Notes: generated from the sequence alone by a model not told the origin. A DNA stretch of 64,000 nt from Desulfosoma sp. (GCA_037481835.1 JBBFKW010000014.1:64001-128000); one strand, 5' to 3'; counted from the stretch's first letter, positions 1-64,000 are shown. Program-made: numbers and translations.

Positions 1-1642
1 GTTCCACGACCACCTCATGCCCCAGGGCTTCCAGGGATCGGCGCGTGTCTTCGGGGATCCGCGACTCCACGCGCACTCGCGCCGGATAGGCGTCATGGGG
101 ATGGAAGGTGCCGGGAAAGTGATCGGAACACACCTTGGGGGCTTCAATGGCCTGGGACACGTCCAGGCCGAAGACGACGCGGTTGAGGAAAAACTGCAGG
201 GTCCATTGATCCTGCTGGTCCCCGCCCATGGTCCCGAAAGCCATCCACGGCGTGCCGTCGCGAAAGGCGAGAGAAGGGGTGAGGGTCGTCCGCGGGCGTT
301 TTCGAGGGCTCAGCACGTTGGGGTGGGCGGGATCCAGGTAAAAGGTCTGCAGGCGTGTGCCCAGAGGAAACCCCAGGGAAGGGATGACCTCGTTTCCCGA
401 AATCCAGCCGCCGCTGGGCGTCAATGCGGCCATGTTGCCAAAAGCGTCGGCCACCGCCACGTGGACCGTGCCATAGCCCCAGCCGTCCCAGCGGAAGACG
501 GCCTCGGGCGCAAGGAGCGCCTTGCCGTTTCGGGGATCCCCGGGCCGATGGGACCGGCTGGCCCGGTTCGGGTCGATGAGACTCTGCCGGATGCGGCCGT
601 AGGAGGGGCTCAGGAGCCCTTCCAGGGGGACGTCCACGAACCGGGGGTCCGCGTAGTATTGTTCCCGATCCGCAAAGGCCAGCTTGGCCGCTTCCACCCA
701 CGTGTGCACGTAGGATGCGGAAAGGCGCCCCATGGCGTTGAGGTCGAAGCCTTCGAGAATCCGGAGCATCTGCAAAAAGACCGGTCCTTGAGACCAAGGA
801 CCGCACTTGAAGACTTCCGTGTTTCCAAAGACGACGCTTACGGGCTTTTCGAACAAGGTTTCGTAGGCGGCGCAATCGGAGCGGGTGAGGAACCCGTCCC
901 GTTCCCGCACGAACCGCTCGATTTCCGCCGCGATGTCTCCCGTGTAAAAGGCGTCTCGAGCGGCGCGGATGCCGGCCTTACGGTCCTCGCCGAAGCGACG
1001 GGCGGTTTCCATGAGAAAGTCCATGAGCCGGCCGTAGGCGGCGTTGACGAAACGAGCCCCCCGGGAGGGAGGCTTCCCGTCGGGGTCCAGATACAGGTCG
1101 GCGGACGCGCGCCATTCTTTGGAAAACAGGGCCGCGTTGTGCTCAATGCCGAATCGGGGCATGACCAAGAGGCCGTCATGGATCGGGAAGCCTTCCGCGG
1201 CCAGTTTTCGAGCCGGCCCCAGCACCTCCGGAAGCGGCATGCGGCCGTATCGGTGGAGCATATCAAGCAGGGAGGCCACGGCGGCGGGCACGCCGGCCGC
1301 AGGCATGCCCTGCGGCGGAATGAGGCGAAGCCCCCGGCTTCGATAGCTTTCCAAAGAGGCGGCCGCGGGCGCTTCCGTGTTTCCGTTGACGACCACCACG
1401 GAACGGGCCTCGGCCGCATAGAGCACCATGGGGCACTCGCCGCCCAGGGTGAACATGTGGGGGTTGACCAGAGCCTCCACGAAGGTGGCTGCGGCAGCGG
1501 CATCGAAGGCGTTGCCGCCGGCTTTCAGCACGTCCACGGCGGCTTGGGCGGACAGGTAATGCTCGGTGGCAGCGGCTCCATGAAAGCCCATGGCCGGCTG
1601 GAAATCGCAGGCCGGCCCCTCGGTATTCCCGAACGTGCGCAT
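1..1642 (-). CDS. Gamma-glutamyltransferase family protein (3' end runs off window)
   Basis: Absent from the ORF track because no stop lies in the window. Manual minus-strand translation from ATG 1642 gives MRTFG...AAVDVLKAGGNAFDAAAAA...PHMFTLGGE; later GYG|TVHVAVADAFGNM (autocleavage Thr), KRPRTTLTP and FGTMGGDQQDQ. Confidence 0.88.
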   Translation of the reverse strand, partial: MRTFGNTEGPACDFQPAMGFHGAAATEHYLSAQAAVDVLKAGGNAFDAAAAATFVEALVNPHMFTLGGECPMVLYAAEARSVVVVNGNTEAPAAASLESYRSRGLRLIPPQGMPAAGVPAAVASLLDMLHRYGRMPLPEVLGPARKLAAEGFPIHDGLLVMPRFGIEHNAALFSKEWRASADLYLDPDGKPPSRGARFVNAAYGRLMDFLMETARRFGEDRKAGIRAARDAFYTGDIAAEIERFVRERDGFLTRSDCAAYETLFEKPVSVVFGNTEVFKCGPWSQGPVFLQMLRILEGFDLNAMGRLSASYVHTWVEAAKLAFADREQYYADPRFVDVPLEGLLSPSYGRIRQSLIDPNRASRSHRPGDPRNGKALLAPEAVFRWDGWGYGTVHVAVADAFGNMAALTPSGGWISGNEVIPSLGFPLGTRLQTFYLDPAHPNVLSPRKRPRTTLTPSLAFRDGTPWMAFGTMGGDQQDQWTLQFFLNRVVFGLDVSQAIEAPKVCSDHFPGTFHPHDAYPARVRVESRIPEDTRRSLEALGHEVVVE

Positions 1643-1993
1643 GAAAGATCTCCCCGAAGAAAGCTCAATGGCGCAAATGGCGGTGTTTGCCCCGACGGCC
1701 CTCTTTGCCGGTTGCGGGCAAAAGGGGATCAAGAACACTGGGAGCGGCGCGGGATGAGCCGTGCGAACGGTGAGCGAAGAGGACGGACGGTGGCGTCGCG
1801 ATGGCTTGAAGAGCACGGGAACATCGGGCTCACCCTCTGAGCGCTGGCGAAACGCTCGTAGTGCCGGCTTTTTTCGGCACACCTCGGCCTGATTACTCGA
1901 ACAAGACGAAAAATTCAAGTCTGGACTCGTTCTTGTGCCGTGCCCTATACAGGAGCGAAGAAAAAGGAAAGCGCACGGCAGGGGGGAGGTTTT

Positions 1994-3055
1994 GTGTCGG
2001 GTTTGGGTGATGCAAAAGAGATGAAGGAGGTTTTTTTCCAGGCGCCGCGGCGCACGCTGCGATCCCTCATGGAGCGCCACGGTTTCGTCGTGGGGCTCGT
2101 GATCGTCACGGCGGCCACCTTAGCGGACGGGACCGAGACCACGGTCCGCTGGGGGTTGTGGCTTAAGGCGCACCACGGGCCGGATATGGTCATCGCCGCC
2201 ATTTTCTTCATTTCCGCCCTCACCCTGAAAAGGGAAACCCTGGTCCGAGGTCTTTTGGATTTCAAGGCCTTTGCGGGGGCTCTTGTCCTGATCTTCGGCA
2301 TCGCCCCCTCATGGGCCTTCGTGCTCTCCCGATGGCCCATGGAAACGGGGCTCGCGATCGGTCTGTTTCTGGTGGCTTCCATGCCCAGCACGTTGAGCAG
2401 CGGAGTGGTCATGACGGAAACGGCGGGAGGCAATGCGGCCACGGCCCTGCTCATCACCGTCTTCGCCAACGGAGCGGGCGTCTTTGCGACGCCGCTCCTT
2501 CTCGAGGGCCTCACGGCCGGTGCGGGGCGATCCTCGGCCCTCGTTTTGGACAAGGGGGCTCTCATGGGCACCTTGGCCGTGCTGGTCCTCGTTCCATTGA
2601 GCGCGGGCATGGTGCTGCGAAGGCCGGTTTCGGCCCTCTTCCAAACCGTCAAGGGCCCGAGCCCGGGGGCAATCAACACGATTCTCGTCATCCTTGTGGT
2701 CTGGATCGCCGTGTGCGGGTCTCGGGCGACGATCATCCAGGGGTTGGCCCGTATGCCTGCCGTCCTTGTCCTGTGCGTCGTCTTCCACGGGGGCGTTCTT
2801 TTTGCGGCGTTCATCACGGTCAGGGCGTTGGGCCTTGCAGCGGGAAGACGGGAAGCCGTGATCTTCGTGGGCGGACAGAAGACCCTGCCCCTGTCGGTGC
2901 TCATCCAGACGGCGATTTTCCCCCAGTATGGGCAAGCCCTGGTCTTTTGCGTGTGCCATCATGTGCTCCATCTCATCATGGACGGCTGTGTGCTGAGTTT
3001 TCTCAAGCAGTCACGGCGCGCCGACCCAAACGGGAAGGGAAAGGGCGGACGATGA
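1994..3055 (+). CDS. Bile acid:sodium symporter family membrane transporter
   Basis: Very hydrophobic; MPSTLSSGVVMT..AGGN and GGQKTLPL motifs; GGAGGT upstream of GTG 1994; stop overlaps the hutH start (ATGA). Confidence 0.8.
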   Translation: MSGLGDAKEMKEVFFQAPRRTLRSLMERHGFVVGLVIVTAATLADGTETTVRWGLWLKAHHGPDMVIAAIFFISALTLKRETLVRGLLDFKAFAGALVLIFGIAPSWAFVLSRWPMETGLAIGLFLVASMPSTLSSGVVMTETAGGNAATALLITVFANGAGVFATPLLLEGLTAGAGRSSALVLDKGALMGTLAVLVLVPLSAGMVLRRPVSALFQTVKGPSPGAINTILVILVVWIAVCGSRATIIQGLARMPAVLVLCVVFHGGVLFAAFITVRALGLAAGRREAVIFVGGQKTLPLSVLIQTAIFPQYGQALVFCVCHHVLHLIMDGCVLSFLKQSRRADPNGKGKGGR

Positions 3056-4581
3056 AGGTCCTTTTGGATAAGGACGGTTTCACTCTGGAAGCGCTGGTCG
3101 CCGTCGCCCGTGATAAAGTCCCGGTGGAATTCAGCGACGCGGCCCGAGCGCGCATCCTCAAGGCTCGAGCCCTTGTGGATTCCTGGGTGGCCCAAGGGCG
3201 CATCATCTACGGCATCACCACAGGTTTCGGGGCTCTGAGCGACGTCTTCATTTCGGCATCGGACGTGCGCGCCCTCCAGCGCAACATCCTCATGAGCCAT
3301 GCCGCCGGGGTCGGGCCGGAACTCTCCATAGAGGAGGCCCGCGCCTTGATGGCGTTGCGCCTCAAGGATCTGGCCCGCGGCCATTCCGGCATTCGATGGG
3401 AGACGGCCGTGCGGCTGCGCGACTTTTTGAACGCCGACATCGTGCCGGTCATCCCCGAAAAGGGATCCGTCGGGGCCAGCGGCGATCTTGCGCCCATGGC
3501 CCACATGGCTTTGCCGCTCATCGGCCTGGGCGAAGTCTTCTACCGAGGCCAAAGGCTGGAGGGAGCCGAGCTGCTGCGGCGGCTCGGGTTGGAACCTTTG
3601 GAGTTGGAAGCGGGGGAGGGGCTGGCCCTGGTGAACGGAACTCAGCTCATGACGGCCTTGGGGGCTTTGGCAGTCCATGACGCCCAAAACCTCTCAAAGA
3701 CCGCCGACATCGCCGCCTCGGTGAGCCTGGAAGTGCTCATGGGCAGCCGCATGGAGTTCGATCCGAGGATCCATCGCGTGAGGCCTCACCCGGGCCAAGC
3801 CAAAGCGGCCCACAACATGCGCCGGATCACGCAGGACAGCGAAATCATTTCGTCCCACAAAGATTGTTCCCGGGTTCAAGACGCCTACACCCTGCGCTGC
3901 TCCCCACAGGTGCACGGCGCCTCCAAGGACGCCATCGCCTATTGCCGGGAGGTGCTGGAAAGGGAAATGAACGCATCGACCAACAATCCCCTGATTTTCG
4001 CCGACTCGGGAGAATTCCTCCTGGGCGGGAACTTCCACGGCCAGCCGGTGGCCTTGGCCCTGGATTTTCTGGGGATCGCTTTGGCCGAATTGGCGGACAT
4101 TTCAGAACGACGGGTGGAAAGGCTGGTCAATCCCCAGTTGAGCGGCCTGCCGGCGTTTCTGGTTCCCCAAGGCGGGCTCCATTCCGGCTTCATGATCGCC
4201 CAATACACGGCGGCGGCCCTGGTTTCGGAAAACAAGACCCTGGCCCATCCGGCCTCGGTGGATTCCATTCCCACGTCGGCCAACAAGGAAGATCACGTGA
4301 GCATGGGGACTTTCGCGGCCCGCAAGTGCCGGGATATATTGCGAAACGTGGAGACCGTGCTGGCCATCGAACTTCTGTGCGGCGCCCAGGCCCTAGACCT
4401 CTTCACCAACATGAAGCCCGGAACGGGAACCCTGGCGGCGTACCGGTGCATTCGCCGCAGGATTCCCCATCTGGAAAAAGACCGGGTGCTCGCCCCAGAC
4501 ATCCGCGCCATGACGGACCTGATCCGCTCCGGGGATCTGGTGCGGGCGGTGGAGGCGGAAGTGGGCGCCTTACACCCGTGA
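3052..4581 (+). CDS. hutH: Histidine ammonia-lyase
   Basis: YGITTGFG, MIO-forming GSVGASGDLAP, histidine-type specificity motif LMSHAAG, QDAYTLRC, SANKEDHVSMG. Confidence 0.92.
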   Translation: MKVLLDKDGFTLEALVAVARDKVPVEFSDAARARILKARALVDSWVAQGRIIYGITTGFGALSDVFISASDVRALQRNILMSHAAGVGPELSIEEARALMALRLKDLARGHSGIRWETAVRLRDFLNADIVPVIPEKGSVGASGDLAPMAHMALPLIGLGEVFYRGQRLEGAELLRRLGLEPLELEAGEGLALVNGTQLMTALGALAVHDAQNLSKTADIAASVSLEVLMGSRMEFDPRIHRVRPHPGQAKAAHNMRRITQDSEIISSHKDCSRVQDAYTLRCSPQVHGASKDAIAYCREVLEREMNASTNNPLIFADSGEFLLGGNFHGQPVALALDFLGIALAELADISERRVERLVNPQLSGLPAFLVPQGGLHSGFMIAQYTAAALVSENKTLAHPASVDSIPTSANKEDHVSMGTFAARKCRDILRNVETVLAIELLCGAQALDLFTNMKPGTGTLAAYRCIRRRIPHLEKDRVLAPDIRAMTDLIRSGDLVRAVEAEVGALHP

Positions 4582-5499
4582 GGCCCCTTTCGAAACGGGC
4601 ACGCCGAGCACCTCGGCCAAGGCCGCTTCGATGTCCGGATACTGAAATGTGTAGCCGTGGCGCAGGAGCACGGCGGGGAAGACCCGCTGCCCTTCCAGGA
4701 GCACCGAGCCGAATTCGCCCAGCGCAAGCTTGATGGCGAAGGCGGGGGTTTTGAGAAAACTCGGCCGATGGAGGAGTTTTCCGAGAACATGGGCCAGGGT
4801 TTCGTTCCGCACGGGGTTGGGGGCGCAGAAGTTGACCGGACCTTCCACGGCGTCCTTTCCCATGATGAAGAGCATGGCGCCGATGAGATCCTCCATGTGA
4901 ATCCAGGAAAACCACTGACGGCCATCCCCCAGAGGCCCGCCCACAAACCGCTTGAAAGCCGGGATCATCTGCCCGAGGGCCCCGCCCGTTTTGCCGAGCA
5001 CGATGCCGAAGCGCATGCAGACGACGCGCGCTCCTTTGGACCGGGCCGCGGACGCCGCCGCCTCCCAATCCACGCACAGGGATGCCAGGAAATCGGATCC
5101 GGGTGGTTCGTCTTCCGTGAGGCTGGCGTCGCCTCGGGAACCGTAATAGCCCACGGCCGAGGTGCTCAGGAGCGTGACGGACGTCCCTTGGGGGATGGCG
5201 TTAACGAGATTGCGGGTGGTGAGGATTCGGGAGTTGTAGATGATTTCCTTGGACTTGGCGGTCCAGCGCCGGAAGATGGAAGCGCCGGCCAGGTTGATGA
5301 TCATGTCCTGGTCCGCAACGGCCTCCTGCCAGGGCCCCGGTTGGGTGGTATCGGCCGAAAGGTAGCGCACCTCGGAAGGCAGGGAAGGGCTCGGGTGCGG
5401 GGCCTGAGCGATGCCCGTCACCTGCCGGCCGAGATCGACGAGTCGACGGCACAACTGGGTGCCCACAAAGCCTGAAGCTCCAGTGACGAGAACCTTCAT
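4570..5499 (-). CDS. NAD-dependent epimerase, TIGR01777/DUF1731 type
   Basis: VLVTGASGFVG Rossmann motif, INLAGASI..RWT, SAVGYYG, GDGRQWFSWIH. Confidence 0.9.
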   Translation of the reverse strand: MKVLVTGASGFVGTQLCRRLVDLGRQVTGIAQAPHPSPSLPSEVRYLSADTTQPGPWQEAVADQDMIINLAGASIFRRWTAKSKEIIYNSRILTTRNLVNAIPQGTSVTLLSTSAVGYYGSRGDASLTEDEPPGSDFLASLCVDWEAAASAARSKGARVVCMRFGIVLGKTGGALGQMIPAFKRFVGGPLGDGRQWFSWIHMEDLIGAMLFIMGKDAVEGPVNFCAPNPVRNETLAHVLGKLLHRPSFLKTPAFAIKLALGEFGSVLLEGQRVFPAVLLRHGYTFQYPDIEAALAEVLGVPVSKGASRV

Positions 5500-5614
5500 G
5501 GCGCGCTCCTTTTTGATGGGGATTTGCCCGGGACGACTCCACGTGTCCACGCCGTCCACCATAACCCGAAAAACGCGGGACTCCAAGACGGAGAGCCCGC
5601 ATGGCACAGGGCAT

Positions 5615-5645
5615 AAAAAAACCCGCCGCGGCCGCGGCGGGTTTT
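5615..5645 (-). terminator. Rho-independent terminator (possibly bidirectional)
   Basis: AAAAAAACCCGCCGCGGCCGCGGCGGGTTTT: GC stem followed on the minus strand by T7, just downstream of the 60-aa gene. Confidence 0.75.
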
Positions 5646-5663
5646 GAATGGCATCTTAAGCCC

Positions 5664-5846
5664 CTATTGGAAGTACGCGCACTTTTCGCACGTAAAGCCG
5701 CTCCACATGCCCTTGGCGGCCTTGTCCAAGCAATCGTCGTAATGCATGCAGTCGAAATTTCGCAGCCCTTTACCTTCCTTGCATTTTACAGGGTTGGGGA
5801 TCGGTTGGGGAGCGGAAGGAGCGCATCGTTGGGATGCCTGTCGCAT
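5664..5846 (-). CDS. Small Cys-rich hypothetical protein (60 aa)
   Basis: AGGAGG RBS upstream of ATG; own terminator; pattern CxxYxxCL...W..FxCxxC. Confidence 0.75.
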   Translation of the reverse strand: MRQASQRCAPSAPQPIPNPVKCKEGKGLRNFDCMHYDDCLDKAAKGMWSGFTCEKCAYFQ

Positions 5847-6436
5847 GATCAGGACCTCCTGTCATCCCTCGGGTCGATTTCGGAGTTCATCGGACCTTGC
5901 CAAAACAACGTGAGTGGTGCTCACCTCCCAGTGGATCGCTTGCACAGCATTCCCAAGAGAAGAAACCCTGCGGCGGCAATGGCCCAGCACGCCATGTCCA
6001 TAAAAGATCCTCCATCTTCACGGCAAAAATGAAGCCCTCTGCGAGGGCGGGGGTAAATAACCTAGGCCAAAGGGGACGTCAAGAACTTTTTGAAGGTCTC
6101 GGAGGGGTCCAAACATTTTTTGTGTCATGCCGTGCAATCCCATGCCCGTGCGGCCCGGTCTGTGACACGACGCTTCAACGCTCCCTTCTACACAATCTCG
6201 GCTGGAGCAGTCAAAGAAAAAATCGCGCGCCGGGACGCCCACGAGCGCTGCGGCGGTTCGGGCGAGTTTCCCCGTCCGCGCGGGCCCTTTGGGCGGAGTG
6301 GCCGTCGGCTCAACAATGCTTTGCATTGACGGCTCGCCCAAAATGGGTCATGAAACAGCCTGGGTTGAGCCGGACCGTAGCCTGTTGCGGCGGGAAGCGT
6401 GTTCATGGGCAAAGCTTCACGGACGAGGGAGGCTCC

Positions 6437-7801
6437 ATGAAGGAAAGGCCGTCTTTTTTCCGGGTTCGGATCGAAGTTTTGGCGGGTCTCATCTCTGTTT
6501 TCCTTGTGTCGGCGGCCCTTTCGGCCCAAGGGGCGGACGGTCCCTCAGCCGGGCCGCTCACCCTGGACCAAGCCCTCCAGGAAGCCCTGGCGAACCATCA
6601 CCTGATCCGAGAGGCCGAGGAGTTGGAAAAGGCGGCGGCGGCCGACGAAAAGAGCGCCCAGGCCGCCTTGAAGCCGTCCCTGGCGGCCCGTTACCAATAC
6701 TTTCGCCTGGAAGACAACCCGTACGCCATTTTTCGAACGGATTTGGGCGTTCAACAGGTGAACATGGGCCATCGAGGCACCTATACCTGGGATGTGACGC
6801 TCACCCAGCCCCTTTTTACCGGCTATGCCCTTTCCACGAAAAAGAAGATCGCCTCCCTGGATGTGGCGCTCACCCAGGTACAAAAGGAAATGGCCGTCCT
6901 GGATGTGATCAAGCACGTGAAGACGGCCTACTTTCGCGTCCTTTTGGCGCAGCGTTTCCTCGACGTGGCGCAGGAGGAAGTGCAGCAGCTTGCGGCGCAC
7001 CTGGAGGACGCCCGGCGCTTTTACAACCAGGGGCTTATTCCCTACAACGACGTGTTGAAATCTCAGGTGGCCCTGGCCCAAGCCCAGCAGGTGCGCGTGC
7101 GACGGCACAAAGACCTGGAAATCGCCTCGGCGGACCTGAACCGCCTCCTGGGGCGGGATCTCTCGCAGCCCGTTCGCTTGCAAGACGTGCCCGTCTTTTC
7201 GGAAAAGGGCCAGGCCCTGGAGGAGCTCACCGCTGAAGCCGTGAAGTCTCGGCCGGAACTCAACATCCTGAAGCTTGAGGTGGAAAAGGCGACGGAGGCG
7301 GTGCGGCTGGCCGCCAGCGATCTTTACCCAAAGGTTTTCGCTGTGGGCTCCTACGAAAGAACAGGCAAGGACCCTTTGGGGGAGGAAAACGATTATCGCA
7401 ATCCGGACACGGCCGCCGTGGGTGTTCGCCTGGATTGGTCGGTTTTCGAATGGGGCAAAACCCAATCCCAGGTGCGCCGGCAGCGGGCCGCCCTGAAAGC
7501 CGTGCAGGAAAGGCTCGCCGACATCGAAAACAGCGTGCGCCTCGAAGTCAAGGCCGCTCTGGGTGACGTCCAGGTGGCCGAAGAAAACATCCAGACGGCC
7601 CGCAAGGCCCTGGAACAGGCCGAGGAAAACCTCAGGATGACACGCCTTCAGTATCAACAGCAAGTGACGACGGTGACCGAAGTGCTGGATGCGAGAACCT
7701 ATCTCACCCAGGCCGAAGCCAATTACTACGCGGCGCACTACGGCCGGCATATCGCTCAGGCGGAATTGGAACGGGCCGTCGGCCGCCGTGTGCTCCAGTA
7801 G
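6437..7801 (+). CDS. TolC-family outer membrane efflux protein
   Basis: Signal peptide, LTLDQALQEAL, LTQPLFTG, two OEP-like helical halves; first gene of the efflux operon. Confidence 0.9.
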   Translation: MKERPSFFRVRIEVLAGLISVFLVSAALSAQGADGPSAGPLTLDQALQEALANHHLIREAEELEKAAAADEKSAQAALKPSLAARYQYFRLEDNPYAIFRTDLGVQQVNMGHRGTYTWDVTLTQPLFTGYALSTKKKIASLDVALTQVQKEMAVLDVIKHVKTAYFRVLLAQRFLDVAQEEVQQLAAHLEDARRFYNQGLIPYNDVLKSQVALAQAQQVRVRRHKDLEIASADLNRLLGRDLSQPVRLQDVPVFSEKGQALEELTAEAVKSRPELNILKLEVEKATEAVRLAASDLYPKVFAVGSYERTGKDPLGEENDYRNPDTAAVGVRLDWSVFEWGKTQSQVRRQRAALKAVQERLADIENSVRLEVKAALGDVQVAEENIQTARKALEQAEENLRMTRLQYQQQVTTVTEVLDARTYLTQAEANYYAAHYGRHIAQAELERAVGRRVLQ

Positions 7802-7806
7802 AGGGG

Positions 7807-8952
7807 ATGGGCATGGAAGAAAAGCCGAAGGAAAGAGCCTCCCGGCCTGCGGGCGTATGGGTCGCCCTGGGCGTTGCGGCGGCCCTTGTCATGGTCAGTG
7901 CCTTTAACGTGGTGCGTATGCGCAGCCGGGTCTCGGAAACCAAGGAAGTGACCGCCGTGGTACCCGTTGCAGTCCGTGCCGCACGCATGGCCGTGGTGGA
8001 AGAAGCCCTCAAGACCACCGGGGACCTTGTCCCCATTCAAGATATCTACCTCTACCCGGCCGTGCCGGGAAAGAAGGTGCAGCAGGTGTTTTTCGAGCGC
8101 GGCCAGCCTGTGCCGGAAAACGCCCTGGTGGTGAAGCTCGACGATGCGGAAATGGCGGCGCGGTTGCAGCAAGCCGAAGCGGCGGTCAGAGCGGCGCGCA
8201 CCCAGGTGGAGCTTCTGGAAAAGGATCGGGCGCGGTTCGAAGGCCTCTACCGCGAAAAAGCCATTGCCAAGCAACGCCTGGATCACATTCAGGCGGAACA
8301 TCGGGCGGCCCAGGCGCGCCTTGCGGAAGCGCAGGCGGCGCTCAGGGCCCTTGGGGAAATCCATCGGGATTTTTATTTGCGCTCGCCCATCCGGGGTGTT
8401 CTCGCCGATCGCTACCTGGATCCCGGGAACCTGACGGATACCAGGAAACCCATTGTGCGGATCACGGACGAAACCGTCCTCAAGGTGGTCTTCCACGTGC
8501 CGGAAAAGGATTTCGTCCTGGTGCGCTCCGGCATGAAAGGATCCTGCCGGCTGGATGCCTATCCCGATCGGGTGTTCGAAGGGACCCTGAACGTGGCCTC
8601 TCCGGTCTTGGATCCTCGAACCCGAACGGCCATGGCCGAACTGCACGTCCCGAACCCGGACCTCACCCTGCGTTCGGGAATGTTCGCCCACGTGACCGTC
8701 CCGTTGGCGAGGAGGGAAACCCTCGTGGTGGATCGAGACGCCGTGGTGCGCATGCCCGGAACGGGCCAGCCTTACGTCTTTGTGGTGGAAGAAGGCAAGG
8801 CCCGCATGCGCAACGTGCGACTCGGCGCGGAACAGGAAACCGTGGTGGAAGTCCGGGAAGGGCTCCGCCCCGGGGATGCGGTGATCGTAAAGGGGCAGAA
8901 CCGGGTCGCGGATGGATCATCCGTCGAAATCACCGCCTCGGATGCCTCCTGA
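7807..8952 (+). CDS. RND efflux periplasmic adaptor (MFP) subunit
   Basis: N-terminal TM, coiled hairpin, LRSPIRG, LRSGMFA, GLRPGDAVIVKGQ. Confidence 0.92.
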   Translation: MGMEEKPKERASRPAGVWVALGVAAALVMVSAFNVVRMRSRVSETKEVTAVVPVAVRAARMAVVEEALKTTGDLVPIQDIYLYPAVPGKKVQQVFFERGQPVPENALVVKLDDAEMAARLQQAEAAVRAARTQVELLEKDRARFEGLYREKAIAKQRLDHIQAEHRAAQARLAEAQAALRALGEIHRDFYLRSPIRGVLADRYLDPGNLTDTRKPIVRITDETVLKVVFHVPEKDFVLVRSGMKGSCRLDAYPDRVFEGTLNVASPVLDPRTRTAMAELHVPNPDLTLRSGMFAHVTVPLARRETLVVDRDAVVRMPGTGQPYVFVVEEGKARMRNVRLGAEQETVVEVREGLRPGDAVIVKGQNRVADGSSVEITASDAS

Positions 8953-9054
8953 AGACGGAACCCACGTGCCGCAATGAGCGTTCCCGAAGCGCCGGCCCCG
9001 ATGAAGCGGAAAGATCGAGTGCTCTTTCTCTTGTGCGTGTGAGACAGACCCATC

Positions 9055-12000
9055 ATGCGACTGCCCGAATTTGCCGTCCGTCAACCCGTCGCCACCTTGA
9101 TGCTGCTCCTCGCAGGCCTTCTTTTGGGGATCATGTCCCTTGTGCGCCTCAGCGTGGACATGTTCCCGGACATCAGCCCTCCGGTGGTTTCCATCCTGAC
9201 CACATGGCCGGGAGCCAGCGCGTCCGATGTGGAAACGGAAGTCACAAAGATCATCGAAGACCAGGTGAACGCCGTCAGCAACCTGGATACCCTGACGTCC
9301 AAGTCCTTGGACAACCTCTCCGTCGTCGTGTGCCGGTTCAACTGGGGGACGAACCTTTCCGTGGCCACCAACGACATCCGGGATTGGCTGGAAAGGGCCA
9401 AAAGGGACCTGCCGCCCGACGCCGAATCGCCCATGCTCTACAAGTTCAGCAGCGCCACGGCCCCCATCTTTTTCATCACGGTGACGGGAGAAACCAGCTG
9501 GCCCCGCTTGTACCACCTCGTGGACAAACGCATCTCGGACGAACTCAAAAGGGTTCCCGGCGTCGGGGCGATCCAGCTTTACGGAGGGCTGAGGCGCCGC
9601 ATCAACGTCTATTTCGACCTGGAAAAGGTGGAAGGATATCGCCTGTCGCTGGAGCAGGTGAACCGGGTGCTTGCTGCGGAAAACGTCAACATTCCGGCGG
9701 GAAGCGTTAAAGCGGGACAGAGAGAATACTTCGTGCGCGTGCCCGCCCGGTTTGGCGACGCCCGAGAAATGGAACGAACCGTCATAGGCTTTCACGAAGG
9801 GCGTCCGGTGTATTTGAAGGACATTGCCCGGGTGGAAGACGATTTCAAGCCCATGGAACTCAACGGCTGGGGGGACGGCAAGCCCGCCATCGTGCTCATT
9901 TTGCAAAAGCAGACGGGCGAAAATACTGTGGAAGTATCCCGAAGGGTGCGGGCGAAAATCGACGAAATCCAAAGGAGCCTCCCGACCGATGTGCGCATCC
10001 ACATCGTCATGGAAACGGCGGAAAACATCCTCACTTCCATCAAAAACCTTCGCAGCTCCCTCTACTACGGCATCCTCCTCGTCGTGCTGGTCACCGTGGT
10101 CTTTCTCCGCCAGATCCGATCGGCGCTCATCATTGCCTTGAGCATCCCCTTTTCTTTGATTCTCTCCTTCATCTTCCTGTTTCTTTTCGGCTACACCATC
10201 AACCTCATTTCCCTCATGTCCCTGGCCATTGCTTCCGGCATGGTGGTGGACAACGGGATCGTCGTCCTGGAAAACATCGTCCGGTACATGGAACGGGGCA
10301 CCCGGCGGACCTCGGCGGCCATGTTCGGGGCGGGGGAAATGGGGCTCGCCATTACGGCATCCACCCTCACCACCGTGGTGGTTTTCGTCCCGCTCATGTT
10401 TCTCACGGGCCTGGCGGGCATCATGTTCAAACAGCTGGGCTTCGTCGTGGTGGTCACCCTCATGGCCTCCCTGTTCACGGCCCTGACCCTGACCCCCATG
10501 CTGTGTTCCCAGTGGCTTCACCGGAGGCATTTCCAACCGGATCGGCACAAGGGCCTTGTGGGCAAACTGTACCGGGGCAGCGAAGCGGCCTTCCAGGCCG
10601 TGGAACGTTTTTACGAGGCGTCCCTGCAATGGGCGCTGCGCCACGGCAAGACAACCCTTTTTCTCGCCTTCGCCCTCTTTGCCAGCAGCCTGTCTTTGAT
10701 TCCCTTTCTGTCCACGTCCTTCATGCCCGAGGTGGACAGCGGGGACGTGCTCGTGGACTTTCGCCTTGCCGAAGGGACCCGGATCGAAGAAACCAACCGG
10801 GTGGTGGAAGCCATCCTGGAAAACATCGAAAGGATCGTGAGACCCGAAGAGTTTCGCCATTCCTACGCCTTTGCCGGCCAGTCCGAGGAAGGCATCGGGG
10901 TCGCCTTGGGGTTCGAAGAAGGGGCCAACGTGGGGTCCATCGGGTTCAAACTGGTGGATCGGGACAAGAGGGATCGAAGCGCCAAGGAAATTGCGGCGCT
11001 TCTTCGCAAGGAAGTCATCAAGATCCCGGGGATCAGCCGGATCATGGTGAGCGCCCAGGATCCCATCGCCCAAATCCTTAAGGGCCGCGGCAAAGCCATC
11101 TCCCTGGAGATTCAAGGGGCGGACATGGACGTCCTCATGGGGACGGCCGAACGGATTGAAAAGATCTTTCTTTCCATGGAAGGCCTCGTGGATGTGGAGA
11201 TCAGCCAGAAGCCTCCGCGTCCCGAACTGTGGGTCGTCATCGATCGGGAAAAGGCGGCCTCCCTTGGGCTTCGGGTGGCCCAGGTGGCGGACATCCTGAG
11301 AAACTTCTTCTACGGCAAGACGGCGAGCCTTTATCGGGACGCCGGGGACAGCTTCGATATCTTTACGCGCCTTTCAGAAGACGACAAGAACCGGCTGGAA
11401 AACCTTCTTCGCTCTCCGGTGCCCTTGCCCGACGGCCGAACGGTGCAGCTCAGGAACTTCGTCACCCTGCGGGAAGGCAGCGGGCCCATCGAGATCGAAC
11501 GCAAAAACCGGCAGAAGATCGTCAAGGTTGAAGCGGACTTGTTGGGCCGCTCCTTGGGTTCGGCCAGTGCCGAATTGCGCGAACGGCTGGCGTCCCTGGA
11601 CATCCCCGAAGGGGTGAGCCTGTCTTTTGGCGGGGATGTGGAGGAGCAGCAGAAGGCGTTTCGCGAATTGACCATCCTTTTCGTCTTGGGCATCGTGCTC
11701 GTCTACATGGTCATGGCGTCCCTTTTCGGCAATCTGAGGGACCCGCTGATCATCATGTTTTCCGTCCCCTTCGCCGTAAGCGGCGTGCTCTACGCCTTCT
11801 ACTTCACGGGAACGACCCTGGGGGTCGTCTCCTTCATGGGTGTGGTCATGCTCTTGGGGATTGTGGTCAATAACGCCATTGTCCTCCTGGACTACACGCA
11901 CCTTCTGGAAAAAAGAGGGCTGGGTCTTTTCGAAGCCGTCACCCAAGCCGGACGAAACCGCCTGCGCCCCGTGCTCATGACCACCCTCACCACCTTTTTC

Positions 12001-12168
12001 GGGATGCTGCCCATGGCCGTCTCCACCAGCGTGGGCGCGGAAACATGGAATCCCCTGGGGATCACCATGCTGGGGGGCTTGAGCCTTTCCAGCGCGGTGA
12101 CCCTCATTGTGGTTCCCACGTTTTACTACCTTCTGGAAAAGCGTCGCCGTGCTCTAAAAGGGCCGTGA
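9055..12168 (+). CDS. RND efflux transporter permease (AcrB/AcrD/AcrF family)
   Basis: 1037 aa; GMVVDNGIVVLENI, GIVVNNAIVLLD, RLRPVLMTTLTT. Confidence 0.95.
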   Translation: MRLPEFAVRQPVATLMLLLAGLLLGIMSLVRLSVDMFPDISPPVVSILTTWPGASASDVETEVTKIIEDQVNAVSNLDTLTSKSLDNLSVVVCRFNWGTNLSVATNDIRDWLERAKRDLPPDAESPMLYKFSSATAPIFFITVTGETSWPRLYHLVDKRISDELKRVPGVGAIQLYGGLRRRINVYFDLEKVEGYRLSLEQVNRVLAAENVNIPAGSVKAGQREYFVRVPARFGDAREMERTVIGFHEGRPVYLKDIARVEDDFKPMELNGWGDGKPAIVLILQKQTGENTVEVSRRVRAKIDEIQRSLPTDVRIHIVMETAENILTSIKNLRSSLYYGILLVVLVTVVFLRQIRSALIIALSIPFSLILSFIFLFLFGYTINLISLMSLAIASGMVVDNGIVVLENIVRYMERGTRRTSAAMFGAGEMGLAITASTLTTVVVFVPLMFLTGLAGIMFKQLGFVVVVTLMASLFTALTLTPMLCSQWLHRRHFQPDRHKGLVGKLYRGSEAAFQAVERFYEASLQWALRHGKTTLFLAFALFASSLSLIPFLSTSFMPEVDSGDVLVDFRLAEGTRIEETNRVVEAILENIERIVRPEEFRHSYAFAGQSEEGIGVALGFEEGANVGSIGFKLVDRDKRDRSAKEIAALLRKEVIKIPGISRIMVSAQDPIAQILKGRGKAISLEIQGADMDVLMGTAERIEKIFLSMEGLVDVEISQKPPRPELWVVIDREKAASLGLRVAQVADILRNFFYGKTASLYRDAGDSFDIFTRLSEDDKNRLENLLRSPVPLPDGRTVQLRNFVTLREGSGPIEIERKNRQKIVKVEADLLGRSLGSASAELRERLASLDIPEGVSLSFGGDVEEQQKAFRELTILFVLGIVLVYMVMASLFGNLRDPLIIMFSVPFAVSGVLYAFYFTGTTLGVVSFMGVVMLLGIVVNNAIVLLDYTHLLEKRGLGLFEAVTQAGRNRLRPVLMTTLTTFFGMLPMAVSTSVGAETWNPLGITMLGGLSLSSAVTLIVVPTFYYLLEKRRRALKGP

Positions 12169-12192
12169 TCCGCCGGCGTTTTGAGGTGATCC

Positions 12193-12489
12193 ATGGACAT
12201 GTACTGGATTTTCTACGATGCCTCCTTTGACGAAGACGTCATGGAAACCTTGGACCACTGTTGCGTGACGGGCTTTACCAAGTGGGACCGCGTCCTGGGC
12301 AAGGGCCCTCATGCCGTGCCCAAGATGGATAACGCCGTCTGGCCCGGGTACAACTGCGCCGTTCTCGTCGCCGTCCCCGACGAGGAGAGCAGCCGGCTGA
12401 AGACGTCCTTGCAGGAGCTGAGAAGGAATCTGGGAGGCCGCGGCATGGAAATCTTCCGCATGGCCGCCGAACGCATTGAAGATCGTTGA
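12193..12489 (+). CDS. Small P-II-like transporter-associated protein (PG0541-like)
   Basis: GFTKW..V.GKG....PKM.NAVWPGYN pattern; GAGGTG RBS; follows the RND permease. Confidence 0.7.
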   Translation: MDMYWIFYDASFDEDVMETLDHCCVTGFTKWDRVLGKGPHAVPKMDNAVWPGYNCAVLVAVPDEESSRLKTSLQELRRNLGGRGMEIFRMAAERIEDR

Positions 12490-12651
12490 GCGCCCCGTGC
12501 CGCACGGAGCCGCTCGGGGATCGCCTCGCCGTGGCGCCGCCACACCTGGGGCCGGCGCAATCCGACCCACCGGTACCGAGCCGGCCGGGACGCCATGCCA
12601 ACCGGAGCCCGTCGGCAGAAAGACGCCGCGATGATGGCACGCCTTCGGCCT

Positions 12652-13290
12652 TCAAGGGAGTCGGCGTTCCGTGATGCCCTCGGGGCCGATGCGGACCATG
12701 AAAAAGGGAGGGGCGGCATCCAAAGTGTTTTCGGCGCGGCGCCGGAGCAGCTCTTCCATGAGCTTTTCCGCCGCCTGCAGGTCTTCCGGCGTCCCGGAAA
12801 GCCGACTCACCCGCACTTCAAACCCCATGTGCCTCGGAATCGCCAAAGCGGAACCCAAGGCGATGCGTTCCACGGGTGCTCCGGCCGACTCCGCCCCGAG
12901 AAGCATCCAATGGGTGGACGGCGGATCGGAACGCAGGGAAACACCCGCAAGAAGAAGGTAATACCGGTCCAGCTCGGTCTCTTGCGGCCCGGAGCACTGA
13001 TCCGGGCTGCGCTGCAGAAGAGCGGCGTGGGCCCGGGCGAAGGGCAACGCCTTGGGAAAGATCCCTTCCACGTCCCAGAGGGCCTGGGATCGCACCGACT
13101 CGGCGAAACGATGTGTCAAAGCCAGCCCGATCCCAGCCCCTCCCGAAAGCATGACGACGGAAGGGGAAAGGTGGACGATCTTGCGCACCGTCTTTCTTTC
13201 CCAGCCTCCTTGGGCATCGGGGCACAGGGCCAAACTGTCTGTGGCCAAGAGGATCGTCTGCGGTGTATGGTAGCCGAAAATTTGGGTCAT
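12652..13290 (-). CDS. Hypothetical protein with Ntn-hydrolase/proteasome-beta-like N-terminus
   Basis: AAGGAG RBS; M-T1-QIFG...ILLAT-D17-S...RKIVHL...VVMLSGG. Confidence 0.65.
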   Translation of the reverse strand: MTQIFGYHTPQTILLATDSLALCPDAQGGWERKTVRKIVHLSPSVVMLSGGAGIGLALTHRFAESVRSQALWDVEGIFPKALPFARAHAALLQRSPDQCSGPQETELDRYYLLLAGVSLRSDPPSTHWMLLGAESAGAPVERIALGSALAIPRHMGFEVRVSRLSGTPEDLQAAEKLMEELLRRRAENTLDAAPPFFMVRIGPEGITERRLP

Positions 13291-13374
13291 GGATGGCTCC
13301 TTTGGATGGAAACGGCCCGCTCGACCCCGTGTCGGGCGTTCTTAACTCCATAACACGTTCGCAAGGGGGAGGTC

Positions 13375-14007
13375 ATGGATTTTGCGCAGCCGCAAGGAAC
13401 CCGGGGCGCATGCCGCATCGAACTGGAAGGGGGGGACGCCTTGGGCGCCTTGTTTCCGTGGTTTCAGTCCGGCGTCTGGGTGGTTCTTCCATCTGCCATG
13501 AGCGTCGAAGACCTTCTGACCCGACATTGGGGCTTGTCCCGAGACTTTGTGGAAAGCCGCGTGGGAACGGTTTTTCTCAACGGGATTCCCGTGGACGCCT
13601 TGGACGCCGCCCGCCTGGAAGACGGCGATGACCTGGCCCTTTCCGGACCCATGCCGGGGCTTGCCGGAGCCATCCTCAGGAAGAACAGCCCCTTGGCCGG
13701 GTTGCGCCATAAGCAAACCCATCCCATGCACGCGCCTTCCCGGGAGGCGTCCGAAATGCAGCGCATCCGCGTCAAGCTGTTCAACCAACTCATCGACGAC
13801 CTGGGTCCGGTTCTGCTCCGGCGAGGCATCCTTTTGGAAAGGGATCAACTCCTCGAGTGCCTGCGCGCCTGGGATCAATCCGCTCGACCCAAACCTCGAA
13901 GGGTGCTTTGGAACACGGAGGAAGTCACCCTCGATTATTTGAGCCATGAATTAAATAACGTATCAGACGATCCGATCCTCATCGTCGGCGAACCATTTCT
14001 GAATTGA
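13375..14007 (+). CDS. Hypothetical protein with a central ThiS/MoaD-like (beta-grasp) segment
   Basis: GGAGGT RBS; SVEDLL...TVFLNG.PVD.....LEDGDDLALSGPMPG. Confidence 0.65.
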   Translation: MDFAQPQGTRGACRIELEGGDALGALFPWFQSGVWVVLPSAMSVEDLLTRHWGLSRDFVESRVGTVFLNGIPVDALDAARLEDGDDLALSGPMPGLAGAILRKNSPLAGLRHKQTHPMHAPSREASEMQRIRVKLFNQLIDDLGPVLLRRGILLERDQLLECLRAWDQSARPKPRRVLWNTEEVTLDYLSHELNNVSDDPILIVGEPFLN

Positions 14008-14055
14008 CCCGGCAAGAACGACGGATACGTCTCAGATCTTGGGAAGACGACCGTT

Positions 14056-14391
14056 TTGATGATCGGCCTTGTTTTCGTCACCGTGCTCTTCGCCCCGCCG
14101 GCGCTCAGGGCCGACCCGGGCCCAACGGCCGCCTACGGAAAGTGCGTGGAAAAACATATCGCGCGGGCGGAAAAGAAGACGGATCTCAAGGACAGCCGCT
14201 CCGAAACCTTGCAGCGATGTGGCGGGGAAGCGCAAGAGAAAGCCGAGTGGTATCGCCGAAACAAAGTCGCCTTGGTGGAGGCCATGGGGGCGGCGCACGT
14301 GAAACCGGCCGGGCCTCACATGGACTACTTCCTCATCAAGGCCTATCAAGAGGGACACACCGGGGGATCTCTTGACTCCACAGGTCGATAG
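14056..14391 (+). CDS. Hypothetical exported protein
   Basis: Signal-peptide-like N-terminus ending ALRA|D; two Cys; 3' end overlaps the convergent photolyase. Confidence 0.55.
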   Translation: MMIGLVFVTVLFAPPALRADPGPTAAYGKCVEKHIARAEKKTDLKDSRSETLQRCGGEAQEKAEWYRRNKVALVEAMGAAHVKPAGPHMDYFLIKAYQEGHTGGSLDSTGR

Positions 14392-15851
14392 CGGCCGAGA
14401 TAGTCTTCCATGCGGATCTTTCGGACGGTGCTTTCCGAAGACATGTAGCGGATTTTTCCGAACACGGGACGTTCGGGACCCCAGGGCCGGTCATAGCGGC
14501 CGAGGATCCAAAAGATGCCGCTGTAGGAATTGGGGTCACGGCCGTCCAAGGCGTATCGGTTGTTCAGCTCGATCATGATTTCCAGGGCTTCCCGAGGCGA
14601 GCGGCTCCAGTGGAGGATCTTTTTCCCCCATAACATGCGAAGATAATTGTGGATCACGCCTTCTTCCAGGAGCTGGATCTGTGCGGCGTTCCAGACGGGA
14701 TCGTGCGTCCGGGCCTCCGCAAACTGTTCCAGGCTGTATAGGTAAGGGCGCGGGTCACCGGAGTGTTTATCCAGCGTCTCCGCAGCCCAGGCGGGCAAGG
14801 ATTCATAAGTGTCGAAGCGCGGTTCGTAGCGGCACATGGTGAACCCCAGTTCGCGCCATGTGATGAGCTGATCCAAAAACGCCTCGGCGCCTTCGCTGAG
14901 GCCCCACCACCCCTGGCGGGACCCCGCCGCTCGCGCGGAGAGCCTGTCCGGCGACCATCCTTCTTGTTCGCACACGGCCCAAAACACTTCATGGGCGCCG
15001 ATATGGCCGAAGTGGAGGTAGGGCGACAGGCCGCTTGTGGCCTCCTCGTCGGGATGGTTTCGATCCACGGCGTAGCGGGATAATTTGCAATGGAGAAAAT
15101 CCCGCAGGCGCCTTCTCGCCGCTTCCGTGCCGCCACAAGCGCTGCAGGCCCCCACCCGGTGATCCACGGGCAGGGACGACACCAGGGCGGGAATGTCCGC
15201 CATTGCCTCATCTGCGCACGGCGGCCACCGTTTGGGGATATCGCCGAGATCGACGTCCGGGCGCTTCCGAGGGAGCCGATCCAAAGGGTTTGCCGCAGGC
15301 TGCCATGGAAGATGTTTTTTCAAGGCGCCTTGAAGGTATCGTCTGAAGGCGAAGGCGGTTGCGAAAGCTTTGCCGGGGGCATCCAACGGAAGGAGGCCGT
15401 TGGCGTCCACTTTTTCCAAGAGCACGTCCAGCTTTCGGCCTGCGGCTTCAACGGCTCGCGGGATGAAGAAGGCGGGAAAGTCGTCCGTGACGACGACGCA
15501 GGCGCGCCGGCCGAGGGCGTGCAGGAGGCCCTTTCCTTCCCCCGGGGTTCTTTCCACGTAGGGGTAATAAAGCGCCGAGCCGGAACGGGCGCGCGCCGCG
15601 TTTTCCCGCATGCCCTGAAGAATGAAGGTGTGAAACCGATCGCTCGCCCAGGGGTAATCGCAACGCAAGGCTTCCAGGATGATCAGCGGTTTTCCCAGCT
15701 TCAGAGCCCACCACACGGCGCGATCCAGCGCGCCGTTTCCCGAAAGTCGCCGATAGGCCGTCATCCAGTAGAGCACATAGTCCCCATGAGGTCGCCACGG
15801 ATGGGGGTTCACGGCGCGAACGCGTTCGGCGGGAACTTGGATCTCTTTCAT
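14346..15851 (-). CDS. Deoxyribodipyrimidine photolyase, class II
   Basis: YVLYWM, TSGLSPYLHFGHI, THDPVWNAAQ, IHNYLRMLWGKKILHW, ALDGRDPNSYSGIFW. Confidence 0.92.
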   Translation of the reverse strand: MKEIQVPAERVRAVNPHPWRPHGDYVLYWMTAYRRLSGNGALDRAVWWALKLGKPLIILEALRCDYPWASDRFHTFILQGMRENAARARSGSALYYPYVERTPGEGKGLLHALGRRACVVVTDDFPAFFIPRAVEAAGRKLDVLLEKVDANGLLPLDAPGKAFATAFAFRRYLQGALKKHLPWQPAANPLDRLPRKRPDVDLGDIPKRWPPCADEAMADIPALVSSLPVDHRVGACSACGGTEAARRRLRDFLHCKLSRYAVDRNHPDEEATSGLSPYLHFGHIGAHEVFWAVCEQEGWSPDRLSARAAGSRQGWWGLSEGAEAFLDQLITWRELGFTMCRYEPRFDTYESLPAWAAETLDKHSGDPRPYLYSLEQFAEARTHDPVWNAAQIQLLEEGVIHNYLRMLWGKKILHWSRSPREALEIMIELNNRYALDGRDPNSYSGIFWILGRYDRPWGPERPVFGKIRYMSSESTVRKIRMEDYLGRYRPVESRDPPVCPS

Positions 15852-15890
15852 ATCATTGGACTTCTTTGATTTTCCGCCATGGGTCCCGTT

Positions 15891-17174
15891 TCAATAAAGG
15901 CCCCATACCCTGGGAAGCCACAGGCTCAATGCCGGGAACACGGCCACCAGCACCAGGGCCAGGAGCATGGCGGCGATAAAAGGAAGGGTGGCCAAAGACG
16001 CCTTTTCCAAAGAAATGCCTGCCAGGTTGGTCGTCACATAAAGGTTGACGGCCACAGGCGGCGTGAACTGTCCGATGGCCAGATTGAGCGTCATGACGAC
16101 GCCGAACCACAGGGGGTCCCAGCCGAAGTGGGCCATCACGGGAAGAAGGATGGGCAGGAAGACGTAATAGATGGAAATGGCGTCCAGGAGCATGCCTGCA
16201 ACGAAGATGAGGACGTTGACGAGGATCAGGACGACGGCCGGGTTCTGGGAAAGGGTGAGCAGCGCCCCGGCGATCTTTTCCATGACCCCGAGGGTCGATC
16301 CCGCCCAGCTGTAGAGGCCGGCCAGGGCCACGATGAGAAGGACCACGGCCGAAGACAAGGCGGCGTCCACCAGGATGTGGTAGAAGGCTTTGAGGGTCAG
16401 GCTCCTGTAGACGACGAACCCCAAGAACAGGCCGTAGAAGACGGCGATGATGGCGGCTTCCGTCGCCGTGAAGATGCCGCCGTAAATCCCGCCCAGGATG
16501 ACCAGCGGGGCGGCGAGCCCCCAAAAGGCCTCCTTCAAGGCTTTGACGATTTCCCCTAAAGTTCCGCGCCTTTCACCCATGTACCCGCGACGCTTGGAAA
16601 TCCAGTAGGCGGGAACGATGAGCGACAAACCGGCCAGGATGCCCGGAAAGACGCCCGCCGCAAACAGGGCCGGCACGGACGTGGTGGTGATCACCCCGTA
16701 GAGGATGAAAGCGATGCTGGGAGGGACGACAATGGCGGTGGACCCGCCGGCGGCGATCAAGGCGGCGCTGAAGTCCCTGTCGTAATTTTTCCGGGCCATG
16801 GCGGGAATGAGCACGGCCCCCATGGCCGCCGCATCGGCAGGCCCGGAGCCGCTCACCCCGCCGAAGAAGACGCAGACCAAGACCGCCACGATGGCCAGGC
16901 CGCCGGGAAGGGATCCCACGAGAAGGCTGGCCAGGTTCACGAGTCGCTGGGAAACGCCGCAGCGCTCCAGGATCATGCCCGCCAGGATGAAGAAGGGGAT
17001 GGCCAGAAGCGGATACTTGGCGATGCCGGCGTAGAAGTTGGACGACACCACGGGGATGCCCAAATGGAAGTGCCAGATCATGAAGACGGCCACACTTCCC
17101 AAAGCCACTGCAATGGGAATGCCCAAAAAGAGAAGGACCAAAAAGGCGAAAAAGAGCCAGAATGCCGGATCCAT
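15891..17174 (-). CDS. dctM: TRAP transporter large permease
   Basis: LLAIPFFILAG, FGGVSGSGPAD, IVVPPSI, GIFTATEAA, TPPVAVNLYV. Confidence 0.93.
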   Translation of the reverse strand: MDPAFWLFFAFLVLLFLGIPIAVALGSVAVFMIWHFHLGIPVVSSNFYAGIAKYPLLAIPFFILAGMILERCGVSQRLVNLASLLVGSLPGGLAIVAVLVCVFFGGVSGSGPADAAAMGAVLIPAMARKNYDRDFSAALIAAGGSTAIVVPPSIAFILYGVITTTSVPALFAAGVFPGILAGLSLIVPAYWISKRRGYMGERRGTLGEIVKALKEAFWGLAAPLVILGGIYGGIFTATEAAIIAVFYGLFLGFVVYRSLTLKAFYHILVDAALSSAVVLLIVALAGLYSWAGSTLGVMEKIAGALLTLSQNPAVVLILVNVLIFVAGMLLDAISIYYVFLPILLPVMAHFGWDPLWFGVVMTLNLAIGQFTPPVAVNLYVTTNLAGISLEKASLATLPFIAAMLLALVLVAVFPALSLWLPRVWGLY

Positions 17175-17184
17175 GACAGCCCTT

Positions 17185-17664
17185 CTAGGTGTTATCCCGC
17201 CACAGCACCAGGGTCCGTTGCAGAGCTCTCACCACAATGAGCACGCTCCCCAAGGGGACCGCCAAGGTATAGACCCACTGAGGCACCTGGAGGGCTTCGG
17301 AAAGTGTGCCCAGGAGCCTTTCGTCGCGCATCTGCAGGAGGCCGTAGTAGGTGAGGGCCCCGAAGACGAGGAGGATGAGCGCCATGGAAAGGACGAGCAC
17401 GGCACGCCTGAGGGGGAGGGGAAACCGGACGAAAACAAAGTGAAGACCCAGGTGGAGGCCTCGGCGAAACGCCGCGGCCCCCCCGAAGACGGTCAGATAC
17501 ACGAGCGCGCTCACTTCCACTTCCTCCACGAAAGCGAAGGAATAGTTGGTGCCGTAGCGGATCGCCACGTTGACGAAGGCGACGACGGCCATGACCAAGA
17601 GAAGAAGCGCGCACGCCGCTTCTTCAAAATTATCGCGAAGCCACAAAAGGGCGTTGCGAACCAT
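17185..17664 (-). CDS. dctQ: TRAP transporter small permease
   Basis: Four TM helices, F.EE...VYLTVFG.A.AFRRG.H; lies between dctP and dctM. Confidence 0.88.
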   Translation of the reverse strand: MVRNALLWLRDNFEEAACALLLLVMAVVAFVNVAIRYGTNYSFAFVEEVEVSALVYLTVFGGAAAFRRGLHLGLHFVFVRFPLPLRRAVLVLSMALILLVFGALTYYGLLQMRDERLLGTLSEALQVPQWVYTLAVPLGSVLIVVRALQRTLVLWRDNT

Positions 17665-17690
17665 CCCTGCCCGCTTTCCCTGGGGCCGCT

Positions 17691-18710
17691 CTATCGGCCG
17701 AGGATCTTTTCGGCCTGAGCGACCAGGTCCGCCCCGATCTTTTCTTTCCACTGGTCGTAGACGGATCGGGTCTTTTCCCGGAAGGCGGCGCGCATTTGAG
17801 GTGTAAAGACCGTCACTTCCATGCCGTTTTGCCGAAGGGTCTGCAAGGCGGCCATGTCCCCTTCAAGACCTTGTCGTGCCTGCTGCACTTCCCAGGCGCA
17901 GGCGTCCAGGGCCGCCTGCTTCAAGACGGCCTGGTCTTCTGGAGAAAAGGTCTTCCACGTTTCCTGGCTGGCGCCCAGGATCAGCGGGTCGATGGCGTAA
18001 TGCCAAATGCTTATGTGCTTGTGGACCTGCCACAGCTGGTAGGGGATGATGACGGCGTTCACAGGGTTTTCCTGTCCGTCCACGGTGCCCTGCTGGAAGG
18101 CGGTTTGGGCTTCGCCCCAGTTCATGTTGATGGGATTGGCGTCCAAAGCCCGAAAGGTGTCGATAAAGATCGGAGAGCCCACCACGCGGATCTTCAATCC
18201 TTTGAGGTCATCCGGGGCGGCCACGGCGCGGGTGCGATTGGTGAGTTCTCGAAAGCCGTTTTCCCCCCAGGCCAGGGGCACCACGCCGAGGGCTTCGACC
18301 TGGCGGAAGAGTTCCTGTCCCGGAGCTCCGTTTTTCACGGCGTCCAATTGAGCGTAGTCTTCAAAGAAGAAGGGCAGGGCGAACAGATTGAGCGAAGGCA
18401 CCTGGGGCGACCAGTTGATGGTGGAGGCCAGGGCGAAATCGATGACCCCTTGGCGCATGAGCATGAATTCGTTGGTTTGTTTGCCGGCGAAAAGCTGTCC
18501 CGCAAAATAGCACTTGATATTGATGCGCCCCTGGGTCCTTTCGCGGACCAAGTCGGCGAATTTTTGCGCCCCTTCGCCCCACGGCCCTTTCGGCCCGACG
18601 ACGATGCTCATCTTGTATTCGTCCTTGTACGAGCCGGCCCACCCCGCGCACGGGGCCAGGGAGACGACGGCGAACGCCACCAGGAGCATCCAGACAGCTT
18701 TTCTTTTCAT
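17691..18710 (-). CDS. dctP: TRAP transporter solute-binding protein
   Basis: Signal peptide, WGENGFRELTN, DLKGLKIRV, GTVDGQENP; AAGGAGG RBS. Confidence 0.93.
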   Translation of the reverse strand: MKRKAVWMLLVAFAVVSLAPCAGWAGSYKDEYKMSIVVGPKGPWGEGAQKFADLVRERTQGRINIKCYFAGQLFAGKQTNEFMLMRQGVIDFALASTINWSPQVPSLNLFALPFFFEDYAQLDAVKNGAPGQELFRQVEALGVVPLAWGENGFRELTNRTRAVAAPDDLKGLKIRVVGSPIFIDTFRALDANPINMNWGEAQTAFQQGTVDGQENPVNAVIIPYQLWQVHKHISIWHYAIDPLILGASQETWKTFSPEDQAVLKQAALDACAWEVQQARQGLEGDMAALQTLRQNGMEVTVFTPQMRAAFREKTRSVYDQWKEKIGADLVAQAEKILGR

Positions 18711-18898
18711 GGTTCGGCCTCCTTCGATCGTTGATGGTTAGGGGGTTGTCCTCAACGAGCCCCGCCCGTCCCCGGCGCAGGCTCGATCCGAACCGCGTGC
18801 CGCATCCCTCGTTTTTCATCTGCGCCATAGGTGCCTCGACCGTCGAGGAATGTCAACACCATCCTTGGGTTGAAACAACGCCGATGCCGCGGGGCGAA

Positions 18899-19188
18899 AC
18901 AACGAAGGATGGAAGTCTTGGGGTTACGGTGTGTTGCTGAGACTTTTATTTAGACCCCCATCACGGCCAGCCCGTGACAAAGAAGGATGAGAGTCTTGGG
19001 GTTACGGTGTGCTACAGAGACTTTTATTTAAATCCCCATCACGGCCAGCCCGTGACAAGGAAGGATGAGAGTCTTGGGGTTACGGTGTGCTACAGAGACT
19101 TTTATTTAGACCCCCATCACGGGCAGCCCGTGACAAAGAAGGATGAGAGTCTTGGGGTTACGGTGTGCTACAGAGACTTTTATTTAAA
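18899..19188. repeat. Tandem array of a 78-bp unit (about 3.7 copies)
   Basis: Unit ACAAAGAAGGATGAGAGTCTTGGGGTTACGGTGTGCTACAGAGACTTTTATTTARAYCCCCATCACGGSCAGCCCGTG starts at 18899, 18977, 19055 and 19133; the first copy is the most diverged. Confidence 0.95.
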
Positions 19189-19200
19189 GATGCTGGGAGA

Positions 19201-19299
19201 AGCTCCCGGGGGTTCGAGTTTCATGCTTTGCTGTGACACCGCGACGTGGGAGTGTGTTCCGGATTTTTGTTGGGGTTCGCTGCGCTCACCCCAACCTAC
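19201..19299 (-). repeat. GTAG-type REP plus about 70-bp conserved tail
   Basis: Reverse complement GTAGGTTGGGGTGAGCGCAGCGAACCCCAACAAAAATC...AAGCATGAAACTCGAACCCCCGGGAGCT matches 45173-45271. Confidence 0.85.
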
Positions 19300-19302
19300 A
19301 TT

Positions 19303-19451
19303 CTTTTTGGGGAAAGGGGGGCGTCCGGCGAGCCGGGGCGATGCCCCGGGCTCTATTCCTCTGCACGGCGGGGGGGGACTTAACCCCCATCACGCGCGAC
19401 GACACAACAAAGAATGAAAACCTGGTGGTTACGGTTTGTTACAGAGACTTA
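19303..19451 (+). repeat. Dispersed repeat block (GC palindrome plus degenerate 78-bp unit)
   Basis: 19303-19364 is near-identical to 50922-50983; 19383-19451 is a diverged copy of the 78-bp unit, also seen at 51257-51331. Confidence 0.85.
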
Positions 19452-19667
19452 CCTCGTGCCCCCCTTCCGCTTTTCTTGCCCTCGGGTTCCGGGATCGGTA
19501 TGTTGGCCGGGAAGACCGATGTGCCCTATGCCAGCAAGAGCGGCCGTGGGCGCGATCATCGCCGGTAAGCCCGCTTGCACAAGCGAAACTTGCGGTTCAC
19601 GGGCTCTTTCACGGATGGGCCGGTTAAGAGCTGAGCGCCACGAAGATCATGGAAGGGATGGAAAACG

Positions 19668-20108
19668 ATGCCGGAGCAAATGATCGCCCTTTTGAAAGCC
19701 AACGATATGTGCGTCCTCGCCACATGCCGGGACCAGAGACCCCACTGTTCGCTCATGGCCTACGTCACGGATGAAGAGGGACTCACCGTCTACATGGCCA
19801 CCCGCCGGGATACGACCAAATTCCGCAACGTGCAGGAAAACCCGCGGGTGAGCCTCCTCGTGGACACCCGCCTCCAAGGCGGCGCCGACCGGGCGCGCAT
19901 CCAGTCCCTGACCGTGGAAGGGCTTTACACGCCGCTCCATGACGCGGGCGAAGAATCCCGGGTGCGCGACGTTCTTCGGCGGCGCCATCCCCATATCCAC
20001 GGCCTCTTGGATCACCCCCTTTCGGTCCTCATGCCGGTGAAAGTCCTTTCCTTCCTTCTTCTCGACGGGCCCGAAAAGGCAAGCCACGTCAGGGTGGTGC
20101 CGGAATAG
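19668..20108 (+). CDS. Pyridoxamine 5'-phosphate oxidase-like FMN-binding protein
   Basis: CVLAT...PHCSLMAY, T.RDTTKFRNVQENPRVSLLVD. Confidence 0.85.
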   Translation: MPEQMIALLKANDMCVLATCRDQRPHCSLMAYVTDEEGLTVYMATRRDTTKFRNVQENPRVSLLVDTRLQGGADRARIQSLTVEGLYTPLHDAGEESRVRDVLRRRHPHIHGLLDHPLSVLMPVKVLSFLLLDGPEKASHVRVVPE

Positions 20109-20230
20109 TCGGAGGAACCTCCCATTGTCCCCCCATGAGGCTCCCCTTGCCGCGCCGTGCGCTCATGCTTTCCTTTGAGCCGGGACAAACCCCCGACAGG
20201 TTTGTGTCCGCACAAGGAAAGGAGCTCAGC

Positions 20231-21304
20231 ATGGCAGGAAGAAACGCGATTCAGGAGAAGGTGCACCAATGGGTTTACGGCGAAGATGCGTTCCGGAGGC
20301 TCGATGAAAGCGACGATGCGGTCTTTTACAAGACGGACCGATTCGTCTCCCATCTGGACCGCACCGCTCTGGAAACCGTGGAACAGATCATCGGCGCCTT
20401 GGTCATCGAAGACCGCCCGGTGATCCTGGACCTCATGGCGGGCTGGGATTCCCACATCCCCGACGGGCTGAACGCCGCCGAAGTGGTGGGCCTGGGGCTC
20501 AATGAAAACGAGCTCAAGTCCAACAAAGCGCTCACCCGCTACGTCCTCCACGACCTCAACGCCGACCCGAAGCTTCCCTTTGCCGACAACAGCTTCGATG
20601 TGGTGTTGAACACGGTGTCCGTGGATTACATGACCCGGCCTTTCGAAGTCTTTGCGGAGGTGGGCCGCGTCTTGAAACCGGGCGGGATGCTTCTGGTGAT
20701 TTTTTCCAACCGCATGTTTCCTCAAAAAGCGGTGAAGATTTGGAAAGAAAGCAGCGAGGAAGAGCGGATCATTTTGGTGGAGGACTTTTTCCACAGCGTG
20801 CCGGATTTCGGCGAAGTCCACCTCATCGTCTCCAAGGGCAAGCCGCGCCCTGCCGACGATAAGTACGCCCACCTGGGAATCCCCAGCGATCCCGTCTACG
20901 CCATGTGGGCGGAAAAGAAAGGGGCGCCCAAGGGACGGCGCAAACGACCCGCGGTGGCGTTGAGCGCCGGGGAGCCGGCTTCGCCGCAGGAACTGGAGGA
21001 AAGGAAACGCCGGGTGGGCAAGACCTTGCAATGCCCGCACTGCGGCGAACGCATGAAAAAGTGGAAGATTCCCCAGACGCCGTTCACCGAATGGGACAAC
21101 GAGTTCATGTACATCTGTTTCAACGACGCCTGCCCGTATCTCCTAAGGGGCTGGAGCGTCATGGAATCCCAGGGGAACCGGGGCTTCTCCTACCGGATGA
21201 TGTACAATCCGGACCGCGATGTGCTCCTGCCGGTGCCCGTGCCGAACCTTCGGGCCCTCAAGGAAAGCATCGTCGAAGACGACGAGGAGCTTGCCCGACA
21301 ATAA
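20231..21304 (+). CDS. Class I SAM-dependent methyltransferase with C-terminal zinc-ribbon-like domain
   Basis: RLDESDD..FY..RFV.HLD, ILDLM.GW.SH, DLN..P.LPF.DNSFD, FSNRMFP.KAV; C-terminal CPHC...CFNDACPY. Confidence 0.85.
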   Translation: MAGRNAIQEKVHQWVYGEDAFRRLDESDDAVFYKTDRFVSHLDRTALETVEQIIGALVIEDRPVILDLMAGWDSHIPDGLNAAEVVGLGLNENELKSNKALTRYVLHDLNADPKLPFADNSFDVVLNTVSVDYMTRPFEVFAEVGRVLKPGGMLLVIFSNRMFPQKAVKIWKESSEEERIILVEDFFHSVPDFGEVHLIVSKGKPRPADDKYAHLGIPSDPVYAMWAEKKGAPKGRRKRPAVALSAGEPASPQELEERKRRVGKTLQCPHCGERMKKWKIPQTPFTEWDNEFMYICFNDACPYLLRGWSVMESQGNRGFSYRMMYNPDRDVLLPVPVPNLRALKESIVEDDEELARQ

Positions 21305-21404
21305 AAAATGGCGATGTTTTTCCTGGGAGCGCGGGCCTCCGGCCCGCACGAGAAGCGGGCGAGACGCCCGCGCTCCCAGGAATATGCCATTCTCGGACAC
21401 GCTC
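21287..21404. mobile_element. 118-bp MITE, copy 1
   Basis: Ends GAGCTTGCCCGACAA / TTCTCGGACACGCTC, flanks CGAG / CTAG, internal CCTGGGAGCGCGGGC...GCCCGCGCTCCCAGG palindrome. Confidence 0.75.
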
Positions 21405-21416
21405 CTAGAGGCGGGT

Positions 21417-21448
21417 GTTTGGGGGTCGCTGCGCTCAGCCCACCCTAC
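21417..21448 (-). repeat. GTAG-type REP (diverged)
   Basis: Reverse complement GTAGGGTGGGCTGAGCGCAGCGACCCCCAAAC. Confidence 0.7.
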
Positions 21449-21497
21449 GGGTTTTTGTTTCGGCCCGTATGATGGACTTTATCGCGTGTCATCCCTT

Positions 21498-21523
21498 CTG
21501 GATCCCCGCTTTCGCGGGGATGA
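21498..21523. repeat. Short palindromic REP/dRS3-like element
   Basis: CTGGATCCCCGCTTTCGCGGGGATGA hairpin between convergent genes. Confidence 0.55.
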
Positions 21524-21580
21524 GAGACGGTCGTTCACCGAGGCCCATTAACCCTGCTCGGATAAGCTCGCAGAGGGGCG

Positions 21581-22219
21581 TCACGGGGCGTCTTTTCGAG
21601 GCTGGAGGCATTCGCGGTAAAGCTTCCACGCCGTTCGCGCGTGGGCGGAAAAGTCGAAACGCCCGCCGCTCACATGCCATAAGATGGCCGCCGGCTGCAC
21701 GATCCCGAGAAACATGACGGCGGCCGCTTCCGGCGAAACATCCGAACGCATCTCTCCTTCCTGTTGCCCCTCGGCGATGATCACCGCAACGCGCATCACA
21801 TGGGCGTGGATGATTTCCCCGAGCCGACCGCGCCGGTGTTCGGCATCCCCGATGATCTCCTCGGAAAAAAGAATCCGTGGCAACGCCTGGTTGGATGTGA
21901 TGAAAAGGACGTGCTGGGCGAGCAGGGCGTCCAGGCGCGAGAAAGCCGAAAAATGCTCCCGCCGCACCCTTTCCACATGCTCGGCCAAACGTTCTCCCAC
22001 CAGTTCCAAAACGGCGTCCAGGATGGCGTCCTTGTTGGGGTAATGCCGGTACAGGGCCGATGGGACCACACCCAAGTGCTCGGCAAGCCGAAGGACACTC
22101 AGCCGCTTGAGCCCCTCCTCATTGATCAGCCTAAGGGCCGTTTCGGCGATTTCCGCCTTGCGCCGCCCCGGAGCCGGCGAGCGCTCGCGGGGGCGTTTTT
22201 TCTGAGAATCCTTTTTCAC
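21581..22219 (-). CDS. TetR/AcrR family transcriptional regulator
   Basis: HTH: I.E.AL.LI.E.G....SV..LA..LGV.PSALYRHYPNK.AIL; GTG start uncertain; divergent from the cooS-like gene. Confidence 0.9.
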   Translation of the reverse strand: MKKDSQKKRPRERSPAPGRRKAEIAETALRLINEEGLKRLSVLRLAEHLGVVPSALYRHYPNKDAILDAVLELVGERLAEHVERVRREHFSAFSRLDALLAQHVLFITSNQALPRILFSEEIIGDAEHRRGRLGEIIHAHVMRVAVIIAEGQQEGEMRSDVSPEAAAVMFLGIVQPAAILWHVSGGRFDFSAHARTAWKLYRECLQPRKDAP

Positions 22220-22325
22220 TTTCCCATTCCCATGGTCGAAACCTCCATGCCCCTCTCGCTGACGCTTTTTTGAACGATGCCCTGCATAGGCCCCTTGACC
22301 TTTGCGTCCCGGCAGGCTTGAATGT

Positions 22326-22341
22326 ATGAAAGAGTGTTCAC
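22326..22341. promoter_or_regulatory. Candidate operator RTGAA-N6-TTCAC
   Basis: ATGAA-AGAGTG-TTCAC in the tetR/cooS divergent intergenic region; the same motif recurs at 27887. Confidence 0.4.
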
Positions 22342-22403
22342 ATCTTCGGGGCTCTCTGGATAGGGCGCAAGGACAGTCACTTTCATAGCATGGAGGACGC
22401 CGC

Positions 22404-24308
22404 ATGGAAAAGGAACGATTGTCGTACCACGCGTCGGTGCAGACCATGGTGGAGCGCATCCGCCGGGACGGCATGACCAACATTTGGGACCGGTACGCGG
22501 CCCAGGGATTGGGCAACGATCCGGACAAGCGCTGCCCCTTCTGCATGGGCGGCGTGCGCTGTGATTTGTGTTCCAACGGGCCGTGCCGGGCCGATGCGGA
22601 AAAGGACAAGCGAGGGGTGTGCGGCATCAAGGCCGACGGCATGGCCATGCGCATGATGGTGCTGCGAAACGTCATGGGCACGTCCACGTATCACTACCAC
22701 ACGGAACAGACCGTGCGGACGCTTCGGGCCACGGCCAAGGGGCAGACCCCCTTCGCCATCGCCGAACCCGACAAGTTGAAGACCTTCGCCCAGCGGCTTG
22801 GTGTGGAAACGGCGGGTTCTTTGGAAGAGACGGCCCTTCGCCTGTGCGATTTCGTTCAGAAGGATTTCAACAAGCCGGCCCACGAACCCAGTGAGATTGT
22901 CGCGCGCCTCGCTCCGGCGGACCGTCAGGAACTCTGGAGGAAGCTGGACATCTTTCCCGGCGGGATCTACGGCGAAATGCTCCGTGCCACCAGCTCGTGC
23001 CTCACCAACGTGGACGGCTACTATGTGAGCCTCGCCCTGAAGGCCATGCGCATGGCCGTCGCCATGGCCTATCAGAGCCAGATCGTCAACGAGTACTGCC
23101 AGGACGTCCTCTTCGGTATTCCCAGGCCGCACCGCATGCGCGTCGATCTCGGCGTCTTGGACCCCGACTACGTGAACGTCGTTCCCAACGGGCACGAGCC
23201 GTTCCTCGGCTTCGCCATGGTGCAGCTCGCCCGCACACCGGAATGGCAACAGAAGGCCAAGGCGGCGGGAGCCAAGGGCCTTCGGGTCATCGCCTCCATC
23301 GAAACGGGGCAGGAAATGATCCAGCGCTGGACCATGGACGACGCCTTTTACGGCTTTACGGGAAACTGGATCATGCAGGAAGCCGTGCTTGCCAGCGGCT
23401 GCGTGGATCTTTTCGCGTGCGACATGAACTGCTCCATGCCCATCGATCCGCTCTACGCGGAAAAGTATCACTTCAAGCTCATTCCGGTGAGCGATCTCGT
23501 GGCCTTCGAAGGGGTGACGGATCGCCTGGATTATGTGCCGGAAGAGGCGGCCCAGCAGGCCGCGGCCCTTTTGGAGATGGCCGTGGAGAACTTCCCCAAG
23601 CGGCGAAAAGCCGTGGAACCCGTCACGGGGCTCCGCTTGGGCGAAGCGGTGGTGGGCTTTTCCACGGAAAGCATCGTGGATGCCCTGGGAGGATCCCTCG
23701 AGCCGCTTCTCAAGGCCATCAAGGACGGGGCCGTCCGCGGGGTGGCGGGCTTCGTATCCTGCACGACCTTGAGGGATACGGGACAGGACGTGCACAGCGT
23801 GCGCATGGCCAAGGAACTCATCAAGCGTGACATCTTGGTCCTCGGCATGGGCTGCGGCAATGCGGCCCTGCAGGTGGCCGGCCTGTGTCTTCCCGAAGCC
23901 AAGGAACTGGCGGGACCGGGCCTTAAAGCCGTCTGTGAAGCCCTGGGGGTGCCGCCGGTTTTGAGTTACGGCACATGCACGGATACGGGACGATGCGCCG
24001 ATTTGGTCGCAGCCGTATCGGCGGCCCTCGGCGGAGTGCCCATCCCCGATCTTCCGGTGGTGGCTTGCGCCCCGGAATACATGGAACAGAAGGCCACCAT
24101 CGACGCCATCTTCGCGTTGGCCTTCGGCCTCTACACCTATGTGAACCCGGTGCCCAACGTGACGGGAGCGCCCAATCTGGTGCGGCTGCTGACCCAAGAG
24201 CTGACGGGGGTCACGGGCGGGCTTCTCAATGTGAATCCCAACGCCGAGGAAGCCGCGGACGCCCTTCTGGCGCATATCGAAAAGAACCGGAAAAAGCTCG
24301 GCATCTAA
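22404..24308 (+). CDS. cooS: Anaerobic Ni-CODH (CooS) family protein, non-canonical (clade D / CooS-V-like)
   Basis: CPFC...CDLCSNGPC...GVCG (D and B clusters), NGHEP, DMNC, VSCTT, GMGCG, YGTCTD; ASIETG replaces the usual GICCTG. Confidence 0.9.
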   Translation: MEKERLSYHASVQTMVERIRRDGMTNIWDRYAAQGLGNDPDKRCPFCMGGVRCDLCSNGPCRADAEKDKRGVCGIKADGMAMRMMVLRNVMGTSTYHYHTEQTVRTLRATAKGQTPFAIAEPDKLKTFAQRLGVETAGSLEETALRLCDFVQKDFNKPAHEPSEIVARLAPADRQELWRKLDIFPGGIYGEMLRATSSCLTNVDGYYVSLALKAMRMAVAMAYQSQIVNEYCQDVLFGIPRPHRMRVDLGVLDPDYVNVVPNGHEPFLGFAMVQLARTPEWQQKAKAAGAKGLRVIASIETGQEMIQRWTMDDAFYGFTGNWIMQEAVLASGCVDLFACDMNCSMPIDPLYAEKYHFKLIPVSDLVAFEGVTDRLDYVPEEAAQQAAALLEMAVENFPKRRKAVEPVTGLRLGEAVVGFSTESIVDALGGSLEPLLKAIKDGAVRGVAGFVSCTTLRDTGQDVHSVRMAKELIKRDILVLGMGCGNAALQVAGLCLPEAKELAGPGLKAVCEALGVPPVLSYGTCTDTGRCADLVAAVSAALGGVPIPDLPVVACAPEYMEQKATIDAIFALAFGLYTYVNPVPNVTGAPNLVRLLTQELTGVTGGLLNVNPNAEEAADALLAHIEKNRKKLGI

Positions 24309-24961
24309 GAAGACAAGGGGCGCCGGTTTTCCGGCGCCGCCACGTACAATCCCACGGTCCCGCGGAAGAAGAGGGAGCTCGAAACAAAGCCGAAGTTCTG
24401 CTCCGCAAGAAGGGCTTCCGTGGCACCGCGCTGCAGGTAATCCCGAAAGGCTCGGAAATGGGCGGCTCCCGCCATGCGTTCGATGGCGGCCACCGCGCCC
24501 ATGAAGGCCGCGCCTTTCCCGTGGGCGGGGCAGGCGTAGTCCAAGACGAAGAGAAGCCCGTCGGGAGTGAGCACCCGGCGGGCTTCCCCACACAGGGCCT
24601 GGCGCTCGGCATGGGTTTTTTCATGAAGGGCAAAGGAGAAAACCACGGCGTCGAAACTGCCGGCACGGCAGGGCAGACACCGCCCGTCGGCTCGGGCGAA
24701 AAAAAGACCCGGGCCGGCTTTGCGCACGGCCCGGCTGAGCATGCCCGGTGAAGCGTCCACCCCGAAGGCGGGGATGCCCGCGCGCCGAAGGCTCAGGACT
24801 TGGGTCCCCGTGCCGCAGCACACATCCAGAACCCGCCGGCGCCGCCATGCCGAAACGGTCCGAGTGAGGGTTTCTCGGGCCGGTTTCAAGAAAAACTCCA
24901 GGACATCATAGTACGGCGAAATCCGGGCGTAGGCGTCGCGGCCTCCGTCAGGCCTTTTCAT
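24305..24961 (-). CDS. Class I SAM-dependent methyltransferase
   Basis: VLDVCCGTG, GVDASPGML, FD.V..SFALHE. Confidence 0.85.
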   Translation of the reverse strand: MKRPDGGRDAYARISPYYDVLEFFLKPARETLTRTVSAWRRRRVLDVCCGTGTQVLSLRRAGIPAFGVDASPGMLSRAVRKAGPGLFFARADGRCLPCRAGSFDAVVFSFALHEKTHAERQALCGEARRVLTPDGLLFVLDYACPAHGKGAAFMGAVAAIERMAGAAHFRAFRDYLQRGATEALLAEQNFGFVSSSLFFRGTVGLYVAAPENRRPLSS

Positions 24962-25637
24962 AGACCTCCACCAGGTCGCCCACGCGCGCCTCCTTCCAAT
25001 CGGGGATCTTGATGCCCACCTGTCGTCCCCGGGAGGCTTCCGTCACCGGGGTGCGCTCGATTTGCATGGACTGAATCCGCCCCGCATACACGGGGCCCAT
25101 GGCCGAAATCACCCGAAAGGGGGCCCCCACGCGGAAGACGCCCTGTGTGATTTCGCAGCCGATGATGATCCCGCGTCGGCTGCTCTTGAAAAGCGCGATG
25201 ATCGTCCCCTGGCCGAGGACTTTTTCCGTCTCCCGCGGCGTCCTCTCTTCGGCTTTGAGGGGCGCGGCACGAGCGGCGACGGCATCCACGAGCTCGTGGA
25301 TGACGTCGAAGAGAAGGATGTCCACGCCCATGTCCCGGGCGGCGGCCGTGACCTTGGGGGCCGTTTCGACCCCCAAACCCAGCACCAGGCGGCTGGCCGT
25401 GGCCGCCAGCAAAACATCGGATTTGGAAACGGGCCCCACGCCGCGGTGGATCACCGCGATGGGCCGCTCGACGCTTTTGATCTTCTGCAAGGCCGCCTCG
25501 ATGGCTTCACAGGTGCCCACCGTGTCCGCCTTGATGACGAGTTCGAGCGGACGGGGGACCTTCGGCGCCTTTTCCGCGCCGGCTTTCCTCTTTTCCGGAA
25601 GGGCGGTCGAGGACGGCCTCTCTTTTCTCTCCTTCAT
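24948..25637 (-). CDS. Stand-alone IF2 C-terminal-domains protein (no GTPase)
   Basis: VIKADTVGTCEAI...VIHRGVGPVSKSDVLLA..AS (IF2 domain III/C1) and EKVLGQG.I..LFK...IIGC.I..G...G..VGI (C2 barrel). Confidence 0.75.
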   Translation of the reverse strand: MKERKERPSSTALPEKRKAGAEKAPKVPRPLELVIKADTVGTCEAIEAALQKIKSVERPIAVIHRGVGPVSKSDVLLAATASRLVLGLGVETAPKVTAAARDMGVDILLFDVIHELVDAVAARAAPLKAEERTPRETEKVLGQGTIIALFKSSRRGIIIGCEITQGVFRVGAPFRVISAMGPVYAGRIQSMQIERTPVTEASRGRQVGIKIPDWKEARVGDLVEVYEKA

Positions 25638-25711
25638 GGGCAAGGCCCTTCTCAACGCGTCGGATCGGCCCCGCACCGGTGCCGTCTTTGCGGCACAGCT
25701 CGAGGATCGCG

Positions 25712-27109
25712 CTAAGGGCCGAAAACTTCCTTGGGACGCTGCGTGCTTCCCGTGGCGTTTGGGAAATCCGTCGCCTTGACCGCCTTTTGGTTGGCGGCGA
25801 TGAGGTGACGGGCTTCTTCCATGAAATTATTGAACCGCTTCTTGCACTCATAGAACCCGTGCCACCAGGAATAGTCCGGAGCCATCATGGCCGCACCCAT
25901 GCGGGCCCGGCGTCCTTCGTGGTGCCAGAGTTCATAGAATTCCACTTCCAAGCGTTCATCGAAATACCGCGTGTTGTCAAGAAGTCCTTTGGCATAGAGC
26001 TCGTCCAGCACGGCCTTGGCCGGTTTGTAATAGACCTCGTTGTATTCCTGAACGACCTTATCCAGTTTCACGTAGTGATCGTTCACCCAGGTTTTTCCGT
26101 GGCATTGCATGCACACGGCTTTCATCTTGTCCCGTTCCACCTCCCAGTTCGTCTGCGCCGGGAAGGGCTTGAACTCGGATGGCCGCACGGTCAAGGCCGC
26201 CTGAGTCTCCCAAGAAAGCCGTTCGGTCACATCGTGGGTCGTCAGCACGGCGCCGGCTCCCGACATGTGGCAGGATGCACACGTGGGCCCGCGGAAATCC
26301 ACCCCCGGTGTCCAGGTTCCCGAAGCCGCCGTCCAGTTGTATTGGTCGCCGAAGGCGGTGTAGATGTCCCCGTGTTTGGATTCCATATAGATTTCGATTT
26401 GAGGATGATCCGGCCCCAGGTGGCACTGGCCGCAGGCTTCGGGCTTTCGCGCTTCCATGACGGAAAAGCGATGTCGCGTGTGGCAGCTGGTGCAACTGCC
26501 TTTGCTGCCGTCCAGATTGACGCGACCGACCCCCACGTTGGGCCATGTGGCCGGATCCAGCACGCCCTCTTTGATGCGCAGAACCGTGCCGTGGCAGTGG
26601 AAGCAGCCCGCTTCCCGTTCCGTGTCGCTGTTCATGCCTTGCATGAGCCAGTTGTCGACTTTCCAAATGATCTCGATGGTGTTTGCATGCTTACTGCGGC
26701 TGTACTGCTTGGCTTCGTCCGGATGACAGCGGGAACAGTCCTTGGGGGTCACGGCGGCGGCCACGGGCACCCTGTATTCCTTGGACCCGTACGGGACATC
26801 GTTGCGCTCGTATTGCTTGTAATGGCTGAGGCTCACGTCCGGATCCGTTTCTTCCGCCTGGTGGCAATCGAGGCAGGTGATGTTGGCCGAGGCATGACGG
26901 CTGTGAGCCCAATCCGTAAAGATGCCGGGATTTTCACGGCGATGGCATTCAATGCAGGCGACGGTCTCCTTGGGCATGCTCCGCTCGATGCGAAACTCCT
27001 TGGCCTTGGCCGTATTGACGGCCTGCTGAGCCAAGGCCACGGCGGCAACCAGAACGCCGACCACCATGGCGCACACCACACCTTTCCCCATCACGGTCCA
27101 TCCCTTCAT
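25712..27109 (-). CDS. Octaheme cytochrome c, hydroxylamine oxidoreductase-like (reductive, epsilon-Hao type)
   Basis: Eight CxxCH (CIECH, CLDCH, CSRCH, CFHCH, CTSCH, CGQCH, CASCH, CMQCH), GPDHPQIEIY.ESKHG, MMAPDYSWWHG; signal peptide; GGAGG RBS. Confidence 0.88.
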   Translation of the reverse strand: MKGWTVMGKGVVCAMVVGVLVAAVALAQQAVNTAKAKEFRIERSMPKETVACIECHRRENPGIFTDWAHSRHASANITCLDCHQAEETDPDVSLSHYKQYERNDVPYGSKEYRVPVAAAVTPKDCSRCHPDEAKQYSRSKHANTIEIIWKVDNWLMQGMNSDTEREAGCFHCHGTVLRIKEGVLDPATWPNVGVGRVNLDGSKGSCTSCHTRHRFSVMEARKPEACGQCHLGPDHPQIEIYMESKHGDIYTAFGDQYNWTAASGTWTPGVDFRGPTCASCHMSGAGAVLTTHDVTERLSWETQAALTVRPSEFKPFPAQTNWEVERDKMKAVCMQCHGKTWVNDHYVKLDKVVQEYNEVYYKPAKAVLDELYAKGLLDNTRYFDERLEVEFYELWHHEGRRARMGAAMMAPDYSWWHGFYECKKRFNNFMEEARHLIAANQKAVKATDFPNATGSTQRPKEVFGP

Positions 27110-27147
27110 GGCTCGACCTCCCTTTCCCTTCCGAAAAGGCCGCACGT

Positions 27148-27705
27148 CTAAAGCCCCAAGCCTCGATAATTGCCTTCCAGCTGCTTGTAGGCGAAGCGAT
27201 CCCGGGCCACGTGGACCAGGTTGCGGTGGCAGTCCACGCAGCGTTTTTCATAACCCGGTCGAGGGTAGAGCACCGAGCGATGCGCCAACATGGCGCCTCG
27301 CTTTTCCGGCATGTAGAGGATGTTGCGGTGGCACTTCTGGCATTGGTCGTTCTTCATGGAGGCGTAGGCCGCTTGGCGCGCCTTGGCATGGTCGTAAGCC
27401 TGCGGCCCGTCCTTGAAATGGACGAAAACGTCTTTGATGCCGTGCATGGTCTTGGCGTAGAAGAATTCCACGGTGTCGTGAGGGGCGGGCAAGTGGCAAT
27501 CCATGCAGTCGGCCACAAACCCCTGGGCGTTGTTGGTGTGGGTCGATGTCTTCCATGTGTTGTAGGCGAAGCGGATCTCGTGGCAGGAAGCGCAAAACTG
27601 GGGTGTGGATGTGCGCACCATGGTGTAGTAGGTCATGGAAAAGAGGGGAAAGGCCAAGACGACGCCCACGGCGATCCACAGCACGGCTTTCACCCACCGC
27701 TTCAT
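27148..27705 (-). CDS. NapC/NirT-family tetraheme quinol dehydrogenase
   Basis: N-terminal TM, TSTPQFCASCHE, four CxxCH (CASCH, CMDCH, CQKCH, CVDCH). Confidence 0.92.
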   Translation of the reverse strand: MKRWVKAVLWIAVGVVLAFPLFSMTYYTMVRTSTPQFCASCHEIRFAYNTWKTSTHTNNAQGFVADCMDCHLPAPHDTVEFFYAKTMHGIKDVFVHFKDGPQAYDHAKARQAAYASMKNDQCQKCHRNILYMPEKRGAMLAHRSVLYPRPGYEKRCVDCHRNLVHVARDRFAYKQLEGNYRGLGL

Positions 27706-27886
27706 AAGCGTCCCTCCCAAACGGAGTCAACGGGTGTGCGACGCCGCGTCCCCGCCTCTCAAAAGGAAGTCGGGAAAGCCGGCGCGCTCTCAAAGCCCAT
27801 GGATCATGTGAAGATGCCTTCCATCTAGGCCAAAAGGCTTTTCAGGTCAACACAGAAATCTTTGTGATCCCAAGAAACGAATGGAA

Positions 27887-27902
27887 GTGAACATAAATTC
27901 AC
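27887..27902. promoter_or_regulatory. Palindromic site GTGAA-N6-TTCAC
   Basis: GTGAA-CATAAA-TTCAC about 180 bp upstream of the NapC-like gene. Confidence 0.45.
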
Positions 27903-28011
27903 GTCAAGAGCCGTCTTCCGCCTTCCACGCCGGGTCCCGGAGGCCGCCCGCGCGACGGGATCCATAAGAGGGGCGCACCGCCCCGGGCACCAACAAGCGG
28001 CGCATCGCCGG

Positions 28012-28602
28012 CTATGGGGAGTGTTCGATGGCTTCCGCGGTTTCCTTGTCACCGGGGCGGTTTCGCTGGAGGAGGTAGGCCGCGAGGGCTTTTCTCTCTT
28101 CGAGGGGTTTTTTCTGCCAGAGGTCGAACTTGGCCGAGATCCTCTCGGGGGTGATTTCGACGACGGCGCAGGATCGAACGGCGGGGGCATGGGCGTCCAC
28201 GGGCGGCGGCTGGAGCCCCTTTTCGTGAGCGGCCACCAGGGCGTTCAAAGCGGCGGTCTTTTCCACCGGATCCTCCACGATGCGGGCTCGGCCGCGAATG
28301 ACGACGCTCTTGTAGAGCTGATGGAGCCGACACGGGCCGTCCGAAGGGCGATAGGCCGCGTCCACGTAGGCCAAGGGGATATCGACCTGAAAACACACGC
28401 GGTCGTCCCGCCGCATGTTCTCCATCTTTTCGCCTTCCAAGGCCGAATGGAAATAGATGCGCCCGTTCCAATACACGTAATTCACCGGGGTGATGTAGGG
28501 GTAGCCGTCGGCACCCGAGGTGGCCAGGCGTCCGATGGTGCAGGATTCCAGCACCGCGCGGATGGCCTCGGGATCCTTCACTTCGCACTGTTTTCTTCGC
28601 AT
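28012..28602 (-). CDS. Pyridoxamine 5'-phosphate oxidase / NimA-like flavin-binding protein
   Basis: MRRK...GRLAT...PYITPVNY...IYFHSA.EG.K...VCFQVD...YKSVVIRG. Confidence 0.88.
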   Translation of the reverse strand: MRRKQCEVKDPEAIRAVLESCTIGRLATSGADGYPYITPVNYVYWNGRIYFHSALEGEKMENMRRDDRVCFQVDIPLAYVDAAYRPSDGPCRLHQLYKSVVIRGRARIVEDPVEKTAALNALVAAHEKGLQPPPVDAHAPAVRSCAVVEITPERISAKFDLWQKKPLEERKALAAYLLQRNRPGDKETAEAIEHSP

Positions 28603-28873
28603 GATCGTCCCCTCTTTTCGCACACGCGCATTGGCCCTTGCCTCGGCCGCGCCGGCCGGGAAGGCCTCAAGCGGCCCGGGCACCTGGCAGAACCGAATCG
28701 GGCCGGGCTTTTCCGCCGCCGGCCGACGAACCGAGATGTAACGGATTGTCCCGGAATGGTCCAATTTTATTGCACCCGAACGGGCTCCGATGGCATTGTT
28801 GGGTTTCCGAAGGGGCGGCTTCGGCCGCAGCCTTCGTCCCGCCCTTCAACCCGAACCGTAAGGAGGTCCGACG

Positions 28874-29683
28874 ATGATCGACTATGGGTCCGTGCAGAGC
28901 CTGATTCAGGATGCCGTGAAGCCGAGGAGCCTTCCGCTGGCGGTGCGTTTTCTCGGCCCTGAAGAGCCCTTTCCGGAAAAGACGCGGCGACCCAAGGCCT
29001 TTCTCAAAAAACGCGTCACCATCTGCCAAGGGATCACCATGGCGCGCCTCTACGGCTGGACCGTCGGGCTTCGCAAGGAAGACATCGTGTGCGTGCCGGC
29101 GCTCATCGGCTGGGGCATGGCAGGGGTGGACAACCCCCGCGGCGAGCTGGAAAAACTCATGCAGGCCGTAGGCTTTGCCGCCGATGGGACATCGGCTGCC
29201 GCTCAGGCGGGCGCCATGGTCTGTCCGCCTCAAGGCGCCGTGGACGGCATCCTGCTCAGCCCCTTGGGGAAAGCTCAAGAAACGCCGCACACCGTGGCCG
29301 TCTACTGCAACCCCGCCCAGGCCATGCGCCTGGTGCAAGCCCTGACCTACGGCGGGGACGGGAGGGCGCCGGCTCCCGCGGTCACGGGAAGTTTCGGCGG
29401 CAAGGTGGAATGCCTCCAATCCCTCTATGCCCCCTACGCCGTGGATGCGCCGCGGATTGCCATTCCCGGCATGGGGGATCGGATCTTTTCCATGACCCAA
29501 GACGATGAACTGGTGGTGGCCTTTCCGGGCCGATTCTTGCCCGCACTGGCCGGAGGGCTCAAAGATGCCGGAAAGGCCATCGGCGCCCGGTATCCCGTGA
29601 CGTTCTACCAGAATTTCGAGCCCGAATTTCCCGCACCGTACAAGGAGACCGCCGAGAGGCTCGGCCTTTTCGACGAGCCGTAA
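28874..29683 (+). CDS. DUF169-family protein
   Basis: LPLAVRF, TICQ.I..AR..G, C...L..G, YCNPAQAMRL, PGMGDR.F....DDEL; AGGAGG RBS. Confidence 0.8.
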   Translation: MIDYGSVQSLIQDAVKPRSLPLAVRFLGPEEPFPEKTRRPKAFLKKRVTICQGITMARLYGWTVGLRKEDIVCVPALIGWGMAGVDNPRGELEKLMQAVGFAADGTSAAAQAGAMVCPPQGAVDGILLSPLGKAQETPHTVAVYCNPAQAMRLVQALTYGGDGRAPAPAVTGSFGGKVECLQSLYAPYAVDAPRIAIPGMGDRIFSMTQDDELVVAFPGRFLPALAGGLKDAGKAIGARYPVTFYQNFEPEFPAPYKETAERLGLFDEP

Positions 29684-29893
29684 AGGGGAGCCTCACGCCG
29701 TGACCGTCCTGCCTCGCGCACAAGCGGGCGTGCCCGCCATGGGGAGCGCGGGCGAGGCGGACCCTGGATCACGGTAACGGAGTCTTCTGTCGAGAGACGC
29801 CGCGCCCGCTGCAGCCCAAGCCCCCAAGCGGCGGCGAAAGGCAAAGCCCTTGGAGCGTCCGCGACGAGCCGTTCCCGTTCAGGGGGAAACCCT

Positions 29894-30949
29894 CTACGGC
29901 GCAGGCGCGAAAAAGGCGCGCATGTGCTCGGCAAGTCTTTCCGGGCGCATGATCATGATTTCGTTTTTCAGCAGCTTCTGGAAGTAATAGTCGTCCGTTC
30001 GGTAATGGGGCGTCACGTTCTGTCGATTGACGATGCGCAGGACACACGCAAAGGCGCCGTCCGTTTCGCCTAAGGGGCCGCTGTAGCAGGACAAGTTGAA
30101 GGTGGAAAATCCCAGGGCGTGGTAGCCCGAAAGGACGCCATGGAGCCCGCGGGCCGTGGCGCGCACGTCGTCCTCGCTCCAACCCAGGAAGCTGGATGCC
30201 TTGGGATAGACAGCCAGGATTTCGTTGACCCCCATGGGCGAATAGGCGGCCATCCAGTGCGTTTCATGGATCCTGGCGACGTAGCGTTGGCTTTCACGCC
30301 GTTCCTCGTCCACAAGATCGTCCCAGTAGCGGCGCCCCGTGCGCTCCTTGTAAGCCTTGGAAGCCTCCAAGAGGAGCCGGTGGTGCGTGGTCGGCTCCAG
30401 CCCGCCCAGGATCTGCAGGTGAGGGTGGATGACGCTGGCTCCTGCAGGAAAGAGATAATTGGCGTTGATCGTGAAATAGCGGATGTTCGGGGTTTTTTCG
30501 GCGCATCGGCGGATGAAATCCAGGGCCGCGTCCAAGGCGTCGGTGAGGAGCTCTTCCGCAAACTCGTTGAGACGCCGATGATGCCGATCCCCCACCATGA
30601 CCACGGCATGGTAGGCGGACAGGGGAAAGAGATTGGGGAACAAGACGGCCTCTCCCCGCACGAGCCGCCCGCCCGGGATGAGCTCGTCCGGATAGGCGGG
30701 AGTCATGGTCCGCCATTTGCCGTCGCACAAAAAGCAGGAGGCTGCCGAGGCGGCGGCCCGCTCTTCCAGGTAGCGTTCGTCGGTTGGAGGGAAAAGGATG
30801 GCCTGCTTGCCTTCCAGGGCGGCGTTGTAAATGCTTTGGTGTCCCGTGAGGGGGTCTCTCCTCACCTCGATGATCTGTTCGTCCATGTCGCCGTTTCGAA
30901 GGGGGCTGTGAAAACGCGCGGTCTCGGTCCAGGATGTCCACTGCAGCAT
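29894..30949 (-). CDS. Galactose-1-phosphate uridylyltransferase-like (GalT branch of HIT superfamily)
   Basis: EVRRDPLTG, CFLC, FPNLFP, NY..PAGAS..HPHLQ. Confidence 0.8.
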   Translation of the reverse strand: MLQWTSWTETARFHSPLRNGDMDEQIIEVRRDPLTGHQSIYNAALEGKQAILFPPTDERYLEERAAASAASCFLCDGKWRTMTPAYPDELIPGGRLVRGEAVLFPNLFPLSAYHAVVMVGDRHHRRLNEFAEELLTDALDAALDFIRRCAEKTPNIRYFTINANYLFPAGASVIHPHLQILGGLEPTTHHRLLLEASKAYKERTGRRYWDDLVDEERRESQRYVARIHETHWMAAYSPMGVNEILAVYPKASSFLGWSEDDVRATARGLHGVLSGYHALGFSTFNLSCYSGPLGETDGAFACVLRIVNRQNVTPHYRTDDYYFQKLLKNEIMIMRPERLAEHMRAFFAPAP

Positions 30950-31103
30950 GGCGGTCTCTTTCCTCCTTTATCGAATTTGAGGTCATGGGCGTATAGCGCC
31001 CGCTGGCATCCGGATCCGACGCCCAAATCCGGAGTTCACCCAAAGAGGGCCCGACGAGGGGAACGGAAGGGCTCTGCCTGAAACACCGTCCCACGGGAAG
31101 GCG

Positions 31104-31721
31104 TTAACGGCAGCCCTTGTCCAAGGCCGCTCGAATTTCCAAGGCAATCTCGCGGCTCAGCGCCGCAATGGCCCGGCTGTGGGCGGCCGCCAGCGACTCA
31201 TAGTCCGGCCCCTGGCATTTTTCCACGAAAACCGAGTTCTTCCCAAAACGATCCCCTTTCCCTTTTGGGAAAGTGAGGGTCCATTGGACATGCAAGGTTA
31301 CGGATTCTCCGGGACGGCCGTCGAATCGGTTTACCTGAACGGCCAGCACCATGTCGGGCTCGAAGGCTGCATCATCCGGCGCCGCGACGGCTCCCGCGTC
31401 GCGGAGCTGGACATTGAGGTTTTCGATGAGCACGCGGAAAAGCTCCTTGTCCAAGGGACCGGCCCAGCGATGGTTTTCGCTGAGGCGCACCGTGTGATCT
31501 CCCGTGCGGACCAGCATCTGGGGGCGCTTCAAGATGTCCGGCACGGTCACAGGCCGGAGGGCCAGGGTCCAGCGCATGGGGATTGGCGAAGAAAATCCGC
31601 CGGGGGATAAGGGCGCCAGTGTGTAGTAGTGTAGGGGAGCACTCGTGGTGCATCCCAGGATCACTACAGCGAAAACACAAACGGCGGCCAAGGCGGCCTT
31701 GTTGCCGATCGAATCCTTCAT
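31104..31721 (-). CDS. pqiC: PqiC-family lipoprotein
   Basis: Lipobox ILGC, YYTL, RPQM.VR, WAGPL, RFDG. Confidence 0.85.
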   Translation of the reverse strand: MKDSIGNKAALAAVCVFAVVILGCTTSAPLHYYTLAPLSPGGFSSPIPMRWTLALRPVTVPDILKRPQMLVRTGDHTVRLSENHRWAGPLDKELFRVLIENLNVQLRDAGAVAAPDDAAFEPDMVLAVQVNRFDGRPGESVTLHVQWTLTFPKGKGDRFGKNSVFVEKCQGPDYESLAAAHSRAIAALSREIALEIRAALDKGCR

Positions 31722-33397
31722 TCTTCTTGTCCTTTCCCAAACAAGACGGACTGGGGATCCCGTTCCAGGGCCTCGGCCAAAACCTTGAGAGTCCGCGAGG
31801 CCGCGGCGAATTCTTCCGCAGCCGCAATCAATCGACTGTGGAGCGGGGAGTCGGAGCGCAGGAGAGATTCTACGGCAGCGAGGGATGTGCGGGCTTGACC
31901 CAGGGCGGCGTCCATTTCGGGTGTGGTCTGGGTCCGCAGCGTTTTCAACAGAAGATGCATTTCCTTGGAAGCCGCCTCCAGAGATTTCACCGTGTTCAAA
32001 AGATCCTGGGACGTGGTGATCCTCTTGGCTCCCTGCAGCGTATCGCGCAGATCCGCGCCGATTTGCTCCAGAGGGAGTCTATCCATCTTGTCCAGCAAGC
32101 TGGACAGCTTTGATCCAATTTCTTCCAGCGGGCTCGGCACGGTGGGAAGTTCCGCATACCCGTAGCGCCCGCCGTGTGTGACATGGGCGGGTTGGGCGTT
32201 GGGAAAGAGATCCAGGGCCACATAGAGCTGTCCGGTGAGGACATTTCCCGAGCGCAGTTGGGCGCGAAGCCCTTGGGAGACAAGATATTCGAAGAGATTC
32301 TTCCCGCTTTCTCGGTTCGGAGCCGTTCCGACAAAGGAAATGCGCTCCGGTTCCGTGGCGATGATCACGGGGATCTTGACTTTGTTCGTGCTCAGATTGA
32401 ACTCTGATCTGATGTCGATGACCTTTCCCACGGGGATTCCCCGGAATTCCACGGGCGCGCCCACGGAAAGCCCTCGCACCGACCCCTCGAAAAGCAGAAC
32501 AAAATAATTGTCCGGACTGTAAGTTTTTTCGAGGGCTTTCTCTCGATTCGGGAACAGCCGAAAGACGTAATCCTCCGGGGCCTCTTCCAAAGGTTCGGGG
32601 CTTTCTTGAATGGTATCGAAAGCGATTCCGCCAGCAAGGACGGTCGCCAAAGATTCCGTGTAAAGATGGACCCCTGAGGCGTCCACCTTGAGGTCGATCC
32701 CTCCGGAGTCCCAAAACCGGGTGTTTTTCCATACGAACCTGTGGTACGGCGCGTGGACGAAGACTTTTGCCTCGATGGTCCGGCCATCGTCTCGAAGACG
32801 GTAGGAAACCACTTCCCCGACCCGTATCTGTCTGAAGTAGACCGGCGCCCCCACTTCGAGGGATTCCTTACGCGCCGACTCGACAATGAAATGCCGTCCC
32901 GGCAATCCTGTGGTCACGATGGGGGGCTCTTCCAGGCCTGTGAAATGACGAGCGGGTTTGCCTGGCTTGCCGGGGTCCAGGTCGATATAGGCCCCGGAAA
33001 AGACGGTCCCCAAGCCGTAGATGGCCGTGGCGGATACGCGCGCCCGGGCGACCCAAAACCGCGTGTTTTCCGAAATCAGCCCTTGCGCCGATTTGACGAG
33101 TTCCGCCTTGACGAGGACATGTTGAAGATCCGGGCCCAGTTCCACCGCCGTGACCGTGCCGATATCCACATCCTTATATTTGACCTTGGTCTTTCCTGCC
33201 TCCAGTCCCTCTGCGGATTTGAACGTGATGGTGATCCTCGGCCCTCTTTCCCGAATCCCCTTGACCACCAGCCATGCTCCGATCAAGGCGGCTACCAGCG
33301 GGACAACCCACAGCAAGGAGATGTGGAAAGATCGCTTCCTGACGGGCGCCACGGGCATGTCTGGAATGCCGCCGTTCGATCGATCGGACTCAGTCAT
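31718..33397 (-). CDS. pqiB: PqiB-family MCE-domain protein
   Basis: WVVPLVA, ITITFKSAEGLEAGKT.VKYK, three MCE domains, GLRAQL.SGN.LTGQLYV.LD. Confidence 0.92.
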   Translation of the reverse strand: MTESDRSNGGIPDMPVAPVRKRSFHISLLWVVPLVAALIGAWLVVKGIRERGPRITITFKSAEGLEAGKTKVKYKDVDIGTVTAVELGPDLQHVLVKAELVKSAQGLISENTRFWVARARVSATAIYGLGTVFSGAYIDLDPGKPGKPARHFTGLEEPPIVTTGLPGRHFIVESARKESLEVGAPVYFRQIRVGEVVSYRLRDDGRTIEAKVFVHAPYHRFVWKNTRFWDSGGIDLKVDASGVHLYTESLATVLAGGIAFDTIQESPEPLEEAPEDYVFRLFPNREKALEKTYSPDNYFVLLFEGSVRGLSVGAPVEFRGIPVGKVIDIRSEFNLSTNKVKIPVIIATEPERISFVGTAPNRESGKNLFEYLVSQGLRAQLRSGNVLTGQLYVALDLFPNAQPAHVTHGGRYGYAELPTVPSPLEEIGSKLSSLLDKMDRLPLEQIGADLRDTLQGAKRITTSQDLLNTVKSLEAASKEMHLLLKTLRTQTTPEMDAALGQARTSLAAVESLLRSDSPLHSRLIAAAEEFAAASRTLKVLAEALERDPQSVLFGKGQEE

Positions 33398-34031
33398 GGA
33401 TTTCCTCCCCTGCATCCCAAATGAGGCGCGGATCGAAGCTCATGGCCGCGCCCATGGTGAGGACCACCACGGCGGCGAAGAAGAGGGCCGCCGGTCCGAC
33501 TTCAATGGTTGCGAGGGTCCCCAGCTTGACCATGCCCACAAGAATGGTGACAACGAAGACATCGAGCATGGACCAGCGCCCCACCGCTTCCGTGAGCAGG
33601 TACAAGCGGGTTCTGTCCCGGGGTCGAAAGCGGGAACGGCGCTGCACGGAAATGAGCAGACATGCCAAAATCAGTAACTTGAGAAGGGGGACGAGCACGC
33701 TGGCTACGAAAATGACCACAGCAATGGGCCATGAACCGGTTTGAATAAAATAAATGACCCCGCTGAGGATTGTGTCCGACTGGGCCTTGCCCAGGGCGGT
33801 TACCGTGGTCATGGGAAGAGCGTTGGCCGGAACGTAAAAGAGGGCGGCTGCCAGGAGCAAGGCCCACGTACGGGTGATGCTGTCGGGTTTGCGGCTGTGG
33901 AGTCGAGCGCCGCAACGGGGGCACCTGCGCCTTTCCTCGGCGCCGCTTTCCGGGCAATTCGAGCACAAGAGATGGCACACTGAGCAACTGAGGTAGCCCA
34001 GTTGCCGAGCCGTCATGAAGGAGCTCATCAT
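33390..34031 (-). CDS. pqiA: PqiA-family protein (C-terminal half type)
   Basis: CSVC, CPRCG, LFYVPAN.LP, TILSGV, GRWSMLDVFVV, FDPRLIWD. Confidence 0.9.
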   Translation of the reverse strand: MMSSFMTARQLGYLSCSVCHLLCSNCPESGAEERRRCPRCGARLHSRKPDSITRTWALLLAAALFYVPANALPMTTVTALGKAQSDTILSGVIYFIQTGSWPIAVVIFVASVLVPLLKLLILACLLISVQRRSRFRPRDRTRLYLLTEAVGRWSMLDVFVVTILVGMVKLGTLATIEVGPAALFFAAVVVLTMGAAMSFDPRLIWDAGEEIHD

Positions 34032-34666
34032 CGGGGGTCCTTCCACAGGGCCCACACCGCGTGCGGGTCGAGCCCGGCATTGGCCGCGGCCGTGACGACA
34101 ATGAAAGCAGCCAGGCAGTAGACGGCCGGTCCCGGCACGATCTCGGCGAGCTTGGCCAGTTTGACCAGACTCACCAGAACCGCCAGCATAAAAATCTCCA
34201 GCATATGCCACGGCTGGAGGGTCCGCACCCAGCGGAAAACGCGGAACATTCCAGGCAGCGTGCGGTTGAAAGTGGCCGGGATCAAAACGTACAAAAGAGC
34301 GAAAAGATGTGCCGCCGGGACAAGCAGCACGGTGAGTGCGACGAGAGCGGCCAAAGAGTGAGCTCCTTGCTGGCTCAGGAAATAGATGCCGGTGATGAGG
34401 TGCGTCTGGTGCACGAGGCCGGCCTTTTTGAGGGCAAGGAAGGGAAAGGCGTTGAAGAGGGCAAAGAGTACGGCCCCGGCACACGCAAGGGCCAAGGGAC
34501 GCTGAAGGTCCTTGGATTGATACCGGACGAGTTCACAGCCGCAGCGCCGACACACCGCAACGGCTCCTTGGGGCCCCGGGGGCACCCTTTGCATCAGGTC
34601 GCAATGATGGCAGGCCATTAAAGACGTGTCAGACCAACGAGATATGGCGGACTCCCAAAAATCCAT
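34028..34666 (-). CDS. pqiA: PqiA-family protein (N-terminal half type)
   Basis: ACHHCD, CRRCG, N.FPFL, PW.MLEIFML.VLV..VKL, DP..VW. Confidence 0.88.
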   Translation of the reverse strand: MDFWESAISRWSDTSLMACHHCDLMQRVPPGPQGAVAVCRRCGCELVRYQSKDLQRPLALACAGAVLFALFNAFPFLALKKAGLVHQTHLITGIYFLSQQGAHSLAALVALTVLLVPAAHLFALLYVLIPATFNRTLPGMFRVFRWVRTLQPWHMLEIFMLAVLVSLVKLAKLAEIVPGPAVYCLAAFIVVTAAANAGLDPHAVWALWKDPR

Positions 34667-34993
34667 CTCCAACCCCTTTGCCTTTGTTCCACCGCCGGGG
34701 CCGACAGCCGACCGTTTCGCGACCGAGCCGTGCGTCGGACCACCCTGTTTCCGGCGCACATCGACCAACGCGCCAGTCGTTGAAACGCCTCCCCATGGCC
34801 GCGGGACTGCTTTTAGGGGTCGGCCTTTTGCCTGTGCCAAGGTGGATCTAGCGCAAAAGATGGGATCCCCGCAAGGGTGGAATCCGCACGAGAGCTCGCA
34901 AAGGATCAGCTCGTCCCGGTGGGCTTTTCTGCCGTGCGGATTGTATGTTGACAAGATTCGGAATGGATTTTCACGCCATGCCGGAGGGTCTTC

Positions 34994-35674
34994 ATGCCTT
35001 TTGAAGCCTCATGGGTTCCGTATCGTGATCGAGACCATGCGGGGACGGTTTTGGCGGAAAAGCTGTCGATGCTGGACCTGGCGTCCCCGCTGGTCTGCGC
35101 CGTTCCCAACGGTGGGGTGCCCGTGGCCGTTCCCATCGCCCACGCGCTGCAAGCCCCTTTAAGGCTTCTTCTCGTGCGCAAGCTCTCTTTTCCCGAAAAC
35201 CCCGAGGCGGGTTTCGGGGCGGTGACTCTGGACGGCATCGTGCGGCTCAATGAGGAACTCATGCGCAGTTTCCGCATTTCCGATGCCGTCGTCCAGCGGC
35301 AGAAGGAAAGGGCTCTGGAGAGCCTGCGCGTGCGCGACGAGCGCTTCGGGCCTTTTTGGACCCGGCTTCCGCCGCTGGAAGAGGCCACGGTCATCGTGGT
35401 GGACGACGGCTTGGCGTCGGGTTTGACCATGGAAGCGGCCGTGGCCTCCCTGCGGGCCCGAAGGGCGCACGGCGTGATTGTCGCCGTGCCCACGGCGTCC
35501 ATGCAGGCGGTGCGGCGTCTGGAAGCCGTGGCGGACCGCGTGGCGTGCCCTCACATCGGGCGGCTTCGCCGATTCGCCGTCGCGGACGCCTACAGCTCCT
35601 GGTGCGACCTGGATGAGGACCAGGTCATGGAGGTGCTTGAAAATTTCCGTCGAGTCCGCGAGGCGGAGTCTTGA
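34994..35674 (+). CDS. Phosphoribosyltransferase-family protein
   Basis: DRDHAG..LA, VP.GGVPVA, RKL..P.NPE.GFGAV, VIVVDDGLASG.TM. Confidence 0.88.
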   Translation: MPFEASWVPYRDRDHAGTVLAEKLSMLDLASPLVCAVPNGGVPVAVPIAHALQAPLRLLLVRKLSFPENPEAGFGAVTLDGIVRLNEELMRSFRISDAVVQRQKERALESLRVRDERFGPFWTRLPPLEEATVIVVDDGLASGLTMEAAVASLRARRAHGVIVAVPTASMQAVRRLEAVADRVACPHIGRLRRFAVADAYSSWCDLDEDQVMEVLENFRRVREAES

Positions 35675-35832
35675 TGTGCTGGAACGGCTCGTGCAAAAAG
35701 GCAAGATGCCGCGGATAAGCCCGCGGAGCATGTCAGGCGGGAGGATCAGATCCTGCGCCGAAAGCATTGCCCGAAACCGCGGCGCCGGGCTGCGCCGGAA
35801 CAGCCGTCACGAGGGGAGAGGCCACCCAAGGG

Positions 35833-36810
35833 ATGATCGGGATCCTGTCAGAGGAAACGGATGCGGCGTGGAACCTCGCCGCGGAAGAATACCTCATGGA
35901 GAAAGTGGACGGATGGTGTTTCCTGGTCTACCGAAACGCCCCGTCGGTCGTGGTGGGCCGAAACCAAAACGCCGCCGCGGAAGCCGACGTCCTTTTCACA
36001 TGCGAGAACGGCATCCCCGTCTTGCGGCGGATCAGCGGGGGAGGGGCCGTCTATCACGACATGGGAAATGTCAACTACGCCTTCATCGAAGCGGAGCGGG
36101 AAAGGGGGCGGCGATCCTTCGAGGATTTCATGGAGCCTGTGGCCGCCTTTCTGCGCTCCGTGGGGGCTCCCGTACAAAAGGACGGACGAAGCGACTTGGG
36201 AATCGACGGCTTGAAAATTTCCGGAAACGCCCAGTGTCGCCGTCGGGGAAAGATCCTGCATCACGGGACCGTGCTCTTCGATGCGGATCTCTCCTTGTTG
36301 CAACGCGCCCTGCGTCCGTCCCGCGCGCCCTATGCGGACAAGGCCGTCGCCTCCGTGAGGCGCCCCGTGACCAACGTCCGGCCCTTCCTGAAACGGGACA
36401 TGAACGCCGACGATTTTATGGAGCGCCTCTTCGATGCCATGCAGCGCCTGTTCGGTTTTCGCCGCATCAGCCTCACGCAAGCCGATCGTGAGGCCGTCTC
36501 CGACGGGGCTCGAAGAAAATACAAGTCGTGGGAGTGGAACTTCGGGGCGTCTCCGCCGTATCGGCTGGAAAGGGAGGCGGTCACACCCGGCGGGATCCTT
36601 CGAATTCGGCTGGACGTCGTCCGTGGCAAAATCGAAAACGCCCTGCTGGAAGGGGCCTCAGGAAACGGCGATCTTCTGCGGCGCGTGCAAGAGGCCCTTC
36701 GGGGCGTGCCCCATCTTCCCCAGCCGATTCTTGCAGCTCTTGAAAAGACGGCGGCCCTTCCGGCCTTCTCCCGTGCCGGCATGGAAAACCTGCTGGCGTT
36801 TCTTTTCTGA
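35833..36810 (+). CDS. lplA: Lipoate-protein ligase A
   Basis: NLAAEEYL, VVVGRNQN, RRISGGGAVYHDMGN, KISGNAQ, HHGTVLF, WEWNFG.SP. Confidence 0.92.
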   Translation: MIGILSEETDAAWNLAAEEYLMEKVDGWCFLVYRNAPSVVVGRNQNAAAEADVLFTCENGIPVLRRISGGGAVYHDMGNVNYAFIEAERERGRRSFEDFMEPVAAFLRSVGAPVQKDGRSDLGIDGLKISGNAQCRRRGKILHHGTVLFDADLSLLQRALRPSRAPYADKAVASVRRPVTNVRPFLKRDMNADDFMERLFDAMQRLFGFRRISLTQADREAVSDGARRKYKSWEWNFGASPPYRLEREAVTPGGILRIRLDVVRGKIENALLEGASGNGDLLRRVQEALRGVPHLPQPILAALEKTAALPAFSRAGMENLLAFLF

Positions 36811-37070
36811 GAACCCAAGGCTGCGCGGCCATCTGCGTTCCCTTGCCGGGCTGTTCCATATCGGAACAGCCCGGCAAGGACAGTGTTCGACATTGGATCG
36901 CTTCTGGAGACGGCTTGAATGGGGTCGAATCCCGGAGGCGCAATGGGACACGCCTTCAGGGAGCGGACCCGGTGAGCATGACCTTTGCCTCTTCTTCCGA
37001 CGGACCCGGGCGTTTTTCACACTCAGGATCGCTCTTTTGGAAACCGTGCCGTTTGGAAGAAGGAGACGAG

Positions 37071-37397
37071 ATGAACACCGCGGAAAAAGCTTCGGAAGCC
37101 TTTGCAGCCATCCAGAAACATCTTCCCGAGGTTTACGAAAAATACCTGGAATTCACGAAGGCCGCTTCGGCCAAAGGAGGACTGAGCGCCAGGGAAAAGG
37201 AACTCATCCTCGTCGGCTGTTCGGTCATGTCCCAATGCGACATGTGCATCGCCATCCACGTGGAAGCGGCGGCGGCCGCCGGGGCGTCCCGCGACGACAT
37301 CCTCCAGGCCGCTCTCATGGCCGTGGCCATGGGCGGATCCCCGAAGCTCATGTACCTCAAGTACGTCTTCGAGGCCCTGGAAGATCTCTTCGAATAA
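37071..37397 (+). CDS. Carboxymuconolactone decarboxylase/AhpD-like protein with CxxC
   Basis: GGLSAREKELI.V..S...QCDMCI..H...A..AGAS..DI; AAGGAG RBS. Confidence 0.88.
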   Translation: MNTAEKASEAFAAIQKHLPEVYEKYLEFTKAASAKGGLSAREKELILVGCSVMSQCDMCIAIHVEAAAAAGASRDDILQAALMAVAMGGSPKLMYLKYVFEALEDLFE

Positions 37398-37443
37398 GTC
37401 GGCGGAGCCCTCGTGTGCCTCGGATCCCGGCGGCCCGGGGGCT

Positions 37444-37758
37444 TCAGCCGAAGAAAGCATCGCCGCTTCGGTTGCCGAGGCCCGGGTGGGTGTCGAATCG
37501 AACGACCCCGACGGGGATCTTTTCCCCGACGGCTTCGGCGACGGCCGCCGCCCCGCGATGCCCGAACCCGCCGCACAGCTCGACGGCGACGATCCCGTCG
37601 GAGGCGACGGCTTGGGCTGCGGCCTGGGCCGCCTGGGCGTAATCTTTGACTCCGATGACCAGCAGATGCACCTTCGGGGTGAGGATCCACTGTCGATGGG
37701 TTTGCGGGTCGGCGTCCGGGGCGACGAAAAGGAACGCCGCTTTCAAGACCTCGCTCAT
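37444..37758 (-). CDS. DUF6506-like small protein
   Basis: VELCGGFG motif; start overlaps the acoX stop (ATGA). Confidence 0.7.
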   Translation of the reverse strand: MSEVLKAAFLFVAPDADPQTHRQWILTPKVHLLVIGVKDYAQAAQAAAQAVASDGIVAVELCGGFGHRGAAAVAEAVGEKIPVGVVRFDTHPGLGNRSGDAFFG

Positions 37759-38747
37759 TCTTCTCTCCTTTCCACAAAAAGTCCCGATTCCCGTGCGGCC
37801 TCCATGACCCTGGGGACCGATACCACGAGAGGGCCGTGGGGGGTGAGGCGCACGGCCACATCCGACGATGCCTTAAGCTCCACTTCCCTTTCCCCGTCCA
37901 GCGCCAAGACGCCCGATCCGGGCCTCAAGGGGTAGGGCCGATGGGGTTCCATGACGGTAAAGCTTTCCACGGGAACCCGGGCCACCATGCCCGGCGCGAT
38001 GGGCGCGGTGAATGCCGGCCCGCCGGGGCCCAGGACCACGTGCAGGCCTATGGGTTCCTCGGGGGCGATGGTCATCATGCGCCCCCCGACGGCGGACAGA
38101 CCGATGGCGTCGGGCCGGCATCGGGACAGAAAGATTTCGCGCACCTGGGTCACGTCCCAGATGGCCCGGGCGCCGATGAAGGGGCCCTTGACCGCCGCCG
38201 CGTCCACGAGGGCCAGGTCCACGACATGGCCTTCTCGAAGGATTTCCAAGGCGCAGACCCGAGTGCACGCCCTCTGCGGAGCGATCCGGCCGGAAGCGAT
38301 GAACCCCGCGGCGATCCCCCCGACCGTGGCTTCCATGAGGGACGGGAAGACGTTGTTGGTGCCTGTGGAAACCGCGAGCATGGGCACATCTCGGGACCCC
38401 TTGACCGCAGCCCGGCATGTGCCGTCGCCGCCGAGCACGATGAGGCACCCCGTGCCCTGGGAGGCCATCCAGCGGGCGGCTTCGGTGGAATCGTCCTGGG
38501 AATCGCGCACGCGCATGGGCACGGGGACCATGTCCAGGGAAACGGGGCATCCGCGCAGGGCCCGCTCCACGATGGCATAGCTGTCCGGCATGTAGAAGAC
38601 CCGACTCACCCCCGCGGCTTGCAGCCCGATGAGGAATCGGCGCACGATCCGGACTTTTTCCTGGTTGTCGAAAACGCTGCCATGGGCAACCAGTCGGCGG
38701 ATGTCTTTTCCCGAAGCGGGGTTGGCGATGATGCCGGCTGCGGCCAA
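37755..38747 (-). CDS. acoX: Acetoin catabolism protein X (NAD-kinase-like fold)
   Basis: GIIANPASGKDIRRLVA, VLGGDGT, STGTNNVFP, ALDGERE; TTG start with AGGAGG. Confidence 0.88.
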   Translation of the reverse strand: MAAAGIIANPASGKDIRRLVAHGSVFDNQEKVRIVRRFLIGLQAAGVSRVFYMPDSYAIVERALRGCPVSLDMVPVPMRVRDSQDDSTEAARWMASQGTGCLIVLGGDGTCRAAVKGSRDVPMLAVSTGTNNVFPSLMEATVGGIAAGFIASGRIAPQRACTRVCALEILREGHVVDLALVDAAAVKGPFIGARAIWDVTQVREIFLSRCRPDAIGLSAVGGRMMTIAPEEPIGLHVVLGPGGPAFTAPIAPGMVARVPVESFTVMEPHRPYPLRPGSGVLALDGEREVELKASSDVAVRLTPHGPLVVSVPRVMEAARESGLFVERREE

Positions 38748-38762
38748 GAGCTCCTCCTTCCG

Positions 38763-39737
38763 TCACCCGCGAATCTTTCGCACCGCGGCCACGATGTCCC
38801 CGGCATTGGGCAAAAACGCCTGTTCCAGCGGGGGGGAAAAGGGCACCGGGGTGAACGGGGCGGCCACGCGCATGATGGGGCCGTCCAGGTAATCAAAGGC
38901 GGCTTCAGCCACTTGAGCGGCGATTTCAGCCCCGAAACCCGCGTGCTTCACGGCCTCATGGACCACCACCAGGGCGTGGGTCTTCTGCACGGATCGGATG
39001 ATGGTTTCACTGTCCAAGGGCACCAGGGTCCGCGGGTCCACCACCTCGGCGCTGATGCCGTCCCGAGCCAGGATTTCCGCCGCTTCCAGCGCCGTGTGAA
39101 CCATCTTGGCCGTCGCCACGATGGTCACGTCGTCGCCAAAACGATGGATCGCCGCGCGGCCGAAAGGCACGGTGTAGATTTCGTCGGGGACGTCCCCTTC
39201 CACGCCGTAGAGGAGCTTATGTTCCAGGAAGACCACGGGGTTGTCGTCGCGGATGGCGCTGATGAGGAGCCCTTTGGCGTCGTAGGGGGTGGCCGGCATG
39301 GCCACCTTGAGCCCCGGCACATGGGCGAACCAGGCTTCCAAGGACTGGGAATGCTGGGCGGCGGCCCCGATCCCGGCCCCTTGAGGGGTGCGCAGCACCA
39401 TGGGGATCTTGGCCTTGCCCCCGAACATGTAGCGCATCTTGGCGGCTTGATTGAAAAGCTGGTCCAAGGCGACCCCGATGAAGTCCACGAACATGATCTC
39501 GCACACGGGCCGAAGCCCTGCCGCCGCCGCCCCCGTTGCCGCTCCGATGATGGCGCTTTCGGTGATGGGGGTGTCTTTGACGCGCTTTTCGCCGAAACGC
39601 TCGTAAAGCCCCTTGGTGACCCCGAAACAGCCCCCGAAAGGCCCCACATCCTCTCCCATGATGAAAACATCGGGATCCCGTTCCATTTCCTGGGCCAAGG
39701 CTTCGTTGATGGCCTGAAGATATGTCTTGAGAGGCAT
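38763..39737 (-). CDS. acoB: Acetoin dehydrogenase E1 beta subunit
   Basis: GEDVG, DTPITE, EIMFVDF, NQAAKMRYMFGG, AAQHSQ; aco context. Confidence 0.88.
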   Translation of the reverse strand: MPLKTYLQAINEALAQEMERDPDVFIMGEDVGPFGGCFGVTKGLYERFGEKRVKDTPITESAIIGAATGAAAAGLRPVCEIMFVDFIGVALDQLFNQAAKMRYMFGGKAKIPMVLRTPQGAGIGAAAQHSQSLEAWFAHVPGLKVAMPATPYDAKGLLISAIRDDNPVVFLEHKLLYGVEGDVPDEIYTVPFGRAAIHRFGDDVTIVATAKMVHTALEAAEILARDGISAEVVDPRTLVPLDSETIIRSVQKTHALVVVHEAVKHAGFGAEIAAQVAEAAFDYLDGPIMRVAAPFTPVPFSPPLEQAFLPNAGDIVAAVRKIRG

Positions 39738-39807
39738 AGTGTCCTCCTGTGCCTATGGCGGATTCGAGCATGCCCTCGCCGAAAGTGCGGGTCGAATCCT
39801 TCGTGTT

Positions 39808-40767
39808 TTATGCGTACACGTCTTCCAGGACCTCTTCCGGAGCGGGCAGGGGGCTCTGTTCCGCAAAAGAGACGGCCTCTTCCAGTTCCTTGGCCACCGC
39901 CTCCCGAAGGCTCCGATCCCGATCGTCGGTGAGGATGCCCTGGTCCCGGAGTCTTTCCCCGAGCCGCTTAATGGGGTCTTTTTCCATCCAGGTTTGGAGT
40001 TCCGCTTCATCGCGGTAGGTGCACACGTCCCCTTCGAAATGGCCTCGCCACCGATAGGTCTTGCACTCGATGAGCGACGGGCCGTCGCCGCGCCGGGCCC
40101 GTGCCGCGGCTTCCCCGACGGCTTCATAGACGGCGAGGACATCGTTGCCGTCCACGACGACGCCCGGCATGTCGTATGCCGCGGCCCGATCGGCGATGTC
40201 GGCCACCGCCATGGACTTGCACGTGGGGCACGAAATGCCGTACCCGTTGTTTTCATTGACGAAAATGACGGGAAGCTTCCAGGCGCTGGCCAGGTTCATG
40301 GCTTCCTGTGTGGTTCCCTGGTTGGCGGCCCCGTCCCCGAAGAAGCACACGGCCACCTGGTCCGTGCCGCGGTACTGGGCGGCCAAGGCCGCCCCGTTGG
40401 CGATGGGACCGCCGCCTCCCACGATGCCGTTGGCGCCCAGGATCCCCAGTTCCACATCGGCGATGTGCATGGATCCCCCTTTGCCCTTGCAGTATCCCGT
40501 CCTCTTGCCGAACAGTTCGGCCATCATGCGCTTGAGGTCGCCGCCTTTGGCGATGAGGTGTCCGTGGCCGCGATGGGTGCTCGTGATGTAGTCCTTCGGC
40601 TGGAGAACGGCGCACGTGCCCGTGGCCACGGCCTCCTCACCGATGTAAAGGTGGACGAAGCCGGGAATCTTGCCGGCGGCGAAAAACTCCTGGACCTTGG
40701 TTTCAAATTCTCGGATCCGGATCATGGTTTGATACATCTGGAGAAGCTTGTCGTCCGTGAGTGCCAT
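39808..40767 (-). CDS. acoA: Acetoin dehydrogenase E1 alpha subunit (TPP-dependent)
   Basis: IPGFVHLYIGEEA, STHRGHGH, GKGGSMH, TPP motif GDG...ENN, GHFEGD. Confidence 0.9.
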   Translation of the reverse strand: MALTDDKLLQMYQTMIRIREFETKVQEFFAAGKIPGFVHLYIGEEAVATGTCAVLQPKDYITSTHRGHGHLIAKGGDLKRMMAELFGKRTGYCKGKGGSMHIADVELGILGANGIVGGGGPIANGAALAAQYRGTDQVAVCFFGDGAANQGTTQEAMNLASAWKLPVIFVNENNGYGISCPTCKSMAVADIADRAAAYDMPGVVVDGNDVLAVYEAVGEAAARARRGDGPSLIECKTYRWRGHFEGDVCTYRDEAELQTWMEKDPIKRLGERLRDQGILTDDRDRSLREAVAKELEEAVSFAEQSPLPAPEEVLEDVYA

Positions 40768-40814
40768 GGTAACCCTCCTTGCAGCGCCCCGAAAAAGGAT
40801 CCCTCGGGGGCCCG

Positions 40815-41180
40815 TTATGGGGTGTCCACAAAAACGGTGACCGCCGCGTTGGCCACCACGATGGTGTCACAGCCCGAGGCGAAGCGGTCGACGCACAGGC
40901 CGGGGGCTTCCATGCCGCCGGCAACGGCCCGCACGGTCTTCGTGCCGATGGGCACCTGGGCGGCCACCGCCTCCGCCGCCACCGCCTCGGGATCGGGACA
41001 GGCCACGAGGATCTCCACGTGGACCTGATCCAGATCGTCCATGCCCACGATTTCCAAAAGTCCACACAGACAGCTTCGGCTGACGGCGTCTCGAACCGCC
41101 CGGCAGGCGGCCTTGGTGACGTCCCTGCCGTGCAGATCCGCTCCCGTGCCCAGTTCCACGATGAACCGCTTTCGCGCCAT
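40815..41180 (-). CDS. Lin0512-family protein
   Basis: FIVELGTG.DLHG.DVTKAA.RAVRDA...GG....VANAAVTV. Confidence 0.8.
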   Translation of the reverse strand: MARKRFIVELGTGADLHGRDVTKAACRAVRDAVSRSCLCGLLEIVGMDDLDQVHVEILVACPDPEAVAAEAVAAQVPIGTKTVRAVAGGMEAPGLCVDRFASGCDTIVVANAAVTVFVDTP

Positions 41181-41217
41181 AGGACCGCTCCTTTCCCCCT
41201 TGCCCGGCCTTGTCCCG

Positions 41218-42573
41218 TCAGGCGATGAGCGTGGCCGGGTCTTCCAAAAAGTCCGCCAGAGCCCTGAGGAACCGCATGGCGGGCGCGCCGTCCGTCACCC
41301 GGTGGTCGAAGGTGAGGCTGAGCGTCATGAGGTGTCGCACGGCGATGGTCCCCTCGTGGACGGCCGGTTTGGCGACGACGCGGCTCACGCCCAGAATGGC
41401 CGTCTCCGGAGGGTTCAGGATGGGGGTGAAGCCGTCCACCCCGAGCATGCTCACGTTGGTGATGGTGAACGTGCCGCCTTGAATGTCGTCCAGAGTGAGG
41501 CGGCCTTCCCGGGCTTTGGCCGCCAGATCCTTGATGGCGGAGGCCAGGGCGAGGAGGGGCAAGGTTTGGGCGTTTTTCACGTTGGGCACGATGAGACCGT
41601 CTTGGAGGGCGACGGCGATGCCCAGATGGACGTGATCGTGGAGCACGATGCCCTCGGGGGTGAGCCACGAGTTCATGATGGGATGCCGGGGCAGAGTCCG
41701 GCAGACGGCGTAGGCGATGAGATCGTTCAGGGAGAGGCGCGGCATGTCGGGTTGGCTGAACTTGGCGCGCAGCCGGTCCCGAAGCCCGATGAGGTCCGTG
41801 GCGTCGACTTCCACGAAGACGGTGAGCTGCGCCGATTGGTGCAAGCTCGCCGTCATGTTGTCGGCGATGGCCTTGCGCATTCCCGAAAAGGGGAGGATCG
41901 TGCCCGGAACGGGCGCCGCGGCCGCCTTGTCCGGTTTGGGTTCCTCCCGGGTCGCCCGGCCCTGTGCGGCCTGCACGGCACGAAGAACATCCGCCTTCGT
42001 GATGCGCCCTCCGGGCCCCGTGCCCTGGACGGCCGCCAAATCGATTCCGGCCTGCTCGGCCAGCTGTTTTGCCTGAGGACTGACGGACGGGCCCTTGTCC
42101 TGGAGTTCCTTGTAGGCCCGAACGTCCTGCTCCGTCACGCGCCCTTCAGGCCCCGTGCCGATCACCGCCGCAAGGTCGATCCCCCATTCCTTGGCGAGAC
42201 GCCGGGCGATGGGGCTCGCCCGCACAAAAGACGGTTCTCCTCCATCTCGGCCGGGGGGTGGGCCCTGAGGGGCCGAGGCCGCCTCTTCGGCCTGGAGCGC
42301 AGGAGCCCCCTCGGCCAGTCGCTCCGGCTGTTCCCCGGCCTGGGCAATGACCGCCACCACCGTTTTCACCGGGACGGTCTGGCCCGCGGGAACCAGGATC
42401 TGAAACAGTACTCCGGACGCCGGAGCCTCCACCACATTGGTGATCTTACTCGTTTCCACTTCAAAAAGGCCTTCCCCTTTTTGGACCGGGTCCCCCTCGG
42501 CTTTCAGCCACCGGGTGATCTTCCCCTCGGTCATGGTGAGGCCCCACTTGGGCATGGCGACATAAACAGGCAC
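41218..42573 (-). CDS. acoC: Dihydrolipoamide acetyltransferase (E2) of acetoin dehydrogenase
   Basis: Lipoyl domain EVETSKI, two peripheral subunit-binding domains, catalytic FDHRVTDG; GTG start with AAGGAGG. Confidence 0.88.
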   Translation of the reverse strand: MPVYVAMPKWGLTMTEGKITRWLKAEGDPVQKGEGLFEVETSKITNVVEAPASGVLFQILVPAGQTVPVKTVVAVIAQAGEQPERLAEGAPALQAEEAASAPQGPPPGRDGGEPSFVRASPIARRLAKEWGIDLAAVIGTGPEGRVTEQDVRAYKELQDKGPSVSPQAKQLAEQAGIDLAAVQGTGPGGRITKADVLRAVQAAQGRATREEPKPDKAAAAPVPGTILPFSGMRKAIADNMTASLHQSAQLTVFVEVDATDLIGLRDRLRAKFSQPDMPRLSLNDLIAYAVCRTLPRHPIMNSWLTPEGIVLHDHVHLGIAVALQDGLIVPNVKNAQTLPLLALASAIKDLAAKAREGRLTLDDIQGGTFTITNVSMLGVDGFTPILNPPETAILGVSRVVAKPAVHEGTIAVRHLMTLSLTFDHRVTDGAPAMRFLRALADFLEDPATLIA

Positions 42574-42647
42574 AGGGATCCTCCTTCGTTAACGACCTCG
42601 TGCGATAGGGCGATGCCGCACCCCGAAGACGCTTCTTCCTGCCTAAG

Positions 42648-42664
42648 AGCAACTTGAGTGCCAA
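42648..42664 (-). promoter_or_regulatory. Sigma54 (-24/-12) promoter of the aco operon
   Basis: Minus strand TTGGCAC-TCAAG-TTGCT matches the consensus; a sigma54 activator is adjacent. Confidence 0.88.
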
Positions 42665-42758
42665 AAGGGCGGGGCGGAAAACCCCGTCAGGCGACCGGTC
42701 CCTTCGGGGCGGGATCCTGCGCCCCCCGTCCAGGCGCCGGATGGGGTGAAAGTATTCG

Positions 42759-42777
42759 GTGTTCGAAAATGGAACAC
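42759..42777. promoter_or_regulatory. Candidate upstream activator sequence for AcoR
   Basis: Palindrome GTGTTC-GAAAATG-GAACAC about 100 bp upstream of the sigma54 promoter. Confidence 0.6.
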
Positions 42778-42927
42778 AAAGCGCCGGCATGCCGGTGAAA
42801 GGGCTTGAGTCTTCCCCCCGGTCGAGGTAATCAAGGGGTAGCATCATGGGAGACAATGGGGCGGTGTGTGGGCGTTTCGGCACACGCATCCCGGGCACAG
42901 GGTTTCCCGCCGATGGGGGAGGCCGCC

Positions 42928-45000
42928 ATGTACGAGCTTGTTTGGAAGGGGTCCCGCTTTCAGGTGGTTCGGTCCCAGGGTGAGGACGCGGCGGCGAGGC
43001 GCCGGGCCGACCCGAAAAAGGACGCCGAAGGTGTGTTTCGGGGGATCGATCGGGCCGCATGGCGGGATTACGTCCTTCGCGGGCGCGGCAGTCCTCAGGT
43101 GCAGGAGTTGATCCGGCAGTCCTGGTCGCGATGCCTCGATCACGGCGTGGATCCGGCCGAAGGCAAGTGCTGGGATATTCGCTACGAGCAAGACCTGGGC
43201 GAGGAGTATCGTTTCCTCAAGGAGCTCACCCGGGACATTCAAACGGAAATCTACACGCTCGTTCAAAACCGGGGGCTCCTCGTGACGGTGAGCGACCGGC
43301 GAGGGTACCTGGCGGGGATGGTGGGGGATATCAAAGCCCTGCGGGCCGCCGACAAACTGAACTTCGGCCCCGGCGCCAACTGGGGCGAAACGACCGTGGG
43401 GACCAACGCCATCGGGACGGCCCTGCGATGCGCCCATGCGCTCCAGGTCCGAGGACGGGAACACTTCTGTGAAACTCACCACGGCTGGATCTGTTCCGCC
43501 GCCCCCATCTTCGACTGGAACGGGGAACTTTTTGCCTGTTTCGACATCTCGGGACCGCTGGATTCAAACCACCATCGTGCCCTGGATCTGGCCATGCACG
43601 GCGCCCGGATGATCGAAAGCCGCCTGTATCGCTTCAGAGCGGCGCAGGAAGCGGCTTCTTCGTCGCCCATTGTGCAGACCGTGCTCCATGCCGCACCTTC
43701 CGGCCTCCTTTACGCCGATGCCTCAGGGCGCATCGTGGAATCCAACCCCATGGCCTCGGCCCTGCTCGGCGTTTCGCGCGACCGCATGGTGGGGGCTCGC
43801 CTCGAGCAGTTCTTCCATATCAAGGAGTTCCGGTCCATGGTTTGGGCCGGCACGCCCAGGTCGCGTGGGGATGCCGGGATTCCCGTGCCATGCCTGGGAA
43901 CCCAGGCCCTCAAGGCGAGCGCTTTTCCCGTGACAAGCCCCAACGGATCCGTGCAGGGGGCGCTCATCCTCATCGAAGAGGCTCCGCCCGCCCGCAGGAC
44001 GACCCAGCTCGTGGGCGCGGCGCCTCAAGACCCCTTCCGGGACCTTCTCGGGCACAGCACCGCGCTGCGTGAAGCGGTGGATCTGGCCCGCCGGGTGGCT
44101 TCGACGGACACCACGGTGCTCCTCGTGGGGGAAAGCGGCACGGGAAAAGAGATCCTCGCCAAGGCCATCCATGCGGCGAGCCGCAGAGCCGACGGGCCGT
44201 TCGTGGCCGTCAACTGCGGAGCCATCCCGTCGGGGCTCATCCAAAGCGTTCTTTTCGGGTACGTGGAAGGGGCGTTCACGGGAGCGCGGCGGGGCGGCAG
44301 TCCGGGAAAATTCGAGCAGGCCCACGGCGGGACCCTCTTTCTCGATGAAATCGCCGAAATGCCCCTGGATATGCAGGTGAATTTGTTGAGGGTCCTGGAA
44401 GAAGGGCAGGTGACCCGCGTTGGAGGCACCCGGCCGGCCGCCGTGGATGTGCGCATCATCGCGGCGACCCACAGGGATCTTGCGGCGCGGGTCCGGGAAG
44501 GGCTGTTCCGGGAAGATCTCTACTACAGGCTGCACGTGGTCCGCATCGTCTTGCCGCCCCTTCGGGAAAGGGGCGAAGACGTGCTCGTGCTGGCCCGCCA
44601 CTTTATCGAGCTCGTGTCCCGCAAGCTCGGCCGCTCGGTGCGGCTGATTCTCCCGTCGTTTTACCGGGCGCTGGCGGCTCACGGCTGGCCGGGGAACGTG
44701 CGCGAATTGAGGCATGCCGTTGAAGCCGCCGTGGCCCTCATGCCCGGGGATGTTTTGGGGGAGGAAAGCCTTCCGGACCACGTGCGAGGCCTTGAGCGGG
44801 CGAAGGTTCCGGAAGAAGGGGAAAGGCCTGGGCCCGAAGGGGCGCCGTTTGATCTGAGAGCCGTCGAGGCGGAAACGATCCGCAGGGCTTACGCCCATTT
44901 CCGCGGAAATATTACGGAGACGGCCCGGGCCCTCGGGATCGGGAGGAACACGCTTTACGCCAAGCTGCGAAAACTCGGGATCCCGGCCTCATCCCGGTGA
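42928..45000 (+). CDS. acoR: Sigma54-dependent activator (GAF-PAS-AAA+-HTH), AcoR-like
   Basis: SW.RC, WGE..VGTNAIGTAL, GESGTGKE, GAFTGA, WPGNVREL, Fis-type HTH. Confidence 0.9.
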   Translation: MYELVWKGSRFQVVRSQGEDAAARRRADPKKDAEGVFRGIDRAAWRDYVLRGRGSPQVQELIRQSWSRCLDHGVDPAEGKCWDIRYEQDLGEEYRFLKELTRDIQTEIYTLVQNRGLLVTVSDRRGYLAGMVGDIKALRAADKLNFGPGANWGETTVGTNAIGTALRCAHALQVRGREHFCETHHGWICSAAPIFDWNGELFACFDISGPLDSNHHRALDLAMHGARMIESRLYRFRAAQEAASSSPIVQTVLHAAPSGLLYADASGRIVESNPMASALLGVSRDRMVGARLEQFFHIKEFRSMVWAGTPRSRGDAGIPVPCLGTQALKASAFPVTSPNGSVQGALILIEEAPPARRTTQLVGAAPQDPFRDLLGHSTALREAVDLARRVASTDTTVLLVGESGTGKEILAKAIHAASRRADGPFVAVNCGAIPSGLIQSVLFGYVEGAFTGARRGGSPGKFEQAHGGTLFLDEIAEMPLDMQVNLLRVLEEGQVTRVGGTRPAAVDVRIIAATHRDLAARVREGLFREDLYYRLHVVRIVLPPLRERGEDVLVLARHFIELVSRKLGRSVRLILPSFYRALAAHGWPGNVRELRHAVEAAVALMPGDVLGEESLPDHVRGLERAKVPEEGERPGPEGAPFDLRAVEAETIRRAYAHFRGNITETARALGIGRNTLYAKLRKLGIPASSR

Positions 45001-45329
45001 AGATTCCCCGGGGGAACCTTTCGGCAGGCGCGGTCTATAATTGTAGGTTGGGGTTCGCTTCGCTCACCCCAACCTACGAGTTTATTCCAGGATGTCGGCC
45101 GGCGAATGCCGGTTGGGGTTCGCTTCGCTCACCCCAACCTACGAGTTTATTCCAGGATGTCGGCCGTCCAAGGTAGGTTGGGGTGAGCGCAGCGAACCCC
45201 AACAAAAATCGGGGCCACTCTTGCACGTTGCGGTGTGGCAGCGAAGGATGAAACTCGAACGCCCGGGAGCTCCCAAAACTCGGGATCCCGGCCTCATCCC
45301 GGTAAAGATTCCCCCGGGAGTCTTTCGGC
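44970..45329. repeat. REP cluster bracketed by an imperfect ~56-bp direct repeat
   Basis: AAAACTCGGGATCCCGGCCTCATCCCGGTRAAGATTCCCC... at 44970 and 45275; REPs at 45043-45077, 45111-45142 and 45173-45203. Confidence 0.88.
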
Positions 45330-45345
45330 GAGCGGGGTTTGGCTG

Positions 45346-46161
45346 ATGAAGAAGCCTCTGACTATATTATCTTATATCTTTCTTTGGCTGGCCGGCCTAA
45401 GCCTTTCTTCGGCCGCCGCGCAGGCTCCGTACACCCCGCAGCCGGGAAGCGTCGAGCGCAAGGCGATCATGGATGCCCTGCGGGCGGGACTGGAAGCTTT
45501 TCCGCATTCTGCCGATCCGGACTTTGCGTACAGGCGGCAAGACGTCGGGGTCCCTGCGGACCTTCCGGTCCGCTTCGTTGTCCACCATTTGAAAGTCAAG
45601 GAGGGATGGGCGTGGGCCGAAGTGGACGTCAAGGACTATTGCTGTGCCACCCTTTATGCCCTCCTGCGCCGGGAAGAAAGGGGCTGGGCGGTCCAAGGCA
45701 TGGTGAATCCTTTGTACGTCGTATGCCCGGATCCCGATCGGGGCGACCCCGTGGTTCAGCAATTCATCTACGAAAAATTCGCCGAGAAATTTCCCTTACT
45801 CCCCCGGGATATCTTTCCCGATGTACCGGCCGATCTCTCCCCTATCCTAAAGAACATCAATGAAGGTCTGGTCAGAAATGGTCTGGTAGTGGATGGATCG
45901 CTTGTGTTTTTCGTGCGCTATTTCAAGAGAAAGGGCGATTGGGCCTGGCTGAAGGTGCAGCCCCGAAATGCCGAGGGGACGTTGATAACCGAAGAACTGG
46001 AGGGCCTCGTTCACTTGGAAGACGGGCGCTGGATTCTAAAGGCGGCCGTGCCGTGCTGCGGCGAATGCGAAGAAGATCCGGACTGCGCCGCGGGCAGGTA
46101 CCCCAAGAAAGTCATGCGTCTTTTCCCCAAGGCGCCCAAAGAAATCTTTCCTTCACCATAG
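45346..46161 (+). CDS. Hypothetical exported protein with an internally duplicated domain
   Basis: Signal peptide; FVVHHLKVKEGWAW and FFVRYFKRKGDWAW; halves end FP..PRDIFP and FP..PKEIFP. Confidence 0.75.
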   Translation: MKKPLTILSYIFLWLAGLSLSSAAAQAPYTPQPGSVERKAIMDALRAGLEAFPHSADPDFAYRRQDVGVPADLPVRFVVHHLKVKEGWAWAEVDVKDYCCATLYALLRREERGWAVQGMVNPLYVVCPDPDRGDPVVQQFIYEKFAEKFPLLPRDIFPDVPADLSPILKNINEGLVRNGLVVDGSLVFFVRYFKRKGDWAWLKVQPRNAEGTLITEELEGLVHLEDGRWILKAAVPCCGECEEDPDCAAGRYPKKVMRLFPKAPKEIFPSP

Positions 46162-46341
46162 GCGATCCTCTTGTTCGGCGGACCTTCCCGCTGGAGATCG
46201 GCACCTTCCGGCGTTCCCATGGGACAAGGACGGCATCGAAAAGCGGTTGCTTGACGGAAGCGGGGATTTTTAGCATATTCGCCGGAAATCGGTGGATCGA
46301 GCTCGTGTTGGAGTTCCCCCTGTCCTTGAAAGGAGCGATGC

Positions 46342-46632
46342 GTGATCAAGACCATATTGGCGGTGATGGGATGCGCGGCGGTTTTGGGGCTGGCTGCGGT
46401 TCCGGCCCCGGTAAGAGCCCAAGGGAACCAGGAGGCGCGATCTTTGGTGCAGAACCGGTGCACGGTCTGCCACAATCTCGCTCGGGTGAAAGCGCACATC
46501 GGCAAGAACGACCGAAAAGCCTGGGACGAGTATGTGTCGCGCATGCAAAAAAACGGAGCCCAAGTGACCGACGCCGAAAAACAGGCCATCGTCGATTACC
46601 TGGCATCCCTCAAGTCCGGAAAGGACCTCTAG
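46342..46632 (+). CDS. Small monoheme cytochrome c
   Basis: Signal peptide, CTVCH, W...V.RM...GA...IVDYL; AAGGAG RBS. Confidence 0.85.
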   Translation: MIKTILAVMGCAAVLGLAAVPAPVRAQGNQEARSLVQNRCTVCHNLARVKAHIGKNDRKAWDEYVSRMQKNGAQVTDAEKQAIVDYLASLKSGKDL

Positions 46633-46750
46633 GAGGCTGTCTGAGAACGAACCCGAAGGCCTTTTGTCCTGGGAGCGCGGGCCTCCGGCCCGCACGAGAA
46701 GCGGGCGAGACGCCCGCGCTCCCAGGAATATGCCATTCTCGGACAAGCTC
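46633..46750. mobile_element. 118-bp MITE, copy 2
   Basis: CTAG|GAGGCTGTCTGAGAA...TTCTCGGACAAGCTC|CTAG. Confidence 0.88.
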
Positions 46751-46770
46751 CTAGGCTGGCGCTTCGACCC

Positions 46771-48132
46771 ATGCGCGGGCATGCCCCTAAGCTCCTGCTG
46801 TTTCTGGCGGCCTTGTGTCCTGGGGTTTTGACGGCGGCGTGGGCCTCAAGCGCCCTCCCGGCCCTGGGAGGCTCCGGTGTTGCGGGTGCGGCCGCGGCCG
46901 TGAGCTCCCTCTTCGCTCAGAACGCCTTGGTGTTTTTGGGGATCCTGGTGCTGCTCGGGAGCCGGGCCGGGCCGGTGGAGCGCTACGTGGGGCTGGACCG
47001 CATGATTCGGGCTCACAGGCCCCTGGCGGTTGTCACCCTGTGCCTGCTTGTGGTCCATGTGGGGCTGCAGGCGGTGCGGTTTTACAGCCTGGGCGGATTC
47101 CCGATGGCGGCTTCGGCGCTGCTCACGGCGGAGCTTTGGGAAATGACCGCGGGCCGCCTGGCCCTGCTGCTGCTTTTTCTGGCGGCCGGGGCGGCCGTTT
47201 TGGGAAGGTCCCTTCGAGTTCCGTTCCGCCTGTGGAAGCCGGTGCATCTCATGGCCTACGCGGCCGTCCCCTTGGCTTTGGCCCATGCCCTGTTCCGGGG
47301 GACGACCATGGCCGAGATCCCGCGGGTTCTCGTCTGGGGGATCATCGCAGGGGCGTTTGCAGGGGCTTGCCTGAGTCGGCTCGCCTCGGTGCTTCGGGGG
47401 CGGGACCGCGTGGTGTGCCGCGTGGAGCGGATCCTGCCCGAGACCCATGATACGGTCTCGGTGTTCCTGCGGCCGCTCAGGGGCCCGGGGCGATTGGCGG
47501 AGCGTCGGCCGGGACAGTTTGCGCTCCTGCGCCTCCCGGCAGGTCGGGGGTTCGGCGAACCCCACCCTTTTACCCTTTCGTGCTCCCCCCGGGATGAGCT
47601 GCTCCGGTTCACCATCAAGCGGATCGGTGCGTTCACCTCGAAAATCCACGGTCTTTCGCCCGGGGATCGGGTGCTGTGCGAAGGGCCCTACGGCGTATTC
47701 TGCACCGATGCAGACAATCGGTCTTCTCTGGCCTTGATCGCCGGAGGGGTCGGCATCACGCCCTTCTTGAGCCTGCTCAGGCACTTCAGGGACACGGGGC
47801 GGGCCGTCCCAGCCGTGTTGCTCTATGCCAACAAGACCTTCGGGGATATCATCGGCCGGGAAGAGCTGGCGGCCATGACCCGCACCATGCCCCTTCGAGT
47901 GGTCCACATTTTGAGCCGGGAAGGATTCGCCGACGACCATCCCGGAGACGGCCCCGGGGTGAGCTTCGAGCGAGGCCATATCACGGCTGAGACGCTGCGC
48001 CGGCATCTTCGGTCCGACCACGCTTTCTACCTGTGCGGTCCCCCGGCCATGCAGGCCGCCGTCCTGAAAGAGGTCCGGGCCGTTTTCGGCCTGAAGGCGG
48101 CACGGGTCTCGCGGGAGCGCTTCTTCTGGTAA
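46771..48132 (+). CDS. Ferric reductase-like membrane domain plus FAD/NAD-binding oxidoreductase
   Basis: TM His pairs, PHPFTLS, EGPYG, IAGGVGITPF, YLCGPPAM, ERF. Confidence 0.88.
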   Translation: MRGHAPKLLLFLAALCPGVLTAAWASSALPALGGSGVAGAAAAVSSLFAQNALVFLGILVLLGSRAGPVERYVGLDRMIRAHRPLAVVTLCLLVVHVGLQAVRFYSLGGFPMAASALLTAELWEMTAGRLALLLLFLAAGAAVLGRSLRVPFRLWKPVHLMAYAAVPLALAHALFRGTTMAEIPRVLVWGIIAGAFAGACLSRLASVLRGRDRVVCRVERILPETHDTVSVFLRPLRGPGRLAERRPGQFALLRLPAGRGFGEPHPFTLSCSPRDELLRFTIKRIGAFTSKIHGLSPGDRVLCEGPYGVFCTDADNRSSLALIAGGVGITPFLSLLRHFRDTGRAVPAVLLYANKTFGDIIGREELAAMTRTMPLRVVHILSREGFADDHPGDGPGVSFERGHITAETLRRHLRSDHAFYLCGPPAMQAAVLKEVRAVFGLKAARVSRERFFW

Positions 48133-48250
48133 AAGAGAAGGCGGTCGCAGGCTTGGTCAGGCAGGCCGCCCCGATCAAACAGGGAACCTGCCCCACCTTC
48201 GGCCGTTCTTCAAGTCGTTGAAAGACAACGCCACGCCCAACGGAGCCCGG

Positions 48251-49225
48251 ATGAAAAAAACACGCAACGCAAAAGACCAAACAATCTTGCTGATCCGAAA
48301 AGCGGTGCTGGCCCCATCCAGCCACAATACTCAGCCGTGGCTCTTTCGCGTCTCCAACACCGTTCTTGATCTCCGTGCAGACCGAACACGCGCTCTCCCG
48401 GTCAACGATCCGGATGACCGGGAACTTACCATCAGCTGTGGCTGCGCGCTCATGAACCTGCGTATCGCCGCTGCAGGTTCCGGCTATTGCGCACAGGTCG
48501 AAGCCTTGCCGGACGCCAAGGATCGGGACTTCCTGGCGCGGGTGATGATCGCGCCCGGATCGGGTTCGCCGCGCCGTGAAGGTTTGCTGCTGGAATTTTT
48601 CGAAAAGCGGCGCACCTATCGCAAACCCTTTGACTCTCGCAATGTGGATTCCGCAACGGTCGAACATGTGGTCGAAGCCGCTCACGCCGAGGGCGCTTGG
48701 CTGCGCCCCCTTGAAACCGAAGAGGAAAAGCAGCAGGCCGCCCGTCTCGCGGCCGAAGGCGACGCCCTGCAGTGGGCCGATTCGCCCTGGCGGCGCGAGC
48801 TTGCCGCTTGGATGCGTCCTCGACGCCGCGGGGACGGCTTGACGGTCCCGGCCTTGATCGCGCCGGTATGGCAATTCGTCGTCCGCACAATCGACATGGG
48901 GGGCTTCGTGGGGGCCAAGGATCGGCATGTGGCGGAATCATCGCCACTTGTGGCGGTGCTTGGGACCGACGGGGACGGTCCGCGCCATTGGTTGGCGGCC
49001 GGACAGGCTCTCCAGCGCGTTCTGCTTGTCGCCTGCCGGCACGGCCTGCAGGCGTCGTATCTCAATCAGCCGATCCAGGCGGCCGCGCTCCGACCCAAGC
49101 TCCAAGAGCTCATCGGTAGGGGATTTCCGCAGGTCATGCTGCGGTTCGGTTACCCTGTTGACGAGATCCCGCCGAGTCCACGGCGCCCTGTCAAAGACGT
49201 CATCCAATGGGCATCAGCATGCTGA
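48251..49225 (+). CDS. Acg-family FMN-binding nitroreductase
   Basis: APSSHNTQPW.F, DP..REL.ISCG.AL.NL, RRT.R, WL.AGQALQRVLL. Confidence 0.88.
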   Translation: MKKTRNAKDQTILLIRKAVLAPSSHNTQPWLFRVSNTVLDLRADRTRALPVNDPDDRELTISCGCALMNLRIAAAGSGYCAQVEALPDAKDRDFLARVMIAPGSGSPRREGLLLEFFEKRRTYRKPFDSRNVDSATVEHVVEAAHAEGAWLRPLETEEEKQQAARLAAEGDALQWADSPWRRELAAWMRPRRRGDGLTVPALIAPVWQFVVRTIDMGGFVGAKDRHVAESSPLVAVLGTDGDGPRHWLAAGQALQRVLLVACRHGLQASYLNQPIQAAALRPKLQELIGRGFPQVMLRFGYPVDEIPPSPRRPVKDVIQWASAC

Positions 49226-50073
49226 AGATGGGGATCATCATAGGACTGGTGCTCGCGGCAGCAACAGCGGCCGCCCTTGTGTACGGGGCCATAAGCTGGG
49301 CCAAGGGCACGCGGCAACTGCGGGCGCGCATGGAGAGCGCCCGCATGCCGACCACAGGAAAGGTTGTCCATTTTCGTGAACTTGAGGGGTTGCCCGAACC
49401 GGTGCAGCAATACTTTCGCACGGTGCTCAAAGAAGGCCGGCCTGTGGTGACCGGGGTGCGGGTGCGGCACCGAGGCACCTTCAATATGGGAGAAACGACC
49501 GAGAAGTGGCGGCCTTTTACGTCGGATCAGCGCGTGATGACGCGACCCCCGGGCTTCGATTGGGATGGTCGAGTCCAAATGATGCCCGGCCTGACCGTTC
49601 GTGTGCACGATGCCTACGTTGCGGGCCAAGGCATCCTGTATGCCGAAGTGCTGGGCCTGATTCGCGTGGTCGACCAGCGCGGGACGGCGGGTGTGGCCGA
49701 GGGTGAACTCATGCGTTTCTTGGCCGAAGCCGCATGGTATCCGACGGCTCTGCTGCCCGGCCAGGGCGTGCGATGGGAGGCGCTCGATAGGCGGTCGGCG
49801 CGGGCCACGCTCACCGACGGTGCGACCACCGTCACCATGTCGTTTCGGTTCAACGACTCCGGCGTTATCGATACAGTGACGGCCGAGGCACGGGGTCGCA
49901 CCGTGGGCACAAAGGTGATCCCCACGCCGTGGCAGGGACGTTTCTGGAATTACCAGGAGCGCGGCGGGATGCTGGTCCCGCTCGAGGGAGAGGTGGCCTG
50001 GCTGCTTCCCGAAGGGGCAAAGCCGTACTGGCGCGGTCGCATCACCGAAATGGAATATGAGTTCGCCACGTGA
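49219..50073 (+). CDS. Conserved hypothetical membrane-anchored protein (DUF6920/DUF6544-like)
   Basis: N-terminal TM, LPEPVQ.YFR, PGFDW, GEL.RFLAE..WYPTALLP; start uncertain (49207, 49219 or 49228). Confidence 0.75.
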   Translation: MLKMGIIIGLVLAAATAAALVYGAISWAKGTRQLRARMESARMPTTGKVVHFRELEGLPEPVQQYFRTVLKEGRPVVTGVRVRHRGTFNMGETTEKWRPFTSDQRVMTRPPGFDWDGRVQMMPGLTVRVHDAYVAGQGILYAEVLGLIRVVDQRGTAGVAEGELMRFLAEAAWYPTALLPGQGVRWEALDRRSARATLTDGATTVTMSFRFNDSGVIDTVTAEARGRTVGTKVIPTPWQGRFWNYQERGGMLVPLEGEVAWLLPEGAKPYWRGRITEMEYEFAT

Positions 50074-50338
50074 GCGACCGATGCTCACCCCCCATGAATC
50101 CGTGACGGCCGAAAAACCCAACCCCTGCGAACCGCCGTGAACCCCCTTTTTTGACTCCGGCGGCAGCCCATTTTCAGCACGATGGGACCGCTGGAACCGC
50201 AAAACCCGGATAAGAGCCGATGGAGCAAGACATACTGCCCTTTTCGGGAGAACTCACCCTTTGAGGCACTCTGGAGTGTTCGGGCGTATCGGGCCGCCCT
50301 GCCGGGTTGTAGGGCGGGCATATCCTCAGAGCCGGCTG

Positions 50339-50571
50339 TCACAATTTCAGCGGCACTTCTGCGAATTCTTCCGGTGTGATTTCAATCTCGCGAAGGGTTT
50401 CCCTGATCAATGGACGGGCAAGGTCCCTTGCCGGGTGATTCGAAATGGTGGTCGTCCTCCCATCAGGATGGCGAAAAAAACATGACCTCCCTTTTGCCGG
50501 CTCGCCTGAAAACCTGGACGCAACAGCACTTTCTCCATCGCCTTACAGTCTATGATGGGAAGCGGAGTCAT
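50339..50571 (-). pseudogene. hicA: HicA-family toxin, frameshifted
   Basis: MTPLPIIDCKAMEKVLLRPGFQASRQKGGHVF / shift in a T7 run / RHPDGRTTTISNHPARDLARPLIRETLREIEITPEEF; 233 bp, one base short of frame. Confidence 0.8.
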
Positions 50572-50690
50572 ACGGCGACTTCAATCTGTTGCAATCCCAC
50601 AAACCGGGGCAAATCTTCCATTGACCCCTGGTATTCCTCCAGGCACAACTCCAACACTTCTTTAAGGTTTCTCTGAAGCTCATCTAACTC
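50568..50690 (-). pseudogene. hicB: HicB-family antitoxin, 5'-truncated remnant
   Basis: ELDELQRNLKEVLELCLEE...FVGLQQIEVAV*; ATGA overlap with hicA; in-frame TGA directly upstream and no start codon. Confidence 0.72.
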
Positions 50691-50750
50691 TCACCGAGTC
50701 TTCTGCGTCACGTCGTGCACGTTCCTGGTTACCTAATCGGGTGATTCTAG

Positions 50751-50868
50751 GAGCTTGTCCGAGAATGGCATATTCCTGGGAGCGCGGGCGTCTCGCCCGC
50801 TTCTCGTGCGGGCCGGAGGCCCGCGCTCCCAGGAGAAGAGGCCTTCGGGTTCGTTCTCAGACAGCCTC
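50751..50868. mobile_element. 118-bp MITE, copy 3 (inverted relative to copy 2)
   Basis: CTAG|GAGCTTGTCCGAGAA...TTCTCAGACAGCCTC|CTAC. Confidence 0.88.
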
Positions 50869-50921
50869 CTACGTGCGCTGTTGTTGGGCGTGGGCTTCGC
50901 TGATCCTGCGCCCCGCCGGGG

Positions 50922-51331
50922 CTTTTTGGGGAAAAGGGGGCGTCCGGCGACCCGGGGCGATGCCCCGGGCTCTATTGCTGTGCCCCTTAGGGGCAGGATG
51001 CGGGATGGCGCCCCGTCATCGCGGAGCCCAAAGGGGCCGCCCGTCCCAACCCGTAGCCCCGAAGGTCGCGATCCCCCAACGGTCCCTCGCCCCGCAGGGT
51101 CGAAGCACCCCAAGGGGATATCGCTCCGGAGGGGGAGGCATTCGAGCTCAGGGCCAAGCCCTGGGTTCCCGGGCGACCCCCGTGACCCAGCCCCGGAAGT
51201 GCGCAAGATCTCGTCCCGGGGCATCGCCCCGGCCACCAAACGCCGGGGTGGTCGTTGACCCCCATCACGGAAGGGCCGCGACAACGAAGCATGAAAGTCT
51301 AGTTCTTACAATATGTTAGAGAGACTTTCAT
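50922..51331. repeat. Composite palindromic repeat region related to 19303-19451
   Basis: 62-bp block shared with 19303; CCGGGGCGATGCCCCGGG near 50952 and its inverse near 51215; 78-bp-family unit at 51257-51331. Confidence 0.8.
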
Positions 51332-51601
51332 GGAAATATACGTCCTTTCCGACGAGGGGCCAAAGGCGGCCCTCACGGGCGCTCGACATCATGTGGAACG
51401 ATCCCATTGAGGTCAGGGTGTGGTTTTCGGTAAACCGAGCTCTGCACCTACGAAAAGCTCTCGATTTGTTAGAGCTCTTCCTGCTATGGTGGACACCCGT
51501 TCGGAACAGTCCATGTGCACTTCAGACCGAAAACTTGAGCGATTTGCACAAGGGATGCCTGCTCCACTCGAATCTGTGACGGGTCTTTTTGATCGACGCT
51601 C

Positions 51602-52234
51602 ATGGCTGATTATTACATCCGCTGCGCGGACGAATACCATCGACAGACCTTTTTCCTGGACCCGAGCTCTTTCCTTCTTCCGCTTGCGGAAAAACTGCCT
51701 CCGGGGGCTCTCATCCTCGATGTGGGCTGCGGCTCCGGCCGCGACCTCTTGTGGTTTAAGAACAGGGGATTTCGCGTCCTGGGGTTTGAACTCTCCTATC
51801 CTCTGGCGTCCTTGGCCCGACGGATCGTCGGGTGCGAGATTATCGTCGGAGATTTCGAACGGTTCGATTTCTCCCCTGTCCACGCCGATGGGCTGTTGCT
51901 TGTCGGCGCCTTGGTCCATATTCCCCACGGCGCCCTCGCGCGGGTCCTCGGGAACATCCTGCCTGCCATCAAACCCCAAGGGTTTGCGCTGCTCAGCATG
52001 AAGGAAGGGTGCGGTTTCTCCCAAGATTCATACGGGAACACATTCTATTATTGGACGGACGAAAAACTTCGGAAGCTTTTCGAAACACTCGCGCTTGAAC
52101 CGCTGCACATGCAAAGACAAGTGTCTCTGAAGAACCGACAGGACGTCTGGCTGAGTTACGTCCTCAAAAAAAGACAAGTCCACGGGAGGGCCCTCGTTGA
52201 CGCGCACGGTCTACAGGAAGCTGGTTCGCGATAA
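51602..52234 (+). CDS. Class I SAM-dependent methyltransferase
   Basis: ILDVGCGSGRD, LVHIP, LSMKEG; overlaps the next gene by 38 nt. Confidence 0.85.
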   Translation: MADYYIRCADEYHRQTFFLDPSSFLLPLAEKLPPGALILDVGCGSGRDLLWFKNRGFRVLGFELSYPLASLARRIVGCEIIVGDFERFDFSPVHADGLLLVGALVHIPHGALARVLGNILPAIKPQGFALLSMKEGCGFSQDSYGNTFYYWTDEKLRKLFETLALEPLHMQRQVSLKNRQDVWLSYVLKKRQVHGRALVDAHGLQEAGSR

Positions 52235-55097
52235 TATCCCGGATCTTATCCGCCGGGAGGGGAAAACCCCCTGCGTCGTGACCTTGAGCGATGAGGCGTT
52301 CAAAGACGCCCTGGCCCTGAAGCTCCTTGAGGAGGCGCATGAATTCTTTCGATCGTGGCGCGCGGGAAACCCGAGGGAAGTTTTGAAAGAGTCCGCCGAT
52401 CTCTTGGAAGTCATCCTGGCGGCGCTGGAAGCACAGGGCCTGCGATGGGAGGACCTGCTCCGGGAGCGTGAAGAAAGGCGAGCCCAGCGCGGGGCCTTTC
52501 TGAAGAGGCTCTTTCTCCAGTGGGTCGGTGAAGATCCCTCAAACGGCGACGTCTTTGAGGACGTTCCGGACTTGATCATCGGGCCCCTTGAAAGCGATCG
52601 GTTGGTGAGGCTCATTAAATCCGAAATCGCTCGGAGCAAAGCCGTCTCCATCGCGTCCGCCTTCTTTTCCCCGGCCGTAATGAACCTGATGCTTCGCGAT
52701 TTCACGGAGTTTCTCGACCGGGGGCACGATCTGCGGATCATTGTCTCCACCATGGGAAACATGATCCCGCCGGAGCACCTTGTGCACCTCAAAAACAATA
52801 TCCCGAAAATAAGATTGCGCATCTACCATCCTGCGGACATCCCGTACGACCAGAATCCTCCCAATTTTCACGTCAAGGTCTACCTTTTCCATCGCCTCGA
52901 TGGAACCGGCGCTTTCCTCATAGGATCGTCCAATTTCACCCAGGCGGGTCTTTGCACCAATGTGGAATGGAATTACTTCTCAGCCCACGAAATCAACCTT
53001 CCCTTCGCGGAAAAGTCCGCCTTTTCCAAGGCGCTCCAGACCTTCGACCAATACTGGGAAAAGTATGCCGTCGAGCCGAGTGAGGAATTTCTCCAAGCCT
53101 ATCGGAGGCGTTTTCAGGAAAGCCGCCGGGCGATGGCCGGTGCGGACGAAGGGGTGCCGGGTCTGGTCGATGTCTTTTTTACCAAACAAAAGGCTTTTAG
53201 GACGGAGAGAATCCCAAGAATCCAGGCTAACGAAGCCCAACAAGAGGCCCTTCGGCGGCTGGACCGCCTTCGACGTCACGGCGTTTCCAAGGCCGCCGTG
53301 ATCGCCGCCACTGGTGTGGGCAAGACGTACCTCGCCGCCATGGACTTCAAGCAGTCCGGCGCCAAGAGGCTCCTTTTCGTCGCCCACCGTGAAAACATCC
53401 TCGATGCAGCCCTCCGCAGTTTCAGACGGGTGCTCGGCGATGAAAAGTTCGGGGTGCTCTACGGAGGCGGCAATCATGCCCATGACACCGGGGATTCCCT
53501 CTTCGCCATGATCCAAACCTTGAGCCGAGAAGACCATCTCGGGAAGTTCCCTCGGGAAGCTTTCGACTATATGGTGGTGGACGAATTTCACCACGCCATG
53601 GCGCCGAGCTACCTAAGGGTCGTGGAATACTTTCGCCCCAAGTTTCTCCTGGGGCTGACGGCGACCCCGGAACGCATGGATGGGAGGGATGTCCTCGCCC
53701 TGTGCGAGGGCCACGTCGCCTACGAACTGCGCCTTCTCGAAGCCATCGACAGAGGCCTTCTTTGCCCGTTCCATTACTTCGCCATTTACGATCCCGTGGA
53801 TTACGAACAGATCACGTGGCGAGGAACGCACTACGATCCGGACGAACTGACCGAGGCTTTGAAAAACGACACGCGGACGGCGATCCTCGCCCGGAACCTG
53901 AAACGCTATCTGCCGTCGTTTGGAAAGGTCAAAGCCCTGGCCTTTTGCAGCTCGGTGGCGCACGCTCGATACACGGCCCACATGTTGAACACCGAACACG
54001 GCATCGGCGCCGCGACCCTGACGGGCGAGAGCCCAGAAGAGGAGAGAAGCGAAGCGATTCGGAGACTGCGAGATGAGTCGGATCCACTGCAGGTGCTGTG
54101 TGTCGTGGACATCTTCAACGAAGGCGTGGACATCCCCGAGCTGACCCACGTGCTCTTTCTGCGGCCCACGCTGTCGTTCACGGTCTTCCTGCAGCAATTG
54201 GGTCGAGGGCTGCGGCGCGTGGATCGCAAGGAATTCGTGGTGGTCATCGACTTTGTCGGCAATTTTCGACGGGCCCACGTCGCTCCCCTGGCGCTTCAAG
54301 GGTTCGCTTCGGAAGAGGAATTCGCGGAAGCGGTTCGAAATGGTGTGCCCCCGGTGGCTCGCCTCCCCAAGGGGTGTTTTCTCGATATCGACACTCCCGT
54401 GCGTCGTCTCTGGGATGAAGAGATCCGAAAAATCCTGCGCGGTCAGCTGGGTGCATCCGAACGGCTCAAACTGCTCTATCTGGAAATCAAGGAGGATTTG
54501 GGCGGGAAGTCCCCCTCCCTGGTGGATCTCGTCGCCAATTCCAGGGGTGTGGACCCTCAGCGGTTCATCCACCACTTTAACGGCTGGCTTCGAACGAAGC
54601 TCTACTGTGAGGAGGATCTATCGGCTTTCGAAAAGTCCCTGTTGGATACTCCCGGGGAAGCGTTTCTCCTCCATCTGGAAAAAGATTTGCATCCCACCAA
54701 ATCCTATAAGATGGTTGTGCTGAAAAGCCTCTTGAAAATGCCGGGGACGCGGTGGGCGGTGGAGGATATCGCGCGGAGATTCCTGGATTATTACGTGAGG
54801 AATCCCGATAAGGCCGCCGATTACGAAGAACTTGCCCGGCACGGGAATCCTGGGGAATTCCCGCTGAAGAAAGTCGTTTCCAAGCTCAAGTCCATGCCCT
54901 TGCATTATCTGAGCAATACGGAAAAGGATTTCTTCATTTTCGACAAGACTCAAGGGAAGTTTGAGCTCAAAGCCCACGTGATTCCCTATTGGAAGGACCA
55001 GAGATTCCGCCAAATGGTGGAAGAAAGAGTCGAATACGGGCTCATCCGTTACTTTCAGCGGCTGAGGGACGAATCCGAGAACGCGCCGAGCCCGTGA
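52197..55097 (+). CDS. Fusion: MazG-like NTP pyrophosphohydrolase + PLD nuclease + SF2 (DEAD/DEAH) helicase + C-terminal domain
   Basis: KLVRDNIP...KLLEEAHEF...ESADLLEV; FHVKVYLF...GSSNFT; ATGVGKT, DEFHH, GLTATPER, FNEGVDIP, QQLGRGLR; TKSYKMVVL; TTG start with GGGAGG. Confidence 0.9.
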   Translation: MTRTVYRKLVRDNIPDLIRREGKTPCVVTLSDEAFKDALALKLLEEAHEFFRSWRAGNPREVLKESADLLEVILAALEAQGLRWEDLLREREERRAQRGAFLKRLFLQWVGEDPSNGDVFEDVPDLIIGPLESDRLVRLIKSEIARSKAVSIASAFFSPAVMNLMLRDFTEFLDRGHDLRIIVSTMGNMIPPEHLVHLKNNIPKIRLRIYHPADIPYDQNPPNFHVKVYLFHRLDGTGAFLIGSSNFTQAGLCTNVEWNYFSAHEINLPFAEKSAFSKALQTFDQYWEKYAVEPSEEFLQAYRRRFQESRRAMAGADEGVPGLVDVFFTKQKAFRTERIPRIQANEAQQEALRRLDRLRRHGVSKAAVIAATGVGKTYLAAMDFKQSGAKRLLFVAHRENILDAALRSFRRVLGDEKFGVLYGGGNHAHDTGDSLFAMIQTLSREDHLGKFPREAFDYMVVDEFHHAMAPSYLRVVEYFRPKFLLGLTATPERMDGRDVLALCEGHVAYELRLLEAIDRGLLCPFHYFAIYDPVDYEQITWRGTHYDPDELTEALKNDTRTAILARNLKRYLPSFGKVKALAFCSSVAHARYTAHMLNTEHGIGAATLTGESPEEERSEAIRRLRDESDPLQVLCVVDIFNEGVDIPELTHVLFLRPTLSFTVFLQQLGRGLRRVDRKEFVVVIDFVGNFRRAHVAPLALQGFASEEEFAEAVRNGVPPVARLPKGCFLDIDTPVRRLWDEEIRKILRGQLGASERLKLLYLEIKEDLGGKSPSLVDLVANSRGVDPQRFIHHFNGWLRTKLYCEEDLSAFEKSLLDTPGEAFLLHLEKDLHPTKSYKMVVLKSLLKMPGTRWAVEDIARRFLDYYVRNPDKAADYEELARHGNPGEFPLKKVVSKLKSMPLHYLSNTEKDFFIFDKTQGKFELKAHVIPYWKDQRFRQMVEERVEYGLIRYFQRLRDESENAPSP

Positions 55098-55166
55098 CGG
55101 CCGCCGCGCGGCGGGTTCTCATGGGATGATGTGAGTCGGCCGATGGCGTGAATGCACAAAACGCGT

Positions 55167-55195
55167 TTGACGGTGTTTCCCCTTTCACGTAAAGT
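55167..55195 (+). promoter_or_regulatory. Candidate sigma70 promoter
   Basis: TTGACG-N17-TAAAGT upstream of the acyl-CoA synthetase. Confidence 0.45.
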
Positions 55196-55278
55196 CCGTG
55201 GTGCGCGGATTGTTCATGTTCTCTGGAAATATCCATGTCGGCTTCTCAATCCCCCCCCACACACCGAGGAGGATGCTC

Positions 55279-56922
55279 ATGACGGATCACGCTCACCTTT
55301 CACCGGATGCCGCCGTTCAGGAATGGTTGAAGGAGTACGGAGGAACCCGGGTCAACGCAGCCCACTTCATCTGCGACCGACACACGGATATCCCCGAACG
55401 CATCGCCCTCTTTTATGAAACCGCAGGCGGAGAAAGTTCCAAGTGGACTTTTCGGGAGCTCCGCGATCTTTCGCAAAAACTGGCCGCATTTCTCCGGGCC
55501 GCCGGGGTCGGCAAAGGGGATCGGGTGGCGGCCATGCTGCCCAAGAGTCCCGAGCTGCTCATCACCACCTTGGCGGTTTGGCGCCTGGGTGCGGTCTATG
55601 TCCCCTTGTTCACCGCCTTCGGCCCCGATGCCATCGACTATCGGGTCTTGGACAGCCGCTGCAAGATGGTGGTGACCAACAGCGCCCATCGGCCCAAGAT
55701 TTCCCAAACCCAGGCGTACGGGCAGGGGGCCCTGGAGGTGGTCACCGTGAGCGACGGCCTGGGCAAGGGTCTTCGCAAGGGCGACTACAGCTTCTGGGCG
55801 GAACTGGAAGGGGCGGGGTCCCTCGACGAGGTGGAATGGGTGACCGGGGACGATCTGATGATCCTCCTTTACACCTCGGGGACAACCGGGACGCCCAAGG
55901 GGGTGGAAGTCCCGATCAGGGCTCTGGCCTCCTTTGAAACCTATATGCGATTCGGCTTGGATCTTCGTGAAAACGACGTCTACTGGAACATGGCCGATCC
56001 GGGGTGGGCCTACGGTCTTTACTACAATCTCATCGGAGCCATGCTCATCGGCAAGGGGACCCTCTTTGTCAATGCCCCCTTTGACCCGTCTGTGATCTAC
56101 AGGGTACTCGAAAAATACCGGGTGACCAATTTCGCGTCCGCTCCCACGGCCTATAGGGCCCTCAAGGCCCACGGCCTGGAGGCGGCCCGAAAACATCGCT
56201 TCCACATTCGATGCGCATCCAGCGCCGGGGAGCCCCTCAATCCCGAAGTCATCCAATGGTTCCAGTACCTGTGGGGCGTGCAGATCCACGACCAGTACGG
56301 ACAGACCGAACTGGGCATGGCGGCCAACAACCACCATCACCCCGCCGCCGAACGCCCCATCAAGCTCGGGTCCATGGGCCCGTCCATGCCCGGGTTCCGC
56401 ATGGTCGTGGTCGATGATGAGGGCAACGAGCTGGGACCGGGCCAGGAAGGCCACTTTGCCGTGGACACCCGCCAGTCCCCCGTCATGTGGTTCCGGGGAT
56501 ACTGGAACGCGCCCGACAAGACGGCGGAAAAGTTTGTGGCAAGCGGCCGGTATTACCTCACCGGAGACACCGTGAGCCGGGACGAGGACGGCTATTTCTA
56601 CTTCAGCGGTCGAAGTGACGACATTATCCTGAGCGCCGGGTATCGCATCGGGCCCTTCGAAGTGGAATCGGCCATCATGAAACACGACGCCGTGGCGGAG
56701 GTGGCCGTGATCGGGGTTCCCGACGAGCTGCGGGGAGAAGTGGTCAAGGCCTATGTGGTGCTCAAGCGGGATTACCAGGCCGGCGAGGCGCTGGCGGAGG
56801 AAATCAAGGGATTCGTCAAGGCGCAGCTTTCCGCCCACCAGTACCCCCGGGAGATAGAATTTGTGGACCAATTGCCCAAAACGCCCAGCGGCAAAGTCCA
56901 AAGGTTCCTTTTGAGAAAATGA
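55279..56922 (+). CDS. Acyl-CoA synthetase (AMP-forming, short/medium chain)
   Basis: YTSGTTGTPKG, DPGWAYG, YGQTE, YLTGD, GYRIGPFEVES, LPKTPSGK; AGGAGG RBS. Confidence 0.93.
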   Translation: MTDHAHLSPDAAVQEWLKEYGGTRVNAAHFICDRHTDIPERIALFYETAGGESSKWTFRELRDLSQKLAAFLRAAGVGKGDRVAAMLPKSPELLITTLAVWRLGAVYVPLFTAFGPDAIDYRVLDSRCKMVVTNSAHRPKISQTQAYGQGALEVVTVSDGLGKGLRKGDYSFWAELEGAGSLDEVEWVTGDDLMILLYTSGTTGTPKGVEVPIRALASFETYMRFGLDLRENDVYWNMADPGWAYGLYYNLIGAMLIGKGTLFVNAPFDPSVIYRVLEKYRVTNFASAPTAYRALKAHGLEAARKHRFHIRCASSAGEPLNPEVIQWFQYLWGVQIHDQYGQTELGMAANNHHHPAAERPIKLGSMGPSMPGFRMVVVDDEGNELGPGQEGHFAVDTRQSPVMWFRGYWNAPDKTAEKFVASGRYYLTGDTVSRDEDGYFYFSGRSDDIILSAGYRIGPFEVESAIMKHDAVAEVAVIGVPDELRGEVVKAYVVLKRDYQAGEALAEEIKGFVKAQLSAHQYPREIEFVDQLPKTPSGKVQRFLLRK

Positions 56923-56994
56923 GGGGAAGAGGGCAGTGGCGAATGCCCCAATAGGCACAAGGGAGTTTCGAACGACGATCGGAGGATCATGTTC

Positions 56995-57849
56995 ATGGAA
57001 GGAGGTCGCCCGAGCGCGACGGCACAGCGTGTGGCCATGAAACGGGCGGCGCATCAAATCCTCGATGATCCGAAGATTTTCGAGGATCCGCTTGCGCTCA
57101 CGATCATCGGCCACGAGTGCGCAACGGCCCTACGAGCCAATCCATGTCCATTTGAATCCAGTCCGCTGTCGCCTTACATACGGGCGTTTGTTGCGGCACG
57201 CAGTCGATATGCGGAAGACGAACTCGCGCTCGGCGTGCAGCGAGGCGTAAGCCAATATGTCATTTTGGGCGCAGGGCTCGACACATTCGCGTACCGGAAC
57301 CCCTATCCTCAAGGGGTGCTGCGCGTTTTCGAAGTCGACCACCCCAAGACGCAGAGCTGGAAGCGAGAGCGCCTCAAGGAGGTTGGTATCGCGCTGCCGG
57401 GTGATCTGACGTTCGTGCCCATTGACTTTGAAAAACAATCCCTCGAAGAGGCTTTACGGGATGCGGGCTACGATCCTCGCAGGGGCACGTTCTTCTCGTG
57501 GCTCGGCGTGACGGAATACTTGACGACCGACACGGTGATGGCCACGTTGCGTTTCATCGCATCGGCGCCGGCGGGGAGTGGAATCGTCTTCGACTATATG
57601 ATCTCGCCATCGTTGTTGACGCCCGCCCAGCGGGTTCTTTTTGATGCCCTCGCACAGAGGGTGGCGTCAGCCGGGGAACCGTGGCACGCATTCTTCGACC
57701 CTGCATTACTGTCAAGAGACTTGCAAGCCATGGGCTTTGGATATACTGAGGACAAAGGGCCGCAAGAGATCAACGCCCGATACTTCAAGGATCGCAAAGA
57801 CGGGTTACGGGTCGGGAGTTTGGCGCACATCATGATTGCCCGGGTATGA
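56995..57849 (+). CDS. SAM-dependent methyltransferase (leucine carboxyl methyltransferase-like)
   Basis: PSATA..VA..RAAHQ, QYVILGAGLDTFAYR, VFEVDHP.TQ.WK, WLGVT.YL. Confidence 0.88.
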   Translation: MEGGRPSATAQRVAMKRAAHQILDDPKIFEDPLALTIIGHECATALRANPCPFESSPLSPYIRAFVAARSRYAEDELALGVQRGVSQYVILGAGLDTFAYRNPYPQGVLRVFEVDHPKTQSWKRERLKEVGIALPGDLTFVPIDFEKQSLEEALRDAGYDPRRGTFFSWLGVTEYLTTDTVMATLRFIASAPAGSGIVFDYMISPSLLTPAQRVLFDALAQRVASAGEPWHAFFDPALLSRDLQAMGFGYTEDKGPQEINARYFKDRKDGLRVGSLAHIMIARV

Positions 57850-57986
57850 ACAACAGCGAGATCCGCTGAACTCGGCACGGAAACGGGTCGGCCATAAAAC
57901 CGGCCTCCCGCTTGGCCTTTCGTTGGGCGGCAGGAAGGCCCCACGTGCCGCCTCACAAAACAATGGGGCGAAAGGAGAATAGAGCA

Positions 57987-58670
57987 ATGAGTGAAGAGAC
58001 CGCAAGAATCCCATTGATTGGCGACAAGGCGCCGGCGTTCACGGCTCGGACAACACAAGGCGAAATCAATTTCCCCAAAGATTTTGAAGGAAGCTGGGTC
58101 GTCTTTTTCTCGCATCCGGCAGATTTCACGCCGGTTTGTACGACGGAGTTCATGACCTTTGCCTCCATGCAAGGCGAATTTGCCAAGAGGAACTGCAAAC
58201 TCCTCGGTCTTTCCATTGACAGCATTTACGCGCATATTGCCTGGCTGCGAACGATCAAGGAGAAGATCAAGTACAAGGGGATGGAAGATATCGAAGTCAC
58301 TTTTCCGGTCATTGAAGACCTCACAATGAGTGTGTCAAAAGCTTTTGGTATGCTGCAGCCTGGCGCAAGCTCCACCCAGGCGGTGAGGGCTGTCTTTATT
58401 ATCGATCCCAAAGGAATCGTGCGGGCGATTCTTTATTACCCGCTCTCCAACGGGCGCAATATTGATGAGATCATGCGTCTGCTGATCGCTCTGCAAACTT
58501 CCGACGAGTATGGCGTCGCGACCCCGGCGAACTGGCGACCCGGCGACGATGTTATTGTTCCACCTCCGGGGTCGTGCGGCGTGGCCAAAGAACGCACTGA
58601 GAAGCCCGATCCCGATGTGACATATCTCGATTGGTTCATGTGCTTGAAAAAACTGCCAGAGGTCAAATAG
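57987..58670 (+). CDS. Peroxiredoxin (Prx6 type)
   Basis: FSHPADFTPVCTTE, VRAVFIIDP, YYPLSNGRN, TPANW.PG; AAGGAG RBS. Confidence 0.93.
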   Translation: MSEETARIPLIGDKAPAFTARTTQGEINFPKDFEGSWVVFFSHPADFTPVCTTEFMTFASMQGEFAKRNCKLLGLSIDSIYAHIAWLRTIKEKIKYKGMEDIEVTFPVIEDLTMSVSKAFGMLQPGASSTQAVRAVFIIDPKGIVRAILYYPLSNGRNIDEIMRLLIALQTSDEYGVATPANWRPGDDVIVPPPGSCGVAKERTEKPDPDVTYLDWFMCLKKLPEVK

Positions 58671-58674
58671 AGCC

Positions 58675-58746
58675 CCTTGACGTGCGCTTGCACCTGCCGC
58701 CGCTGTGCTGGGCTCCGCGGCGCAGGTGAGGCGCAGTCCCTTAGCC
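58675..58746 (+). other. Degenerate attC-like site
   Basis: CCTTGAC-N5-CTTGCACC...GGTGAGG-N8-CTTAGCC; long imperfect hairpin with a bulged base, directly after the prx stop. Confidence 0.55.
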
Positions 58747-58764
58747 GCAAAAAACAATCAAAAT

Positions 58765-59784
58765 ATGGCCCACAAGAAACGTCCATGGCGTAGGCTTCTT
58801 TTGCTGATCGCCATCCTCGCTATGATGGGCCTGTCCTATTTGCTCTGGTCCCCGGGCAAGACCTTTCTCGATGGGAGACACGATCTTCGTTCCAACGGAA
58901 TCTGGCTCCAGCATGGCTGGCTCGGGGATGATCAGTGGTTCCAACGGAATCGCAAAGACAAAGCTCTCTTCCGGGATGAAGGGAGGATCAAAGCCCTTGC
59001 CGCGCTCCTCGCCAGCCACGGGATAAAGTACGTCTTCCCCCATGCCTGCCCCTGCGACCCCGGCGGGAGGATCGCTCCCGTTGATCCGGTTCAGACGGAG
59101 CGGTTTCTCGACCACTTCCAAGACTTCCAGGTTCTCCCGTGGATCGGCGGGGTCCTCGGCGTCCACTGCTCGCCGCGATCTGCGAAGTGGAGACGCAACT
59201 TTGTCTCCTCCGTGGTCGACCTCCTGCGGGTGCACCCACGGCTGGCAGGGGTCCATGTCAACATCGAGCCCATGCCATCGGGCAACAGGGATTTCTTGCT
59301 CCTATTGGATGAACTTCGAAGAGCCATGCCTCCCGGGAAGATCCTCTCTGTGGCGGCCTATCCGCCGCCGACTCTATGGCACCCGTTTTCCGATGTGCAC
59401 TGGGACGAAGCCTATTTCCGGGACGTTGCTCAACGAACCGCACAGCTTGTCCCCATGATGTACGACACAGCCGTCAGGTTGCCAAAGCTCTATCGGCACC
59501 TGATGGCCTCTTGGACTTCAGAGGTTCTCGATTGGTCCGGAGATACACAAGTCCTCCTCGGCATCCCCGCTTACGATGATGCCGGAGTCGGCTACCATTT
59601 TCCCGCCGTAGAAAACCTGCAAAATGCCCTGTGGGGCATCCATGCAGGGTTGAATGCACGGAAGTCCCTGCCCAAGAACTATGCCGGCGTTGCGATTTAC
59701 TGCGAATGGGAAATGGACCCGCAGGAGTGGGACGACTTCAGAAGGGAATTTGAAAGAGCCCCGGATGGCCTGACAAGACGCTGA
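58765..59784 (+). CDS. Glycoside hydrolase family 18-like TIM-barrel protein, membrane-anchored
   Basis: N-terminal TM, AGVHVNIEP (DxxDxDxE-like position), PMMYD, VLLGIPAY. Confidence 0.7.
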   Translation: MAHKKRPWRRLLLLIAILAMMGLSYLLWSPGKTFLDGRHDLRSNGIWLQHGWLGDDQWFQRNRKDKALFRDEGRIKALAALLASHGIKYVFPHACPCDPGGRIAPVDPVQTERFLDHFQDFQVLPWIGGVLGVHCSPRSAKWRRNFVSSVVDLLRVHPRLAGVHVNIEPMPSGNRDFLLLLDELRRAMPPGKILSVAAYPPPTLWHPFSDVHWDEAYFRDVAQRTAQLVPMMYDTAVRLPKLYRHLMASWTSEVLDWSGDTQVLLGIPAYDDAGVGYHFPAVENLQNALWGIHAGLNARKSLPKNYAGVAIYCEWEMDPQEWDDFRREFERAPDGLTRR

Positions 59785-59826
59785 ACGGGGAGGGCGTTCC
59801 GCCTTGGGTCAGCGGCGCCGTAAGGC
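59768..59826 (+). other. Degenerate attC-like site (59 bp)
   Basis: GCCTGAC-N5-GCTGAAC...GGTCAGC-N6-GTAAGGC, overlapping the gene end. Confidence 0.55.
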
Positions 59827-60146
59827 TGCAGCAAGGCCCTATGGGATTCAACACCCCGAACCCGGATTTCTAATCGGGGCGATCTTCTGCGGGCCGCAGG
59901 GCATCCTGGGTTGCAAGCTCCTGGGAAGTCCCCGGCTTTTCGCGAAGGCGTTTCCCAAGATTTTCGAGAGCTTTGCCTACAATGTGATTTTCACGGAAGA
60001 GAGGGCGCAGACCCGGTGCAAGGAGGCGGAAGGCCGGCAGGGGGCGGTTCTGACGACCCCGGTTTCTGGTTGCGCCTCAGCGGGGGAAGGAACGCATGTG
60101 CGCCTGGAGACGGAGAAAATCATCGGATCGCCGGTGCCTGGCAGGT

Positions 60147-60187
60147 GAATAAACTCGTAGGTTGGGGTGAGCGAAGCGAACCCCAAC
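60147..60187 (+). repeat. GTAG-type REP
   Basis: GAATAAACTCGTAGGTTGGGGTGAGCGAAGCGAACCCCAAC, the reverse complement of the copies at 45047 and 45112. Confidence 0.88.
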
Positions 60188-60869
60188 TGAGATCTCCATC
60201 CGGCGAGACAAAGAACCCTGAAAGTCCTGCCCTCCCAGATTCCAACCGGGACTTTCATGTGAATTCCAAGAAACCCTCTTGGCCATGCCCACAGGAGAAA
60301 ACGCTTGGAAACTCATCATGAAAAGCGAAGAGTTTATAGATTCATTTTACTGGCCGGCTCACAACCCAGGCCTTCCCTGGCACATGTGGGCCGCCACATC
60401 CGGTGTGATCGAGGAATGGAAGAATTTTTACCCGACGGGAATCGACCCGCGAGAAGGCTTTCAAAAGCGTTTCCGCGGCATCATTGACCCAGGCTTGGAA
60501 GTTATTGACTGGGGAAGAACGGAGCCTTCACTTTCCATGTTCCGCGTTATTGACAGGCGTTATGTTCCGCCACGGTGCAATCAGCTTTGCATTCTGGAAG
60601 CAGGACCCGCGGAGAAAGCCCTTTTTTCTTCACCCTGAATCCGCCAAATAGTATCAATCCATGCTGGTCAGGGAGATTCCGGCAAACCACAGGTTTCCCG
60701 ATTCCATCTGGACAAACCTGGGCAAAAGGGTCCCCATGGTTGCATGCCTATACGCGCGGGCGACGAGGCTGCCCTTAAGCGGCCGGAGCAGGCCCCTGAG
60801 CTGCTTCCAGCCTTTCCTTTCGACGCCGCGGTTTCCGACCCGCCGGATCCACCTCTAAGACCAGAAAAG

Positions 60870-60902
60870 AAAAAAGGACTTGGGTTTTTCAACCAAGTCC
60901 TT
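60870..60902 (-). terminator. Terminator-like hairpin downstream of the tRNA
   Basis: AAGGACTTGG...CCAAGTCCTT stem followed on the minus strand by a T-rich run. Confidence 0.6.
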
Positions 60903-60910
60903 GATTGTCC

Positions 60911-60987
<77 letters not shown>

Positions 60988-61052
60988 ACGGCCGGTGAAA
61001 CGACGGGTTCATACCACTTTGGGCGGCGCGGGGCAAGGGAAAAATCCCGGCG

Positions 61053-61847
61053 TCATCTGCGGGATCCCGCCACGTGGAGCCGCCCGGCCGGGCTTTCCAG
61101 GCCCCAGCGCTTGAGTTCCGCCACCATGCCGTGATGGGTGAGATCGTGCTGGATGGGGGTGACGGAGATGTAGCCGTCGGCCAAGGCCTTGACGTCGGCG
61201 TCCGGGGCGTTTTCCGTGGAGATCACCGATCCCGTGAGCCAGTAGTAGACGCGGTTTCGAGGATCCACCCGGCGCTCGTAGTTTTCCTCGTAGGTCAACT
61301 TCCCCTGGCGGGTGACCCTCATGCCCCGAATGTCTTCCCGGGCACGGTTGGGCACGTTGACGTTGAGGCACACCCCGCGGGGCAGGCCCCGCTTTTCGAT
61401 GAGTTCCAGCAGGTGGAGCACGGCGTCCGTCGCCCCGCTAAAATCCTGGGGCTGAAAGGAGTCGATGGAGACGGCCAGCGCCGGAAAGCCCAGGATGGCC
61501 CCTTCGGTCGCGGCGGAAACCGTCCCGGAGTAGAGCACGTTGATTCCCACGTTGGCCCCCAGGTTGATCCCCGAGACCACCACGTCGGGAAGGGGGCGCA
61601 TGAGTTCGGCGATGCCCAGCTTGACGCAGTCTGCCGGTGTTCCCGTGCAGGCGTAGCCGAAAAAGGCGCCGTTTCGCTTGACCGGCTTGACGAGCAAGGG
61701 GTCCAGAAAGGTGATGGCGTGCCCGACGGCGCTGCGTTCCGTTTCCGGCGCGATGACGTAGACCTCGTGGCGGGCGCTCAGGGCTTCGTAGAGGGCTTCG
61801 ATGCCTTTGGCGAAGATGCCGTCGTCGTTGGTGAGGAGAATCCGCAT
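61053..61847 (-). CDS. surE: 5'/3'-nucleotidase SurE
   Basis: MRILLTNDDG, GTPADCV, SGINLGAN, YSGTVSAA.EG, LNVNVP. Confidence 0.95.
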   Translation of the reverse strand: MRILLTNDDGIFAKGIEALYEALSARHEVYVIAPETERSAVGHAITFLDPLLVKPVKRNGAFFGYACTGTPADCVKLGIAELMRPLPDVVVSGINLGANVGINVLYSGTVSAATEGAILGFPALAVSIDSFQPQDFSGATDAVLHLLELIEKRGLPRGVCLNVNVPNRAREDIRGMRVTRQGKLTYEENYERRVDPRNRVYYWLTGSVISTENAPDADVKALADGYISVTPIQHDLTHHGMVAELKRWGLESPAGRLHVAGSRR

Positions 61848-61854
61848 AGGCTTG

Positions 61855-62403
61855 CTAGGTTCCTTTCGTGTAATTCTTGGCCGCGGTGATGCCCGCTTCC
61901 AGGGCTTTCTTGTTCAGTTCCTCGGTTCCCGGGGGCACCCGGGCCAGCACCGCCGCCTCCAGGGCGCTCAGGGAGACCGCCCGAGTCAGGAGGGCCAAGG
62001 CCCCCAGGGCGACGATATTGGCCGTCATTTCCTTCTTGAGTTCCGTGCGGGCGATCTGGGTGAAAGGGATGGCCACGGCCCGCGTCGTGGGCACCTGCTT
62101 GACGAAGGTGCTGTCCACGATGAGCATCCCGTCGGGCTTGAGATCGAAGAAGTAGGCGTCGCAGGATTTTTGGTTCATGGCCAAGAGGACGTCGGGCTTG
62201 ATGGCCTTGGGGTAGTCGATTTCCTCGTCGCTGATGACCACTTCGGATTTGCTCGCCCCGCCTCGGGCTTCCGGGCCGTAGCTTTGGGTTTGGCAGACGT
62301 ACTTGCCGTCGTAGATCCCGGCCGCTTCCGCCAGGATGATGCCGGCCATGATGAGCCCCTGTCCGCCGGAGCCGCTCAACCGCACTTCATATCGATAACC
62401 CAT
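61855..62403 (-). CDS. korC: 2-oxoacid:ferredoxin oxidoreductase gamma subunit
   Basis: SGSGGQG, QSYGPEARGGAS, NIVALGA. Confidence 0.9.
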   Translation of the reverse strand: MGYRYEVRLSGSGGQGLIMAGIILAEAAGIYDGKYVCQTQSYGPEARGGASKSEVVISDEEIDYPKAIKPDVLLAMNQKSCDAYFFDLKPDGMLIVDSTFVKQVPTTRAVAIPFTQIARTELKKEMTANIVALGALALLTRAVSLSALEAAVLARVPPGTEELNKKALEAGITAAKNYTKGT

Positions 62404-62443
62404 GCCTGATCGCTCCCTTGAGAAGCCTTCCCGGCCCCTCGTT

Positions 62444-63286
62444 TCATTTTCCCGCAGCGAGCCGCGCTCGGGCGGCTTCGCGAATCTTTCGGTATTCTTC
62501 CGTATAGATGGGCAGATCCCGATCCACGAGCACCCCGATGGTAAATTTGCCTTCCATCTCTTCGGGGCTCATCTCCGCGGCCTTTTCCACACGGACGGCG
62601 CTTTCCTTCTGCCACCGGAGCATGTCCACGGCGCCGCCCATCTTGTTTCGCCGCCCGTATTGGGTGTGACAGTGGCTGATGACTTCCACCACGGAAAAGC
62701 CTCTTTTGCGGATGGCCTGTTCGATGAGCCGGTCCAGCATGGTGGCATGGTAAACCGTGCCCCGGGCCACCAGGCTCGCTCCTGCGGTGACGGCCAATTC
62801 GGCGATGGAAAAGGCATGCTCGATGTTCTTGTAGACGGCCGTCGTCGCCAGGGCGCCGTAGGGCGTGGTCGGGGAATACTGGCCTCCCGTCATGCCGTAG
62901 ATGTTGTTGTTGACGATGATGGCCGTGAGATTGAGATTGCGGCGCGCCGCATGGATGAAGTGGTTTCCGCCGATGGCCGTGGCGTCCCCGTCGCCCATGA
63001 TGACGATGACCTGGAGCCGCGGGTTGGCCAGCTTGATGCCTGTGGCGAAGGTGAGAGCCCGGCCGTGGGTGGTGTGCAGGGTGTTGAAGTCCACGTAGAC
63101 GGGCAGCCGCCCGGCGCACCCGATGCCGGAAACCAGGACGATGTCGTCCTTTTCGTATCCCGTGCGGTCGATGGCGCGGATGAGTGCCCCCAGGAGGATG
63201 CCGTTGCCGCAACCCGGGCACCACACGTGGGGAAATTTTTTGTCGTGGCGAAGATATTTATGGATCAGCTTGGTGACTTCTGCCAT
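62444..63286 (-). CDS. korB: 2-oxoacid:ferredoxin oxidoreductase beta subunit
   Basis: WCPGCG, SGIGC, HTTHGRA, GDGD..AIGGNH, YGMTGGQ.SPT. Confidence 0.92.
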   Translation of the reverse strand: MAEVTKLIHKYLRHDKKFPHVWCPGCGNGILLGALIRAIDRTGYEKDDIVLVSGIGCAGRLPVYVDFNTLHTTHGRALTFATGIKLANPRLQVIVIMGDGDATAIGGNHFIHAARRNLNLTAIIVNNNIYGMTGGQYSPTTPYGALATTAVYKNIEHAFSIAELAVTAGASLVARGTVYHATMLDRLIEQAIRKRGFSVVEVISHCHTQYGRRNKMGGAVDMLRWQKESAVRVEKAAEMSPEEMEGKFTIGVLVDRDLPIYTEEYRKIREAARARLAAGK

Positions 63287-63331
63287 GGGTCGCCTCGCGC
63301 TTTCGGTGTGGGTCGGCCTTCCCCCGCCGGC

Positions 63332-64000
63332 TCATATTTTTAACAACCGCACCAGGATTTCGTCCGGGGTGATGAGGTTTCCGTCGATGCGGTTCAAGGT
63401 CTCCACCCGGGTCATGCCCTGGTTGATCCGTTTCACTTCCCGGGAAATCTGCCCCATGTTGAGTTCGGGGACGAGCACGGCCCGCACCCGCTTGAGATAG
63501 GGTTCCAGGATCTGCCTGGGGAAGGGCCACAGGGTAATGAGTTGGAGCAGTCCCGCGCGAACGCCCCGGCGCCGCGCCTCCCTGACGGCCCGGCGTCCCG
63601 ATCGCGCCACGGATCCGTACGCGATGACCAGAACGTCGGCGTCGTCGGCTTCTTCCGCATCCACCATGAGGATGTCAAAAAAGTTTTGGGAAATTTTCCG
63701 GTGGATCCGCGTGAGAAACGGGACGATTTCATCGGCCCTCTGGGTGGGAAAGCCCCGGACATCGTGGATCAGCCCCGTGACGTGGTAACGGTACCCGTCG
63801 CCGAAGATGCCCATGGGCGGCACGCCCCGGCTATTGTCTTCATAGGGGATGTACCATTCCGGCGGCATGTTGGGACGGATGCGATCCACCACCTCCAGCT
63901 CTTCGGGATGGGGGATGCGGATCTTTTCCCGCGTGTGCCCGACCACCTCATCGGAGAGGATGATGACCGGCGTGCGGTATTTTTCCGCCAGGTTGAACGC
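63332..64000 (-). CDS. korA: 2-oxoacid:ferredoxin oxidoreductase alpha subunit (5' part outside window)
   Basis: Frame stays open to the window edge (AFNLAEKYRTPVIILSD), HVTGL.HD..GFP, AYGS, LWPFP, VPELNMGQ. Confidence 0.9.
   Translation of the reverse strand, partial: AFNLAEKYRTPVIILSDEVVGHTREKIRIPHPEELEVVDRIRPNMPPEWYIPYEDNSRGVPPMGIFGDGYRYHVTGLIHDVRGFPTQRADEIVPFLTRIHRKISQNFFDILMVDAEEADDADVLVIAYGSVARSGRRAVREARRRGVRAGLLQLITLWPFPRQILEPYLKRVRAVLVPELNMGQISREVKRINQGMTRVETLNRIDGNLITPDEILVRLLKI

Follow-up and report, generated by a model that had tools for sequence, protein, structure and literature searches.

A SauUSI-related nuclease-motor with a fused MazG-like domain and a TehB-like methyltransferase gene exemplifies the linkage of PLD-helicase genes to exchangeable nucleotide-processing partners

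SauUSI-family PLD-helicase nucleases are fused to, or encoded beside, enzymes of four unrelated folds (MazG-like, TehB-like methyltransferase, NUDIX and HIT); the domains are homologous to known families, their catalytic residues are intact, and the linkage is conserved, reciprocal and exchanged between relatives. This raises the question of what such partners do for a restriction-type nuclease. We tentatively favour the reading that they clean the free form of the nuclease-targeted modification from the nucleotide pool, so that self DNA would be protected and phage starved. SauUSI itself is a type IV, ATP-dependent restriction enzyme of Staphylococcus aureus that depends on 5mC or 5hmC (PDB 7clg).

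The locus studied occupies positions 51602–55097 on the plus strand of the window, i.e. the whole stretch of 64,000 nucleotides of Desulfosoma sp. DNA that was analysed. It comprises two overlapping genes: a methyltransferase gene (51602–52234, plus strand, 210 aa, ATG start) followed by a MazG-PLD-helicase ORF (52197–55097, plus strand, 966 aa, TTG start). Both this ORF and its 38-nt overlap with the methyltransferase gene (52197–52234) are found where the original prediction had placed them, and all the motifs quoted there are present (KLVRDNIP at residues 8–15, EEAHE at 45–49, ESADLLEV at 65–72, H225-x-K227, G243-S-S-N246 and TKSYKM at 834–839). Starting at the TTG puts the N-terminus of the large protein in register with its aligned homologues. 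A Shine-Dalgarno-like GGGAGG (52184–52189, plus strand) lies 7 nt 5' of this start codon, within the 3' end of the methyltransferase gene, and together with the gene overlap this layout suggests that translation of the large ORF may be coupled to that of the gene before it. From N- to C-terminus the encoded protein consists of a MazG-like domain, a single-HKD PLD nuclease, an SF2 ATPase and a domain that is helical. The motifs are not due to chance, since their key residues are invariant when 26 full-length relatives (45–74% identity) are aligned; this alignment underlies the conservation given below.

The phospholipase-D-family nuclease domain (residues ~135–330; 52599–53186, plus strand) was assigned with Pfam PLDc_2, which matches residues 143–287 with 27.4 bits against a cut-off of 27, and RE_NgoFVII; H225, K227, G243, S244 and N246 are invariant in the 26 relatives. 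One HKD motif per chain implies that the nuclease probably acts as a dimer, by analogy with SauUSI, which dimerises via its PLD domain (PMC7913695). The next segment is an SF2 DExH-type ATPase/translocase (residues ~340–700; 53214–54296, plus strand), delimited by Pfam ResIII (residues 342–493, E 1.2e-31), Helicase_C (577–673, E 9e-14) and the SauUSI alignment. Its Walker A residues T372, G373, G375, K376 and T377 and the DEFH box (462–465) are invariant in the same relatives, and the TATPER and QQLGRGLR motifs are conserved. In a PDB profile search, residues 222–707 align to residues 116–578 of SauUSI (7clg_A) with E 3.8e-85, so that the predicted kinship to this enzyme is borne out for the PLD end and the entire motor; the PADLOC model mREase_IV matches the 966-aa protein with E 1.2e-97.

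The C-terminal part of the chain differs from what had been predicted. The C-terminal domain (residues ~705–966; 54309–55094, plus strand) is helical with a winged-helix sub-domain, and its AF2 model (residues 700–966, pLDDT 88.4) contains only short strands. In VIA-align it best matches the SauUSI coupler (7clg_B 618–798; Z 9.3, rmsd 2.3, 110 residues aligned), followed by the sulfur-binding domains 8h0l (Z 8.1), 5zmo (7.2) and 7ccd (7.0), which score in a range that the tool calls common for helical domains, and by the DpnI winged helix (6.8). Four residues of the TKSYKM motif (S836, Y837, K838 and M839) are invariant in the 26 relatives. In SauUSI, the coupler (618–805) is followed by the SRA domain (806–953; PMC7913695). 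The SRA target-recognition domain, corresponding to the C-terminal half of DUF3427, is absent from the 966-aa protein, which stops after the coupler-like domain: Pfam DUF3427 matches profile positions 11–121 of 280 only (E 0.0037, under cut-off), whereas DUF3427-type relatives give full matches in the same test (E 1e-53 to 1e-59). The proposed PLD-helicase-TRD architecture is therefore not supported at its last element, which matches the SauUSI coupler and is not a SauUSI-type TRD, and the claim that the protein cuts modified DNA is not borne out, since the 5mC-reading SRA domain is missing. For the same reason the protein is not a full SauUSI-type member, even though it has the single-HKD PLD domain, a homologous SF2 DExH ATPase and the helical coupler. 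Target choice must be supplied by the coupler-like winged-helix domain or by another component.

At the other end of the protein, residues 1–115 (52197–52541, plus strand) form an all-alpha NTP pyrophosphatase domain of the MazG/HisE-like type, i.e. a helical bundle with an intact EExxE...ExxD metal site. Pfam PRA-PH, an all-alpha NTP-PPase model, matches residues 36–94 (28.3 bits, cut-off 21.3), and the Atlas structure rows for the domain are NTP-PPase clusters (TM 0.84–0.87). K8, R11, D12, E45, E46, E49, E65, D68 and E71 are invariant in the 26 relatives. The domain is 30–47% identical to stand-alone genes of ~105 aa that adjoin related nucleases, and across 24 fused and stand-alone sequences K8, R11, D12, P15, K42, E45, E46, E49, E65, D68, R98, G99 and F101 are invariant. 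The acidic metal-binding residues are thus all kept, as expected of the MazG-like pyrophosphatase that had been predicted, and the domain might, as also proposed, destroy modified dNTPs. Its best PDB profile match has an E of 0.011, and it belongs to a separate clade without a solved structure, marked by the N-terminal motif KLVRDxIP. An intact and conserved pyrophosphatase site would also suit an effector in which activated MazG (or HIT or NUDIX) drains the general dNTP/NTP pool and halts phage replication beside DNA cleavage, and nucleotide depletion is an established defence strategy. Such an effector is nevertheless decidedly unlikely here, given that the motor itself needs ATP, that no control element is evident in the small partners of ~105 aa, and that a methyltransferase, which cannot deplete nucleotides, replaces MazG in close relatives.

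The product of the upstream gene is, by profile and model comparisons, a TehB-like class I SAM enzyme of the small-molecule type. Pfam returns Methyltransf_25/23/11 (E 1.7e-12 to 2.1e-9), the AF2 model (pLDDT 93.2) has a Rossmann fold, and the GxGxG SAM loop is kept, with G44 and G46 invariant in the family alignment. The nearest structures by PDB profile and Foldseek are 3e23, cg3271, toxoflavin N-MT, METTL6 and TehB; 3e23, whose own function is unassigned, matches with a profile E of 2.4e-41 and a TM of 0.79, the Foldseek matches listed include the TehB entries 2xvm and 4dq0, and the label of the Atlas structure rows is PF03848 TehB. Direct reading of the 210-aa sequence reveals no DPPY/NPPY or (D/N/S)PP(Y/F/W) motif and no PCQ plus ENV pair; after strand 4 it reads GALVHIP, where the family consensus is ACASLLHLP. 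The best 60 of 219 PDB profile matches are small-molecule, lipid or RNA methyltransferases, with no DNA methyltransferase among these 60 or among the Foldseek matches listed. Motif reading, profiles and structures therefore agree with the original suggestion that this enzyme, which lacks DNA-methyltransferase motifs, may act on a small molecule. The PADLOC model mad2 also matches (E 4.7e-16), at positions 277–445 of 492 only; its assignment as MADS mad2 was rejected, as the similarity is confined to the Rossmann core, and the model is matched equally there by a type I methylase and by a further generic methyltransferase. No other mad gene was found by PADLOC among the window neighbours.

These properties bear on whether the pair could be a classical restriction-modification system, in which the methyltransferase would mark host DNA, using the C-terminal domain of the nuclease for recognition, and the nuclease would cut unmethylated DNA. 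Such systems typically have overlapping genes with the methyltransferase first, as here, and one Atlas cluster (rank 11) is auto-named 'Type II restriction-modification system, methylation subunit', which, with the mad2 match, speaks for this reading. We nonetheless consider it very improbable. Besides lacking the motifs and structural matches of DNA methyltransferases, the family is only 190–210 aa long and without a target-recognition part, the mad2 similarity is that of a generic Rossmann core, and close relatives of the nuclease swap the methyltransferase for hydrolases, which cannot protect DNA.

That swapping emerged from a census of 89 related PLD-helicase genes at 85 loci of different species, with a partner defined as fused or within 1.5 kb. 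By this definition 83/89 genes have a nucleotide-processing partner. The methyltransferase is present at 43 loci, MazG-like at 33, and NUDIX and HIT at 11 each, with two kinds of partner at 16 loci and three at one. These counts come from a non-random sample with many Lachnospiraceae, as the 80 loci taken from genomes were the top-ranking ones among 572 relatives confirmed by tblastn. HIT and MazG co-occur at 8 loci and are fused at one (a HIT-MazG protein, L027). Of the 120 best database matches, 99 are MazG-fused and cover at least 95% of the 966-aa protein; a set of 42 proteins hand-picked for N-terminal extensions contains 11 HIT-fused PLD-helicases. One protein (P0258) has a fused methyltransferase part that is 31% identical over its full length to that of the window, and some relatives have a C-terminal LexA-like S24 autoprotease module. 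On the tree the methyltransferase label changes at least 9 times on well-supported branches; L022 (methyltransferase) and L047 (MazG), for example, lie 0.06–0.13 substitutions per site from their common fork. Such repeated exchange between close relatives argues for partner roles that are probably equivalent. In the DUF3427-type, SRA-bearing relatives of the sample a separate, convergently oriented NUDIX gene lies directly downstream (6/6), matching the pyrophosphohydrolase reported beside SauUSI (PMC3141236). The linkage of SauUSI-like genes to that 'pyrophosphohydrolase' gene, published in 2011 with its function left unexamined (PMC3141236), is the only mention of such partners in print. The linkage is independently borne out by how RefSeq annotates two plasmids: on one, a '(deoxy)NTP pyrophosphohydrolase' and a 'nucleotide pyrophosphohydrolase' flank a PLD-helicase gene, and on the other a 'class I SAM-dependent methyltransferase' precedes another. 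Within 41 related genomes the link is reciprocal, in that the methyltransferase lies immediately upstream of all four full homologues (4/4) and all five methyltransferase-family matches at E <= 1e-40 adjoin a MazG(-PLD-helicase) gene. The methyltransferase linkage, on which the prediction could have failed, is thus conserved, and the enzyme is a dedicated partner family of PLD-helicase nucleases. In the literature searched, no defence role is described for this TehB/3e23-like, nuclease-linked subfamily.

Full homologues are distributed patchily (4/41 related genomes) and are non-syntenic even within the genus, where 2/4 genomes carry one and the two copies are 54% identical. PADLOC detects defence-model neighbours at 13/16 homologue loci, a raw count with no background control, and the adjoining genes include BREX, Wadjet, type I R-M and Abi. 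The locus could alternatively serve repair and nucleotide hygiene unrelated to phage, as a RadD/XPB-like helicase-nuclease combined with damaged-nucleotide removal. Some features fit this, namely NCBIfam matches to XPB and RadD and, around the window locus, neighbours that Pfam identifies as metabolic genes. However, every NCBIfam repair match is far under cut-off (RadD scores 83 bits where 720 are required), the best-scoring solved relative is the restriction enzyme SauUSI, and patchy, non-syntenic genes beside defence systems do not resemble conserved housekeeping synteny; a repair role is very unlikely indeed. The window itself is not the defence hotspot that had been suggested, with a generic sigma-54 AAA protein as the sole PADLOC match (E <= 1e-5) among 30 neighbouring ORFs. 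Of the two features said to accompany it, the MITEs are real: a ~125-nt element at 50747–50871 has 20 further copies at 94–100% identity in the same genome. The decayed toxin-antitoxin pair stands only as a frameshifted HicA-like reading by eye (50407–50571, minus strand), and Pfam lends it no support. GC is 0.55–0.59 across both genes vs. 0.62–0.67 farther upstream. The two genes form a module acquired by horizontal transfer, for which we favour a role in defence.

How might nuclease and partners work together? In the pool-cleaning mechanism, the SauUSI-family core would be a dimeric, ATP-driven DNA translocase whose PLD nuclease shreds target DNA, while the fused MazG-like pyrophosphatase and the co-translated TehB-like methyltransferase would form a cleaning arm that removes or disables, while still in free-nucleotide form, the DNA modification attacked by the nuclease. 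The host would thus be kept from building this modification into its own DNA via salvaged nucleotides and would escape self-restriction, making the partner enzyme an antidote to the nuclease; the same arm would deprive phage of modified precursors. We infer the substrates of MazG and methyltransferase, the dependence of the nuclease on modified DNA, and the protection provided by the partners. Pool cleaning as such has precedents, as human DCTPP1, which is MazG-like, prevents misincorporation of methylated dCTPs (PMC13291643, PMC4491611) and Maf proteins hydrolyse modified NTPs (PMC3899018). Several points count against pool cleaning. A methyltransferase is an odd 'cleaner', for which we found no precedent, the 966-aa protein has no recognised modified-base reader, and there are no defence neighbours in the window itself. 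HIT enzymes act on alpha-phosphate substituents and not on modified bases, so that base-modification reading leaves HIT unexplained. Finally, an enzyme that works on the free pool has no need of fusion to a nuclease, and the fusion could therefore mean regulation instead. MazG, HIT, NUDIX and methyltransferase would then be ligand-binding switches that license a reader-less nuclease-motor, with catalysis resetting the switch. Ligands proposed for such switches are a phage-made or stress nucleotide (modified dNTP, Ap4A, alarmone) or the SAM level. Sensing would explain why the modules are fused N-terminally, right before the nuclease domain; loss of the SRA reader in this clade means that another trigger is needed, and the S24 autoprotease module of some relatives is a regulatory device. 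We consider it unlikely, as the separate, convergent NUDIX genes of all six DUF3427-type loci are a poor fit to an allosteric subunit, and the SRA half of DUF3427 is often kept in HIT-fused forms (5/11), i.e. the partner does not simply replace the reader.

A wider version is more speculative, possible but doubtful: SauUSI-family nucleases in general would follow an undescribed immunity logic, 'metabolic self-protection', in which each travels with a NUDIX, MazG-like, HIT or TehB-like enzyme that destroys the free form of the modification sensed, so that salvaged nucleotides cannot mark host DNA for destruction. What the SRA-less clade recognises may then be phosphorothioate, a modification of the backbone and not of a base. 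Four leads, all weak, favour phosphorothioate. The modelled winged-helix C-terminal domain may resemble sulfur-binding domains; MazG followed by HIT would provide a two-step route from dNTP-alpha-S via dNMPS to dNMP; HINT1 is reported to be active on dGMPS (PMC8775712); and the methyltransferase, judging by its modelled fold, may be of the chalcogen-methylating TehB type. The host genome (99.4% complete) gives no match to DndC or SspD.

Comparison with known systems places the 966-aa protein closest to SauUSI, with which it shares the order of single-HKD PLD nuclease, long linker, SF2 DExH motor and helical coupler. It differs in lacking an SRA domain (806–953 in SauUSI; PMC7913695), in its extra fused N-terminal MazG-like domain, and in its partners, which are of the MazG type here and of the NUDIX type beside the DUF3427-type relatives in our sample. 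It is also accompanied by a methyltransferase, whereas the SauUSI paper emphasises the absence of a companion methylase. The type ISP enzymes LlaGI and LlaBIII are likewise single-chain nuclease-motor-coupler proteins, a parallel drawn by the SauUSI authors (PMC7913695), but their chain includes an N6-adenine methyltransferase and continues past the coupler into a TRD. The 966-aa chain ends with its coupler-like domain, and the separate methyltransferase here is not a DNA-type enzyme. Within the C-terminal domain, the winged-helix part (model residues 119–255) superposes on the whole SBDs of ScoMcrA, SprMcrA and Hga, which are phosphorothioate-dependent type IV enzymes; no sequence similarity was found between them, and this modelled likeness is a lead only. 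The MazG-like domain shares the all-alpha NTP-PPase fold and EExxE...ExxD site of house-cleaning pyrophosphatases, and its proposed role resembles that of DCTPP1, MazG, Maf and NUDIX (MutT), which hydrolyse non-canonical (d)NTPs before their incorporation into DNA, except that here it is tied or fused to a restriction-type nuclease and not to general housekeeping. In the same way, the methyltransferase has its fold and SAM loop in common with TehB and 3e23 (RPA2492), and its subfamily is set apart by adjoining PLD-helicase genes (43/85 loci; 5/5 strong matches in 41 genomes).

Both open reading frames of the original prediction are present exactly where it had placed them on the forward strand: a 210-aa methyltransferase ORF at 51602-52234 and a 966-aa ORF, starting at TTG, at 52197-55097. 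They overlap by 38 nt, and a GGGAGG on the same strand lies 7 nt 5' of the TTG, within the end of the methyltransferase gene, a layout that from the sequence looks typical of translational coupling. In the large protein (the window nuclease), Pfam identifies PRA-PH, an all-alpha NTP-pyrophosphatase domain that scores above its cut-off (residues 36-94), followed by a PLD domain (residues 143-287), ResIII (residues 342-493) and Helicase_C (residues 577-673). All motifs quoted in the prediction were found and are invariant across an alignment of 26 full-length relatives (45-74% identity to the window nuclease), so that these features are real and under selection. The MazG-PLD-helicase fusion is common in sequence databases: 99 of the 120 best matches cover at least 95% of the window nuclease at 44-76% identity, several sources label the matches helicase, HKD nuclease or MazG-type pyrophosphatase, and the wider PLD-helicase family comprises 40,509 representatives at E <= 0.001.

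Homology to SauUSI, the type IV, 5mC-dependent restriction enzyme of Staphylococcus aureus, covers the end of the PLD domain and the whole motor (7clg_A, residues 222-707, E 3.8e-85), and the window nuclease probably works like a SauUSI-family motor-nuclease. It also matches the PADLOC model for methyl-directed type IV enzymes (1.2e-97), and automatic tools would therefore already name it a type IV restriction enzyme. A function in repair is highly improbable; every match of the NCBIfam repair and type I models to the window nuclease falls far under cut-off. The C-terminal 260 residues are predicted to be helical with a winged-helix sub-domain (model from 24 sequences, pLDDT 88.4). Foldseek with this model found no PDB match at E <= 0.001, and when the C-terminal alignment was searched as a profile against PDB sequences, only chance-level matches appeared (E 0.16 and 0.75). 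Exhaustive structural alignment ranks residues 618-798 of SauUSI (7clg_B) first (Z 9.3, rmsd 2.3, 110 residues); the helical coupler of SauUSI spans residues 618-805 and its SRA-fold 5-methylcytosine reader residues 806-953 (PMC7913695). The Pfam family DUF3427, whose C-terminal half is the SRA reader, matches the window nuclease weakly and only at profile positions 11-121 of 280 (E 0.0037); the same test matches DUF3427-type relatives in full. The coupler-only structural match and the partial DUF3427 match therefore indicate that nuclease, motor and coupler of SauUSI are present and the reader absent: of the PLD-helicase-TRD architecture originally proposed, the SauUSI-homologous PLD domain and SF2 motor stand, and the supposed recognition region is coupler-like. 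Behind SauUSI, the C-terminal model is structurally most like the sulfur-binding domains found in phosphorothioate-dependent enzymes (Z 8.1, 7.2 and 7.0), Orc/Cdc6 winged helices (Z about 7) and the DpnI winged helix (6.8); we take the sulfur-binding-domain likeness as a lead only, because the tool calls such Z values common for helical domains.

Longer relatives (about 1060-1180 aa) have their extra length at the C-terminus, not the N-terminus. Two ~105-aa modules, A and B, follow the coupler-like domain in database relatives (A in P0023, B in P0114, A and B in P0019). Neither has a Pfam or PDB sequence match (for P0019, the whole 218-aa C-terminal extension is without a PDB match), and both may be readers; the window nuclease carries neither. 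The Pfam family PF26350 is precomputed on some relatives. At three of the homologous loci a LexA/UmuD-like Peptidase_S24 module follows the coupler-like domain (L005:8851-9351, L006:3728-4243 and L008:8845-9348), as it does in the database relatives P0270, P0172, P0268 and P0128, and in P0172 it separates the coupler from the SRA half of DUF3427; such a module hints at control by self-cleavage.

For the smaller protein, Pfam returns generic class I methyltransferase families only. Its predicted structure (pLDDT 93.2) is closest to 3e23, a structural-genomics protein of the same family by profile (E 2.4e-41), followed by cg3271, toxoflavin N-methyltransferase, METTL6 and TehB; its Atlas structural neighbours are labelled TehB. 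As originally predicted it lacks DNA-methyltransferase motifs, and a recognition domain is absent too. The PADLOC identity 'mad2' was rejected as a generic match, confined to the Rossmann core common to unrelated methylases. On these three grounds DNA modification was rejected as the leading reading, and a true restriction-modification pair is very unlikely. As for the fused domain, a PDB profile search with its MazG-like clade retrieved only HisE, MazG, YpjD and MazZ, at E >= 0.011, and no member of the clade is solved.

An important question is whether such nucleotide-processing partners recur beside related nucleases. We took a census of 80 genome loci (one genome per species) plus five loci from related genomes, scanning all ORFs with our own profiles for the MazG domain, methyltransferase, PLD, motor and C-terminal domain; NUDIX and HIT profiles, built from Pfam-identified ORFs, were added later. 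Being the best 80 of 572 confirmed relatives, the 80 loci are not a random sample. Within this best-80 sample plus five, a partner is fused to or within 1.5 kb of 83 of 89 PLD-helicase genes, in 80 of 85 loci. The recurring linkage to a methyltransferase or pyrophosphatase that the original prediction had envisaged is borne out, with a methyltransferase in 43 and a MazG-like partner in 33 of the 85 loci; NUDIX and HIT partners occur in 11 each. Two kinds are found in 16 loci and three in one (L012), whose operon reads NUDIX, nuclease 1, nuclease 2, MazG, HIT. Five loci are partner-less (L073, L036, L057, L010 and L067): in L073 the PLD-helicase gene is broken, L036 is a 4-kb contig where the query match begins no earlier than residue 29 and a MazG domain went undetected, and in L057 a methyltransferase lies at 1,675 nt, beyond the 1.5-kb limit. 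Tandem PLD-helicase paralogues share one operon in L012 (2546-9055), L026, L076 and L077; the copy that falls in the separate DUF3427-type-holding clade is upstream in L012 and L076 and downstream in L026 and L077.

The stand-alone MazG-like genes (~105 aa) belong to the same family as the N-terminus of the window nuclease (30-47% identity, 13 invariant residues). In a biased set of 42 database relatives hand-picked for N-terminal extensions, 11 are HIT-PLD-helicase fusions and one (P0258) is a methyltransferase-PLD-helicase fusion, its N-terminal part 31% identical to the whole window methyltransferase. Such fusions could mean regulation, with the partners sensing nucleotides, an explanation we consider unlikely. 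The idea that a partner replaces the missing SRA reader was rejected, as 5 of the 11 HIT-fused relatives keep the SRA half of DUF3427. Directly 3' of the PLD-helicase gene in L027, a 242-aa ORF (8235-8963, +) joins a HIT (residues 3-116) and a MazG-like domain (132-234). In L077, the NUDIX partner 3' of the PLD-helicase (11382-11792, +) matches the PADLOC candidate model PDC-S07 at E 4.7e-49, so that PADLOC already associates this partner type with defence, under a candidate name. The partner linkage is seen independently in the RefSeq annotation of plasmid homologues: a Lactiplantibacillus homologue has a '(deoxy)nucleoside triphosphate pyrophosphohydrolase' on one side and a 'nucleotide pyrophosphohydrolase' on the other, and a Pseudoalteromonas homologue has a 'class I SAM-dependent methyltransferase' directly 5'.

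On a FastTree phylogeny of 87 nucleases, with local supports only, the DUF3427-type clade is separate and the remaining 76 rows intermix methyltransferase and MazG partners; well-supported branches require the methyltransferase label to have changed at least 9 times, in some cases between relatives that are very close. In the sub-clade of the window nuclease, 6 of 8 members have both fused MazG and methyltransferase. The methyltransferase-nuclease link is reciprocal: in 41 related genomes, all five matches to the methyltransferase family at E <= 1e-40 adjoin a MazG(-PLD-helicase) gene, one of them decayed, and the remaining 16 family matches are weak, partial and generic. In the decayed copy (L087:4476-5713, -, on contig C29 of the related genome G016) an intact methyltransferase is followed by a stop-split MazG domain, with no motor downstream.

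The genes around the pair encode, by Pfam, a sigma-54 activator, a ferric-reductase-like protein, a nitroreductase, DUF6920, an acyl-CoA-synthetase-like enzyme, an LCM methyltransferase, a peroxiredoxin and SurE. Given these metabolic and regulatory neighbours and a single PADLOC match among 30 neighbouring window ORFs at E <= 1e-5 (the sigma-54 activator, to a generic AAA model), the earlier suggestion of a defence hotspot in the window is not supported. The MITEs it cited fared better: a repeat of roughly 125 nt upstream of both genes (50747-50871), which contains a 27-nt inverted repeat (arms 50774-50800 and 50808-50834), has 20 further copies of 94-100% identity in the same genome, scattered over many contigs, as well as numerous weaker partial matches, and looks like a MITE or REP element. 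Part of the proposed decayed toxin-antitoxin pair is recognisable by eye, namely a frameshifted HicA-like remnant upstream of both genes (50407-50683, -; QKGGHVFF), whose frame is lost after about 33 residues, and an antitoxin-like reading in another frame of a 46-aa ORF upstream of it; Pfam finds no match for the remnant's 54-aa ORF. GC content is 0.55-0.59 over both genes (51500-55500) vs. 0.62-0.67 in most of the window upstream, which fits recent acquisition. Full homologues occur in only 4 of the 41 related genomes and, within the genus, in 2 of 4, the two copies being 54% identical; the flanking AMP-binding gene has best matches of only 32-33% identity in the three other genus genomes, and the DUF6920 gene was found in only two of these, on other contigs. 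Patchy spread, divergence, low GC and non-syntenic flanks are together what an accessory module gained by transfer looks like. At 13 of 16 homologue loci elsewhere, one or more neighbours match PADLOC models at E <= 1e-10, a raw figure without background control that includes several candidate-only models; among these neighbours are BrxP/BrxC, JetBCD, a type I methylase together with its specificity subunit, AbiO/Nhi and MzaE. On the Desulfonema magnum chromosome (L003:5968-14716), a MazG-PLD-helicase gene without methyltransferase is directly upstream of BREX BrxP (E 7.7e-278) and BrxC (E 0), with an AbiLi/AriA-like gene upstream.

What do the partners do? Their catalytic sites are intact, and four unrelated folds are linked and fused to the nuclease in a conserved, reciprocal and exchangeable way. 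Action on nucleotides is common to the four folds; a general depletion of nucleotides by the partners is quite unlikely as their purpose. Our tentative preference is for cleaning of the nucleotide pool, which is possible and somewhat short of probable: whatever the nuclease attacks, the partners would act on it in its free-nucleotide form, which would keep the modification out of host DNA and also away from phage. Such cleaning is performed on methylated dCTPs by DCTPP1, a human MazG-like enzyme (PMC13291643, PMC4491611), and on modified NTPs by Maf proteins (PMC3899018). The antidote-first, overlapping gene order and the G016 remnant, where the methyltransferase is kept and the nuclease lost, agree with an antidote role without proving it. 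Against the cleaning reading, cleaning would be an unusual task for a methyltransferase; the alpha-phosphate is where HIT enzymes act, and base modification leaves this unexplained; and modification-dependence of the reader-less window nuclease is something we infer. As a lead, the nuclease could be phosphorothioate-directed, with a cleaning route dNTP-alpha-S -> dNMPS -> dNMP. The co-occurrence of HIT and MazG in 8 loci (fused in one), the activity on dGMPS reported for HINT1 (PMC8775712), the TehB-like methyltransferase and the sulfur-binding-domain likeness would all fit; each strand is thin, and we therefore treat it as a lead. DndC and SspD have no match in the host genome (99.4% complete), which is compatible with this lead, if weakly.

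The 2011 SauUSI paper (PMC3141236) mentions as 'data not shown' a conserved 'pyrophosphohydrolase / MutT-NUDIX-like' gene linked to SauUSI and at least 60 SauUSI-like genes, with its function unexamined and no companion methylase. A figure legend of a 2020 comparative-genomics paper places small MutT homologues beside SauUSI homologues. In main texts outside subscription journals, we found no paper treating SauUSI together with MazG; among main texts, SauUSI with 'pyrophosphohydrolase' gave, besides the 2011 paper, just one comparative-genomics paper and its preprint, none of the papers listed combines type IV restriction with NUDIX, HIT or MazG, and the main text of a 2025 SauUSI preprint does not mention Nudix, pyrophosph-, MutT, operon or neighbour. 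Likewise, a search leaving aside subscription journals and supplements found no paper on MazG-like, HIT or methyltransferase partners, their fusions, interchange or role.

On the usual view, modification-dependent restriction enzymes can do without a partner, since the modification attacked is absent from the host itself. That one nuclease family has repeatedly taken up, swapped and become fused with four unrelated enzymes suggests an unrecognised need: policing of the nucleotide pool, lest modified nucleotides, salvaged or made by phage, turn the nuclease on the host's own chromosome. If true, this would explain the gene linkage seen beside SauUSI in 2011 and never followed up, and would give a function to a large MazG clade and to the structural-genomics methyltransferase family of 3e23. 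Pool policing predicts partner-dependent toxicity, which is easy to test, and the substrate preference of a partner could read out what each type IV enzyme recognises. Another type IV-like enzyme is no surprise to a specialist; the real interest lies in the four-fold convergent partnership and the idea of self-protection. Compared with SauUSI-type 5mC-dependent enzymes, the window nuclease fails one defining feature, the SRA reader, and the window locus pairs a reader-less, MazG-fused SauUSI-family enzyme with a small methyltransferase dedicated to it, one example of a much wider and seemingly undescribed partner rule.
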